A stretch of 64,000 nucleotides of DNA, taken from positions 912,886-976,885 of the forward strand of contig CM082597.2 of assembly GCA_040954595.2 (NCBI GenBank), written 5' to 3'. A program made the translations under genes and the position numbers. Origin of the DNA: Balanoglossus misakiensis. Taxonomy: Eukaryota; Animalia; Hemichordata. Each line of letters opens with the position of its first letter. Within the stretch, counting starts at the first letter, position 1. A model generated the notes under the pieces. It was given only the letters and a program-made list of their open reading frames with translations, ran no database searches and was not told the origin of the DNA. This document shows, one piece after another, positions 1 through 64,000 of this stretch.

Positions 1-3000
1 ATCGTTTCCAAGGACACTGGATGGAACGTGGATCCACAAGCATATGTCAAGTCGTAACGAGCTACCAAGAAATATTGCCTCGTCCTTTTCAGAATGCACA
101 GAAAGGGTTCTCTATACGCGTTAAATGAAAACTTTGAGTCGGTTAACGAAGCATTTTATGAAGAACAACCTCGTGAAAGGGACTACTATTTCAGCTCTTT
201 GTGTTTTAATGATGGATCGTAAAATGCTACAAAAGCGGCGAATTGGAATAGTTCCACCTTGGAGCTGAGTTAGTAGAGACTGTCCATGGCGACTTGATTT
301 TATTGTTGGACCAACATCGATAACTCGTGTTGTTGTTGTTTTTTTGTGGAAGACAGTGCTTCAGTTAAGTGAAGCTAAATTGTGTTTTTGATACAAATTC
401 AGTCGATCATAGACACTTGGGGAAATAGTAGGTTGATAAAGAAATCTTTATCGGAAATACGTATAGTTGGGTAAAATTTTATGTCGTCACTTCCGGCCAA
501 CCGGTCAATGTCGTTCGCTGGCACCATTATTAAAGTCTACTATGTAGGTCAAATCTAATTGAATCACAACGCTCAGATTGATCAGGTGAGATTATTAGGA
601 GACACATAGCGTTACTAGCCACAAGAGCGCGCGGCACTTTAATTTTAAGTGAACGCTTACTGGTATACAGTCACACAGAAGCATTGTGAGCCAAAATCAC
701 TTGTCTTCTGTCAAGATCACCCCAAAATGTCCCGTCTTCCTGCTATTAAAGCCCACACAATGAAATATAATAAACTGTTTACGGCGATTTGTAGTTGGGG
801 TAGGTAAGCCATAAATTCTCCGGACACTACACAATAAAGATAAAATCAACCGCTCTGCGCCAGGCGACAACGTTACCGACCAGGTCACTTTGATGTTTTG
901 TCTGCAATGCGTTGGTCGGCAAACCAGCGTTTGCTGGCAAGCCGCCAAATTTAAGGACACAGGAAAATTATGAACTGTAAAAATAACCTCCGCCAACCTT
1001 CGGTCGTAAATTTTAGACTGAAACGCCCTCCTTTGTTGTAAGGAAATGGCTCCTTCTATTTGGCCGTGTCCGACATTATTAGCGGGTCTGTTACTTATGT
1101 ACTACTCCAGTGAATGACGCTAGATCGATCGCACATCGCCTTCGAAATATAGTGACCACCCAGAAAAGAATTAATAATGTCCGGCAAAAGGACACCTGGC
1201 CATAAAATGAAACCGAACGCATCACCTTTCTTTAAGACTTTCCGACTGCGAAAGTATTTTGTCCCTCTTGTGCTAAAAGGCATCGTTTTATATTTTTCGG
1301 GGCGACAGAGAAAACCTCGTGAAACCGCGAAGAAGTTCTACCACTAGAAAATATGAGAAACCATGAGACAACGTACCTCTATCCAAAGGGCACTGTAACT
1401 TTATCCATTTTATAGAACTTGAACAATTCCAGTTTGGTCCAAATGTGTAATTGTACGCACATCAGCCAGACAGATTCTCTGAAAATGAATTAGAAATAAA
1501 TTCCAAAATTTTAAAAAAATAGTTCATATTATCCACTTCAAGCTTTTACTAAATTCGTAGGACCATAGCAACATTCAAGGTGCAAGTAATCGTCTGCATT
1601 TCATAATTTCGTAACAATATAAAGCCTCTTATAACACAACTTAACACGTTCAAGAAGTTATTTTCGAGTAAAAACAACAAACATTTGTAACGCCGAGCTT
1701 ACATCGTTGTGTTACAACTCATTTGCACCCCGTCAATTGATTTCCAATTCACGGTAATTAGCGAAATCGCCTGTAGTTTTTGTTTGGAGATTACGGTCTA
1801 CCCGACCCCCAATTAATTGTTCGCTGTTTTCGAGTTTATTCATCCCGGGGTTATTTTCAGCCCAGGTATAAATAAAAGCGATCCCCAGTCTTTGTTGGTG
1901 CATATGGCTCTCATTAATTACTAGAGTGTCGCATTTTGTAGTGTTACATAGAATCGATTGGGCTGTCGCGATTACAACGCTGGACTAATTGGTCAGACAT
2001 TCCCATCTGCATTACAACCATTAGTCAACAAAAGCCTAGGCTTTCCCACTATTTATATAAATCGATCTGTGGCTTGGCTTGGTGCGATGTGGTGTGGAGT
2101 GGCAACAGATAGAAGTCGTCAGTTGCAGCTTTCAAACTCTGACAAGAGATCGAATTCCGAACAGACAACAATTGTTCGGAATTTCGATTTCGAAATTCCG
2201 AAGACGCCAGTCTTCGACTTTGAATAACTGCCCTCCGGGAAGAAAGCCGGAGTCCGCTATTGACACAACTCTGCAGTAAGATTTCTGTAATTTGCCCGGC
2301 AGTAAAGCATGCACCGTACAAAAGCTTGGAGGTTTCCACGGTGGCCAACCGCCCCGTAAACTGTCAGTTTCCATTACGGTCGTGTACAACATGTGTCAGT
2401 ACCAAAAGATGAGAACCCAATTAAGCTTGTTGGTAATGAGGGTAAGGAAGCTAAGACAATTCGTTTGAAAAATTTGAAAACTTCAGAACGACAACTTTGT
2501 TTAATGGTAACAGGTGTTTTGATACTGTAACTTGCAAAAAAGTGAAATCATTCCATTTTGGAAACCTTAACGGAAAGACAAAGAAAAGAAATGCGAACAG
2601 GTATGGAAACAATTGAGTTAAAAGAGACAAAAACGAATTAGCGTGGTCCAAACAATGTGCTATTGTTCTTTTGCAACGGGTGGAAATTTTAGCTAATGGG
2701 GTATGTAGCAATCGTTATCCAAACAGTTGGGATTTTTACACCATTCTTGTTTGTCGTCCAATTTTTATTCATTCTTCGTGACTAGAACCTCCTTAAGAAA
2801 ATACAACGCAAGAATTCGATAACTGAACGCCAAACATGTTTTACTATTCGCGCCACAAATTAGAGCGGACACACAAACACAAAATTGTTTAGCCGCTCAA
2901 CCAGTCAATTGTGCTTCGGCGTTCTTGCCTACAAGACGTTGGAGATTTGTAAAAACTACGCTAAATTAGCCCCACACAATGAGGGAACATTGGGGTGACC

Positions 3001-6000
3001 TTTGACACGTTACAAGAATGGGTCTCGGCAACAGACAGGCAGAATTGTGAAAGGTAAACGTTTTCGCTTTTTTCAGCTATGTCAAATTTAAAAGTTTTGT
3101 ACACACAATACATATTGAAGTGTTTAATATTCATCACCTTCCAAAACGTAAATTTCCAGTCACAGTTATCGAAAAGTGACAGACAGTCACATCTTGTGAT
3201 AAAAAGCGCTGGGCGTATAACGGGCTCGCTCACCAGTGAACTTTAAAATTTGATCCAGTGTTTGTTTATGACTTTTACACAGAATCCCGTCACTCTTATC
3301 CTTAAAATTATTTTTCCTAACACTACAGAACAAAATAAGGGCATTCATTTTTTGGAAAACTGTATCGAAGTTCAATATCCTTTGCATGAAATCCTGCGTG
3401 CACGATCAAGTTCTTCATATATTGATTTAGAAAATCCGGGTCCGGATATTAAAGCAGGTAACAGTCTGTCCTAATCACCTCAATTCTGGAAGTTCCTTGA
3501 TTGGTTTTCATTCAATTATCGGAAAATGTAGCAAGTCATTCTAACTTCTGGGAAAAAATGATTTTCCCTGAACTGTCAACACCGGCGAAGTTGGCATGTT
3601 TCGGAATAGTATTGTTAACTCCAGCGTTTTACGGCGAAATGCACTGTTTTACGGTAGACATAAAATGGTCCACAAATTTGTTCACGGTAGTCTGCAGTTG
3701 ACCTCGCTAAGTAATAGGAGTCACATTTGGAAGAGATGAAATCATAAATCATTAAACGTTAGGTGAAATATTACAATCGCTATGTATTAGCCGGTAATTC
3801 GTTTGCTTTGTATATTGCCGGTTTCGTATCCGGCGGTGGTACGCCATGTTTCTGCAAGCGGAGATTTCGATAAATGTTTAATGTGAACGAGAAACAGGCG
3901 CGTGTGTAAATTGCATCGGGTATAAATCAGTCTGTTTTGGGGACAATCCGATCGTTTTGGTGAAAACGCACGAACTCAAGAGAGAAAAGATTGACTTGCT
4001 GAAGAACTACAACAAAAGAAGACGGAAAATTAGCAGAACCTGGACAAGCAGCATAATCTCACGTAACTCACGAAACAGGTGTTTTCGTTTGAAATTATGT
4101 CGAGCAAGAGAACCACAAAGCGCGTTTATTTACAGTGAGTAGCTTTCAATCAGATTACATTACGCCTGTCGTACGACCCATAATGTGTGTTTGGAGTGGA
4201 AAATTCCTCGCGTATCGAACTTTATTGTACGCTCTAAAGTGTCGGTTGATTCACCGACGGGAACTTTGAAAGGAATTCAGTAAAACTCACAATTACACGT
4301 AAAAACAGGTGCAGAGAAAACTTCAATTATCAATCTATTGTTCGCTTTTTACAAGTGGTCATCGTGTTGAGTGTTTGCCGCGGAATCTGTGCACCTGAGG
4401 TGAGTATTTACCAAGGCCATATCCTTTTGCATTGTCTCAGTGCAAAAACCGACACTTCATAGTGTCCATTGAACTGTGACCTTGACAAAACACTGCCTCC
4501 TTGTTGACTTTCGAGTTTATTTCATCCCCATCAATGATCCGTGTTACAAAACACTCTGATTTGTAAGAGGGACGCGTTGTTCCGGCCATTTGAGGTGTTA
4601 GATGAAAAATACAGAGGCGACTTGAGACTTTCTGCTATGCAACAGGTGGTCGTCTGTCTATATGCAAATTACAAATGTCAGTAATGGTGGATACTCGCGT
4701 ATTGTGTAATTCGTAAGCATAATGTTCGGTGTTTACCTTTCACTAAGTGATTACAGTAACAGAAACATTTTTTCAGTAAAAGACCTTGCACATAAAAGTA
4801 GCCAAAAACTCCATCCAACCAATGAAGTTGACGTGTACGTTGAATGTTTACTAGACAGAGTCGGATTAACTCCAGTCAACACCCTCACGCTTACGTCTCT
4901 TCGAGAGCTATTAGCATTCTTCAGTGTTGACGGCGTCGTTTATTTGACAAGCAATAACGTACGTGTCCTTATTTTGAGGACTTTACTCACACTCAGCTAC
5001 TTTGCCCGGACTTGTTCAACCGTTCCCCGTCATGCAACTAAGTTACGAAGTTCACCAAAACACAAACCGCATGGATGGAAACGTTTGGCGCCCTCACGGG
5101 GCCCCAAAAACAGCTTCAGTCGCAATAGCCCAGTTTCTGGCCAATTTCTGGTTTTCGTACTATAAATGACACCAGAAGTTCAAGTTCATGTATTTTTATA
5201 CATGATGGTCATACATGTATATTGGATTGAAAAACTTTTGAACAAACGCCTGGCAACCTGTTGTCCAATGTACATGGATAAGCCTAGGTTTAGTCCAATT
5301 GCCGGCAACCCTCGGCCAACCCAGAATGTCCGTGTAGTTTGGATTAATCTAGTTAATCTTATATTTGTGAAACCCCTAGACGCTATACCTGAGACTTTTG
5401 ACCGCGTGTGTGTCACATACCACGTATAGAACCCAACCTCAGCGTTAAAAACTTGTAAAACTTCTGGACCACCGCGCTCGCTGCCCAGAGACGCTCAAGT
5501 GCTTTCCGTGTCACGCCTATCTTGATGTAGGCTCATGACGGGTGCTTTATGGAGTGTACATGAAGTCATAAAAGCAGCCAATAAGTCCATCCACTGATAT
5601 ATTAGTCCAGTTGGCAAGAGAGCGTCCCCGCAGTGCCCTGTGCCTAGACCGAAACAAAGTTTGCATGTACACCACAGATTTCTAGTTCCCACCGACGGAA
5701 ATTATAGACTCGGCCGTGACCGAAACGACTGACAGTGGTATGTAATATTCCATTGTTTTTGTCCGAACGTGTTTTTAAATGTCGTCTGAAACTTTGCTTG
5801 TGTGGTACTGAGTGGGGGCGGGTCACGTCGTTTGGACGCGGTCCGCTAACATTCCTGTACATGCGCGATTCTTCACGCCTTGTGAAGGAACACCTGGTCT
5901 AAACCTCGTCGCTTTGTACACCTGTTTGACCACCCCAGTAACGTCCAATCACTGTAAGATTGTCCTGTTTCAACGGACGAATTGAGGTTTCCCGAATCTA

Positions 6001-9000
6001 TCGAGGCAAATTACATTGAAAGTGATCGGTCCACATTGACGGCAATACTATTCTGATGTCTAGCATAGTTTGAATAAGTTTGCTGGCCCTTCAAACGACC
6101 AATCGATTTTATAGACCAACCGTTCATTCCGCGGAAACACATGATTGAACACTGATTAATATAGTCCCGTTACACTTGTATACACAAGTGACTGTAAAGT
6201 GTACGGAGTCGTGACATCGAAGGGCAAGGCTCTTACGGAAAAGATTGAAAAAACAACGATAAAATCCAACTGAATACGGGAGTGTGGATGTCTCCACCGG
6301 CGAACGACCAAACCAACGGTATCCAAGCGTAGTTCAACACAAACAGCTGTTGACCCACCATGGGTCGCACGACAAGACCTGTAACCCCGACTGAACATCG
6401 GAGACTCTACAGTCAATGAAAAAAGAGAGACGGAGTCATGACAACGACTCAAGTTCGGCGCCATCTTGATTGCACCTCTCATGATGTAAATGATGGGCAA
6501 TTTATAACTCGGAAAATATTGTCAATATGAGTCATATCGTGTGAACTGGTGAAGATATATCTAATACGTTGCACATCCATACCGAGGTATCTCCCCACCA
6601 TCGCGTACTATGATTGTACTACAGATATTCTATAACTGACTTGGTGAAACCCAAGCGTATATTAAAACTTGTGATACAAAAGTATCGACGAATAAACCCT
6701 CGTTAGTACACCAGCACAGATCACAGTTTAGGTGAAGTTCAACGGTAAGCATTCTACTAACTCACTCGGCATGACCATGAGCTTCTAGTGTTTGAACTAT
6801 CAGTTTGTAAATTCAAACTTGACCTTAGTATTGTGAAATATTGAGTGCGTTTAATTGCTCTATAAACAGAGCCATGTGATCGATGTATTGTTAAATCCTA
6901 TCAGATAAACTCAAAATAAGAAATCAATTCTCAACTTCAAACCTCGAGGGGTAAACGGAGGCTGAACTTCAAAATTTCACAAGTGGACGTTTTGTACTTT
7001 TTGGTGTAAATTGGTTTGCACTTTACACTTGGACGTCAACAATGATGGATTAAACCAATTTACATAGGGGTGTTTGGCGTCAACGCGAGGTTGTTTTCTT
7101 TGCGGTTGGCAATGAAGAACAACACGTACCCCGGGGTTGCCTTTACACCTGTGGTCCCTTCGGAGGACTTCAAGTTTCATCTTGACATTAACATAGAGTG
7201 GAGTTGACCAAAAAGTCATTACTCATGATTATCTTGGCGGTGTGTGTTGTCAACAACGCTAGGATGACAGGCTCCCCCTTCGAAATGTTTGGCGACGACC
7301 GTGATGTTGAAGCTCCATATTTTGGTTCCTACCTACGGGTGAATTCGGTTGCGCTTGGGGTCAGAGGTCACGCGGGTATATTAACAATTGGCCATTGCTA
7401 TTGGAATCATATCAATTTAAAATAAGAAACTTTGTAATCCAGTTATATGTTGTTCTAAACACACACTGTAGGGTGACCATGGAGAATACATACTTTATAT
7501 TACATTCAAGTTAAGATGGCATCAATATATAATTGTCCTAGCGTCAAATATCACCTGCTAATGGCTTCAACGGTGCTGTTTCCGTCATACCTTCATATCT
7601 TCCGTGTCGTGGGAGGGAGGGGACAATTCTGTGTTACATTTTGAATGTTATTCTTTTGCAGTTTTCATTTAATATCCTGTAAAATCAGTTAAACGCGGCA
7701 AAAGTACCCAAGGGGCTCTACGTAATGGGGGATACATTATATATAAGTATGTACCTGTATGTACATATTTATATTGTATATCCTGAAAAGCTGCCATGTC
7801 TGGCAAAATTCTTGTCAGAGCAGCTTTTGAGAGATGGACATATGACATAATGTATGCCTATTTGATTGAAATTGCAACGTTGACATGCACAACCCGTGCA
7901 GGTGTTCAATCCCCGTGTCAACAGACGCGTCGATTTATTTGTCTTGTGTGTTCAATAATCACCCATTACCTCAGTGAGTTATAGTCAATTACTTGAGCTT
8001 GTAATATTTACAGTAACAGAAGAGACCTAATCTTACTGCTCCAAAAACTACATAGTCCAGTTCGGTAAATAAAACTATGTAACTCTAGCTAAATGTCGAG
8101 TACAAACACTTGTCTTTCGAAGTAGCATTGGTGTCTACGTGGTGCACCGTCAATGTGTTGGCGATTGCCTCATAAATTATTTTTGACTTTACAAGCCCAT
8201 GGTTCAAGATGCGAAGAGAATGGACAATTTGGACAAATTTACAATTGATCATTGAATTGAGCGTACTATATACCAAAACTGCTTTACCAGTGGTCAAGAG
8301 AGTACATATTAGGAGATTGCAAAGTTTATGCAGTCAACCAAAAATTATAGACAACCGTCAGTGACACTTCATCGTCTCATGGTGTCTCACAATAGACCCG
8401 TCTGTACAGATATGTTATCTTTGACTCGTCCAACATTACACTACAACTCCATACTTCAATTTCATGTTTAACACAGACTTGGATATACAGGAATTGACGC
8501 CACTGGTCTGGCCTTTCCGCATAAAACCTTCAAGCTTTGACAAGCGTTCAATACAGTTGGTATCAAAATGTCAACACCACACGGACACGTATTCACGCGA
8601 CAATTCTCAAAAAACGACCTTCACACGGTAGTCTTGTCTAAGGACTGAAAAATAAACGAGCAAAAAATCGATCGCACAGCCTCTTGTCATTTCATTTTCC
8701 TTGTAGTTAGTGTTCATTAGAATTGTGGCCCGTAAATCTTAAAGAGTAACATATTCTTTTGCCTACTTCTCCCAATGAGCACATTTTGTCGTCTGCCGGA
8801 ATTCTGTGCTGCCCTGATCGGCCTACACATAACGGTCGCGGCCATGTCGATTTACATCGACGTATCTGCTTTACCATGCAACAAACCTAATCAAACCGAC
8901 TTGTAAATCATGCATGACGTGCGCTAAACTAGCGCCAGGGGAAGTCAAAACATATAGAATGTCATAATGTCCCGTCAACTTTATGAGAATAAATTGCAAC

Positions 9001-10546
9001 AGCGGTGACACATTACGACCGTGCGCCAACCACCTAGTGGTACGAAGTCGGCGAAATGACCACATGGTCACGTTAATGGCGAGGGATTTGAGAATTTATA
9101 TGACCACCTGTATTTAGTTTTTAAAATATTTTGGGCAAACTCTGGAAATAATTGACACAAATGGAAACTTAATTCAGTGTAATGGACTTATTTTGGCATG
9201 CTAAGTCCAGCTGGCAAACACCATGACTGAATGGCCGTTTATCGGTGTATCTGTTCTGGCGCGATAAAATTGGCCGAATTCCGCTAGTGGTTGAACGTCC
9301 CTCGGACGTTGCCATCGACGCTATCAGCGAACAGATTTGGTTTTGGAGTGGAATTGTAAGCAGTGTAATGACATGCTGTACACCATGACGCAGGAAATTA
9401 GACAAAGCACGAGCAAGATTTACAAGACGGTACGTTTAGATCTGACTGTTTAGCGGTTTATGACTTGTGGCCGCCATCTTGTGTCGTCATCTTGGTCGTG
9501 CCAACTCATTCTAGACAACCAATTAACATCAGTTTTCATCTGTGAGTTTTCTTCACTCTGTCACTCAGACCTTTACTTCACTCTTAATCAAATAAGTATG
9601 TCATTTTCAAAATAAATTATCCGATAACCGAGTCTATCTGCATCGACGCGGGCATCGGTTGCGATGACAACACTCAAGGATGTGAAGGCGTGTGGAGCTA
9701 CCCTCTTCATCATATACAATGGATCTATTATACTTGACTCATATTACTGTTCTTTGTCTGGTCCGAGTAATATTTATATTGGCAGAGATTTAGATTCTAT
9801 CATTCTACGGACTGAACTGAATTAAACTAGAAAGTCAATTAATCATAAAATGCACATAAACTCAAAAACTTCTCAGGAACGTGTATGCAAGCATAGGTTG
9901 TCACTGATCTCGAACTTACACCTAGCTATCTCACCGTTTAAAGTAAAAATACATGCATACTTGCCCTGTTTGTTAGAACCTCAGAGCTTGCAAAAATCAA
10001 TTCAGAGGACCCATTACTGAAGCAGGGATTAGCACAGTCGCGACAGCGTCCAACAATTGATCTGTAATGATGATCTATAGAAAATCCAGGTCACGCAAAC
10101 CTTCAAATTACTTTTGAAATATTCTAATGACTTGCTAAACACAAAGCTATCGAATTCGACATCGTAAAAACAGGGATTAAAAATAAATAATATTCAGATA
10201 AACTCTACATTTAGTCCAGGCGCTATCTTGCCGTGTTGGGGGAGCTTAAGTGTGATTAATTAAGTACCATTAAAGTCAATTACTGCAATCCTCTTAATCC
10301 TCGGAGGGCAGAAAACAGATTAAGCACGAATTAGCCGATACATGAGATCGATCGACCATTACTGGACGCTTAATGAGCAAATGATACTGGGTTGTCACCA
10401 TGCGGTCTGCCAATTCTCCGTCAACTTGGTGAGGTCTCATATTCGGTAGTCAGTAAGCTTTCCTTGTACAAAAACAAATATTGTTGCTTGTAAGAAGCTT
10501 TTAATGATATAATTCCTTTCTCTTTCCTCGACAGAATTAAACCAAA

Positions 10547-10779
10547 ATGGAACTGAACTTAAACCTAACACTGGAACCAAACACGAGCGCACTTATTCAC
10601 AATAACCAAATGACAACAGTGGCCGATATATTCTCCAAAACGCCAAGCCAAACAACAATATCCATGGAAACTAGGACAATATCTCTCGGATTGTTTATTG
10701 CCATTTGTGTTCTGTCAACTCTCGGAGTTGCTATGGCGACGGGGTTACTGGTCTTCAACTTACTTCATAAAAATGACAG
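10547..10779 (+). CDS. GPR156: GPR156-like / GABA-B-family class C GPCR, coding exon 1 (short N-terminus + TM1)
   Basis: Polypyrimidine acceptor (tctttcctcgacag) ends at 10534. In-frame TAA at 10538 precedes ATG 10547. Encodes MELNLNLT...LGLFIAICVLSTLGVAMATGLLVFNLLHKND. Donor GT at 10780, phase 2. Confidence 0.8.
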
Positions 10780-10928
10780 GTATACTGATTATTTTTTATT
10801 AATAACAGTAAAAAGTCAGAACTTCCCTTTTTGAGTTTCACACCATGTTTGATTTAGTGAGATATTGAATATGTCTCGAAGCACAAGACCAGTTCTCGCG
10901 TGATGATCAAGTATTCTTTATTTTTCAG

Positions 10929-11064
10929 ATTAATTAAGATGTCAAGCCCGAATATCAACGTCTTGATTACGCTTGGGGGTGCTCTACTATTCTTCTGTGC
11001 CGTTCTCTTTGGTTTGGATTACGGAATAACTGGAGATGCCGATCTAGCGACAATCTTCTGTCAG
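10929..11064 (+). CDS. GPR156: GPR156-like exon 2 (ICL1, TM2)
   Basis: Acceptor tttttcag, donor gtaagc. Encodes RLIKMSSPNINVLITLGGALLF..., the IKMSSPN signature of GABA-B-type 7TM domains. Phase matches exon 1. Confidence 0.9.
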
Positions 11065-11374
11065 GTAAGCACGATAGTTTAAAATTAAACGTATCCTTGT
11101 CATCTATATCATGTCCTACGAGACAGTCAAATGTTGGATTAGATCGTAACTATCACAAGATACGCAGGTGTTCTTAGGCTACCAGTAATGAAGCATTGTA
11201 AGTTTGAAACGCAAAGAAGTTGATATAAAGACTACCAATGCTTTGTCATACCCTCCAGTGCTACATATAGGCTGTAGTCAATGCAACTGGCAAAATGACC
11301 TTTGACCCAACTAAAACAGCAACACAAACGTCACAACGGACTGTGTACAGGCGTATTTCACACTCGTAAACACT

Positions 11375-11511
11375 GTTTCCCCTGGCAACCACCTTCTCGA
11401 CCAGGCTAACGTGCTGCTTTAGCAAATATGGTTCGGTATTACTCGCTTATAATTTTGGGTGGATTAAGTAGTTTCGCTGTGGGTCACAAATCAAAACGTT
11501 GCTATGGTAAT
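11375..11511. promoter_or_regulatory. Two RFX X-box-like motifs in GPR156-like intron 2
   Basis: GTTTCCCCTGGCAAC (11375) and GTTGCTATGGTAAT (11498). Confidence 0.4.
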
Positions 11512-11573
11512 GCATGGCACCGAATGAAAACGTGATGGTACTATAAAACAATCCTCAATATGTTTACTTCTAG

Positions 11574-11681
11574 ACAAGGACATGGTTAATAGTGGTCGCC
11601 TTTACACTGGTATATGGTTCAATGTTCAGCAAGACGTGGCGAGTGTATAGAATATTCACAAGGGCACCAATAAAGAGAACG
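11574..11681 (+). CDS. GPR156: GPR156-like exon 3 (TM3)
   Basis: Acceptor cttctag, donor gtaaga. Encodes TRTWLIVVAFTLVYGSMFSKTWRVYRIFT (GABA-B KTWRV motif). 108 nt, phase 0/0. Confidence 0.9.
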
Positions 11682-11866
11682 GTAAGAAATATTATGAGGT
11701 AGTCCTGCCAAATTTCTGGGGAACTAGTTTTGGACATGACATATTAATCCTAACACACAAAAATGTACCAGGGTTTGAAACTCAAAATAGCCAGCCATGT
11801 GTGGTAGAATACAATGTCGCGATCAAGTGGTAATTTATTTTTCATTTTATTGTGCCCTCCTTGTAG

Positions 11867-11992
11867 GTAATCCGTGATGATAAATTATTGCTGATGGTGT
11901 TTGTACTCATCGTGGTCGACATTGCCATACTCGCTTTCTGGCAGGGTTTTGATCCTCTCAAATGTGGACAGTACTATGCTGACGTCAACCCG
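11867..11992 (+). CDS. GPR156: GPR156-like exon 4 (TM4)
   Basis: Acceptor ccttgtag, donor gtgagt. Encodes VIRDDKLLLMVFVLIVVDIAILAFWQGFDPL. 126 nt, phase 0/0. Confidence 0.9.
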
Positions 11993-12163
11993 GTGAGTGT
12001 TTGAGCGTGTTTCCTCCAATGAGTTATAGCACATTTCTGACCCCTGCGCCAGTCACATAACTAAACCCGAAAGGCCATAGCCAGGCGCAGATTGACGGTG
12101 AAATGGAAGATGAAATCGTTAAAGAGCTTACTGCTTACATCAAATTTGTCTTTCTGGTTTCAG

Positions 12164-12511
12164 GGGCCGCGGAAATATGAGGATCCACCGTCGGCGCCAG
12201 ACGAGATGATTATAATCCAACTCTGCGAATCTGAATACAACGCGATCTGGTTGGCAATAATTTACTTCTACAAAGCCGGTTTGCTGCTTTTCGGTTCCTA
12301 TCTCGCTTGGGCAACCAGGAATGTCACCCTACCCTCTATGAATGACGCCAAGAGTATCGTCGTTAGCATTTACACCTGCGTCATATTGGCTGCCATAGCA
12401 ACGGGTCTGTCGGCAATACTGGTCACCTGGCCAAACGCCTGGTACGCATGTGTATCGGGTGCCATCCTTGTGTGCACAACGCAAGTGTTGTTGATGCAGA
12501 ATATCCCAAAG
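12164..12511 (+). CDS. GPR156: GPR156-like exon 5 (ECL2, TM5-7)
   Basis: Acceptor tttcag, donor gttagt. Encodes CESEYNAIWLAIIYFYKAGLLLFGSYLAWATRNVTLPSMNDAKSI...IPK, matching GABA-B TM5-7 motifs (YKxxLLxxG, TRxVxxPxxND, PK). 348 nt. Confidence 0.92.
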
Positions 12512-12731
12512 GTTAGTTCGAATACACTGAAGTAATGAACTCACCAACCCATCTATCCCTACCTCACTAATGACTGACTGACTAAATTGCATGATCACAA
12601 CTGAAATGTCAATATATTTTCCTTGGTGAACGGTGCTAATTACGGCTATTTTAGTCTTCGAATAATTATCGCCATTTATGCAAATAGTATTGATCTCCTG
12701 AGTGACTGACTAACCGTTATGGAAATTTCAG

Positions 12732-12887
12732 ATCTACGCCTGGAAAAACACCTCGTCTGCAGACCTGTCAAAATCGATTACGTCATCGTATTTAGCCTCG
12801 TCTCAGAACAGCTCGGTCGACAGAATTGAAGAGGAGTACTACATGTTGTCGGCAGAGAATACACAACTCAAGAAATCCTTAGCTGAG
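12732..12887 (+). CDS. GPR156: GPR156-like exon 6 (C-tail, start of coiled coil)
   Basis: Acceptor tttcag, donor gtcagt. Encodes IYAWK...RIEEEYYMLSAENTQLKKSLAE. 156 nt, phase 0/0. Confidence 0.85.
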
Positions 12888-13358
12888 GTCAGTTTGGCCA
12901 TCGTTTGAATGAACTAACAGGTTGGTGGAGGGTATGAAATAGTGCCCTCATGTGAGTAGAACTCGTTACAGCTTGTTGAATTTGGCGCCCGCAAGGGAAT
13001 GCGGAAATACTGTGGGAGTGGCCTGGTCTCTTGGTAAAGCTATCTCGTTCTGACAGTCAAGAGATGAGAAACACTCCTTGTGAACCCAATCGTCACGCGC
13101 AAGTCACAAGATGTTCTTCACGTGGACCTAAGTGCTATAAAACTCGCCTCTCCACTGCTAGTCACATGTGCAAGCGAAAGGCACAAGTGAAGAACCTCGA
13201 CTAATGCTTTTTTGGCCTTGGTCAGTTTTAAACAAATGTTTGATTTTGATCCTTCCGAATGGTATATCAATATTCTCCAGCATCTTGATTACTTATTCAC
13301 AGAATTATTTAAATGTTGGACTAGTTTAAATTGTATGGCGTAACTTTTTGTTTTACAG

Positions 13359-14237
13359 AAAGACGAAACTATTAAAACACTACAACAGCATGTCAGCACT
13401 GCCAAGGAAAAGCTCCTTCAAATTGAGATCGAACAGGAACAGAGACAAGACAGCGGATGTGACGCAGATATGTCGTCATCAAGCATGCAGGACGACAACG
13501 AACAAGGAATGGAAAGGAGTCAGAAAACTGACGCGCAGCCGCAGAGGCGGAATTCCAGAAGGAGGCTATCATGGGAGAAAATACAGAGTCTTGATTGGTT
13601 GATTGGCAGGCGGAGAGGCAGGGATAGAGACAGCGTGGCCAGTAAGCGAAGTTTAACGTCATTAAAAAGCTGGAAGCAATTCAAAGAAGCGCGAAATTCA
13701 ATCGCAGACGATTTACACAAGGCACACAACATCACTACGAATTTAAGACAATCAATATCACGTGACTTGAGTCGGTTAAGGCGAAGACCTGTGTCTGTGT
13801 ATACTAATGAGGAGATTGAGAGACAGCTTGCAGACAATCTGAGGAACTGTTACGGTCTGACCGAGGCTGATGCTGATTCTATGGTCAGTGCACCGTACAC
13901 TTGTACGTACGAAAATCCATCCTTCGTACGAGGATGCAACGCAGATGCCCCGGATGAGGACGACCTATACTGCAGTTGCAGCTGCGGACACCAACATAGC
14001 AGGACATCCAGTTTCCGGTCATACACCAGCAGAAATTCCTGTCGTTCAATTGGCAGTTGGACATCACGTGGCACTAGGAACTCCATCCCCCGACGCCACT
14101 CGTTGCCGAAAAAGTATCGCTTCGGCGAATCAGACACCGCGAGCGAGGACAAAATGGTGCGGGAGGTCGTGACCCCGGAAGTTGTGAAAAGTGCCGTCGC
14201 TATGACCAGACAGATTGGCACAGACACGTATGTGTGA
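13359..14237 (+). CDS. GPR156: GPR156-like terminal exon (coiled coil + long disordered tail); whole protein about 661 aa
   Basis: Acceptor ttttacag. KDETIKTLQQHVSTAKEKLLQIE continues the heptads and is in frame with the track ORF 13470-14237, ending in TGA. Confidence 0.85.
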   Translation, partial: KDETIKTLQQHVSTAKEKLLQIEIEQEQRQDSGCDADMSSSSMQDDNEQGMERSQKTDAQPQRRNSRRRLSWEKIQSLDWLIGRRRGRDRDSVASKRSLTSLKSWKQFKEARNSIADDLHKAHNITTNLRQSISRDLSRLRRRPVSVYTNEEIERQLADNLRNCYGLTEADADSMVSAPYTCTYENPSFVRGCNADAPDEDDLYCSCSCGHQHSRTSSFRSYTSRNSCRSIGSWTSRGTRNSIPRRHSLPKKYRFGESDTASEDKMVREVVTPEVVKSAVAMTRQIGTDTYV

Positions 14238-14725
14238 TGACATTGCTATGGAAACGTAAAAAACACAATCATGCGACTGCCACTTTTTTCAGGATAGACG
14301 TTCTGCTATCAATTTTACAACGAAGACAATTTCATACCTCCAGGAAAACTATGCATCAATCCAACTCCAACAATATATAATTTTTCGATACATTCTCTTG
14401 TATGTCCATATACGTAGTCCAAACTTTGAAACAATATTTATGCAAATATGATCACGATGTAAAAACCTAAAGACTTTGTATTTATGTACTGAACTTTGTA
14501 ATATATCTATTTTATATTTTCGAAAAGATACTTTATTCTCAGAGAAAATACACTTAAAACTAGACTGCTCCAGTTTTAATCTAAAGTACGAATATTTTAA
14601 ACCAACCGGCACTAACATATCCTGTTGTAGAACATAGGGATTATTTCCTCATACCAACACCAATCCAACAATTCATGGTTGCACAGTAAATAGGAAAAGG
14701 TCATTCGTTGAGAAAATTTATAATC

Positions 14726-14932
14726 AATAAAAAGCTATTTATGTTAATAAAATCGATATGCAAGTAACAATCTAAATGCCATTGACCTTTGTAATCTATG
14801 ATGAATACTATGATTTGACTCCGAACTTGTAACACGGCAAGACTTATAATTATTTAGGTTATCTGATAACCTGTATAAGTCTTATATGTAGTGAACAGAA
14901 GTACTTGAAGTACAGTCTGGTATGGAAATAAA
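14726..14932 (+). terminator. Candidate poly(A) signals of the GPR156-like gene
   Basis: AATAAA at 14726, 14746 and 14927 within an AT-rich 3' UTR. Confidence 0.45.
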
Positions 14933-16025
14933 CTTTCTGCTAGAAAGCGGTCATTTGTAAACATTGCACAACGAGCAGTGAGTTTATTACTAGTATTTCT
15001 CTCAGTCGACGCCTATACTGTTTAGACCTCAACGCGACCTTGGGTCAACAACTAAAAACAGCAGAATTCGATCATGTGATAACAGAGGGCGCTACTCAAC
15101 TCAACCACCTGTTTGATTGTATTCCACTCACGTTATACAAAAAAATCCCCTTTAGTAAATGTTATGAAGTTGAACGACTTTATCCCTGAGTCAGATTAAA
15201 GTCGTGTGAAAGTATTTTGGGAAGTAATTAGAGAGTTTTACAAACAAGAATAGAAACACGCGAACTATAATTCTAGTTAAAATGTTTACTAAATAAATAT
15301 TCTCCCAGTCAAACAAAATATACAAGTATGTATAGTCACCGTGACTTAAATTGAACAACATTTATCAAAAGATGTCTGATTGTCCAAGGAAGTGAATAAA
15401 TTATCTAGAAACTGCCAGATTGTCTCGGAACTGTCACTTCTCTCTTTCTCGATCGCTTACGAAAACAAAATGTCGAATGCATGGCAGTCTGCAAGTGAAA
15501 GCCTCTTGGGCTTTTTAAAAACCATTTTACGATTTTGTACGCATCAGAGTTTAACGACAACCAAGATGGCCTTAAACAAGATTAATAGCACACGGATTAA
15601 GATTTCTCAAAACATCAACGCATAACTTTGAAATCAGTGAAACAAATAATAAGATGATACAACAACCAACATTGTAAATGAGTTTGTTTTCATCTGACTT
15701 AAAAAACAACAGATATATCATAAAATTCATCTCCAAGTTCTCTCACAAAGCATAAAATCAGAAGATCTCTTGATTCGCGTTCCACTTTGGGAGTGCTGGG
15801 ATTTAATGAAATTGGCCTATCAGCAGGTACGTTCTTTGAGTACTAGGTAAGTAAAGTTAAAGTTGCGTTAAAAAGATTGTCAGGGGAAAGCAAATTGATA
15901 CCAAACTATTCCATGAGAAATTGCAGTATTTGACTATTTTAACCTCTAGGAATAAACTTTGAATAAAGATAATAGAGATCTGCCGTTACAGCTAAACTGT
16001 CTAACGTTATTCACAAATCATGACC

Positions 16026-19000
16026 TCAACAAAATATCGCGTTGTATTTACTTTCACGCCAAAAACGATACATCTGAGGAACCGTCAGAAATCGAGTCAC
16101 AAGAGAATTCTTGTAGTCACAACTTCCTCTGCCTCTGGCACTCAGATCAAAGCCCGCCACCTCAGTCGGAACAAGCTCCATTTTCTCCAAAAGAACGCCT
16201 ATATACACATCTTCCCACATGAGAGGGGGTGTTTCAAGAGCGGTGGAGTAGAGTTCTTTCACGACATCGAGAGACATAATATAAGCCGGGCCTTCCACGT
16301 AAGTTGGGAATCTTGTATGTGGCCATACTTCATTGGGCGTGTAGTACTCACTTTTAGAATCCCTGTTCGGCGCGTTACCACGGAGCACGCCCCCACCGAT
16401 GAACCGATTCCGCGGCGCAAACTCTGAGATGTATCTTACGATATTCTCATATTTCAAGAAAGTCCCGTCGTCCGTTCGCATGACGTAGGCAGCGTCGTTG
16501 CAGAATTTGGCTGCCCATTGCAACATGGCTATCGTCTTGAAAGTAGTGTACTGGGTACCGTCTTGAAAGTCGACCAAGACAATATCACTGAAGGAGGCGG
16601 ACTCCTTGTGAACCTCCGCCATATGTGATAAATTTGAAGTCTTTCCCAGAACGAAGAGATGTACGATTTTAATGTCCTCCTCGTGGTAAACTCGACCCCA
16701 GGTTTCGCGTATCGCTTTCCTTTCTTCGAAATTTCCTGGCAGACTGCCGATCAGAATGACAAACAATTCAGAACTTGGTGATTTCATTTTTGGACAGAAT
16801 TCCACTTGGTCTATCAAAATTTTGTACTCATTCGAACTTGTGACGTTCTCCTTGTAGTAAAATGGCGTCAAGTCTCTAGACTGTTGATCGTCGATGCAGA
16901 CGACATCCTTTTCGGCGTTAAGGCGGTACCAGTATCTGTACATATCGTGTGCCTGTACTTTGTGAGTGGCGATTGCTTTCCGAATTTCGCAGAGCGATCG
17001 GAAAACACCGGCGATATCAAACCGCGTGTCTCGAACAGGGTACACACCGATCTTTTGCAACAGAATACCGACATAAACGTCCTCGTTCACGAATCTTTTT
17101 GAATCAAACGAAGCTCTGTGAAGCGTTTGGGCGACATCTGAAGACATGAAATAGCAAGGACCCGCGTTGTATGGTGGGAAGGGACGATCAGGCCAAAGGT
17201 CAAGCGGGGTGTAGTTCTTGTGTTTCGGATTTCGTACAGCTGACTGTGCGTAATAAGTACGCCCCCATGAATATTCAGTAGCAGGGGCTTCGCGGAGCGC
17301 GGTGACGACATTTTCAATGTTCACTAATACGTCATCATCAACTTTCATGACGTATGAAGTCTGCCTGCAATGTTTGGTCACCCACTTCAACATCATGGCC
17401 GTCTTCAGCGTCAAGTTTGAATAGGTGTCATGGAAACTGCACTGGACGATGTCGCCATGATACTCGTTTTCCATAATCAGTTTTCGCTGGACATCACTGT
17501 CGTGCGTCTTGCCGATGAAGAACACGTGACTCATTGTAAAGTCTCCCCATTGGCGCTGCAACGCCCATGTTTCCCTGACGGATTTCCGGCGACCGAAATT
17601 TGCTGCCGAGGTCATCACCACAGCAACTAGGTCAAGTCGACCGCTAACATTCTGACACACGTTTGCTCCATCGATAACAAAGTCGTAATCGTTCGGTTTG
17701 ACTAAATTCTGGAAACAGGACACGTTCAAACTGGCTTGTAGTTTTTCATAACACTCGGTTATCGCCCGTGGACTATGGACGTTCCAGGTGAAGGAATTTC
17801 GCATGTAGCAAACATCCGGGACACCTGACACCGGATAAACGAGAAAGTCCGAATGCCGATGGGGGATAATCGATAATTCCCTTAGCAACAGCCCAAAGAA
17901 CACGTCTTCCCATGGAAACAGCTTGATGTATAGCGACGTCACATATGTTTGGTAGGCCACATCAGATGAAAACACATATCCCCTCCCCTCGGGATAGTTC
18001 GGGTACCTATCCTCGGGAAAGATTTCCTTCGGGGTGTAGAATGAGCTCTCAGGATTTCGAATTGGCCGAGATTCCTGCAAAACGTGTCCGATAACCAAAT
18101 TTGTTTCTTTCACAAAAGAGTTCGTTAAAAAGTTGACAATATTTGTCGTCTGCACGTAAGTCGTCACCCTTGTCTTCATGAAGTATTTGGCATTTTGGCA
18201 GTAGAGTGTGGCCCATTTCAGCGCCATGATGGTTTTCAAAGTCAAGTTGCCATAGCTACCGGTATCGACGAAGTCTTCCATAACGATGTCTCTATATCTG
18301 GAGTTCTCTCTCCGGATATAATCCTCGGTGAAACGTTTCTCCGATTCCTCAGGGGTTCCCATCAAGAAAACGTAGTCAACAAACACTTCGCCAATCTTGT
18401 GATCGTTCGCCCAAGATGACCGTATCGTGTGCCGGAAAGACTCTTCGTTCGGAGCGGTAACTATCAGAACAAAAAGTGTTAATTTATTCCCGTGCTTGGC
18501 ACACCTGTTCGGATGATTGATTACAAACTTGTAGTTATGTTTGTTGACAATTGTCCGGTTTGAAAATCTGCCGTTGAGCGTGACGTCAATTTCCCTCATC
18601 GGCGGATTGATCGGGACAAGGTCATCGTAAACCGGTTCTTCTGGTGGTTGGTTTTGTGTCTGGCAGTTCTCGAAAGTGCCATCCAGAATATTTCTACTGA
18701 TATACAGCATGGTTTGACTGGTGAATCCTCTCGTTGCTAGGACCGAGTGTAAACCACAGATGCCATTTTCGTCGTTTGTCACGCTGAGGGCGTTAGAATC
18801 GAAGGCGTCGTCGTGAACCGTCGCGATACTGAGCTGTCTGAGTACAGCACCAAAGTGAACATCCGGGAATTTAAACAGTTTGCCGCGTTTTGATGCCTCC
18901 ACCATTTTGCCGACAACATCCATTGACATGATACAAAATGGCGGACTGCATGATGGAGGGTAGAAGTCCTCAGGCCATTCTGTCCTTGACACGTAATATG

Positions 19001-22000
19001 GACTTTCAGGGTTTCTTTCCGGCTTCACCGACTTTAAAACTTGTCCTGTGACGTAACCAGAATCGGGTGACTCCACAAGGTGCGCGACAACCGCCTCGAT
19101 GTTCACAAACACGTCATCTTCAACTTTCATGACGTATTTCGCAGATTTGCAGTGATTATAAACCCACTCGTATGCCTTCACGTGCATAAGCGTGTTGTTG
19201 TGATTTTCATAAAACCTGGACAGCATGACGTCACGATAAAGTTCATCCTCGTGGAGGAGAGTGGAATGGAAACTTTTTCGCGGGTGATCGCTGATGACAA
19301 ACTGTGCCAAGATTCTCCTACCCACGGCCAGTTCTTTATTTGCCCATACGAAACGCGAGTAACGTCTGTTGTCATACTGGCCTGCCTTAGTCATCACGAG
19401 TATAACTAAAAACACCGGACTTCCCCGCGATTCGTGGTACTCACAACGAGGGTGACTTGTCCAAAAATTGTCGTCCGCGAGAATATCGTCTTTTCCTGGA
19501 ACGGCAAAGCTGTTAGCGCCCACCGGTGGGTTGATGAACTTGGGTCGAATTTTGTCCAAATACGGACTAGCGCAGCTATCTTTATTGATGTTCTCTTGCA
19601 GTAAGGTCCAGTACTTTCGATACATGGGTGCCGTAAAATGGTGCGATGCAATGGCGGCATGTAGGGAACACGGAGTGCGGTAAATGCCGTAAAGGTCGTA
19701 ATGGATGTGAGGATATGGCGCAACGTTGAGTTTATTCACAAGATGTCCAACGTAGACGTCCTCCCATTTAAATATTCTCACTCTCTTCGACATTTCATAA
19801 GCTCTGGTCACGACATCCATAGACATGACGTAAGACGGTCCTGAAATGTATGGTGGGTACATTCTACTCGGCCAAATGTCACGTGGGGTGTACCATTTAT
19901 AAGTTTCTGTGTGTGACGGCCCAGTGCCAATTCTCACCTCGCCTAGATACAAATCCTTCCGCGGAGCATCTTCTAAATACTCTGCCAGATTGTTGTAGTT
20001 CAAAAACACGTCATCGTCAACTTTTGTAAAGTAAGCCGCATTGGTACATCGATGGGACACCCACTGTAGCATGGTCAAAGTTTTCAACACCAGATGTTCG
20101 TACGATTCCTGGAAATTGTATTGGATAATGTCGCCATACTTTTTGTTTTCTGATTCAATTTTCCTCTGAACGATGTCATCTTTTGGCATGCCGACGAAAA
20201 ATAAAGTTTCGATTCTGTAGTTCGGCAAGCTTTTGTCGTACATTCCCCAAGTCTGCCGTATGGCTTTGCGTACATGAACATTGGATGGGTTGGTCATAAC
20301 ACAGACAACAATAAATATCTCATCTTTTTTACCGTCCGTTTTCGCGCATTTTTCGGGATGATCCAAAACAAGGAAAGGTATAGTACCGTTCGCTTTAACA
20401 TCCATGCCTATAACTTGGCCCTGGTCTATCACAATATTGTCAACATGTTCAGGGTCCGGGGACGAGGCTCCTTCGCAGACGACAAATTCTCCCCATTCCA
20501 CAAGCTCTCTCCAAAATTGGTACATTTTGTCTTCATGCACCCAATGTGTGGTCACGACTTCTTTTAGCTCACACAACGAGCGTTTCTTCCCGAAGCTGTC
20601 AAAACCGGGATGGTGAATCGGCTCAACGTTGATATTTTCCAAATTGATTCCAAGATAAACATCTTCAAAGCGGAAAAGTTTGATTCTCAGAGCGGACAAA
20701 CAGACGTCCTTCGCGACGTCATAGCTCATGACGTAACTGGGGCCATTTGGGTAGGGAGGGTAGGTATCATACGGCCATTCCTCTTTTGTCACAAACCACT
20801 TCTTGTATTTCGGATCTCGCAGTGGCTTCGAATCTTTGTGAACATAAGCAAGTACATAACGAGATCTCGGCGCCTTGATGAGAATACTAATGAGATTATG
20901 TAAATTAATGAAAACGTCATCATCAACTTTCATGACGTACCTGGCATTGGGACAATAGAGGGTCGCCCATTTCAACAACATGATCGTTTTCAGAGTTAGA
21001 TTTTGATAATTGTCCATCATATCAACGACGACAATATCGTCAAACTTCTTACTTTCATCCTCTATTTGCCGATCTGTGGATGATGATGTAGTTCGTCCGA
21101 CAAGAAAGATTTGAACAATCCTCTTTCCTAGAAATTCACTGCGCTTTCCTCTTGTGTTTCGGATGACCTCTCGCTCTTTATACTTAGTGGCACCAGAGGG
21201 CGTTATCAGCAACAAAAACACCTCCTGGCCAAACTTCTCAGGATTGTCGTCCAGAGTACAGATGGTTGGAAAATTCACCGGAAAGGAGTAGTTGAAATCG
21301 TTCACAACTTTGTCCAGACTGGCCGCCTTTCTATACATGGAGGACCACAAAGCATTGTCTGAGTTCGACCTATCGCAAAGTGCGCCATCAAGAGTTCGCA
21401 AACCATGCCAATATCGTTCCAACATATCGTCATCTTCTTCAAATTTTCCGGAGACTAACGCCGTTCGAAGGTCACACATTTTTCGACGGCTTCCGTGGAT
21501 ATCAAAGTTGACATTGTTCGTTATTGATATCTGCAGTCGTTCCAAAATAATCCCGATGTACACGTCTTCAAAACGAAATGTTCGGATTGTCAGCGCTTCG
21601 GTTGTACCACGAATAACAACATCTCCAGAAAGCAGGTAAGTAGGTCCTTCCATATAGGCTGGGTAGGTCGCTTTGGCCCACTGGTCGGTCGGCACATACC
21701 ACCGACTGTTGGGATTTCGAACGGGACCTGTACCAATCCGTGCCCGGCCAGTAGCATAGTTCGTTTTCGGTGCGTGTGACAGATGGTCTAATAAATTCTC
21801 CTTGAGTACAATTGTCCGAACGTCTGTTTTGAGAAGATACTGCAAATTGTCACAATGGCGTTTCACCCAATATAACATGGAAATCGTTTTCAGCGTGTCG
21901 TTTTCAGGCGAGTCCAGGAAATCCCCTTGCACAATATCACGGTATTCTGAACTTTCCATTAACACCGATTCCTGTACACTGTTCGCGTTTGAAGAACCGA

Positions 22001-22502
22001 TCATGAACAACACAATAACGTCTTCACTATCGATGAAATCCCGCATCCAGGTCTCGCGCACAGTATTCCGCAAAGCGCCCTCTTCCGGCAAGGAAACCAC
22101 AAAAACGACCAAAGACACCGATTCGGTCCGTGAGCATCTTTGGTCCGAGTTGATAAGAAAAAATTCCAAGTTTTCATTCACATAAAATGAAAAATTACTA
22201 ACTGTGTACTTTAAATTCTGTAACTGTGTAGTCCTGTTGAGTAGATTCCGATGTTTGGAACCTCCTTCGATAACAATATTGCGGTGTTCAGTTAAACTTC
22301 TTGTAGTCGGTATGTTCCGTTTTTCAAACGTCCTAACCAGAGGTCGTTGCCATGGGTACGGAATATCACTAGGTCGGTGGCCGCCGGACAAAGAATTGGT
22401 CCAATAGAGAAGCACCAGAGAATTGAACGCGGAGATCGCGATCACCAGCAGTAGATAGCGCCTTCCCAACTGACTTATCCGACGCAGAAAGCTCGTTGCC
22501 AT
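16026..22502 (-). CDS. 2158-aa type II membrane protein with seven tandem GT31 (Galactosyl_T, B3GALT/B3GNT-like) domains, single coding exon
   Basis: Uninterrupted 6477-nt ORF with an N-terminal signal-anchor (YLLLVIAISAFNSLVLLYW). Seven repeats of about 290 aa carry R..IR.TW, NLTLKT, K.DDD, YPPY..G..Y and EDVY.G motifs or recognisable variants. Approximate spans: D1 22140-21375, D2 21260-20475, D3 20350-19570, D4 19450-18665, D5 18505-17715, D6 17660-16895, D7 16800-16029. Confidence 0.95.
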   Translation of the reverse strand: MATSFLRRISQLGRRYLLLVIAISAFNSLVLLYWTNSLSGGHRPSDIPYPWQRPLVRTFEKRNIPTTRSLTEHRNIVIEGGSKHRNLLNRTTQLQNLKYTVSNFSFYVNENLEFFLINSDQRCSRTESVSLVVFVVSLPEEGALRNTVRETWMRDFIDSEDVIVLFMIGSSNANSVQESVLMESSEYRDIVQGDFLDSPENDTLKTISMLYWVKRHCDNLQYLLKTDVRTIVLKENLLDHLSHAPKTNYATGRARIGTGPVRNPNSRWYVPTDQWAKATYPAYMEGPTYLLSGDVVIRGTTEALTIRTFRFEDVYIGIILERLQISITNNVNFDIHGSRRKMCDLRTALVSGKFEEDDDMLERYWHGLRTLDGALCDRSNSDNALWSSMYRKAASLDKVVNDFNYSFPVNFPTICTLDDNPEKFGQEVFLLLITPSGATKYKEREVIRNTRGKRSEFLGKRIVQIFLVGRTTSSSTDRQIEDESKKFDDIVVVDMMDNYQNLTLKTIMLLKWATLYCPNARYVMKVDDDVFINLHNLISILIKAPRSRYVLAYVHKDSKPLRDPKYKKWFVTKEEWPYDTYPPYPNGPSYVMSYDVAKDVCLSALRIKLFRFEDVYLGINLENINVEPIHHPGFDSFGKKRSLCELKEVVTTHWVHEDKMYQFWRELVEWGEFVVCEGASSPDPEHVDNIVIDQGQVIGMDVKANGTIPFLVLDHPEKCAKTDGKKDEIFIVVCVMTNPSNVHVRKAIRQTWGMYDKSLPNYRIETLFFVGMPKDDIVQRKIESENKKYGDIIQYNFQESYEHLVLKTLTMLQWVSHRCTNAAYFTKVDDDVFLNYNNLAEYLEDAPRKDLYLGEVRIGTGPSHTETYKWYTPRDIWPSRMYPPYISGPSYVMSMDVVTRAYEMSKRVRIFKWEDVYVGHLVNKLNVAPYPHIHYDLYGIYRTPCSLHAAIASHHFTAPMYRKYWTLLQENINKDSCASPYLDKIRPKFINPPVGANSFAVPGKDDILADDNFWTSHPRCEYHESRGSPVFLVILVMTKAGQYDNRRYSRFVWANKELAVGRRILAQFVISDHPRKSFHSTLLHEDELYRDVMLSRFYENHNNTLMHVKAYEWVYNHCKSAKYVMKVEDDVFVNIEAVVAHLVESPDSGYVTGQVLKSVKPERNPESPYYVSRTEWPEDFYPPSCSPPFCIMSMDVVGKMVEASKRGKLFKFPDVHFGAVLRQLSIATVHDDAFDSNALSVTNDENGICGLHSVLATRGFTSQTMLYISRNILDGTFENCQTQNQPPEEPVYDDLVPINPPMREIDVTLNGRFSNRTIVNKHNYKFVINHPNRCAKHGNKLTLFVLIVTAPNEESFRHTIRSSWANDHKIGEVFVDYVFLMGTPEESEKRFTEDYIRRENSRYRDIVMEDFVDTGSYGNLTLKTIMALKWATLYCQNAKYFMKTRVTTYVQTTNIVNFLTNSFVKETNLVIGHVLQESRPIRNPESSFYTPKEIFPEDRYPNYPEGRGYVFSSDVAYQTYVTSLYIKLFPWEDVFFGLLLRELSIIPHRHSDFLVYPVSGVPDVCYMRNSFTWNVHSPRAITECYEKLQASLNVSCFQNLVKPNDYDFVIDGANVCQNVSGRLDLVAVVMTSAANFGRRKSVRETWALQRQWGDFTMSHVFFIGKTHDSDVQRKLIMENEYHGDIVQCSFHDTYSNLTLKTAMMLKWVTKHCRQTSYVMKVDDDVLVNIENVVTALREAPATEYSWGRTYYAQSAVRNPKHKNYTPLDLWPDRPFPPYNAGPCYFMSSDVAQTLHRASFDSKRFVNEDVYVGILLQKIGVYPVRDTRFDIAGVFRSLCEIRKAIATHKVQAHDMYRYWYRLNAEKDVVCIDDQQSRDLTPFYYKENVTSSNEYKILIDQVEFCPKMKSPSSELFVILIGSLPGNFEERKAIRETWGRVYHEEDIKIVHLFVLGKTSNLSHMAEVHKESASFSDIVLVDFQDGTQYTTFKTIAMLQWAAKFCNDAAYVMRTDDGTFLKYENIVRYISEFAPRNRFIGGGVLRGNAPNRDSKSEYYTPNEVWPHTRFPTYVEGPAYIMSLDVVKELYSTALETPPLMWEDVYIGVLLEKMELVPTEVAGFDLSARGRGSCDYKNSLVTRFLTVPQMYRFWRESKYNAIFC

Positions 22503-24070
22503 GGTGCTGTAGTGAAGATGTCAATGATTCTGCGCAGTAACAGTGTTATGGTATACCAGGTTTACATCCGAAGCCATCGGTCATGGATCGAGTTTTTCCC
22601 CATTTCTGCAGAATACAGAGAACATTTACAAAACTCGCATACAGACATCTAAGATCGCCGAGAATTCTGAGCTGACCTACATCTATTGGGTAACCACGTT
22701 TCCCTCAAATCGATTTGATATTGACAACTTTAAACGCATTTCGCTCTGCCTCAGAGAATGAGTCGAACTATGAATTTTGGCACGGAATACATGTACTTCT
22801 TGGAGTCTTGCCGAAGGAACAAAATGTAACAGTGTCCTGGGAATTTCAAAGATGGCGTTCTCACTTTCTTCATAGGTAAAGGTCGCGAAGTCTTACATTG
22901 GTAGTCTTCAGAAACAAAATATCGCGTATGCCAATATGAGAGAAAATGTACTTCCAACTTTCAACTGACAGCATATCGTTATAAGCTTACACAAGCGTCA
23001 TGTACAATTAACTCTGTGTTCGTGGGCTTTGGAGCAGATGAGCGCAAAAAGCATGGCACAATAAGTGTCTAATATTATCCATTAAATATTTAATTGAACA
23101 ATGGAATGAACGGTACCAGTAATTATATTGATTTTGCCATATGGTCAGTAGGTTTTTATATTTGCATAACAAATGGAATAATTGTATGACCCCACTTCGT
23201 TAATTGCAATATTATTTGAGTAGAAGCGAATCAATTGTCTTGGTCAATTTTTGAGTTTGCAATAAAATGGTTTTTAAAACTGACTGGCGTAGATAAATCT
23301 AAATAAACTAAAGCTATATTCTAATGATCCAGGACAGATACTAATCGCCTATATTATCTCACAACCGTATAACATTATAGAGTTTAATCTGCCTATTTTA
23401 TCTCATGCCGCGACTAATGTGTGTGGTACTAAAGAAAACATTAACACGAACGAAGGAGCGACATCGACAAGATCAAACCAACTATTTTATGGATTTACAG
23501 AATAAGGCAAATCAAACAAGAACACGAAGGCCACAAACCACTAACAGCGATAACCTTAAGGAGCCATCAAATAAAGCCATTCTCACTGGACAGAATTTAT
23601 TTTGAAGCAGCAAATGGTTGGGCAGGTATGTGGGTCATTGGACACGTTCCACATGGACATGGATGTGACGTCTTGCCATTTAGGGGCGTTGGCATTTTTA
23701 GTTTGCTAGTGGGCACATTGTCACGGTGTGCGCCAATGCCGTGTTGGGGACATTTCGCATGGTATGTAAGCCCAACTGGAAGAGGGAGTGTCTTGTACTT
23801 CAAGGACGTTTGAAGGTATGGCGGAATCTTGTTTTATTCTACACGACCTCCAGTACTCAAGTTCTATATCACGACTTTGGGACGTCTGGTGGGACAGACA
23901 GACGGGGAATGGAGATACACACACACACTGTGTGGAGGCACAGAGACCGTACACTGAACCCCGCATATAAACGCGACTCTGACAACATTATACTCGACAG
24001 GCGAAAGTTGCGTGTGCTTTTATAGACACAGCATGCCTGCAACTTGTGAAACACTTAATGTTCCACTTAC

Positions 24071-24157
24071 CGGTCGGAGTGTTATGGTCGCTCTGGAATT
24101 CTTGTAATCACCAACAGGACGTCTTGACCTCGGACCGAATATATTCATCGCTGATTC
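24071..24157 (-). other. Candidate 5' UTR exon of the 7xGT31 gene
   Basis: Minus-strand acceptor (tgtctctcttcag) and GTAAGT donor flank this segment. The coding exon has its own acceptor (ctctgtattctgcag) at 22606. A further GTAAGT donor lies at 25653. Confidence 0.5.
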
Positions 24158-27100
24158 CTGAAGAGAGACAAAACAAAGCTTGGTTCAAATGACGATGTGA
24201 ATAGTTAAAGGTGATCAGTGGAGAGACAACAGAGCTTCTTATAGACGATAAACGTATGGTCTCTTCAAAGCTTTTGTTCGACTATGAATGGAACAAATAT
24301 GGCGTTTTGGATCTTATTGTGGAGAGAGTTCACAGAGGTCACTTCCCCCACCCAGTAGTCATATCACTGACACCTTACTTTTGAATAAACGTAAACAATA
24401 AACAAACAAACAAATACTAGAGAGTGTTTTGGTCAGAAATACCCAGTACATATACCACACCGTGTGTGTATTAGTGTGAGGTAAGGACTTGAACAACAAA
24501 TTTCACTTTAAGAAATGGATTATGGGAATGCAGTTTATTTGGCAAACCTGTGTATGACCCCACTAATCGCGGTCCCTAATGGTTTTTTAACGACACAGAG
24601 TCCACTAACTATCATGAATAGATAATTTTATTATCTGTCATTGACGAGATATTCTGGCATACACAGACTTACATAGTTTTATTTGGGGGTGTATACGTCA
24701 CACTCTTATTCTACACACAGTGTGAATCTGAGACGTTTTCAACTTTCTTCAAGATCCGTTTTTTTCTCCCTAAACTAGCCGCCTTCATCAAGATTTTGCA
24801 TAACATACTGGGTAAAATACCATTTGCATGCAAGTATTAGCGCCTAAATACCTTATTCTGTCGCCAACTCACGGAAATGTTAATGCGATTGTGCCAAAAT
24901 CTGCCTAACATATGTAAACTGTATATACTGCGGGTGCCTCTAACAGTAACTGCGGGGATTATTCTTAGTTCAGATCTCCATATGGAGTCGCGATCACGTT
25001 GCATTATCATATTTCGGGGTCTGTGCTGCCATCTTGGAGCAAAATACACCATACGGGTGAATAATCTTGTTCGACAAACCATAGACAGTCAAAATGGAAG
25101 ACGGAGGCCTTCTCAGAGATTTCAAACGAAAACAAAAACTAGACAAAAAAACAGTGATTTTACCTTTCTTGCTATGCTTCAACTGATCACTGCATGGTTC
25201 ACAAATAGTACACAACAGTGGTATAGAATCTTATCATTAAACTCATTAAACTGCTGACTTTTGAAATACAATCCAAAATCCGTTTATACACAATTTCGTT
25301 TCCTTTACCAAAAGAACTCACAGTCAATTTGCTCTGGCCAGAATCTGGTGGAGAAATAATGTTCCTTCTATCTTCCCGCGAGACTGTCTTCGGTCTGAAT
25401 ATTCCGTGTCAGAAAGTTCAGCGCTGCTAAAATATTTCCGAAGGCAGACGACACCCCGGTGATATGAAGCTATGGTTTGACATTTCAATGGCGCAGTTCA
25501 CAGCAGGATTTGTTAATATTAAATTCCAGACTCGATATGTAAAATGGGTCGATTTGTCATTAACGCGATGGCCTGACCCGGAAATCAAAACCTATCACTG
25601 TGCTCACACCGTGTTTTTTTTTTAAAGTCATGAAATGTGGAGATTTGACTTACGAACAGCTTTGGACATTTTGGTGACGTCAGACTTTGGTCAAAGCTCT
25701 ACAGATTAACAATTTAGAGAGAAAATCGAAGCCGGATGCACAGCATCGCTCTACGACTGCGTGAAGCGTGTGTGCTCAACAACAGACAGGTACCCGGATG
25801 AACCGTCTCTGTAACTACCATGATATGTGAAATTCGCACAATCTATTTACTTTTAAGAATTTTGAATCACCTGTTCCACAATTTTAGAACAGAGTGGAAT
25901 TATAGCTGCGTTTGGTTATATTATTATTGGGTTATATCCGGTGGCTATAGAAATGGTCATTTGTGGTGTAGAAGGGGTGCACTTAATATCGGAAATTGAA
26001 AAAAAAACAATCTAACTGCAAGCACCATGATCAACAGTGGCAATAACCAAAAGCATTAATACTTTGATGATTCACGAATAAATCGTTGGATTTTTGTAAG
26101 TGATACAAAACACTATTGAGTGGAGATAAGTAATAAAGACCGTCCACACACAGCTTGGGTGTATCAACGTAGTCGCCCCAGATTTCTGGACACGTAGACA
26201 GAGGCAGAGTTTACCTCTCTGAATACGTGTGCATGTACTTGTGGGTTTTTTGTGACGTCATGACGGAAGCAGGTGTATGCTATGGAAATGGCGCTTGGTG
26301 ACGCCTCGAACAGCGAGCGACCACACCTGTCTTTTAGCTGTGGTCAGTGAAGTATGGCCGCACGACCAGAGGCCCTCAGTAATAACAGAGTTTGACAGAC
26401 ATGATTGTACCCCGCTAAATACTAAGACAATCTGAATATTTCGTCATTTCTTTTGTGTGCATTGTATTTACACATGACAGGTACGGTAACGACTACTTTG
26501 TCTACTTTGTTACGTAATCACTGCAAACTGAAAGGCAACAATGACACAGAAGGCAGATTCGCCATCGCCCTTGTCAAACATGAATATAACTCTTGTAGTC
26601 AGTGAACGTTTGACGACACAAATACCACGATATTATGCTATGATTGGCAGGCACGTGGTTCAGCTTAGCTGTGAATTGAAGCCCTAAGGCTGTACCGCAT
26701 TGAGATTATTTTCACTACACGAGACATATGCGGTGTTTTGAAACAATATTCTGATCGGGGATTGTTTCTTTTAATACAAAGAATTCAACCTAGTGGCCGG
26801 AGAACTACAGTCGACGCGACACGAAACCCATAACAAATTTAGCCGAAAGCCAGCCCGCCGTCCAATCTCAACCTTACGTGTATATGCAGATGACGGTAAA
26901 CCCTTGTTCTAAATTGAGTAGGCGAGAACAGACAACAAAGGTTTAGCCATAGCCTAGTCTACCGGCCAACGAGTGTCTAAGACATGATACATGTAAATAC
27001 ACATGATATATGGCGGTTCAAATAATTATATACTTTGAAAAAGGCCTTACCTGGGCTTTTATTGATCCGTAAGCAACATCAGTCTTCCACCCAGCTCTGA

Positions 27101-28087
27101 TAAGACGTGATAATTGCTGCACGCGCACGTAACGTGGCCGGACCTTCAGGTGAAAAGGTATAAGCAGGTATTACGTAATGTTGCGCATACGGATGTGCGC
27201 GGTGGCAAGCAATCTTGGATGTAATAATATATGTACTGCTATGCATCGTTGAATCGAAACAGAATGGAACACGAAATTTGGTGGAAAGAAGATAAGCAGC
27301 ATAGACACGCATACAACGTACACGTAATAAACATGTGGGTAATAAAATAAATAAATAAATAAATCGTTTCACAATGTACATAGTCAAAAGGAGGTTAAAT
27401 TATGATAATATAATAATTTGCATTGTGGCAAACAATCATGATGTAGTGTTTTATTATGTCAAAATAATAGTTTGTGATATGTTTACAATGTTACTTCCAG
27501 GGTTCCCTTTGATGTCACAGACACTGGTAAAATGATGCGATTCAAAAATATCTCCCAATGAAAATTGAAACCTCGACGCGTTCGCATAATCCCTCAGACA
27601 ACTGTTGCCACCAAATGCAGTAATATACACGTACGTTTGATATATTATAGCCCACGATCTGCAACTGGCTACCTCGTGTTAATCCCTTGCTATATATTTC
27701 ACTGGTTTGACAAGGAGGTATTGACATAAAAAAGTGGTGTGATGTAGTGGTACAGAAACAAGAAGCAAATGAATGTGTATCCCGTACAAGACCACAACAC
27801 TTCGACGTCATTATAAAGGCGACCCGGTAAGATAACCTAACCCATATGATTCAGTATATGTCAACAATTGTAAACGTGTTAACAGTAGTGTGTCTGTACC
27901 ATGAATAAGCTTATGTTTGGAAAATATGACCTTTGGGTTAGTATATGACTTCATTGCACGCTGATAAAACGAAAGTCACTGTTTATGTACAGTTTGCCTG
28001 TCTGGTTTCTATTGGGCCATATCACAGCATTGTATGAAAATTGCACATTATAAGCATCAGCGCGCTGTGATTTTACATTTTATTCAG

Positions 28088-28203
28088 AAAAATATGACCA
28101 TGCTTATACAAAATACATGTATTCACCAGGATAGAGAATGAGGCCATCTGTGTCAGTCGTCACATGGCGCTAATAGCCAGTACACGTATTGTTCCAAACA
28201 TCA
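28088..28203 (+). other. Candidate 5' UTR exon of the B4GALNT-like gene
   Basis: Acceptor ttttattcag and donor gtgagt. The next acceptor (atatttttgtag) ends at 28282, upstream of ATG 28373. Confidence 0.4.
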
Positions 28204-28372
28204 GTGAGTTAAGTTTGGTAGTGCCCCGATGACTGTTTACTTTACCAACTTTCACTCCTGTTTGTCGGCCATATTTTTGTAGATCTGTCTATTAAAGGCG
28301 GAAGAGATCGAAACCCTTGTCTGCATTGTGTGGGGTTGACGCCGGGCAACGTTGGTGCGATTTTGGACAACC

Positions 28373-30064
28373 ATGCGGATTAAAGTTTTCTGGCTGCTGA
28401 CGGGTGTGAGTCTGTGTGTCGTGATAACTCTTCTCGTGGAATTCTTCATGCTGACGACACAAGGGATAGCTTTCTCGAAGGAGGTACGACTGCTTTGGGA
28501 AAGTGATGTTTTCAAACAGAGGGAGCTATTAGATAACGAGATTTCGACAAACGACTTGGAAGAAGATTCTGATATCGCCGACATCGTTGATGACAGCGCC
28601 CTCAGAGATAGTCTTTTGGAAATGCTGATGTCAGGTTTCGCCACCAACGTTCAAGATGGTGAAAACTTTCGTCACGCAATGACGTATGCTGATGGTGAAG
28701 AATGCGAGTGTGAGGGCGAGTTTGTCTACGGACCGTTGAGTGACAAGGATAAACAGCGCCGAGATGACAAGATGGAAATTTGGGAAGATTTGCAGTATCC
28801 TGCCAAGGAACCAATTGTCATGTGCAACGCAATGTCTCCGATCACGTACGTTGGGGGTGGTATAACAGTTGAGCCACTGCACCGTGTCAGATTAGTGGGA
28901 ATCTCCATAGACGAATTATTCTGGCGTTTATTTCTGCAAAATGGCGGTTTTGACATAACTTTCACATCATTAAAATCATATGGTGTAATGACCGTACACA
29001 AGCCAAAAAACATGAGTGAATATGCCAAAGTTCAAGGGAATGGCAGCCCGAAATTAACGATTTCAGTAAGTGGGGCTGTCGAACTAAACGACCTGAACCT
29101 TTTGCTAAAACAAATCCAATATCAGAGTACATTATATGACATTGAACTTCGGGAAATCGTCTCTATTCGTCTGCAAGGTTTTGAGGTCAAAGTCCACGTC
29201 CATATCTATCGCCAACCGTTTCCACGTCTGTATAACACTTCCCCCGAAGACAAAGACATCAGCCGAAAAGTAACCATTGTCACAAAAACATTCGAACGTT
29301 ATGATGTTGTCCGGAAGTTGATAGAAAGTATCAGAGAATTTTACCCGAAAATCAACATCCTCATCGCTGATGATTCGAAGGAACCCGAAAAACTGGAGGG
29401 AAAGCGAATAAAACATTACATCATGCCGTTCGCCAGAGGCTGGTTTGCTGGTAGAAATCTTCTTGTCAGTCAGGTGAGGACCAAATATTTCGTCTGGGTT
29501 GATGACGACTTCATTTTCACCAAGAACACCAAATTGGAAAGATTTCTGGAAAAGTTCGAGGCTCCTAATTCCAATCTAGACTTGATCGCCGGACGGTACG
29601 AAGACAAGCAAGGGAAACTGATCGACAGGAATTTTGATCACGTTATCGACAGACAACGAGGTAAAGATGGCTACTGCATGACTCGCCGGAAAGGGAATTA
29701 TGGCCCCGTTGAGGGCTTCCCACAATGCAATCGCTCGGATGAGGTGACGAATTTCTTCATGGCAAAGACCCTGTCTGTTCGTGATATTGGATTTGATCCT
29801 TCGACGGTTTTGAGCAGGGTTGCTCACTACGAGTTTTTCTGGGATGGTCTTGGTAGGCTGCGTGTAGCCAGCTGTAATGACGTCACAGTCCAACATTTTT
29901 TCACTCACGACAACAGCGATATATATGAACAGTACAGGCGTGGAGAAAACGACGATATTCACTATTACGAAAGACTGCTATATTCAATATATAAAAATAA
30001 TATGAAATGTCTCACGGGAATGGACAGAAATATACAAGATTTAGCCAAATTCCAAGCGAATTAG
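28373..30064 (+). CDS. B4GALNT1: Beta-1,4-N-acetylgalactosaminyltransferase (GT12, B4GALNT1/2-like), 563 aa, intronless CDS
   Basis: N-terminal TM anchor. Motifs VTIVTKTFERY, IADDS, HYIMPFARGWFAGRNLLVSQVRTKYFVWVDDDF, NFFMA and LSRVAHYEFFWDGLGRLRVASC closely match vertebrate B4GALNT1/2. First ATG is 28373 (the track ORF starts at a TTG). Cannot separate B4GALNT1 from B4GALNT2. Confidence 0.92.
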   Translation: MRIKVFWLLTGVSLCVVITLLVEFFMLTTQGIAFSKEVRLLWESDVFKQRELLDNEISTNDLEEDSDIADIVDDSALRDSLLEMLMSGFATNVQDGENFRHAMTYADGEECECEGEFVYGPLSDKDKQRRDDKMEIWEDLQYPAKEPIVMCNAMSPITYVGGGITVEPLHRVRLVGISIDELFWRLFLQNGGFDITFTSLKSYGVMTVHKPKNMSEYAKVQGNGSPKLTISVSGAVELNDLNLLLKQIQYQSTLYDIELREIVSIRLQGFEVKVHVHIYRQPFPRLYNTSPEDKDISRKVTIVTKTFERYDVVRKLIESIREFYPKINILIADDSKEPEKLEGKRIKHYIMPFARGWFAGRNLLVSQVRTKYFVWVDDDFIFTKNTKLERFLEKFEAPNSNLDLIAGRYEDKQGKLIDRNFDHVIDRQRGKDGYCMTRRKGNYGPVEGFPQCNRSDEVTNFFMAKTLSVRDIGFDPSTVLSRVAHYEFFWDGLGRLRVASCNDVTVQHFFTHDNSDIYEQYRRGENDDIHYYERLLYSIYKNNMKCLTGMDRNIQDLAKFQAN

Positions 30065-33000
30065 CCACTATGTCATTCTGAATTCACTGTAAACAAACTG
30101 ATTAAATTATTATCCGATACTGAACTGTTGATGTCTCTAATATGTGCTACTCAATGGCGAGTCGACGCATCACTTCCACTTTAGACTATATTAGAGCGCC
30201 GCTAGCGTTGGCCTAAGGCTATTAGCAACGTTACAACTGGAGAAGTTGACAAAAGCCAATTGAACAGAGGGAGGACTAAATGCTTGGCATTGATTTGGTT
30301 AAATACCAAACAATTGATAATGGCGGACAATGTCTATGACGCTCAGCCGTTGTTGATCGAGACCGTGGAAAAATGGAATAAAATGGCATTCGATATGTCG
30401 GGCTATTCGTTTCAAGTATCACCCCATTAAAGGAATGAGTAGTTCTCCAGGGCCGCACTTAATTCGCATTACCTTCAGTTCAGTGGCGTTTTGAGTGGGT
30501 GACATTCCGAACTCTGTGTCTGCGCGGACACCCTGGGCAACATTCGCGCCGGTTTCTCTTACAGAACAAACAGCATTAGTCCAACAATTGCAAACCATCT
30601 GTCCCAAAGTGTCTTCTGAAATTCTCCTCATTTTTGTTCCGTCGTGTTTTTAGACCTCAAAAGGGTAGTAGCTATTGGCCTATCTTTGTCTTATATTTGT
30701 ATCTGTCAGTGGCAAAACTACAAGTAATTCCAAACAAGTTATCGTTTGCTCCTGAATATAATATTAATTCCCATGATTCACGCGTGTATCTGTCACAAAT
30801 CCTACACTTTTTGTCGTCTGCATATCCTGCACTTTTTGTCGTCTGCATGCCGCATACCTGCCCAGTATGATGATTATTACAGTCGACGCGGCATATTATT
30901 TACAAGAACAACTTGGCGAACGCGTTTCTGTCGGCGATCTTTGTATGTTGTGTAAATATGAACCGCCTGGGGGACACCGTCCAAATCCGCTCTCGTTTGT
31001 CGTAAATCAAAAAGTCGCAGATGGTGTTAGGATTATTGACCTAGGGAGTCTTAGTAGCCACACTTTTGTGTGCGTGCGGTATTTGTGGCTTGTCCTGAAA
31101 GACTTTTTCTTTTTTAAGCAGCGTGTATCCACACTCTGTGAAGGCTTGTGTCAACTATTTTTTACCATCAACCATGCGTGTGTGATTATCCTAACAACCA
31201 GATACTGTGTCTTGGATGTGGCGGCGTATTATGTCGCGTGAGAGTTGCGGCCATTACGTAGTGGAAGATAAAAACGGACGCCAAGACTCGGAAAAGAACG
31301 CGTGAAAGAACGACCTGTAACTTAGACGCACACTACCGTTGTTTTCAGGTGAGCGGCTAACAATTTATATCCGCTACATTGCATTTGAGATGATCCCGTC
31401 TTGCCCTAATGGTGACTTAATACCGGGGTTTAAGAGTGTACATTACGAATTGACCACTGCTTGTGTTACAGCGAAACGATCAAATTACATATTTTCGCCA
31501 TAATGAAAATCAAATCTGGTGACTGGTGAAGATTCTGATTTCACCGAAATGGAATCCAGTCATTCAATTGTTAACTAGCTCAAAAGGGATGCCTTGTACT
31601 GGGGATATTATTAGACCTCGAAAAGGTTTCGCAAGTGGTCGGAATTTCCAAGAGATCCGCTTTTATGCCGAGAGCCATGTAACTGAAGTAGTCTGAGTCG
31701 AGTTGAGTAACGTCGTCTCGTACGAGAGACTGTCACGTTCCGATGTCAGAGGGACAACAAAGGCTAGGCGCATCCCTGTGGTTCAACACCGCTCTATAAG
31801 ATCCGCGGGGAGCTCTTATTTCACACAAAAAAGAGACCGCCTGTGACCTTGGTGTTCTTAAACGGCATTTGAACCATCCATAGAAATTCTGTGTTGATAT
31901 AACTCTTTCAGGATTCTAACGCTGAAATCCGTTGGGGTAGGACAAAAAGAGGGGATTAGCTCTTTTTAAAGGTCCGTCGCTTGTTTGCGACGCTCTGCTT
32001 ATTCATTGGCAATTATGGTCTTGGAGATTACTTGGGTCATGGCGAGTGGTTTTTGAGGACTTAACTGCGTAACACGGGAAGCCACGACGGGCGTTCTGTT
32101 GTAACGCTCAGCAAAAGCGAATGAAATTGGCCATTTTAAAATCCAATCTTTGTGAGGGAATGTAGCAAATAACAGCCCGTGGGAGGATTAACTCTGTTCC
32201 TTGTCCGAGAGCTTTAACCTTCTCCACTTTTTGACTCCAATATCCGTAACCAATGGCGCGGAATGATTGACTATTCAATTTCGCAAATTCAACTTGAAGA
32301 CAAAACCTCGAGTGATTTCTTGTAACATTTTACTAATTGACTGTTAAGGGCATGGCTGATATTTTTTGTAAACAAGTGCAAAGACGTCTTCAGAGGGGGT
32401 AATTTATTACACAAATATCCTTGGATCATTCATTGACGCTTTGAAGTTGTGTAAGATCCTTTGGATCAGAAATGCGACGACCACAGGTGCTAATCCAAAC
32501 GACAAGACGTATACGCGAATATGTGGGGATTCCAAGCGACAGGAGACACTCTGTCGCTCGGTCATTCTGTTTTCAACGAAGCACAAATTGTAGGCAAATA
32601 AAACGACGGCAAGGTACCATTTCGCGCCAGTCTCGCCGCCGTAGTATATACACAACAACAAAGATCGCCTCTGTGTTTCGGCGGGAAGGGGGTCTGTCCT
32701 CTGACCAAGACTTCTGAATGAAGCATCTTGAAATCAACACTCTAGTCGCAAAGAAAGGTGAGGCGCATGGTTCCCCTGACCCTACTCTCATTGTAGGTGT
32801 AATTATTTCACGAATGCCAACTTCAGCAGAGAAAAGAACCCCCTACACGACGATCAAAGTGAGACAATCGGCGCTGCTGTCCAAATGCCAAACTGCTGGC
32901 CTGACGATTTACTGTTTCCAAAGTACCCCCACTACGGTCACGTGAGGGTAGAAGAGCTCTGCAAACTGTTATTTTGTGCAGAGAAGAATAACACGCGGCG

Positions 33001-34030
33001 CTGAAGTGTGAGAAAGCATACATTCCATAGCGGAATGTGTGAAGGTGTCAATGCGATGGTCCAGTCAACAGGATATAGAACCATAGACTGTCTATGATAG
33101 AACTTCATCTCTGTGACAACGTACACTCAACACCTGGTATCACTGTTGGCCAAAAGACCAAACGTTCCAACTGCATACCAGTTGTTTCGTCTGTCTGCGT
33201 CTTCACCTTGAACAAAACAGTGGTTGTCTTCTTGACGGAGTAAAGTCGCGGCTCTTAAGTCGGCATTGTTTTTGGACTTGTGTTTGCGTACTGTTGTTCG
33301 AAGTGCTTGTATTTCATGATAGAAGTGCGTGTTGGAAACGCAGACCGATCACGAACGAAACGCAAGTATAAATCGAGGAAGCGTTTGTTGTTTGTACAGG
33401 CGACTCCTTGCATTCAGCATGACCATGCGTACAGCTGTGCATCTGGCAAGTCCCATAGACCTCTACTACCTGTTTGTCTGTCTGGTCGTCCCTTCCTCAT
33501 TTCTGGACCCGCTTACGTCTTCTACCGATACATGGTGAACTTTGGCCAAAAATGTAGGTTGCTTAATCAAGGTAAACTGCACTTTTTAAAATCAAACTCC
33601 TGATAAATTTGCCCCGGCCATCAAACTCTTACAGAAAGTGTAGCAACTCAAATCCATCGACGACAATCATATATCCTTATAGATTGAATCGCTTTATTGT
33701 ACCGCATTTGGTTCCGTGACCTGTATCCAATCCGTGTTCTTGTTGAACAACGTTGTTGGGATTCAATTACTCAATAAATCAACCGCCCAAACACTCTAAG
33801 ACGGTGTCGACACACACTGCGTACAATTCAGGACACGCTCGAACATTGCGTCGGGCAAGTGTTGAAAGACTAATACCTTGGCGGTTACAAAAACAAGATT
33901 TTACTCGTTGACAAAGACAGATCTGAAACCGATGACACAAACATGCCATCACCACACTGACAGAATGAAGCGACTTGCAAACGCACAGTTGTACAATGCA
34001 TAAATATTTTCACAATTTGGTTGTCTTTCC

Positions 34031-34209
34031 AACAAACAAACAAACAAACAAACAAACAAACTTGAACTAACTAACCAACCAACAAATCTATTAAGTGACT
34101 GACTGACTGACTGACTCATCCAATAACCAACCAACCAACCAACCAACCAACCAACCAAAGGATGAATGAATGAATGAATGAATGAATTGATTAATTAATT
34201 AATTAATTG
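34031..34209. repeat. Compound tetranucleotide microsatellite (AAAC)n-(ACTG)n-(AACC)n-(GAAT)n-(TAAT)n
   Basis: Directly visible tandem tetramers. Confidence 0.95.
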
Positions 34210-37200
34210 ATGACGTATACACAGCCAGACAGTTATCAACCTGATTGAGTTTACTGTGTTGATTCTCTCAGTGTTCGAACTAACGCTGTGAGAACTTTTC
34301 AAACGTTCAGTCAAACTTTGTTCCAATCGATTGGTTCTGCTGTAACTGTCAGTTAGCTGCGTCACTCAAGCTAACTGCAATACAAAACACGCACGGGTCA
34401 TGCAATGTATATGACCCTGCGTCTATTCTCCTTTTACCAACAAGGGACTATGTTATACCACGGTTAATCCGTGATTTTCTCAACCGTTGCTGTATAGTCG
34501 CGTCCACCGCTATAATGGATTCTGCGGTGCTGATGACACGCGCCTGATCCTCACTGTTCTCCCAACAACGTTCAACAGAAATCCTGCATTGGAAGTCTGG
34601 TTGGGAAACATAAACCGAGCAAGTTCACTTTTTAAAAAAAGTACAACAGTTTCAATACGACTTCGATGTTGTTTACCCCGGGTTAGGCCACTCCAGAAAG
34701 TGTCGACTAGGGACCATAATAGACTCAGCATAAAGCGTGCCCTATCTAACCACAACTCGGCTCAAATCATTATTATTGCTCATTATGAGGCGGCACAATG
34801 GCCACAGCACATCCATACCGCCCCTGGTGACCTCTACACTCAATTAAACGATTGTCCTTCATGAAACACCCATCTCAGAACTCCCAGCGTATTCACAATT
34901 TCTATACCTGCAGACTCTGCATTGATGGAAAATACAAGACCAGTTTGGCAGATTCCCCTGGCGATGAGATTAAAATCAATCGATATCCGGCGGCAGTCTT
35001 GTTGCCTGTGAAATGTCATTTCCGGCACATCACCCCCTCACAATACATTGTGTCATTGCACATCGCTGGTTTGCGTATCTACAGCCCCAAATATTCGACA
35101 GAAACGTTGCCACCGGCTCTGAAATGTTCATGGGAATCACGACTGCGAAAACATCAATTCAGGCATGAGTGATATACATTTATGCTGAGAATCGGTGCAC
35201 ACAATCAAAGAGAGTGTGGCGACAATTTGCGTAAGAGACAGTGTGACAAAATAAGGACTCGAACATCATGCATCGATCAAGATGCTCATACACAGCCATG
35301 CCGGGGAAAAAACAAATTATGGAATCATGAAAACAAAACACAGCGAATAATTTTAAACCTAAGAAGCTACCGATACAGCACAACGCACGCGATATATTTG
35401 AAATAGAGGAAACGGTACACACTCGTCACCTTTAGATAAATTGGCCGACAAAACCTGGAACTAGTTATGGAGAAACTGACACCGGAATCTCCACTACAGG
35501 AACATTGTTTACTTGACCAATGACCACACTTCGGTTGGGACTCACTACTGGTGGTTTTAGTCGTTAATCAACCACACAATGTCCGGTCAGATGATCACTC
35601 TGCCGTTACACACCTCCCTACAAATCATGGTCCATCTTTGACCCATTGCGACCTTGTCATTCGGCGCAATCTCGCCTGTCGCTTCCCTGCAGTCCAGGAG
35701 TTCGGCACTCGCAGGTGTAATTAACTTCTTTTTTCATGCAGTGTGACATTATGAAGCCGGTGTGTGTTTTACGACCACAGCTAGTTGAGGTCATCCGAGG
35801 TCAAATGACTTATGGTTCGTCACAATACTGAAGCTATGGTTGATGGTTGTCGTGGCCAATCCGTCACGTTACCACATAATAATACAATTTGTTTTTCAGA
35901 AATACCAAAAGGTCCCCCGAGTCTGCTGTTTATTATGAATTGGTCTTCATAAATTACTTTCTGCCTGGGATAATGTTAGTTTTTGTGTGTTCGCACGTTT
36001 CGTTTTGTTGCCTGTTCAATTTAACGCGACAGGTGAAATCGACTCTTTCAGTGACCATACCAAATGAGGCACAGGGGAGACAGAAGAAAAGACGAATACG
36101 CGGACGAAATTCTCTGGGCTAACAGTAAGCTTAGCGTTGATGTAAATCGAATTCAGTCACTGAAGAAATCAACATGGTTTCCCTGGTTTCGACATGGGGC
36201 ATCGCCTTTTACGCAACTTTGGGGTCAAGCAGCGATCTTGGAAGCGGCACAGTGTTAAACACACAAAAGGAGTCAAAAAGTGACGCAATTATAACCTCAT
36301 ACAAAGTATACAATAGGGTGCTAATTGCACCGATTAGCATACTTGTCACCTCAGTGTACTGTGGTGATTGGATTGTCAAATTCAATCTTCTACAGTAACT
36401 GTAACTTTATGATTTTCGACAATCTGACTAATGGAAACATTGTTCTGGTTTCTTGAGAGAGATACAGTTACCCGCCGCGTACAAGTGTGTGGTAAAATGA
36501 CAGTACCATACGTAGGTGTTGGTCTGTCATTTCATGCCGTTGAGGGCGTGAGAAATTTGTGGTAAAACAAGGGTTGTCAGTTTCAGTGAAGTCCTTTTTG
36601 GCCGGCTATGATACCAATGCGGTATCTGCCCTATACAGACCAATTTGAGAAGGCCACGGACGACGGCGATAACTATGGTTGGCCGACAAAGCGACTCAGT
36701 CAAAAGACATTTTTTCACGGGCTAGTGAAGACATTTCCTCACATCAAACGCTGAGTAACTCGTTTGATTGACAGGCAACCTGATAGTCACAGGTGACCAG
36801 CAAGCCAAGATTATCGCAACAGTGGATTTTCTCAAAAGCAGGATGCTTATATTTTAAAGCCAATAGCGTTTATATAAGGCTTATACGCCCACAACGTACT
36901 ATATACTTCGTGTCATTTGATATCTTCTCTGGAAATGGATTTACAATTACTTTACTTGTACGCGGCGTGCATTCTTCCGTTTCTCCATTTGTTATCAAAA
37001 CCGGATCAATTAGAATCAATTTCAACATTTTGGATACCTAATCTATCAAGCAAGTTGCTGAGCTTATAAATTCCTTTGCAAGTTCCTTTGTTTGACATGG
37101 TCTTGTTTGGAATATTTGTTGCGAAGTTGGCGGTGGGACGGGAAAAGAGGAAGCGTAAGGAGACTGTCCGGGTTTTATGCATCTAATGCTCACATGACTG

Positions 37201-38122
37201 TTACTACCGGTGAAATATTGCGCTGGTTAATCCGACCATAAAGTTTTTCATGAACAACATCGAAGTGTGTACCATTATTTCACTTGTTGGCGTCGTAGCG
37301 ACTGGCAGTTTTGGTAGTACTCAAACGTACCAGACAGGTAAAGTTGTCTTGGTGTACTGAAGCAGTACTCGAGGTCGCCAGGTTAAATCGTGATAGAATA
37401 AACATTACCAGTTCAGCCTGTAGTGGCTGTGTGATGCGAGGGTCCAATTTTAAACAGACACCTGTTTGAATATAACAAGCAGTTGCGTAATGACAATGCG
37501 ACAGCTGGACAACTTGAAGGAAAATTTGACTGCAGACTTTGCGAGTACAGATTTAGATTTCAAACGTATTTAGTATCGGCAAGAATATGTGCTAGGCTTG
37601 AAAGTAAAATCATGCTCTTAAATTTGTCTATTTGTTGTTTTAAGTCTGGCCAAAAAGAAATACATGACTAACCTAATCTAAATTGTCGTTCTCGTCTCTC
37701 ACGTGCGTGATAGGTTTATGGTTCGTTCGATTGGCCGTGAATTACAAATGTCATCCACATGATACGAAAACGGTTGATTTTCATTGCCTTGTTGATATTT
37801 GGTTTGTCAATAAGGGTTGCTCCGCGATCAGCTAGCGTCGTCACCATGTACCTTCAACACAGATTCATCAAGATAACAAAATTCACGAAAACACCCACCA
37901 CGCCTAGCGCCTGTTTTGGTTACCTCTTTTGGTTGAATGTGAGGTTGCTTAGTTCGCGAATCTACGTACTTTACTCAGTTGGTCGGCTAAACCTGTGGTC
38001 GGGTATTTCTGTCTTTTGAACCAACAGAGCCAGAACATCTTTCTCCCGCTGCCACGGTATGAAATTGTGTTACTTGTGAAAGTTTCAAAGGCAAAAATCC
38101 CCCTACACAATATCTGTCTTAG

Positions 38123-38178
38123 CCCCCCCCCCCTCTCTCTCTCCCTCTCTCTGTCTCTCTCTTCTCTGTGTCTTTCTC
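38123..38178. repeat. Poly-C / (CT)n simple repeat
   Basis: Directly visible. Confidence 0.85.
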
Positions 38179-41100
38179 AAGTTGTGATCTGACAATGTTT
38201 ATTTTCCAGTATGACGTCATCAGTGTTTTTGTTTACAATTCCTTGTTTACTCTCCAATTAACATACAAACAGTGCACGGGGAACCCTCACTGCCATTATA
38301 CACGCGTGTTTGAACTTTGCCGACGACTGTTGGCACACCTTACTTCGCTTAATCCCTTTCCTTGCGAGACGCTATTCAGTCTCGTTGCCGACCTTCGACG
38401 CGTCAACATGTATAGCCCACCGTGTCCCGGACAGGTGCAGAACTAGAGTTTTGTCTAACAAGGTACGTGCTTTCTCTCTTTTAATTTGTCTGCCTAACTG
38501 TCACAAATTAGCGCGTCTTTATCACCGATATTTGGACATTATTTGTGGAAGACACTCTAATTATGGCAGTGGGATCGATTTATCAGGAAATTTTGGCCAG
38601 TTTCGGTATTTCGCCGTGTGACTGGTCTACGTGAGGTCTACACTCGCAAGTGTATCATGTGGGTCAAAGTACTCTCATGCGTTTTGCCACACTTCTTCGA
38701 CAACCCTAAAACCCTAAACGACAAATTCTTGCACCGATAGCTGGCGACACGTTTAACCAAAAAATAAGACTACACCCTGGCAGGACAAAAGTTACGTTTT
38801 ACACAGGCAATGTATATTTTAGCCAGGGGTCGTCTGTTTAACTTCTTTTATCGACACTTCTCTGGGTATTGTCTCCGTGTAAATATTCAATATACCATAG
38901 GCATAGTGTTCGCTAACCCCGTCTCTTTTCAACGTTCCAATTGACTATTTACCAGCAAACAACGGTGTTTGCTCAGACTTTGTACGGTGGTCCGTTTGCC
39001 AAGCACTCGGCTGTGAGAAGACAACCCGATTAGTCGGTTTGCTTGGGTTTTGTGGATGATTCCCCGAGTAGCTGTTACTGACATCTCACGCTTGTAGCCG
39101 AGAAATTGTGTTGAATTAATAAATTGAGCGAAATAATCCACTGTCTGCCACAAACGATTGAATCAGCTACTATGATATGTCTCTGTCGCGGATTCTAACA
39201 AAGCTCGCCGACTCATTAAACCTAGTAATACCAGACCAATGATATCTATAACATAGTATAAGGTTTTAACCTGAATTATTTACAAGAAGATTCGAGTCTT
39301 TCTGTCTCCTGTTAAACAGATTTGTTGTTGTCTAAAAATCGATCCGACTTAGATCGATTCACCTGTGATGGACAGCGTGTAGGAACCCGTTACGTATGGT
39401 CCAATCACCACCAATACAGCATTCTCAATCTAAAGTAAATGTATTGGCAGGTTACGTAACGTCTCTCCCCAAGGAGCGCAATTACGACGGATAAATAGGC
39501 AGACTTACAGACCTTTTCTATAGCACTGGCCCTTAATTTCCAATTCAGGGCGGCAATTTCTAGCTTCCAGACATTCCTTTTTTCTGTTGCGTCGTTTTAA
39601 ATGACTTGAAATGACTGTACTTGACAAAAAGCACTGGCAGGCCACACTTGGATCGAATAAACGACAGTGACAGGGGCGTGTTGCAAATTATTGCCGCTAC
39701 TTTTCATGTTTTGAAAACAAGCATCATCGTTGAGGTGGGTTTATTCACACATACAAAACTGACGGTGTGTCTAAAATTCCAGTAATTTCCAAGTTGAATT
39801 TTGGTACCGTACCGTGTGACTTCATTTTCTGGCATTCTAGATTGTTTTGTTTTCTTGTTGTTGATTACTTTTTGCGCCATCAATCCGCCAACTAATCAGC
39901 TCTTGACAGCGATATTTTCTATTTTCTAAGGACAATAGTGCGCGATGTCCTGACAGAAGTTTTGCAAGTGTGTCCACGTACATGTGAACCTCGGGTACTC
40001 ACAATTGGCCGAAGGTGACGACGCATGCAAACGTGGAATTTTAAAAGAAGCGTGCAAAGTCGATAACTTAATCGTGTAATCACTATACACGTATCATAGT
40101 TTCAAGTATAGCACCATCGATATTTTACTGTTGGCATCTTTTCATTGTTCTTTTCTTGCCGTGACGTTTAAAACAATTAAATGAAATAAGGATTACTGTG
40201 AACCACACAAAGGTGGTGAAGTCTCAGTGACCGAATCAATTTAGATCATTCCCTTCATAAATATTTAAAATGGTTCCCTCGAAAGGGTCTTAACGAGCAA
40301 AGATAAATAGCGATTGAGATTTTTGTCTGTGGTGAATTAAGTTGGTCTGCCACGTCTTCACTGTTCACGTTAGTTTTGATAAAATGCCAACAACTAAGAC
40401 AAAACAACTGAACAAACAACTGAACAGAGGTGAAGAAATATCATTTGGAATACAACAGAAAACAACGCAATAAAACGTGAAGTGGTCCTGCGTGGAACAA
40501 ACACCGCGGTCAGCAGCTCAGTGACGCCTGTGAACACTAGCGTTCAGCGCCGTGAATGAGTTGCGGGCAGGGACACAGGAAGCATGCTTTAGTGGCGGGG
40601 TGGTTAAACCCTGTTTACAAGAGGCTCTATAACGGGGCACAGTGCAGTGGGCGGCGTTAACCTGTCGACATTCTTGATCCTCTTGCAATCACTCTGCGTC
40701 ACAAACCCTACGTCACTCTTACGTACGGGGCATTTTCGTACCCGCTTGTCAGTCAACAACACGAAGGCTAAGCCCATGACTATAGGTTTCTGGCAAACAG
40801 CAAAATCCACGTCTTCCGTTTCCCCGTTTTTGATTTTCAGAGAAATACAATCAGATATATGCGAGTGACGTTGTTTAGGACACTGCATGACTGCAGACAG
40901 TATTTAGAAGTACACATTCTCGAAGGTGACATACCGCACTTTTGAATACAACAGGGATCAAACCTTCATATTGTCCATGGATCTTAATAAGATCCTCACC
41001 AAAAGTTTTAAATCTAATCTTACTGTTCGCGTCTATGAACACATAGATAATCTTGCTGTTCAGGTGGAGTAGAAGTACGTAGGATTTGCACACACCCATA

Positions 41101-44100
41101 ACGATTCATGGCCAGATAATTGGCGAGGTGTACCGCTATCATAAAATCTGTCACCCTCGTTTCATTCTGAGCCCGACAGAAGAATACAACTATTGTGTCT
41201 GGTGTTTACGCGCATACGAAGTCTGATACCCGAGTCTAATTGGATTTTATGGACTTATAAAAGTCGCACCATAACGCGTCTCCACAATACAAACTGCAGT
41301 TGTACATTCGCGGTGTGAAAGCGTGTGTAGAATGTTTGATTATCTTCTTGTAACATGTTTTACTATACATTTAATCTATCTACGTATCAGCTACATACCT
41401 GTCTGTCTGTCTGACTGTCAATGTTAAGTCATAGACCCTCTACTGTCTATGGTTTAGTCTTCTCTGAATAGGCTTATATCTGGATATACATATAGATTTC
41501 AGTCTATCCCGTATTAACTATTAAACAGAACCAAGGTGTGAAAATGGCATATTGTTGGGAAGATTAAACAGGAAATAAGCTAATCCATTGGATTAAACGA
41601 TTAAAACGAGAACAGAAAAGAAGGAACCAGAAATTTTGAATTATAAAAACACAAGATAGTACTGACTTAGTTTGCTATGTGATTAATACATATTGCTCAT
41701 GTTAAATTTTGGTGTCAAGGGCAAATTAAATCTGTTAAAGAAATGTTCCGTTATTTTTTGCGGTTTGTATTTAATCTTTAGATCGGTATGGCATCGACGC
41801 ACAAGTTAAGGTTGACCTGCGCATATTCTCAGGATTGGCAGGTCACGACAGGTCAACAAGACTTGTACACAAACGTTAGGGTTCGGTCGATTAGTATCAC
41901 TGGTTCTACGAAGCAACAGGATAGTGCCCGCTATTTAGCTAAATGCCCGGATACGGTCGCCAAGGACGCTCTCGCTGCTCGGGCAACCGCGTATCGCGCG
42001 GTCAGGTGGTACTTGAGGGCCGCTTAGTTGTGATTTGGCCATAATCGTAAACACAAGTGGTAAATATGTTTGACTGGAGCGGTCCACTTTTTCTGGGTTG
42101 AGTTCATCGCGTAATTTAACTTGAAAAATATTTCAACTGCATTTTTTCATCGATACGGAGAACGATTGTCGGCTCTGTAAGTTGTATTGGGTTGTTGTTT
42201 GACCTTCCTGGACACAAATAGGCATAAAAAGACGCCTATAGTCTATTCTATTAGAATGTTTCTGAAGAAAAGCCGTTTGGTGATCTTGCTTCAATCACCA
42301 AACAGTGAATAGTGACCCCTATTGAGACAAATGTGGTCACATATATTTTGAAAAATCCATGCTAAATATTTTTCGTCGAAGTCGTTACAAAATGTACGCA
42401 AGTTATGCGGGCCGATATGCAAAGAAGGTTTGTCTCTGCATGCAATGACGTCAAACTATAGGTGTGCGCATATTCTCGATAATTGGACAATTGTTCCGTA
42501 ATAATGGCTGTTTTCAGAAATCCTCGACAGCTGACAGTACAACTAGGTGCGTTTAGAGGAAATGTGGCCTCGGCGTGACTCGCAGGCATTATAATCAGTG
42601 ATCTTATCACAGCATAAAGCGTTGATCTCTAAATACAAATGCCGAGACCCATGAATTTTCTTACCACGCTATGAATCCCATTACACGTAAACTGAACAAA
42701 CAAGGTGGATGCCATAAACAAACAGCAATAACTGTTTAGATCTTATGCGGTTGTTCTTATAACTTCGACACCGGTAGCTGGCTCGCCATTTCTCTGATTA
42801 GACTGTACAATTACCAAGGACAAGTTGCCCGGCCAATTTACAATCGATTTTACCACTGAAATTTACCTATGCTGTGGGCCTTGAGAGACTTGGTGAGTTT
42901 GTTTATGTTATTTTCACGCGGGCGTCGACAGACGTTGTCTGCACTGGTTGTAGTTTGCCGTATTTTAATCGGGATCGAAGTTCAGATCGGGCGGGGTGAT
43001 CTGTTGAACCGTTTTCACATTAGCGTAAATCCCATAAGATCTTTTCTCGAGGATACGACTACTTTATGGTGGATTTACTGATATTACAAAAGCGTGAACA
43101 TTGATATCCCGGTTTTGTTTGTCTTTTGTGTTTCGGCTGTTGGTATCTTTTGATAATCGACGGCGATGTTTGCAAGTTGCTATACACAAGGCGGTAACTG
43201 TTTCTCTCTGGAAATCATTGACCAATTGCAAACGTGTCCATGCATTCTGAAACACGGCGTTGCACCTATTTGGTTGAACAGATTTTTCAAATCTGAAAGC
43301 TTTTGATCTGTCGTCTGGGTGACAATGGATAGTGTTGAATTTAAAATCTTGACCACTTTGACGGAATGCCATGCGACCACCTGTTGGGACACATGATCGG
43401 AACGCGTCGTTCCGATCTTCACAATCGTCCCGGGTGACGAACTCAGCGCCCCCGGCGGTCGACGCTGACACGCACGCACAGAGTCACCCAAAGGTGAAAG
43501 AATTGACACCGAATTCTTGAACGCTGTTCTGACTTCCCGGTAATACGTGCTTCTGGTAAGTGCCTTCAAACGCTCGCAAATTATTCGACCACTTGAATTC
43601 GAAGCTGCTCTACATCGGGGTTGCAGGCACTCAATCTGAGCGATGTGTAGAATTTTTGGAGTGTCCTGTATCTGATCTCGACCCGTCAACGTCACGCATG
43701 CCAACTTGCCTTATTCGTTGTTGCTCAGGTGTGTCGAGATAGGTGTTTAAACAGTAGACCTCGTTAAAATTAATCGCCCACAGTGACCTGGCATCAGATG
43801 GCGTCCAAGCGAGCGTGTCAGAGACCCGCGGACATTATCGTTGAGTTGTGAATGAACCTTTATTGGCTGTTGCCGTTTTTGCGGGGAGTGTGAAATACAG
43901 AAGTTCTCAACGTGGTCAGTTGAACACGTTTGTGTCCAGTAACTCAGTCGGACATGTTTTTCTAGTCCGTTTATGATTTGGGGTCGGAGGTCTGTTGTAC
44001 CCGCTCCTCGAAGTAACTCCACGGGTGAAGGGAACGAATTCGACGTCTTCACCACGCTTGTGGAGTAAGGGTATACCAACCACGCTGGGAAGTAACTTAA

Positions 44101-47100
44101 ACGAAGCTGCATTTACTGAGATCTGTCGTAAGAAATTCTTCCACCCGAGAGAGGAGACCAGACCAGACATACAGTTACCAGGGCAACACGTCTTATCTGG
44201 AGATCAGATAACGTGATTTGATTGAAACTCTTGAAACAAGAGACAAGTAGCTAGCAAGATAGCGACCACGTTGGCGTACTTGTACACACAGTAGGCCGCG
44301 GACAGACGTACAGCGACACACAAGGTATTTATTCAAACCTGTGTCAAAAATTATAAGCTGCAGCAAGGTCGTTCCTGTGAACATGATCATATCATGTGCT
44401 GCATATTTCTATTCAGAGTCATAAATACATTTGAAGACAGGCCTTATCAATTATCTAATTGACATGTGCGCATATCTCTCGGTGTGTTGGTAGACATGGG
44501 TAGCGTTTGGGTTTACTGGACTCATATCTTTCTTGGTTTGTAAGTAAACCGCCAGGGTATTTCAGAATACCATTGAACGCGAACGTTGACTACACCACGG
44601 CCATGACAAAGGTCACACACGGCCTCGATCACCCCTGAACCGATTATTTGCTTTCAAAGAGGCACCACTGCCTCCCGCTTTGGTATTATGCGTGTCTTAC
44701 GCTTGTCTTTCAATAGTAATGGCATGTTTTGTCGATGTCAGTGCGTTGTTATAGCCCCCCAATCACACAACAGAAGTCAACGCGAAGTTGACAGAACCGA
44801 CCTATTTGTCATCAAAACATTCACCTTGGTTTGTTAACCGTTGATATATTTTGACTACATACGTTGACTTTGCCATTTTCACTGACCAAATACTGTGTAT
44901 GCATAGGGCCTCTTCGTTTGAAACAGAGTGAAGTCTATAATGGAATATGCCAATGGTTCGTTTGCTTTCTGGCGACAACTATAAAGTTGCCGGCAATCTG
45001 ACTTCTCCCACCGAGAAAAAAAACTGAATGGAGAACTATCATATACAAGCATGTACTATAGTACACAGGACAGAAAGAGACAGACATATATCTACAGCCT
45101 AGCAGAAACCACTTGGAATGTACAAAAGTTCCCAGGCCAATTTACCTGTGAACCAGAAGAAGCCTTATCGGTAGCAAACACCACAGAGCGGTGCATTTGC
45201 TTACAACTATGTATCGGTAGCTCTTAATTGTTTAAAGTGATAAACATACGAAAGCCAGAGGTTAAGTTGGATCAATTCAACTAGCACTAAATACAAGATA
45301 TAGGAAAAAGGGGAAGGTATACAGCGCCATCAGCGACATAGAGTTATTCACTGGTCATCATGACAATAGTTTCGACAACAGTTAGAGGCAATGCCAACAG
45401 ATATCGGTACGATTTGGTGTCAACAGAAGAATGGTTTTGGTATATGTATACATTACTCAGTATTTACGTAAATATCAAGTAAAAAATCAACATTATTAGA
45501 CGAATTCCAGCCTCGCTTTAATAAGATCGTGAGCAACCGTCAACTGACGAATACGAAATGACTGATATGTGTGTGTCAGTGGTTACGCAACTTCCTTGGT
45601 GGAAGTTCTCGAGCGCGTGCTGGCATCGCCCGGCAACAGTTGAATTCTTTTAATGGCGTTCCATGGCTGAATGGAAAAAGAGTTGGATGTATTTCAAACT
45701 TTTCCAATCATCACAGGAAACAGACTCTCGACCTTGCCTCAATGAAAGTCTTTAGAAGTTCACAGAGAACGTTTGGACAGGGCATACCTGACGTAAAACT
45801 GCTAGGTCAGATTCTGTCCCCGCGTTTTCTGACCCGGCCAGTGACAAAACACACAAAGGCGCATCTGAACTAAACATCGCTAATCCATCGTAGCACTTGA
45901 GTGGTCCATTGATCGATTCGCTTCAAATATTTGATCTGGCAAAAGCCAATCCGATTGAAACACCGGATATAAAAAAGTTCAAGTGAAGGTTGTAAACAAA
46001 GCGAAAACCACTGCGGCACTGAACATAGCCCACCTGAGACGGTATCGATCGTTTTTTGCCACTGACTTGGAAATCTTGTGATATGCCAGATCCTCACGGA
46101 ATCAACAATCTGTGACGTAGGAGCTCTCGTTGAAAGCGTAAAATGATTTGTTTGCGCTAAGAGGTGAAACGCTTTCCTCGAAGTCACGGCCACGGTTTAT
46201 TTGACGTTCTCCACATAACTGTACGCGGTGGTTTGTTTGTAGTTCGGCACAGATAGCGGTTTCTCGTAAAAACTGCCAGGCTTTGACATTTTAAAAGTAC
46301 TTGTATGTGTATATATAGGTCACCCACGATTCAGGCATTAACTACAGGTGCCAATTTCAACAATATACTGCTTATTACCAGGACAGAAAAACTAACAAAT
46401 TTAAAGCCCTTGCTTGCCAACAGCGCATCGATTTATCTTGTGGGTGTAATTATGATTGACAGGTGATCTTGTTGTTGTGACAATGGTTTACAATCACCCA
46501 AAAACAAAATTTAGACTCATAGGACCCCATAACAGTTTCGAAGACCGTGACATTGCGAGTCACCTAGGTCACCTAGTCACTCAAGAGGGCACCCCCACCA
46601 ACGCAGACGTGTCGTTGCCCGGCGCGGTCAAGGAGGCGATAAAATTTCCACCGCACTTGTCGAAATTTTGGAACGCGCATCCCGTTGTTGGGCACAATAT
46701 GACAACATCTGTCGGCGGTGAACTTATTTGCCAATAAAAGCGACTATCGTTCAAGCCGAGAGTCAATAAGCTGACTGACATTTAAGACAATAGATATTGA
46801 AAACTTATGTTGTGTTTACCTTTGAACTTCTTATGGTTGCGCAGAATGATGTCCGGATCCAGCAATCTCGTCAGCTTGGAACAACTTTTAAATCCAGCTT
46901 CACAATGCTTTGATAACACGATGGTAGCCTGAGAATACAAGAAAGCAAGCAATTTAATTAAGAGACTTCTCAATCAGAAAAACCAACAAACTTATCATTT
47001 TAATTTGATTCGGTTATCAACAAACCTATCGTTTTAATTTGGTTATCTTATAATGGACTTTTATGTATCATTATGATAATCTTCAGGTGTGTTTTATGTA

Positions 47101-48646
47101 AGAAGTCGATGCATGGAAGGGTGTTCAGATCAAACGTAAACTTAGTAATGTAATGAAACTAAACGCTATTGTTTCTGAACTTCTGTCTTACAATAATCTG
47201 ACGAGGATCGATTCGTCGACATTCCAGTCGGCGAATTCCCGATCTCTAATGGTTGACTTATCATATCTTATATAACAGGTGTATTACGTCACACAAGGAT
47301 GATGTGTGTCAGACAATCGCGACTCGGTGAGCCTGGGCGGCCAATCGTCAAGTCGCTTACAGCACCGACCAGAAAGGAGAGAGAGACAGATCACAGATGC
47401 AGTGACATTCCGCCAGATATCTTGCGTGCATTGGACGCCGAGGTAGCCATGTTGACTTCTCAAATGTAAGTGGTGCATCTTTTGTCTGGTCTACACGTAT
47501 TTTGCGATCGCCTTCCGAGAAGTACTGGGTGCGAAAAGCGTATAATTACGGCGCAGCGGGGAGCTATGAAGGCCAATAGAGTCCCAGTGCTTTGAATAGC
47601 ATATCGATTTGCATGCTTGAATAGAATTACTAAAATTTGTGTCATATTTGTTGATATAACGAGAAAAGTGGCCTTTAATTAAATTGTTCCCGGTTTCAAA
47701 CTCAAGCACAGGGTCATTTTCGAAACTTGAAGTTGAGCAACGGTGTGGACAATTTGGATACAATTCGATTGTGTCCGGTGTACAGTTCAATGAAGAAGTG
47801 GCTATCACGGGTCCTGCCTCTAGGGGAGGCTTTTGCCAACAGCCTTCCTTGATTGGGTCTGACAATAGATGTTAGAATTTCTTGTTGCCTAATTTGCTAG
47901 TTTTGACATCATGGTAGTCCACTTTGTGGAGAGCAACTGTGACGGTCTTTATTCCAACGAACTCGGTTCAGCGCCTCGGAAAAGAGACTTCGATTGGCCA
48001 AATTCAATTTGCCGAAGGGTCGTATGGCAAGAATGCATTCCGTGGTTGTTACAGGCAGTGCAAGGAACGGAGATCTTTTTCAGCCTGGCGGGCTTTCCTG
48101 CGCCTTGAAACATTGCATTAAATGGCAGGGAAACTCTTGAATATGTAATGCCAGTAGTAAGGCTCAAGGTTGTAGCAGCAGCAGTTTCATGTAGACATAC
48201 GGACATTTCAGAAATGTGAAGGTTGTACGGGCGAAGGAAATATTTATGACAGACTGCGGTTTGGGCTGTTCTGTTGATTGTGGACATAACGGTAACCTGG
48301 AATTTAGTCCGCTTAGTCCTCTACCAACCCAGAGCCAGGCCAAAAGAATAGACACCAGACTGATATGGCACTTGGTGATCCTTTTTTTTCAACAAAGTGT
48401 GAAGGGAATCGATCCATCTACCTCTTCGATTGTCTCTTTCCGTTAATCCATTTAGGTTTTGTGACACTATTGACACCCTCGCTGTGTCTATTCATGTCCC
48501 TGCGTTGCAAAGTGTCAACTTTTGTGACGGACAGTTGCTTCGCTATCTGTGTGTATACACGTGTATACATGCATGATATTAGTGCCGCGTAACATTCGTG
48601 TACATTCATAATGTTAACAAACTGTCTTTTGTTCTGAATATTACAG

Positions 48647-50135
48647 GGACACTTTCTCTGTCAAATCGCCGACGATATTAACCAGTGGTTTGACACCCAA
48701 TTCTCAAATCTCTGATGGGATGGCGACTCAAGAAAATTCAAACATCTTTCAAAGTCCAAGGGAATCTGGATCACGGATTGATGATATTCTTCGGGAAACA
48801 GATATGTCGGACATAACTGGGCATGCGCGCCATTTTGACATCGACTTGGAAGTGGCTGAAATTACGGGTGCATTTAAACCGAGCGGGTTTCGCCTCGGTA
48901 ACATGGCGGCAAGATTCAAATCAGGTTATCTCATTGAAATAGATGACGGTTTCGACAGGTCGTTACCGTTCCGCCATTTTAGGAATCGCTATGGGAACGC
49001 TGCCTCGCTGGTGAACACGCCCGTTGCTAAGGGATTCTTCCCGATTAAAGACAGTTGTGGGAAACATAGTGACGAAAAGCGGGGAAATGTTACAAGCCCG
49101 TCGATTCTGAAACCAAAAGCCAGGAGGATTCTTTCTCCGTTGCCTGTATCTCTTAAGGACAAAATGGCGGTGGATAAAATTATTGGACGAGCCCAGCCCG
49201 TGGGAACTACGTCACCGCACGGTCACGTGACAGTTGTGCCTTGTCATGGGACTCAGGGAAGCGATCACGACAGTGGTCGTTCATCAGGACAATCTTCGGA
49301 GGAAAAAACTTCCCTCGATGAAGAACCTTACTCAATCAGCGATGGGAAGACTATCTCATCTCCAAAACTTGTGAGAAAACAAACGCGACAGAAAAGAGCC
49401 TCAAAGGGGGCGAGAAAAGAGAATCTCGCGAGATTCTTCAGGTCTTTCAAATTGTCGTCGTCGAGTTCGCAAAGTTCTGACCACAGCAGAACAGACTCCA
49501 TTGATTCGTCTGTATTGTCGGATGTCGATGAAGAAACAGCGCCGCCTGTGGAAGAACCGAATACTGACCATATCCTACCTCAGGAAATCGCCTGTGCAAC
49601 AAACTTTGAAAAACAGGATTCACTAACCTCGACTCCGCCACCAACAAGGGCGAAGAAAGTGACATTTGACCTCTCCGCAACTGTTGAAATGTGCGACGAC
49701 GTGAATTATGAAAGCGATGGATTTTTCTCGGATGATGATGACGATGACTCGAGTTCATGCACCGGAAGTACGTCATCGTATTCATCATGGTCGTCATCAT
49801 GCTCCACTTGTTGTTGTTCATGTTGCTCGTGTTCTTCTTGTTCAACGTGTTACTCAGAAGTGACGGTTACCACACTACAGACAGAGATGGACGACGAAGA
49901 AATCTTCTTCCTGCCCGACGATTTCATCGCAGAAGACGAGGATGCGTTGGCCAATCCGACGATCCGTTACAGCCCACCCAGACTTTACACCAGAGAGCAG
50001 AACTGCGCACTCAACGACATAATGCAGAAAAATGACTGCTTGGCCACAAAAGTTGTACCGCCCCCTAAAGAGGTCACGGTAAAACCTGAAGCACCAACTA
50101 GAAAAACTGTTGTAGTTTCTACTGTTTACCTATAA
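48647..50135 (+). CDS. Uncharacterised, largely disordered Ser/acidic protein (terminal or sole coding exon; first ATG 48720, about 471 aa) with SILK and RVxF motifs and a Cys-rich cluster
   Basis: Acceptor ttacag ends at 48646 and the frame is open from there to TAA 50135. Downstream AATAAA at 50739. No folded domain recognised. Confidence 0.75.
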
Positions 50136-51157
50136 ACGTGCCTTTCGTGTTATTTCAATAATCATTTTGTCCAATTTACAACTTTCACGTTTACATGTCT
50201 GCCATGCAGGCATCTACGTATGTATCTCTTATTATCAGGTCCCGTGTTTCCCCGCTTTATTCCAACTCGGAGATCAAATTCTCAGTAAATGGCGCGTTTA
50301 TTTTGAAGACCAACAGCGTGCGTTTTGCCGAAACAAGGGGAAAATAAAATCAAGAACTGACAAGAGTTATTTCTAATCATGCGTTAGTACTCGACTCCAT
50401 TTCCAACCCTTAAACAATTTACGTCGATCCACTGACCGACTTAACTTGAATTATAAGAAACAATCTTATTAATCTTTAACGCTAGTTTCTTTGTATGTTA
50501 CAGAGAATGTATCTCTGATAATTTGTCATATGTACATACGTAAGTTATATGCACATTAAGTAGATGCAGAGACGTCTAGTGACACTTCATTACTGTTGCT
50601 TTTACTTAATATTTCAAACGTTGTTATTTATTTCGATGTTTATATGTTGTAAATACCATGAAACTTTTTTTCTACACAGAACAAGATTATATAAATTTGA
50701 TTTTTATAATGAGTACGTCTACTGGACGTTATGTAATGAATAAAATTGATAATATAAGATAATATAACAATTTGTGTTTTATTTTGTTTGTTTACGCATT
50801 CATTGACGGCTGATTAAAATAACACAATATGCACAGAAAACTCAAAATTCGTGCATGAGTTACACAAAGAAGTCTGAAGACTTTTTTTCCTCTGTGGACC
50901 TAACATTGTTACATTTATATTTAAGTCGTTACCGATTGAAACATACTAGTACATGTAACAGACAAGCCGTAGTTGTCCTGGCGCCCTCTTTTGGCAGAAA
51001 ACGTCTTAAAGGTGTTTACGCAATACCACTTTAGCACATACAGCAAAGTTAATTCTAGAACACCAACTATCTTCTGAGTCTGACCCGTCTGAGTCCAATA
51101 ATCAAAATTACCATTCAAGGTTTCTGTTCACTGAAGTTGTCAGTATAACTAGTGATA

Positions 51158-52058
51158 TCAGTTTGTTCCATCTGGTTTGTTTTTCCGTACACTGTAACCC
51201 CTGTACGAAGACTGGATCTTTGTCGCTGCTTCCTTTTCCTTTGAGACCTGGTTTCGAATTTTGAATCCACGAAAAGATGCTTGAATCCTCGTCGCCGCTT
51301 CTGATTGGTCTTGCTTGGTTCGCCTCGTTTTGAATCCCCTATATCCAGCCTGGATTGTGGTTGCTGCCTTGGATTGGTGTTTCAAGTGTTGTCTGCTCAT
51401 CATGCCTCGATATCCCGCTTGGATTTTCGCTGCAGCTGTGTTTTCTTTAGACTTGTCAGCACTCTCGGAGCTCAATGCGTGGTGCTCTCTTGTTTGGTAG
51501 CCGCGATGCCCAGCTTGGGTTTTATTCACCGCGGTGTCTTCTTTCATATTTGCTTCAAGTTTCATTTTCGATTCTCTCCTCACAAGCATTCCACGGTAAC
51601 CTGCTTGTATTTTGGCTGCCGCCTTCTGTGCGTCATAATAGTCAATCTCCTCTCCCGTAAAAGTAGATTCGGAATCAACTGTTTCTGACGACAATCCGCT
51701 GGAACTGATCATGCGCATTTCCTCTAGGTGGCGCTCATCATCCGAAGATTGTCTGTAGAGTATAACATCCCCTTCCGGGTCAGTTGCACCCGTAACGACT
51801 GAATCAGTTCCTAAAAAGCGATCGTCTTCTAACTTCTGGTCTTCAGTGTCGGAACTATCTGAAGAATATTCCGAGTATTTTTGATAGTTGCGAGATTTCT
51901 TCGGACGCTGACGTTGTTGTCTGTTAGCGAGTGGTGTTCGGGGTCCCAATTCGGCCATTTCTAATTCACTATAATCCACCAGAGATCCCTCGCTCGATAT
52001 ACTGACAATATCGGTCGAATATCGTTCGTAACGAATGCCTTTCGGTCGCTTTGGCGTA
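51158..52058 (-). CDS. SPA17-like RIIa/IQ protein, terminal exon (6 IQ motifs, one degenerate)
   Basis: Acceptor ttttatattgccag. Phase-2 join is in frame with track ORF 51158-51979. Repeated AA.KIQA.YRG...R motifs. Confidence 0.85.
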
Positions 52059-52204
52059 CTGGCAATATAAAATCAGGCAGAGAACTCGAGTTTGTACCAG
52101 AACGTAAAGGTTTGACACCGAAAATACCAGCGTGCAAATAAGCTAAAGTTGCCAAAAGCCAACAGCGACTAGGTATAGGCATGGTCACTTATAGAGGAAC
52201 CGTG

Positions 52205-52605
52205 GTGTAGGTAGGTATGCAGGAAGACAGGCAGGCTGGTAGACAGACAGGCAGACATACAGGCAGGCAGGTAGGTAGGAAGGCAGATGGTCAGGCAGAT
52301 GGTCGATCGGGCGGACAGGCAGGCATGCAGGCATGTAGGTAGGTAGCTAGGTAGGAAGGCAGATAGTCGGTCGGGCGGACAGGCAGGCGTGTAGGTAGGC
52401 AGGTAGACAGACAGACTGACAGGCAGGCAGGCAGGTACTAGCTAGGTAGCTAGGAAGGCAGATGGTCGGGCCAGCGGTTGGGCAGGCAGGTAGGCAGGCA
52501 GGTAGGTATGTAGGTAGGTAGGAAGACAGATGGTCGGGCGGGCAGGCAGGCATGTAGATAGGCGGGCAGGCACACACGCGGGCAGGCAGGTAGGTTGGCA
52601 GGCAT
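52205..52605. repeat. Intronic compound (GGCA/GGTA/GACA)n microsatellite with a recurring AGGAAGGCAGATGGTCGG unit
   Basis: Directly visible. The longer unit recurs near 52277, 52353, 52453 and 52520. Confidence 0.9.
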
Positions 52606-52693
52606 GTATTATATACCAGACATTACATAATACATGTATATACTACTTAAACATTTACTATGTGTCTGCGTAATCAAATTAATCTTTTCTTAC

Positions 52694-53022
52694 CTTTTTA
52701 TTCCATACGTCTTTCTGTCTCTGTATCCTCGATAATTCGATTGAATTTTAACGGCGGCCATTTTCTCTTCATCCCTTCTTTCACGTATTTCTTTCCTCGT
52801 TTTGTGTCCACGGTAACCCGCCTGGATCTTTTGAGCAGCTTTATCCTGTCTGATCTTTCTGTTTTTCACATTCTTCCTGGTTTTGAAGCCCCTGAATCCA
52901 GCCTGTATTTTCGACGCTGCCTCGTTCTCACCATCAATGACCACGTGATCAAGATGGCTGATTTCTGGCTTTCCGGTTCCGTTATGGAGTGAACTGTATC
53001 GGCTACTTCCATCTGTGGTATG
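52694..53022 (-). CDS. SPA17-like RIIa/IQ protein, exon 3 (3 IQ motifs)
   Basis: Acceptor ccatttcccag, donor gtaag. Encodes AASKIQAGFRGFKTRK, AAQKIQAGYRGHKTRK and AAVKIQSNYRGYRDRK. An alternative acceptor gives an exon start at 53012. Confidence 0.85.
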
Positions 53023-53167
53023 CTGGGAAATGGAACAACATAAAAAATACAATTGCCATCCAATAAACAAAAACGTTCTGAATAATCACACGCAAATCGC
53101 TAGCAGTGTTATAATAATCTTGGTATGCAATTTTCCAAAACCAGAAAAATGAACCCTGATGATTTAC

Positions 53168-53301
53168 CTCGCTATGATATGTAACCTCGCTTTGGTAGCT
53201 GCTGCTCGGGGATTGGGCGACAGTGTGATCACGTGACTGGTTAGGCTGGGGTGGGTTATACTGTGAGACCAGCGTTTCCAACGTTGCAGACTGTCTTGAT
53301 T
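53168..53301 (-). CDS. SPA17-like RIIa/IQ protein, probable exon 2 (linker)
   Basis: Acceptor ttcttatctcag, donor gtaaat. Phases 1 and 0 fit both flanking exons. Encodes ESRQSATLETLVSQYNPPQPNQS... Confidence 0.55.
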
Positions 53302-53693
53302 CTGAGATAAGAATAGTTATCAAAGGTTAGTTTTGAGCTTGTTTGCAACTTCTGAAAATGGCGGAAGGATATCTGCAATGAACCGGAAATGGGCGACGTT
53401 TCCGGCGAAGCAGAAACAAATGCGAAGACTGTATAGAACATCTCTGCTGCACATCACATGACAAAATGTAACATGTACTAATAAAGGCCACATTCTTCTG
53501 CCTGGATGATGTACATTGAAAGCAACACAAGCTTTATAATGACTGGAACACCTGAAATTATATATTGGAAAAGTGAACGCTAGGTTCCACAGAACTAATT
53601 TAGAAATAATTGGCACAGAAGTAGCTTGAGAGATCATTTTCATGTATGTTCGAACTGAGTCTGATTGAGATTTTCCGCAGTCGCCCGGAGTCA

Positions 53694-54745
53694 GTATCCC
53701 ATGACAACAGAAACAGACGATGCAGCTGTCGCCTTTTTATCTTTCAGCGCTATCGATCGGCAACAGAAGCTGGTACTCATGATATTTCAATACCATGGCA
53801 ACCGGTTGATTTCACATTCGACCGTGTCGCGATTATTGATAGCTGCGATGGGCAAATTGCGTGCGCATGACATCAAGGATGCGACAGAAATACCCCAGAC
53901 TTGTGATACACGTGGGTAATAAACTGAAGATACGTACAACACAGACATGGATTGGCTTTTGTTGGTTGTCATAGAAACGCGCGATATGTAAAAGGATAAG
54001 TATGAGTTATCGCTGAAAGGGATTGATGGGAGATAAACACTCTGCACTCAATGTGACTGAATTATTCACCGATTTGGACTGGGGGAAAATAAGATGGCAC
54101 AATTCTGCACCAGTCTAAAGAATGTGATATTCTATTCAAAGAATTCTGAGTTGATAGATTCAGAGATGAAATTTGAGGTAGGGTAATGGTTGCTTTGAAC
54201 ATTACAAGCTCCCCAGGCAGAATAATTTCGCAAGAAAGAAAATCTAGTTTCATTAAAGCGGATATCAATCATGTTTAGCTGTCCATTCGATATATTGACT
54301 TGCGCGAACCAGAGCATATAGTAGATCTAATGGCAGAAAAAGGAGATGGTATTAGCTAGAGATTTGGCGAAGATAAGCATAATTTGGAAGCTCTCGGTCT
54401 TTGCCTTCTGCTTTATGTTTTGTCTCTTGAAGCGTATAGTTCTGTCTCTAACTGTCTATCTGCCTGTCTATCAATGTTTAAGGGCGCCATATTCACAGAG
54501 GAACTATTTTCTTCTGTCCTTCGCGCAATGTAAAACCCTAAGGCTTCCCGTTCATCCATGCATACTGTAGTTTGCAAGCATACACCGAAGCCAGGAGGAA
54601 TATCGACTTCATTAAACACGCTCACCACAAGGCAAAAAATAAACTTAGTTTCCTTCATCACTATGCCCAAGGGCTACAGACAACATTCACATGAAACGAG
54701 ATTTGCGTACTATGTGTTGAGTTGTTATCAAGTTGCTATGGGAAC
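53694..54745. promoter_or_regulatory. Cluster of RFX X-box-like motifs in the first coding intron of the SPA17-like gene
   Basis: GTATCCCATGACAAC (53694), AATACCATGGCAAC (53789), GTTGTCATAGAAAC (53965), GTTGCTATGGGAAC (54732). Confidence 0.45.
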
Positions 54746-57581
54746 AACGCGACTCATTTTGGTGAACAAAATGCAAGCGTTGTCCAAGGCAAATGTAATT
54801 TTGACAAAGTAATCAATCACACGATCTTTTCCCCGTTGGTCGTCGTGACCAGTGTCCTCAATTGTCTGCACTGAGTGGTTGATGCATTTAAGTTGAATGA
54901 AGTTGGGATTCTCAAAAATGCTTTCATCTATACAGACTGATTTTATCTTCTGTCTCATCTTTCACATATAACTATGATATATCATAGTCATTATGACAGC
55001 GCTTTTACTGTTCATGATACATAGTCAGATATAGAGACAGACAGGCCTCTTGACTTATTTTGTTTGCATCTATTCACTCTGGCGACCATATCACTTCCCA
55101 TCTCTATGTATTCATGCAACTTAGATTAAACTTCCCACGAAAAACTTAAGACGTCGGCTAAATAAAAAAGGAATTCATCTTGTCGAGTGTGTACTGTACT
55201 AAAAGCTTTTATGGTTATCTAGAAATTGAATTCTCAGTCCACAGTGTTAGCAAACGACGCAGCGAATGAGAATGTGAGCATTAGTCATTGATGACATGCG
55301 CCAATGCGACTTAAAAGTTAGGGCAAATTTCCTAATAACAGTAAGTGTATTTAGGGTTCGAAAATTGTCAATATGGCCGCCTAGATTATTAAAGTTAATG
55401 CCGGTTTACCCGTCGCTTCACACACAGCTCAGGTCTTCCATATACATTGTACAATATAATACCCCCCAGAAAATGTGACTTATCGAACTCTGCTGGCATT
55501 GTAGCCAGAAGCGAGTTACTCTTTTATGTAAACTAGCAGGATCCCAATCTTTGACATAAATGCTGATGAAATTCAATAGAAAATACTTCAGCAGGTCAAA
55601 TTAGAGTCGACTGAAAATCTCCGCGAATTCCATCAGAATGTAAGGAGATTATATTTTGTTCATTCCTCTCTGATATTGAATTCCGCAAGTTAATTACATC
55701 ACGTATATGGCTTAACGCATAAGCATACCACCACCGTCATCATCAGTACAAAATACAAAAAAAAACTCCGTTGAAAATGCAACTGCAAATCAGTCACGTT
55801 TTTCAATCATGCAAAAGCCATCTACACGAAGACCGCTGTTTCGTCAGTTTGTCAAATTATGAAATGAGTAAGTGCCTAAGGACTTATCATGTCTTGCTAA
55901 ATAAACGTCGATTGCAACGACGTCTTAGATTTCCGATTACCATAGTTACCGTCATAACAATGAAATACAAAGTTACGTGTTTACATGTTCAGCAAATTAT
56001 TGCCATGGCAATAGGCGTTTAAAAATTAAGTTTCTTGATGACTAAATATTAGAAAGATGTATCTTTATGATGAGACAGAATCATTTATGGAGAACCCCAT
56101 TGTTTTATTATCTAAGATTTATCTGCAACGATTCAAATAAACCCACTAGGGAAATCATAATTTTACGACTCATTAATTACGAAATAACTTTTTTTCAAAC
56201 GCTGTTAATACCCATAGGAACATTAAATGGCTTGGCTAAGGACATATTATTGTTGTATATAAAAGCAAATATGTGCTCAAGCTAAACTCACAGAGACGGA
56301 CAGGCAAACGTGAACAAAAAGTTGAAGAGCAAAACAAACTTGGAAAATATGTCGCAATGACTGATGGGTACGAGATATCCCATTTTAGTTTTCCTAATGA
56401 TAGTCATGGGAGGCAGTCTTACTGGACCGTTTAGTCATAATGCATCTCACGATCGCCCTGCATGGCTCGGCAAAATGTCAGCATATTTCATCTCACTTTA
56501 ACCCATCATTAAAGGCAGGCAAAGTGACATCGAAATAGAGTATCTCGCCATGCCATCGAATAAAACCCATTAACATGGCATGGGTGAATCACGTGCACGC
56601 AGACTCAAATCAACTCAGTCTGACAACTAACTAATTAACGCTATTACAGGAACTCGCACATTTATGAAGACGTTGATATAACGGAATTAACACCAGAACC
56701 ATCTTACACAAATCATGAGAACTTTCGCGAGCTAATGGCGAATATTGCCTGAAAGAATTGCGTGAAAGCAGATGACGCCTAGGGCCACATTTATCCCATG
56801 TTGTAAAATGGAGACAAAACTATTAATCTTCATTTACGAGCGGAGAACTATTGCAAGACTATGAATAAAGCGGAATAAGGGCACATGAACATGTAGGCTT
56901 AATCTTTCTATATCCAAATGAAAGTTGACACGTGTTATATAAAAACACTTCTGAGACAAAATACATATTTTGCAGTAACAACGAAATACATCCATGATTA
57001 CAAATACAAGTACTAGTCTGCTATTTTGGATGATATGGTGGCCCTACTACATACATGCATGGTTTCGTACCACAGTCCTATCGATTGTTTTCTGTATGGA
57101 GAAAAGCATCTAGGCCTAATATCATTATCGAAATTGCTCCGCGATTTTAGACGACAAAACCTTGCAGGATTGCCGTTCAATATTACAATAATAACCAAAT
57201 CTTGCTTGTACATATGTAACACGATATTGTAGCATATGTTTAACTTTGCCTGGGGTTACCTGAGTCAAGGGATCGGATTACCAGATACTTATTCTGAGTG
57301 GCTTATAACTGAATGCTTAGAAATTGAGGCAAATTTTGCCAAATAGTCCTGGAAGAGGCAACCAATTACACGAAATTGTCTTGAGGATATCAATGAAAGA
57401 TACTGCGGGCAAGAGAACCAACAAATCTTCATGACAGATAAACAGATAACTAAAAGACAGACAGACAGACAGCGGGCCAACTGCTCGTCACATCATGTGG
57501 TTTTTAACGTGTATCTCTAAATTTATATTTACTAAACAGTTTGCAATGTATCTCCATGACAACATGAAGACTGTGTACGCC

Positions 57582-57637
57582 CCCTCTCTCCCCCGCCCCT
57601 CGCTCTCTCTCTCCCTCTCTCTCTCCCTCGCTCGCTC
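57582..57637. repeat. (CT)n-rich simple repeat
   Basis: Directly visible. Confidence 0.8.
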
Positions 57638-58785
57638 GTGCAATAACCACGATCTAAAGCAACAGCAACCTCAACATCACCACCCACTCACGATAATCGA
57701 CTTGTACACTGATTGTGACAAACACGACTCTCATTTTAATAGGTTCCATCTCGATAAATTACTCGTTGAAAAGACAAGGGCTTATCTATGTCAAGAGAGA
57801 TTTAGCGATACGTGTTTTTCACCATCTATCCGTGGAATTAATTGAAACGTTTGTTTGGCACAAATAAGGTAATTTTAAAGGTAGCACTTTTTGCTATTTG
57901 TCTGTGTCTAACTATAATATGCATTTTTGCGCGGCTTAACGCTAAATTCAGACGAGGACGATTTATTTAAATTTCATTCATGCGTTGCGTTCATCAGTAA
58001 TCAAACGTCGTATAGCGAGTTCACGGTCGTCAAGATAACATGTTCTCTCTCCATATTGTTGTAGAATTTCATTACGCTAAACTGGCTCGAATAATCCCAG
58101 TGACGGGAGCGCCTTCACTTATGACGGCTATGAATTATTCGCGTTCCACTCTGCCGTTGTCAAGGAGACGGGATGCAATTGCTCTGTGTTGGTTGACATT
58201 GGGATAATCTCAATCAGCATGTTGTGAGCGAGTCGGTGGTATTTTGCCTGCGTGTGATTTTTGTGTGAATCGGTGGAATATCTCCATCTACTTGACGCGC
58301 ATTGTTTCCATTCAAATCTTCTCAAGCGCAAAACCGCGGCTCCGTGTTGTTTCAGCGATGCCTGTGACCCAAATATCTCACACCCGCGTCGATTTCATAC
58401 CCTACCCACTACTTTGTAATTCTATTCTACAAATTCTAGACTCTTTGTAACCAGTTTCTCCTGTCTCCAGGTTTCAATGTCCCTGCTTCCATTTATCATC
58501 TATCAACAGATCTCTCCCTTTCCCCATCTCCCTGAGCGTCTCTCCCTCCCCTTTCCCACCCTCTCTCCCCCCCCATCCTTTCAACCCTCCTCTCTGTACA
58601 TGTCACATTCAACCAAAACCGACAAAGATTTGTTTCATGTCTCCGAGGAGTAGTAATACTTTTTGGATTGTCATCTTCGAACACTGCAGGCGACTGGGCA
58701 TGACAGTGGCCGGCTTAACGATGCAATGACTTCAGACAATCAACACAAGTTCTCTCACACACCAAATATTGAAGATAACACCCAC

Positions 58786-58936
58786 CTCTCATGCTCAGTA
58801 AGCTGTCGAAGTATTCCGAGGCGAACTGATAAATATTCTCCGGTTGACTTCTCAGGACTTCTTTAGCCAGTCCCTCCAGAAGAGTCTCAAAACCTTCAGG
58901 GACAGAGTACTTCATCGGAGGTTTTCGGCTCGCCAT
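58786..58936 (-). CDS. SPA17: SPA17-like protein, first coding exon: RIIa dimerisation/docking domain; joined protein about 504 aa
   Basis: MASRKPPMKYSVPEGFETLLEGLAKEVLRSQPENIYQFASEYFDSLL resembles the SPA17 N-terminus (IPQGFGNLLEGLTREILREQPDNIPAFAAAYF). Acceptor at 58941, donor gtggg, phase 1. Strict orthology not established. Confidence 0.85.
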
Positions 58937-59287
58937 CTTTCTGAACACAGAATACAAAACCAGTGGATGAAATTTTGTTGTACTACAGCTAATCAATCAT
59001 GTGGCATACATGCAACATCAGCTTACAGCCGGGAGTGAATGAGCTACCTACGTACGTTCGTCACACAAGACCCTCTAACTTGTCCGTTGATACTGTCATG
59101 ACGTGTAAGACCCCCTAAGCTTGGCTGCATTATCATACGAAATCAATACAAAGGAATTTAATCGGAACGTCGACTGGTGGCGCCCTTTACTATTGAAGTG
59201 AAAAGTTTTCCTGCGCTAAAAATCTTTTATACAATCTCACGAGTTCATGTTATCATTTTGTCATTTAAATCCTGAATAAGGCCACCA

Positions 59288-59312
59288 CAAAAAAAAAAAA
59301 AAAAAAAAAAAA
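59288..59312. repeat. Poly(A) tract
   Basis: About 25 consecutive A. Confidence 0.95.
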
Positions 59313-59494
59313 CTGACAAGTTATCATGATGTCACATATCTGAGTATTTATTGCTTAGCTTATCATGGCAGTTAAAATGTTAAAACATATCGTCTATGCA
59401 TATCACAAATTACAATTTGTGTTTTTGAGAATAAAATCAAGCAGGTTTCATATTTTTTTCAGATAGTGTTTCTGTGGCGATGTTTCCAAGCTAC

Positions 59495-59648
59495 TAAGTA
59501 CATTTCTAAGACGCTGGTACGTACACATACACAAGTTTCACAGGACACTGCACTCCTCAGTTACAAAAAAATAAGTACATTTCTAAGACGCTGGTACGTA
59601 CACATACACAAGTTTCACAGGACACTGCACTCCTCAGTTACAAAAAAA
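59495..59648. repeat. Perfect 77-bp direct tandem duplication (2 copies)
   Basis: 59495-59571 is identical to 59572-59648 (taagtacatttctaagacg...cagttacaaaaaaa). Confidence 0.95.
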
Positions 59649-59862
59649 TCTGCCGCCAGACCCGTTTACTCTTGTATTTACCAATGACGACTCCAAAGCC
59701 TATTTCTAGTAAAGGGTTCGGCATAGTATGAAAGAATTACAACGGAAATATCACTTCACTATCTGAGTATCTTTATATTTAGGTGGGAAAACAAAACTGA
59801 CAATAAATGGACTTAGCAGTACACAACAGTATATTTCTATCTCAGTGATGGCGGTTTGTTTT

Positions 59863-59888
59863 CAAAACAAAACAAAACAAAACAAAAC
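59863..59888. repeat. (CAAAA)n microsatellite
   Basis: Five tandem copies visible. Confidence 0.9.
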
Positions 59889-60259
59889 ATGTACTGTAAG
59901 CAGAAATAAACAATAAAGCATATTTCAGAGTTGGTTGCAGATATTTCACAGCTAATATTTTTTTAGCTGCTGGCAGATCTGATTTACATGAACATAAATG
60001 TAATTTGAAAAAAAAAATACATTTTTAAAATGTGAATACAAAATATTTGTCTTCAAGTATTGTGAAACATGTGAAAACAAAATTCAAGCAGCATTACAAA
60101 AATATTTTTTCGCTGAAAAATAAAAAAAAAACATCGCCATCACACTGCCTGTAAGCACAGCACTTCGGAATGTATTGATTTGTCTACAGCCTTCAAGTCT
60201 GTATCTAGATAAACACCGCCACCACAGGTAACATGGATAGATGAGATATACGTCTTTGA

Positions 60260-60442
60260 TTAGTCCTGCATAGTGGAGGCAGCGTTCTCTATGAACTTGG
60301 CCAGTTTAACGTCGCTGTCAGAGAGGCCACCAACATCATGTGTGCTCAAGGTGATTTGGACTTTGTTGTAGACATTGAACCACTCTGGATGGTGGTCCAT
60401 CTTTTCTGCCCGCAAAGCAACTCTGGTCATGAATCCAAAAGC
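60260..60442 (-). CDS. PCBD: Pterin-4-alpha-carbinolamine dehydratase (PCBD/DCoH), last exon
   Basis: My translation: [60 protein letters not shown]. Contains the diagnostic [13 protein letters not shown] and STHD motifs. Absent from the ORF track. Confidence 0.97.
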
Positions 60443-60723
60443 CTGTCACAAGTTTCAAAAGACGAGATTCAGAGAAAAGTTCAGCAGTCTCGGTTACCCA
60501 GACCCCTTTGCTTCTTCCCTGGCCCTCTTTCTGAAGGGCAACAGAAAAAGCAGAGGAGTCTGGGTGACCGAGACTAACAAAAGTTGAGAACGATTTGTAA
60601 ACGCGATACTTTTTAAGATCTTGACGAAGATCACTAGTAACTCCGGTCAGATTTCTTCCATGTTACCATGTGTTCAGTAGCTCAATGTTTGAAAAAAAAA
60701 TATTTAAGTAATGACAGACGTAC

Positions 60724-60861
60724 CTGGTTGAAGTTTTTGAAGAGATATTCTTTATAGATAGCATCCCGACCGTCAACTTCTGTCCATCCTGACTGTTTCA
60801 AATCAGACAGTTTAGTGACCCTGTCCTCTCCGCTCAGCTTCATACGTTTCGCTTCAGATGC
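60724..60861 (-). CDS. PCBD: PCBD exon 2
   Basis: Acceptor ttttcacag, donor gtacgt. Encodes ASEAKRMKLSGEDRVTKLSDLKQSGWTEVDGRDAIYKEYLFKNFNQ. 138 nt, phase 0/0. Confidence 0.95.
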
Positions 60862-61550
60862 CTGTGAAAAGCATTTACATTACATTAAATCTAACTGTCC
60901 TGTGAACACCGAATGTGGGCCTCATGGCAAACTAATGTGTAATCCATTTCGAAATTGACACCGTATTCTTTGCTGCAAGAATTTGTGTGTTTTACAGTCA
61001 CATTTCATCAAAGCTGAATGCCTCTAATTTAACACGCCACAGTTCAGCTAACTTCTAATCTCGAGTGACAGCAAACACTCAATCACGATACCACGCAGTC
61101 GTACCAAACGACCTTTGACCTCCATCACCTGTTGAGTCTAGCGTGGCATGCAATCGACCTACTTACAGCGTGACGAAGGTGACCTCGCGAAACAAGGTGA
61201 CCCCTACAAGTTGCGTTGAAAAACTGCTAACACAGGGATATTAAACGTTCCTTAATTAACCGTTACTTTGGAAATCCTTACCGTAGCCATGGTTACCATC
61301 AGATAAATCACGCATAACGGTTAACAGGTTTCTTTTCAATACAAACAGATTAGCAGCTCGTTGCGCTGATAGCTGCCATGTCTCACGTGAACGCGGTTTG
61401 CTCAGAATATTCTGACCAAAGCATTGGCGCAACAGGTTCAAAACTACACAATATTGTTCTCTACTCATAAAAGCTACGATAGAGTCGTGTTCTCCCGAAT
61501 AATTCGCTTGGGAAAGGGTGAAATTCAGCAAAATTAAAGAGGCCACTTAC

Positions 61551-61583
61551 CATTCTGCCAAGACTCCGGAAGTACAGACGCAT
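61551..61583 (-). CDS. PCBD: PCBD first coding exon (ATG immediately before the donor; optional upstream in-frame ATG gives MRLYFRSLGRM)
   Basis: ATG|GTAAGT at 61553-61551, the ATG-only first-exon layout seen in vertebrate PCBD1. In-frame ATG at 61583 follows an upstream stop. Confidence 0.65.
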
Positions 61584-64000
61584 ATTGATTTACATACAAC
61601 TGTGCTTGTCGCGTGGTTAAGTAAAGCCCTCTAGCCTACTGATGATTATCAGTATGGGTTGAAAGTGACAACGATGCCTGGATATAGTATGCAGTAAGAA
61701 ATGTTGCAAACAGCGCTTCCTGTTTCTGCACACTTGCAAAACAAGAAGGTTTACTTATAAACCGGACATGACGTTGTTCAAGGACACGGTGCCTTTGTTT
61801 TAAAGGTCAATATTAGCGCAATACTCTGTGCGCCCTCAAACGTTTTACATATAACCCATTTGTTGTTATCCATATATATTCAGCATGTATGTATCAATGA
61901 ATGATGTATATTATTTATTAACTCACACAATTTCCGATAAAGAACAAAGTATATAATTTAATAAATGATAGACAAGCGAGAACAATACTATATATTAATA
62001 AATATCTCTAGATAGGTAAGTCTATATCGTTATAAAAATACAATAGTTAACAACCATCCTTTGAGGCTAAATCGAAAGTAGGGGCGCTCTGAGAAAGATT
62101 TATACATCGTAGTGCGAACATGCTTTGCATATTGATGTGATATGCCCAGATGGAGTTCAAAGGTCACCTATTACCAGCGACAACAGCTCCCTTGATATTG
62201 CGATATATAAAGCATTTTAATGCATTTTACTGAAGTCTTTAAAACATAGCACACACATACAAAGATGGCACCAAATACACCACATAAGGTGACACTAAAA
62301 ATAGTGTTCTTGAAAAACAGATTCCCTTACTGCATATAAGCTTAGTGGTCTGTGTGTAGTAAGTGGGCGATGGGGTGTTAACTCACATCCTGCTCTGGGA
62401 GTACTCATTCAAATTCTATTACCGTACTGCATTGTACGTGCTGCCTTATGTGACCTAACCTTATTTCTGCATGCCTTCAAATTGACCACGTGGGAAACGA
62501 TTCCATCGCCTAACAACACTCGTGTGCTTGTGTGCATTCCGAAAAGCACTACTTCGAGGCAAAATAACGAGGTGGCTCCTCGTCGATGTTAGATCATTCA
62601 TTCGTATCTGAGTATTCTTCAATAATAAAATATGCCTCGAAAGCGGCTTAAGAGGCCCTCTTTCGTTTACCCAAAGGGCTCTTAAAATCCTCTCACAACC
62701 TGAGCGCTTGGACTCTATGGACTCGCTATATATTTTGAAACGACGCGGAGTGATATCGTAGTGGTGTTAAGGGGAAATCTTGTTTGCCAAAAGTGGGCAT
62801 TTAATACAAAAGGTTGTATCTGTCGCCATGGTAACCGCTGCTGAATAAAAATTCCCGGCAGCGAGTTAAGAAATGGGAACCAATTTGAAGAGCGCCCCCA
62901 CTCAAGATTAGTGGTTTCAATTCTATAAATGGAATAATTATATTATTGCACAAAAATATCCCTGAAAATTGTTAACAAATTTATAACTATGTACTATTTG
63001 TGTTAATACACATGGACTTGACTAATTTTCTTCCAATGTTGAAAAAAAGTTGATAAATATAGAGAAGTAGAATTAAATCTACATAACAAAGACTTTGAAC
63101 AATATTGACAATCACTTACAAGATAGATACATGAGAATATTTCCTGATGGTAAATATGACTAGCTTAAAATCTATACATAAAAACAACGTACTAGAAAAA
63201 TACCCAGCTGCTAAATATATGTTTTTTTTCACAACGGAAGTAACACTTGCATTTTCAGGTCAAAAGTTTTAGAGAAAAAAGGTTTACAAATTCCCTTTAA
63301 ATGGAATTTCAATGGTTCAAACGACAAACTATCCAAACTTTACCCACAACTCTCATATTATCCTGTGTACCTGTCTGTGGCCAAACCTAACATGACAAAT
63401 ATACATCAGATACTAGATACGCATTTAATTAACTTTTGTTCGTCAACTTCAGTAGTTCCTTAGCCAATGTTGGAACATCCTATATTTAGAATTTCCCTTG
63501 AAATCGTTACAGTCATATCTTAAGCACTGTTTAAATTAATACAGTGACATCTGGACAGCAAAGGCCTCATACATTTTACATTTTACCAAGCACTGAGTTT
63601 TGGTGTTTCAATATCACCAGTCAGTATTTGCACTGGAATTCAATGAACATGGACATTACTTGGAGAATAAAGTATATCCCTATACTATATTTTAACAGCG
63701 TTTTACGCCAATGTATTAACCTATAGGGCTCCAAATTCTTGTTATTTTATCAAAGTGCATCAGAGAAGATAATACAAAAATAGGTAGCACATGGGGCGCC
63801 CTCCATTGAATGGTTTTAGGAGCTTTTGTGCGACAGTGCAAACATATAACTTGTATGCACATGTAATATAGTAACATCGTCGTGTAAAACTCATCGGGGG
63901 TTAAATATTTAAAATTCAAAATAGTACTGAGTATCAAGTTTCAAGACAGAGAGAGGAATCGTTATAAGCCCAGGAGGCATATAACCAATTGCAACCCCAC

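Follow-up and report, generated by a model that had tools for sequence, protein, structure and literature searches.

How can one reading frame in the acorn worm Balanoglossus misakiensis carry seven glycosyltransferase domains behind a single membrane anchor, and how many of these domains are likely to work as enzymes? We addressed this question within a window of 64,000 nucleotides (contig CM082597.2), in which all positions below are counted. The coding frame with its seven GT31 domains occupies positions 16026-22502 of the minus strand, as supported by the ORF, the PF01762 profile and a match to a Ptychodera flava protein. It encodes 2158 aa, and the chance of a stop-free frame of this length at the local base composition is about 1e-58. 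The sequence-only reading of this locus had described an uninterrupted 6.5-kb ORF with one N-terminal transmembrane segment, and both features were confirmed. The hydropathy scan found a sole hydrophobic segment at residues ~14-36 (22395-22463, minus strand), a predicted type II anchor behind a short basic tail and followed by a stem. The same reading had called the gene single-exon, which is correct for the coding frame but not necessarily beyond it, where a possible splice acceptor was read by eye ~105 nt upstream of the ATG. Past the stop, at distances of about 1.0 and 1.5 kb (14533-14988, minus strand), two AATAAA hexamers match the consensus and are candidate polyadenylation signals. A six-frame profile search of the 64-kb window detected no GT31 pieces outside the frame. 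The gene has a B4GALNT1-like gene as its head-to-head neighbour.

The Pfam search assigned all seven domains to PF01762 (Galactosyl_T), with the seven stretches that had been expected (E = 2e-289; 951 bits against a curated cut-off of 23), and found no other glycosyltransferase family in the 2158-aa chain; the Fringe-type profile PF02434 scored 46 bits over the whole protein, with no passing stretch. Four cysteines are invariant across the seven domains, in line with the earlier description of Cys-bracketed repeats, and three of them align, in D1, with disulfide cysteines of B3GALT5 (pairs from PMC11969544). Both arginines of motif I, RxxxRx(T/S)W, are present in every domain and its tryptophan in six, D2 having Arg instead. 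The DxD sites of D1 to D7 lie at 21824, 20924, 20018, 19121, 18170, 17339 and 16472, with a spacing of 0.83-0.95 kb. Seven DxD motifs had been proposed about every 0.85-0.95 kb; their positions and spacing were reproduced, but the motif itself reads DDD only in D2, D3 and D6, the remaining sites being DVR (D1), EDD (D4), RVT (D5) and DDG (D7). The GT31 combination of DxD, xED and C-His is complete in D2, D3 and D6 and incomplete in D1, D4, D5 and D7, which, judged by these motifs, are members of the GT31 fold rather than standard GT31 enzymes.

Pairwise identity among the domains was 24-34%, and DNA self-matches within the gene were short (the longest 96 nt at 73%), so that assembly collapse and recent duplication can both be set aside, as the strong divergence of the repeats had first suggested. 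An assembly artefact is likewise largely excluded by full-length relatives in other acorn worms. P. flava XP_070547541/2 shares 73% identity over 100% of the 2158-aa length, and this species has three colinear, full-length seven-domain proteins in all (73%, 44% and 30% identity); Saccoglossus kowalevskii has one seven-domain protein (29%) and one six-domain model (43%). Four-domain forms, with one standard-looking domain each, were found in P. flava, S. kowalevskii and Glandiceps. Some database relatives are fragmented or were shortened on re-annotation (P0014 versus P0157, P0046 versus P0173). The acorn worm lineages split ~373 Ma (PMC4729200), and whether a domain is intact or degenerate is set by its position in two acorn worm families alike. 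These relatives bear out the proposal of an old multi-domain GT31 fusion in the ambulacrarian (hemichordate) lineage. The acorn worm seven-domain proteins are unannotated in RefSeq, and our literature search for a seven-domain GT31 architecture found no description, in keeping with the earlier premise that it had not been functionally characterised.

In the domain trees, a per-domain phylogeny having been proposed as a check, domains grouped by position with starred support except for D2. D3 and D6 were sisters, as were D1 and D7, and by these pairs internal duplication contributed besides fusion. The suggested origin by fusion of B3GT paralogues thus stands as an old GT31 fusion behind one anchor, but not as fusion alone. 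A strict period-3 origin (D1-3, D4-6, D7) fits the two sister pairs, whereas the pairings D2+D5 and D4+D1 were not recovered. The seven-domain proteins as a single clade were rejected (p-AU 1.6e-5) under LG+G4 without a mixture, the group having been chosen after the domain trees were seen.

Catalytic residues were tabulated in B3GALT5 numbering for 13 family members (three named species plus the window sequence), with residue roles from PMC11969544 and PMC7948508. The full set of DxD, xED Asp and C-His was present in 70 of 80 single-domain matches. All domains lie on the minus strand. D3 (19563-20372) has the full set in 11 of 13 members and forms the catalytic-type core conserved throughout the family, and D6 (16887-17684) has it in 6/6, with Asn replacing the acceptor Trp (W198 of B3GALT5) in all six. 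The DDD, xED and C-His of D2 (20463-21284) are intact in this subfamily only (4/13, with 11 rows spanning all four columns), the domain being degenerate in most paralogues. Because of exceptions in D3 (P0003 without C-His, P0017 with DDE) and the motif I Arg of D2, the labels active and inactive are not clean.

The remaining domains had the full set in no member (D1 0/13, D4 0/13, D5 0/5, D7 0/6). D1 (21363-22160) reads D-V-R at the DxD and lacks C-His and a Tyr128 equivalent (Asp158 and His285 each 0/13), with xED and the acceptor-side aromatics retained (Tyr210 and Phe213 each 11/12, Asp243 10/13). Its replacements vary, being R, K, S, T, N or A at the Asp158 site and G, T, S, P, A or C at the His285 site. 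A swap of both metal ligands for basic residues in D1 was ruled out, since the Lys sits one place past the His position; the differing replacements among relatives also contradict it. D7 (16029-16826; 5 rows spanning all four columns) reads DDG and lacks C-His and equivalents of Tyr128 and Lys197 (Asp158 0/6, His285 0/5, Lys197 0/6), with xED mostly retained (Asp243 5/6; Tyr210 and Phe213 each 6/6); across relatives, Tyr128 is lost and Lys197 mostly lost in both D1 and D7. In D5 (17703-18530), C-His is absent (His285 0/5) and Asp156, the first Asp of DxD, is found in 0/5 and replaced by Arg in 4/5, with uracil-side residues, acceptor-side residues and xED in 5/5 (5/5 for each of the Trp198, Tyr210, Phe213, Glu242 and Asp243 positions, with aromatic swaps counted as kept). 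The most degenerate is D4 (18648-19469; 8 rows spanning all four columns), with EDD, PDV at the xED, no C-His and poorly retained acceptor-side residues (Asp243 6/9, Glu242 1/9). Against the paralogue P0003, the degenerate domains showed 34-46% identity, the stem 12% and five of the six linkers 10-33%, the sixth, of 6 aa, being at 50%. The assembly line that had been envisaged, taken as one of seven stations, is not supported by this comparison: in all relatives tabulated, four of seven domains are without the ligands for metal and diphosphate, so at most three look like standard enzymes.

In the AlphaFold2 prediction for D1-D4, all four domains fold alike (pLDDT 83.6, pTM 0.68), and Foldseek with this model gave 8zwp as the best match (E = 5e-25, TM 0.90 on target); the modelled fold is GT-A, like that of B3GALT5 and B3GNT2. 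A rough expectation for pTM is 0.68-0.72 if three of the four domains are mutually fixed and 0.31-0.35 for free beads, and the value obtained, near the former and well above the latter, suggests some packing among the domains of D1-D4, as judged from pTM rather than from the error matrix or model coordinates. The D4-D7 model, from a 9-row alignment whose depth is insufficient for judging packing, showed the same helix and strand order and no domain packing (pLDDT 65, pTM 0.34).

The explanation that we favour, with moderate confidence, is a Golgi GT31 protein in which D2, D3 and D6 would be active and D1, D4, D5 and D7 non-catalytic, likely holding the acceptor. By the type II layout of GT31 enzymes, one predicted Golgi anchor would place the domains in the lumen. 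With their intact motifs, D2, D3 and D6 would be metal-dependent beta-1,3-galactosyl- or GalNAc-transferases; Gal or GalNAc as donor is suggested by the xED motif, where B3GNT2 has xDD, and by B3GALT5 as the closest solved structure. The number of working beta-1,3-galactosyltransferase-type sites is likely two or three. The lost metal ligands suggest that D1, D4, D5 and D7 are catalytically inactive, and their retained acceptor-side residues, together with the B3GLCT precedent, that D1, D5 and D7 may bind or position a glycan acceptor; D4, where most of xED is gone too, would more likely be a scaffold. Pseudo-domains probably flank an active domain (A) in each working unit, giving x-x-A-x in four-domain relatives and x-(A or x)-A-x-x-A-x in seven-domain ones. 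For the product, the likeliest guess is a Gal-beta-1,3 glycan that is repeated or carries multiple branches; the mucus glycan suggested earlier is a putative product. Loss of DxD or C-His is not proof of inactivity, as GT14 and some GT6 enzymes are active without DxD and C-His is replaced in several families (PMC7185993).

Folding alone could also account for the retained acceptor residues of the YPPY loop and the xED helix. It is conceivable, if rather unlikely, that the degenerate domains bind no glycan and are scaffolds, spacers or built-in chaperones that stabilise, activate or position D3 and D6. COSMC, for T-synthase, and CHPF, for CHSY, are GT31 precedents for such a role, and B3GNT2 is a dimer (PMC7948508), so fused copies could replace dimer partners. 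The packing suggested by the D1-D4 pTM is consistent with this role, and D4, without donor features and most xED features, favours it. However, D1, D5 and D7 retain motif I, xED and acceptor-side aromatics, in contrast to COSMC, where DxD and xED are both gone, and the position-specific residues of D5, such as its Arg for Asp156, argue against a pure scaffold.

More speculatively, and with low probability, acorn worms might have an undescribed family of Golgi proteins that build glycans in modular fashion, a glycan being handed along one chain with two or three beta-1,3 sites of differing acceptor specificity between four lectin-like holding GT31 domains; D5 would possibly be metal-independent with another donor, and the B4GALNT1-like neighbour might perhaps contribute to a Gal-beta-1,3-GalNAc-beta-1,4 repeat. 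An assembly line of mostly active domains, with the degenerate ones metal-independent or using other donors and each domain adding a different sugar or linkage, appears quite improbable. A replacement mechanism would require conservation, which the metal-site replacements do not show within a domain class; D1 and D7 lack Tyr128 and mostly Lys197, most paralogues have a degenerate D2, and a DxD triple mutation inactivated mouse B3GALT1 (work cited in PMC8022947). This is set against the catalytic base present in D1, D5 and D7, the Arg at the donor-facing first Asp of D5 beside fully kept uracil-side residues, the fixed Trp-to-Asn change of D6, by which intact domains would differ in acceptor site, and the existence of metal-independent GT-A enzymes (PMC7185993). 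A smaller multi-step version could still hold, because the conserved acceptor-site positions are not alike in D2, D3 and D6. Misassembly, or read-through across tandem genes with decaying extra domains, to which the fragmented or shortened database relatives might point, is very improbable and largely refuted by the colinear proteins of P. flava and S. kowalevskii across the ~373-Ma split, the low DNA self-similarity and the conservation of degenerate domains far above linkers.

This chain of seven domains, whose code of intact and degenerate members is set by position and which occurs on either side of a 373-million-year split, would rank as the largest GT31 repeat among those found, for proteins of up to 3777 aa. 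The one-, two-, four- and seven-domain forms offer a natural series for probing the roles of pseudo-glycosyltransferase domains, and also bear on how single-step beta-1,3-transferases might acquire processivity or channelling. Section 7 of a GT31 family survey (PMC8022947) does not list a repeated Galactosyl_T architecture, and the protein, with seven, departs from the pattern of one Galactosyl_T per chain in that section.

Among known systems, B3GALT5 (PDB 8zwp) was the best solved-structure sequence match for every query tried (the whole protein, D1, D6 and D7). The cysteine pattern, xED motif and type II layout are those of B3GALT5 and the B3GALT1/2/5 group, but B3GALT5 has one domain and the acorn worm protein seven, four of them without metal ligands. 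LARGE1/2 and CHSY1/3 also have multiple GT-A domains per chain; theirs are two domains of different families and specificities, whereas all seven here are GT31, which sets the protein apart from the LARGE, CHSY and EXT arrangement of two active domains from different families. Non-catalytic GT31 folds are retained alongside active ones in COSMC/C1GALT1 and CHPF/CHSY as well, but on separate chains, and D1, D5 and D7 retain the xED that COSMC lost together with DxD. Echinoderm two-domain B3GNT-like proteins (Holothuria, Antedon, Anneissia, Diadema and Amphiura), whose architecture is unannotated, likewise combine a degenerate N-terminal with an intact C-terminal GT31 domain; they differ in their B3GNT-type motifs, separate branch (FastTree) and two domains only.

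The preferred reading, active sites beside acceptor-holding domains, has a precedent in B3GLCT. Of ~220 human glycosyltransferase genes, nine encode two GT-A domains and B3GLCT alone has two of GT31; its extra GT-A domain, without C-His, is inactive and essential for acceptor binding (PMC13597200). Both proteins carry tandem GT31 domains in one chain, with domains lacking C-His, inactive in B3GLCT and predicted to be so here, beside active or intact ones. B3GLCT resides in the ER and belongs to the Fringe-related branch, with two domains and a single site, whereas the acorn worm protein has seven Galactosyl_T-type domains with two or three intact sites; the two Fringe-type domains have no counterpart in it (no passing PF02434 stretch against seven of PF01762). 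In B3GLCT the acceptor cleft is made by the inactive domain together with the active one, for which the pTM of the D1-D4 model is at most an indirect hint here. Acceptor binding by an inactive domain is established for B3GLCT and would apply by analogy here; the architecture is best read as a much larger version of the active and inactive pair of B3GLCT.

Between positions 16026 and 22502 on the minus strand, a single stop-free frame, starting at an ATG in good context, encodes 2158 residues with one hydrophobic segment (residues ~14-36) and seven Pfam PF01762 (GT31) stretches, D1 to D7 from the N-terminus. The sequence-only reading of one uninterrupted ORF, one N-terminal membrane segment and seven tandem GT31 domains is thus borne out. 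The domains share 24-34% pairwise identity and four cysteines invariant across all seven. DNA self-matches within the window are short, and therefore neither repeat collapse nor recent duplication accounts for the repeats, as that reading had also held. It had further assigned a DxD to every domain; all seven motif positions were correct, but only D2, D3 and D6 carry the motif (DDD), the others having DVR (D1), EDD (D4), RVT (D5) and DDG (D7). Around the DxD region, D4 (19096-19137) and D6 (17314-17355) match over 42 nt at 90% identity, possibly through local gene conversion; outside this stretch D4 is the most diverged domain.

A full-length search (3228 candidates) returned two proteins, both from Ptychodera flava and annotated "uncharacterized": XP_070547541/2, 73% identical across the whole length, and XP_070542326-8, 44% identical. 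The same protein stands under two RefSeq accessions for one gene and three for the other, a situation that usually reflects RNA-supported transcript variants. Searching with D1-D3 gave 10 proteins from 5661 candidates; a profile run against 1.84 billion representatives gave 17,070 matches, and 20 of the best 150 were named. Pfam counts confirmed seven domains in P. flava XP_070547766 (2099 aa) and Saccoglossus kowalevskii XP_006822772.1 (2089 aa), and six, without D5, in S. kowalevskii XP_002742263.1 (1620 aa; 43% to the window protein). Seven was the highest count among the matches listed, whose cluster representatives may conceal longer members. Among the named matches, seven proteins of 1223-1329 aa have four domains (four from P. 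flava, two from S. kowalevskii and one from Glandiceps talaboti), with an anchor-like N-terminus wherever the start was displayed. By these identities, the window sequence likely comes from an acorn worm nearer to Ptychodera than to Saccoglossus, lineages dated in the accessible text of PMC4729200 as splitting ~373 million years ago. Five P. flava multi-GT31 records (P0002, P0007, P0019, P0021 and P0159) all lie on a contig of one size, 14,237,801 bp, which suggests that the family is concentrated on one chromosome.

In an IQ-TREE domain tree of 65 rows picked from 278 (nine family proteins plus 15 outside domains), all domains but D2 grouped by position across relatives (D1 98/88, D3 97/90, D4 99/95, D5 100/97, D6 100/98, D7 95/82). 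D3 paired with D6 (96/89) and D1 with D7 (95/92); D2 formed no well-supported group, its intact type joining three stand-alone enzymes (96/92). In a D1-D4 tree (13/16 alignment rows), four- and seven-domain proteins were interleaved, and a single clade of seven-domain proteins was rejected (p-AU 1.6e-5). Because the two seven-domain subfamilies share D5, D6 and D7 as positional orthologues, the simplest account of this unrooted tree would be one early seven-domain ancestor followed by three truncations after D4. Gaining the same cassette twice would take one step fewer, but a free-standing D5-D7 gene did not turn up among the relatives.

Residue roles, in B3GALT5 numbering, were taken from the accessible parts of the B3GALT5 (PMC11969544) and B3GNT2 (PMC7948508) reports and transferred through solved-structure alignments to 13 proteins, six of the seven-domain type and seven with four domains, after removal of near-duplicates (P0014, P0019) and partial sequences (P0009, P0011, P0018, P0021, P0024). 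The full set, meaning both aspartates of DxD, that of xED, and C-His, was kept in D3 (11/13; C-His is absent in the acorn worm paralogue P0003, and P0017 has DDE), D6 (6/6) and D2 (4/13), and in none of D1 (0/13), D4 (0/13), D5 (0/5) and D7 (0/6), with rows spanning all four columns numbering 11 for D2, 8 for D4, 5 for D7 and all those listed (13, 5 or 6) elsewhere. Single-domain controls kept it in 70/80 (70/83 before removal of three partial or family rows). With A for intact and x for degenerate, the window protein and those nearest to it read x-A-A-x-x-A-x, the second seven-domain subfamily x-x-A-x-x-A-x and the four-domain proteins x-x-A-x. The intact domains are not alike: Asn replaces the acceptor-stacking Trp of D6 in 6/6, and in D2 the motif I Trp is Arg. 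Identity to P0003 is 46-57% in intact domains and 34-46% in degenerate ones, against 12% in the stem, a pattern that points to continued selection.

The AlphaFold2 model of residues 105-1290 (16 rows; pLDDT 83.6, pTM 0.68) gives D1-D4 one fold, with B3GALT5 as best match and confidence lowest in the D3-D4 linker. A rough calculation gives a hint, and no more, that a pTM of this size would fit a fixed mutual placement of three of the four domains. For D4-D7, modelled from 9 rows, the result was poor (pLDDT 65, pTM 0.34).

We lean towards a Golgi protein of type II whose D3 and D6, joined by D2 in the window protein's subfamily only, would use Mn2+ to add Gal or GalNAc in beta-1,3 linkage; D1, D5 and D7 would keep the acceptor glycan in place or orient it, and D4 would be a scaffold. 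None of the results bears out the mucus glycan that the first reading suggested as product. D1, D5 and D7 have lost the metal and diphosphate ligands and almost always keep the Tyr210, Phe213 and Asp243 positions; D4 retains little. The architecture first proposed stands, but the reading as seven enzymes gives way to a mixture of active and pseudo-domains. The D3 exceptions count against these labels, and the residues retained in D1, D5 and D7 may be structural; that all four degenerate domains are pure scaffold or chaperone seems unlikely. Some GT-A enzymes function without DxD or C-His, according to the accessible part of PMC7185993, which also weakens the labels; a full assembly line including metal-independent domains is quite improbable. 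An artefact is scarcely credible; the family is real and conserved.

A B4GALNT1-like (GM2 synthase-like) gene (28373-30064, plus strand; single frame, 563 aa) lies 5.9 kb from the seven-domain gene, in head-to-head orientation. Its best P. flava match (64%) is on a 14,237,801-bp contig, the size of the seven-domain orthologue's; in Glandiceps, the top match sits on a contig equal in size to that of a D2-D3-like fragment. Equal sizes indicate at most a common chromosome. Acorn worms have a strongly expanded B4GALNT1-like family with very many genes, and functional coupling is therefore only a lead. Class C GPCR pieces (12065-14237, plus strand; 7tm_3 match at 12065-12532) probably represent the final exons of a gene that runs towards the 3' end of the seven-domain gene. 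A minus-strand frame (51158-52072) with five passing Pfam IQ calmodulin-binding stretches probably forms one exon of a longer gene, and a 471-aa plus-strand frame (48720-50135) had no Pfam match.

The seven-domain family is apparently undescribed: no description was found in the accessible literature, most subscription journals lying outside the search, and a term search of the main text of both hemichordate genome papers (PMC4729200, PMC11175523) found no mention of glycosyl- or galactosyltransferases. Supplements of PMC4729200 and PMC8022947, beyond that search, may list such proteins. The GT31 survey (PMC8022947), in its accessible part, lists no repeated Galactosyl_T architecture.

Multi-GT31 chains also occur in echinoderms, in a Strigamia gene model (P0016; six similar, mostly intact domains) and in a transcript of the dinoflagellate Polykrikos (P0030; five), and thus repetition arose more than once. 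Two three-domain types (P0020/P0160, P0025) were also seen. Where placed in the tree (P0030 left out), domains of the Strigamia and three-domain chains fell outside the acorn worm groups, and the seven-domain position code was confined to acorn worms among the matches listed. Degenerate-plus-intact pairs occur in five echinoderm genera. In the echinoderm two-domain B3GNT-like proteins P0023, P0027, P0032, P0035, P0038 and P0070, the N-terminal domain is degenerate and the C-terminal intact, an architecture absent from the accessible text of section 7 of the survey; of the 13 proteins in one such cluster, 12 occur solely on 2.5-3.0 kb Logan contigs. The nearest precedent for the window protein is B3GLCT, described in the accessible part of PMC13597200 as the sole human protein with two GT31 domains, where an inactive GT31 domain, in the same chain as an active one, is required for acceptor binding.

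Follow-up and report, generated by a model that had tools for sequence, protein, structure and literature searches.

The window analysed here is a 64,000-nucleotide stretch of DNA from the acorn worm Balanoglossus misakiensis. On its minus strand, positions 16026 to 22502 form a single open reading frame (ORF) without internal stops, which encodes a protein of 2158 amino acids: an N-terminal anchor followed by seven GT31 domains (D1 to D7). The PF01762 profile (Galactosyl_T, CAZy GT31) matches seven stretches of the ORF, with 951 bits against a curated cut-off of 23, and there is no GT31 match elsewhere in the window. The range given in the sequence-only reading, 16029 to 22140, took in the seven domains but missed the N-terminal anchor and stem, which reach to 22502. 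The features are as follows.

16026..22502, minus strand: ORF of the seven-domain GT31 polyprotein, 2158 aa, with a collinear full-length orthologue (P0002 of Ptychodera flava, 73% identical)
22398..22457, minus strand: predicted N-terminal signal anchor, approximately aa 16-35, from hydropathy
21399..22115, minus strand: D1, atypical; D-V-R, Gly at the His site, Pro at the Tyr128 equivalent, YMEG; xED and acceptor-site Trp and Tyr kept
20502..21218, minus strand: D2, canonical GT31; DDD, KW, ED and His; degenerate in four-domain paralogues
19599..20315, minus strand: D3, canonical GT31; DxD and His complete in 10 of 12 family members
18687..19412, minus strand: D4, most degenerate; E-D-D, Arg at the His site; equivalents of the G-loop, xED Glu, Lys134 and Lys197 gone
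17739..18479, minus strand: D5, atypical, well conserved; R-V-T, Asn at the His site, YPEG; WEDV retained
16920..17633, minus strand: D6, canonical GT31; acceptor-stacking Trp replaced by Asn (6/6 family members)
16050..16769, minus strand: D7, atypical; D-D-G, Arg at the His site, Glu at the Lys197 equivalent, YVEG; groups with D1

Hydropathy exceeds 1.9 only in windows that begin at aa 16-17, and a matching region is found in P0002 and in the related proteins P0003, P0202 and P0204; the seven-domain protein would thus have a type II topology and reside in the Golgi. An assembly artefact is ruled out, as the domains are only 23-33% identical to each other and occur in the same order in two other species. 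Cleavage into single enzymes is improbable as well, since the sole RxKR-type site sits inside D2.

Every active-site residue listed in the sequence-only reading was found in the ORF. Given as the DxD region and the residue nine positions after the late conserved Cys (+9), the states are KTDVR/G352 (D1), KVDDD/H653 (D2), KVDDD/H954 (D3), KVEDD/R1258 (D4), KTRVT/N1574 (D5), KVDDD/H1847 (D6) and RTDDG/R2137 (D7). In the alignment a His lies at equal offset in B3GALT5, which identifies the +9 column as the C-His; in B3GALT5, for which residue roles have been described, this residue (His285) is a Mn ligand (PMC11969544). The joint loss of DDD and His in D1, D4, D5 and D7 and the presence of the (E)DV Asp in all seven domains were both borne out, with the refinement that D4 keeps the metal-binding third Asp and is missing the first, along with the G-loop and the Glu of the xED. 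In B3GNT2, loss of the third Asp or of the His abolishes function (PMC7948737). Single-domain relatives have the first as well as the third Asp in 137 of their 147 domains, so the atypical DxD states are not due to chance. The DxD, C-His, xED base, G-loop, Lys197 and Tyr128 are all present in D2, D3 and D6; D1, D5 and D7 retain the xED, Asp126, Lys134 and Gly216, and D4 is alone in the ORF in its partial xED loss. Each atypical domain does carry an Arg at one of the sites, as had been claimed, but these are three non-equivalent columns: the third Asp (D1), the first Asp (D5) and the His site (D4 and D7). The combination of Arg158/Gly285 in D1 and Gly158/Arg285 in D7 resembles a reciprocal swap at two Mn ligands. 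The YxEG motif is present in D1, D5 and D7 but does not serve as a mark of atypical domains. Its Glu column belongs to the acceptor site (Ser215 in B3GALT5; PMC11969544), Glu also occurs in six relatives scored as canonical for the DxD and in three degenerate rows outside the family, and the loose grouping of D5 (84) is with single-domain YLEG proteins, away from D1/D7.

GT31 polyproteins with four or seven domains make up a hemichordate family that includes this protein and has members in Ptychodera, Saccoglossus and Glandiceps. The seven-domain order is identical in XP_070547541.1, XP_070542326.1 and XP_070547766.1 of Ptychodera flava and XP_006822772.1 of Saccoglossus kowalevskii, all four annotated only as "uncharacterized"; of these, XP_006822772.1 and XP_070547766.1 have a degenerate D2. 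The four-domain versions match D1-D4, and in trees each domain position groups across paralogues and species. At the positions of D1, D4, D5 and D7 no canonical domain occurs in any of the family members found, those of Saccoglossus included. A complete DxD and His is seen in 0/33 family domains at these positions, versus 15/18 at D3/D6; the corresponding counts are 4/33 versus 17/18 for Lys/Arg197 and 2/33 versus 18/18 for Tyr128. The base Asp is retained in 26 of the 33 atypical-position domains. A basic residue occupies one of the three sites in 16 of them, in differing columns. For D5 it lies in the first-Asp (donor-sugar) column in 5/6 family members, from Saccoglossus to Ptychodera, with a second at the His site in 3/6. 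In D1 the metal-Asp column is basic in 6/12, with the His site occupied mostly by small residues, and the frequencies are lower in D7 (2/5) and D4 (3/10).

Selection on the four atypical domains is supported, with their states kept in the P. flava orthologue and the same positions non-canonical family-wide. They do evolve faster than the canonical domains: identity to P0002 is 65-79% for atypical domains (lowest in D4, 158/242; 196/247 or 79% in D5), 81-84% for canonical domains and 61-74% for linkers. Among the allelic differences listed (31 coding rows of 172 differences, with no rows from D1-D3), those in D4, D5 and D7 comprise 13 synonymous and 7 non-synonymous changes, approximately 0.15 of the neutral ratio; by domain the counts are 4:0 in D5, 7:2 in D7 and 2:5 in D4. 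Neutral decay, under which the substitutions should not be conserved in orthologues, is unlikely for D1, D4, D5 and D7, because complete DxD+His is found in none of the 33 domains at these positions, against 15 of 18, yet identity to the orthologue is this high. A slower variant, in which decaying duplicates stay in frame only because they share an ORF with needed domains, would accommodate the faster evolution, the variation of substitutions between paralogues, the internal deletions or long diverged stretches in D2 and D4 of P0202 and P0204, and the lost His in D3 of P0003. We consider it very improbable, given that full-length domains are kept in four paralogous lineages common to Saccoglossus and Ptychodera, that a single stop codon would suffice to remove the terminal D7, which is nevertheless present in 5/5 seven-domain proteins, and that D5 and D7 have an excess of synonymous changes among the differences listed.

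Structure prediction points to a B3GALT/B3GNT-type GT-A fold in D7 and D1-D4. The D7 model, which relies on an alignment dominated by canonical relatives, has an intact GT31 fold (pLDDT 92, TM 0.90 to B3GALT5, PDB 8ZWP). The D1-D4 model reaches a pTM of 0.67, where 0.33-0.41 would roughly be expected for four free domains, and its D2 part has 8ZWP as best fold match (Z 34.5, rmsd 1.8, 263 residues aligned). B3GALT5 (B3GALT1-type) is thus the best fold match for both models, and among solved structures the best relative of D2 (E 1e-50); D2, D3 and D6 retain its residues for donor and metal binding and its base. Unlike the seven-domain protein, B3GALT5 has one catalytic domain, without tandem copies or degenerate partners.

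Such partners are known from other GT31 systems. In B3GLCT a degenerate GT31 duplicate is joined to the active domain in one protein, and this inactive N-domain helps acceptor binding (PMC13597200). However, B3GLCT belongs to the Fringe branch and has two domains instead of seven with three predicted active sites, and its dead domain lacks the xED and the His loop, whereas D1, D5 and D7 keep the xED and a predicted full-length fold. In CHSY-CHPF and C1GALT1-Cosmc, motif-less GT31 copies are obligatory partners of active enzymes; CHPF and Cosmc are separate polypeptides, whereas here the partners are built into one chain. The xED is also lost in Cosmc.

On these grounds D2, D3 and D6 are probably Mn-dependent β1,3-galactosyltransferase-type domains, with D1, D4, D5 and D7 dead copies kept as scaffolds or glycan holders. 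This agrees best with the pseudoenzyme or partner branch of the earlier interpretation: the metal ligands are lost, the predicted fold is retained and selection is maintained, and B3GLCT, CHPF and Cosmc offer precedents by analogy. D2, D3 and D6 would transfer from a UDP-Gal donor, D2/D3 presumably to other acceptors than D6. The dead domains would no longer handle diphosphate or metal (Tyr128, Lys197, Asp158 and His285 columns), and D1, D5 and D7 would retain the acceptor half (xED and aromatic residues) and so could hold a growing glycan or glycoprotein, or present it to the active domains next to them. The Arg side chains may fill and neutralise the vacated acidic metal pocket instead of stabilising the leaving group. 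Several observations sit less easily with dead copies. D1, D5 and D7 keep the xED, which Cosmc and the B3GLCT N-domain have lost, together with Asp126, Lys134 and Gly216, and so more of the active site than pure scaffolding would call for. Others are the D5 basic residues in both columns, the apparent Arg/Gly swap between D1 and D7, the preponderance of non-synonymous differences listed for D4, and Arg/Lys at the His site in 13/53 degenerate domains versus approximately 14% expected (BLOSUM62, with assumed background frequencies; the rows are not independent). Moreover, WrtF is described as a GT-A enzyme active without metal and without basic residues (PMC12595478).

The other branch of that interpretation, in which Arg substitutes for the metal in catalysis, has weak support. 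It holds that at least one atypical domain, most plausibly D5 and otherwise D1 or D7, transfers sugar without metal, with Arg taking the place of Mn or selecting a different donor. We regard this as unlikely, and likewise the assembly line of several steps, with more than three active sites, that would follow from it. GT14 (C2GnT-L) and bacterial GT6 (BoGT6a) each lost metal dependence independently, and both resemble the atypical domains in lacking the DxD and having basic residues near the nucleotide site. As in these enzymes, the catalytic base is kept where the DxD is lost (ED in D1, D5 and D7, together with Asp126 and Lys134), and the recurrent basic residues of D5 and D1, with small residues mostly at the D1 His site, would suit such chemistry. 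However, the basic residues of GT14 and GT6 are essential for catalysis, whereas the acorn-worm Arg column varies: no one column is conserved across D1, D4, D5 and D7, and Arg is gone from D4, D5 and D7 of the paralogue P0003. In addition, the diphosphate Lys found in the metal-dependent relatives of GT6 is retained in the metal-independent enzyme, which also has a Tyr in contact with the diphosphate, whereas the atypical domains have lost both Lys197 and Tyr128, and the Lys197 column holds Glu, Asp or Gln in 5/5 D7 domains. Judged by sequence, D5 alone is a serious candidate for a changed chemistry. That D5 or the D1/D7 pair, the latter with its pyrimidine, sugar and base contacts retained and its diphosphate contacts lost, would be the first metal-independent GT31 catalysts in a seven-module assembly line, possibly with another donor, seems improbable. 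Also improbable is a purely structural role for the atypical domains (folding, stability, membrane spacing or Golgi retention) with no glycan bound and the xED and aromatic residues kept for the fold. CHPF domains have no ion or ligand bound in the cryo-EM structure, D4 has lost donor and acceptor residues and Trp198 is poorly retained in D1 paralogues, but D5 has WED in the xED column in 5/6 members and the acceptor-site Tyr in 6/6, and D1 has the base Asp in 9/12 and the Tyr in most. Such a role is a sub-case of the dead-copy reading and best fits D4.

The best reading, by analogy, is a seven-module expansion of the pairing of active enzyme and pseudoenzyme known from B3GLCT and CHSY-CHPF. 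B3GLCT has been described as the only human glycosyltransferase with two GT31 domains (PMC13597200); acorn worms have an entire family in which the number is four or seven and enzyme and pseudoenzyme occupy fixed positions. This family provides a natural series for the loss of catalysis in duplicated GT-A domains and the role of dead copies, in which diphosphate and metal contacts are lost first and acceptor contacts last. Expression and assay of the individual domains are feasible, which makes the question of metal-free catalysis directly testable.

Mixed states are also found in other multi-domain GT31 proteins, where 50/119 domains have a degenerate DxD, versus 10/147 in single-domain proteins, and 29/50 proteins combine canonical and degenerate domains. 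A search with the alignment of the atypical domains found no protein of 693-2000 aa at E ≤ 1e-25 among 2891 candidates, which is weak evidence. Echinoderms also carry dead-plus-active GT31 pairs. On a possible shared origin of D4 and the echinoderm dead domains the methods differ: FastTree joined them (0.93), whereas IQ-TREE placed the echinoderm domains with their own active partners (95), and an AU test favoured neither (p 0.5).

The seven GT31 domains (D1 to D7, from the N- to the C-terminus) are encoded by a 2158-residue ORF in a single reading frame without internal stop (window 16026-22502, minus strand). A Pfam domain search finds seven PF01762 stretches in this ORF, and each of the domain motifs quoted in the sequence-only reading is found there. 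The protein has one hydrophobic segment (approximately residues 16-35), and the domain cores are joined by linkers of 35-69 amino acids. As the domains are mutually only 23-33% identical, the tandem array is old, and duplication during assembly is ruled out as its origin. In public DNA contigs of one sample, which may be the assembly source and hence not independent, 30/30 bins over the stretch are covered and none of the 12 listed of 13 indels falls within the ORF. The seven-domain array is real and conserved.

The residue roles described for B3GALT5 (PMC11969544) were transferred to D1-D7 through sequence alignment: Mn ligands (Asp158, His285), pyrophosphate contacts (Tyr128, Lys197), and contacts to the donor galactose (Lys154, Asp156, Glu242, Tyr128), uracil (Asp126, Lys134) and acceptor (Trp198, Phe213, Ser215, Asp243). 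The donor, metal and base residues are all present in D2, D3 and D6; in D6 the Trp198 column holds Asn. In D1 and D7 the contacts to uracil, sugar and base are retained, and both Mn ligands and Tyr128 are lost. The Lys197 column is Glu in D7; in D1 it is Arg in the window protein only, and Gln in P0002 and P0003, its Ptychodera flava orthologue and paralogue. D5 has lost both aspartates and the His, and D4 most of the donor and acceptor half-sites. In B3GNT2, function is abolished when the third Asp or the His is lost (PMC7948737).

This pattern extends through the family. With positions grouped by the FastTree tree, excluding two isoform duplicates (P0060, P0069) and one long row (P0081_d3), 33 domains occupy the atypical positions (D1 12, D4 10, D5 6, D7 5) and 18 those of D3 and D6. 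A complete DxD plus His occurs in 0/33 of the former versus 15/18 of the latter, Lys/Arg197 in 4/33 versus 17/18 and Tyr128 in 2/33 versus 18/18; the base Asp243 is found in 26/33 versus 18/18. At the D2 position, only 3/12 rows have a complete DxD plus His.

A whole-length search over 3228 candidates matched two, each a protein of the acorn worm P. flava: the collinear P0002 (XP_070547541.1, 73% identity) and P0003 (44%). Two further seven-domain proteins, P0202 of Saccoglossus and P0204, the third in P. flava, as well as four-domain proteins in Ptychodera, Saccoglossus and Glandiceps, came from cluster look-ups and from a HMMER search with D4-D7 against 1.84 billion representatives, in which the best 150 of 10573 hits were used. 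In the domain trees (FastTree, 289 rows; IQ-TREE, 75 rows; both quick, with long branches) domains cluster by position, the four-domain proteins represent D1-D4, and D1 joins D7 with an SH-aLRT of 97. Saccoglossus and Ptychodera have at least three polyprotein pairs in common. A single-domain Saccoglossus model (P0008) clusters with D2 of the window protein's lineage. Four distinct P. flava polyprotein genes (P0002, P0064, P0070, P0204) each lie on a contig of equal size (14,237,801), which suggests that they form a cluster.

Identity to P0002 is 0.69, 0.84, 0.81, 0.65, 0.79, 0.83 and 0.70 for D1 to D7, and 0.61-0.74 for the linkers. Since P0002 keeps the D1 (TDVR/G), D5 (TRVT/N) and D7 (RTDDG/R) states, with IEDD/K in D4, the loss in orthologues that would have counted against the sequence-only reading is absent. 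Among 40 listed of 172 differences from one public sample (31/40 coding, none listed for D1-D3), D4, D5 and D7 together show 13 synonymous versus 7 non-synonymous changes (approximately 0.15 of the neutral ratio, p 4e-5); the split is 4:0 in D5, 7:2 in D7 and 2:5 in D4.

The outside set comprised 266 of the 289 rows, leaving out the window protein, P0002/P0003 and two duplicate isoforms; it is the top of searches and no census, and its rows are related. Within it, the first or third Asp is missing from 50/119 domains of multi-domain proteins versus 10/147 single-domain ones, and 29/50 multi-domain proteins hold both states. In the set's two-domain proteins of sea cucumbers and crinoids (P0073/P0205, P0078 and P0099, from Holothuria, Antedon and Anneissia) the first domain is degenerate and the second, with KGDDD, is B3GNT-like; among 13 such echinoderm first domains none has a complete DxD plus His and all keep the base Asp. 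Protostomes (P0066, Strigamia; P0120, Mizuhopecten; P0125, Onthophagus) and amphioxus (P0005/P0006, Branchiostoma) likewise have GT31 proteins with more than one domain. One domain is degenerate in some of them, and some may be merged gene models. Judged from these sequences, a tandem GT31 copy beside an intact one usually degenerates.

The sequence-only reading had proposed that the Arg-substituted domains are either metal-free transferases or built-in pseudoenzyme partners. Degeneration as the usual fate of tandem copies favours the pseudoenzyme partners, and we regard metal-free catalysis in D5 or D1/D7 as improbable. Several observations speak for such catalysis. The Arg residues are present in the window protein, that of D5 is an old one, and the Arg/Gly pattern of D1 is reciprocal to that of D7. 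Arg or Lys occupies the His site in 13/53 degenerate domains (more than the roughly 14% expected, although the rows are not independent), and WrtF is active without metal and without basic residues (PMC12595478). As a metal substitute for catalysis, however, Arg is weakly supported: a basic residue at one of the three sites (first Asp, third Asp or His) occurs in 16/33 atypical-position domains (D1 6/12, D4 3/10, D5 5/6, D7 2/5), its column differs between D1, D4, D5 and D7, and P0003 (D4 SQAD/N, D5 TQSN/N, D7 TDDG/A) keeps Lys only in D1. In C2GnT-L, by contrast, both basic residues are essential, and metal-independent BoGT6a retains the diphosphate Lys of its metal-dependent relatives, which matters for catalysis (PMC3961637), whereas the atypical domains here lose Lys197.

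The YxEG motif was rejected as a mark of metal loss. Its Glu lies in the acceptor column of B3GALT5 Ser215, equivalent to Gly305 of B3GNT2 (PMC7948508), and also occurs in six outside domains scored canonical, two of which (P0089, P0142) have an odd DGRD motif. Two single-domain Saccoglossus proteins (P0047, P0089), loosely sister to D5, carry YLEG with odd DxD regions (ESH, DGRD) and no C-terminal His.

The D7 model (48-row alignment) reached pLDDT 92.3 and pTM 0.91, with TM 0.90 to B3GALT5. The D1-D4 model (13 collinear rows; pLDDT 82.5) gave pTM 0.67. By a rough formula four free domains should give 0.33-0.41, two fixed ones 0.53-0.59 and three 0.73-0.76; as 0.67 exceeds the value for free domains, the model predicts a fixed mutual arrangement for some of D1-D4.

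The pseudoenzyme-partner reading can be extended to a mechanism that we consider fairly probable, in which a Golgi type II protein combines Mn-dependent beta1,3 transferases with acceptor holders. D2, D3 and D6 would transfer galactose (or HexNAc), D6 to an acceptor different from that of D2/D3; D1, D5 and D7 would bind the acceptor glycan or glycoprotein, and D4 would be chiefly structural. At a guess, the products may be mucus or glycolipid glycans. Galactose is the suggested donor because of Tyr128, the LKT motif and the higher score of B3GALT5 over B3GNT2 (for D2, E 1e-50 versus 5e-33). A Saccoglossus single-domain protein was placed with B3GALT1/2/5/8/B3GALNT1 (PMC8022947); its tail motif, matched by eye, is that of P0184, a member of the D2 group.

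Dead GT31 copies paired with active ones are already known from B3GLCT (PMC13597200), CHPF (PMC13389171) and Cosmc (PMC7185993); in the protein described here, built-in pseudoenzymes of this kind form part of a chain of seven modules. RefSeq annotates the hemichordate polyproteins as uncharacterized. None appears in the passages covered of the GT31 survey PMC8022947, including all 19 hemichordate rows of its supplementary file 1, and no published description of the family was found in openly accessible literature, as judged by listings. The main text of PMC4729200 does not mention galactosyltransferases; its supplementary notes may bear on novelty.

No second GT31 gene was found in the 64-kb window, which holds these further ORFs:

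13470-14237, plus strand: Arg/Ser-rich ORF, 255 aa, no match in Pfam search
28352-30064, plus strand: uninterrupted B4GALNT1-like ORF, 570 aa, E 4e-75 to PDB 9H6J
48690-50135, plus strand: Ser-rich ORF, 481 aa, Cys/Ser-rich run and acidic patch, no match in Pfam search
51158-51979, minus strand: 273-aa ORF, three Pfam IQ calmodulin-binding stretches and more IQ-like repeats

The B4GALNT1-like ORF lies approximately 5.8 kb upstream of the GT31 gene and is divergently transcribed, placing a second Golgi glycosyltransferase nearby.
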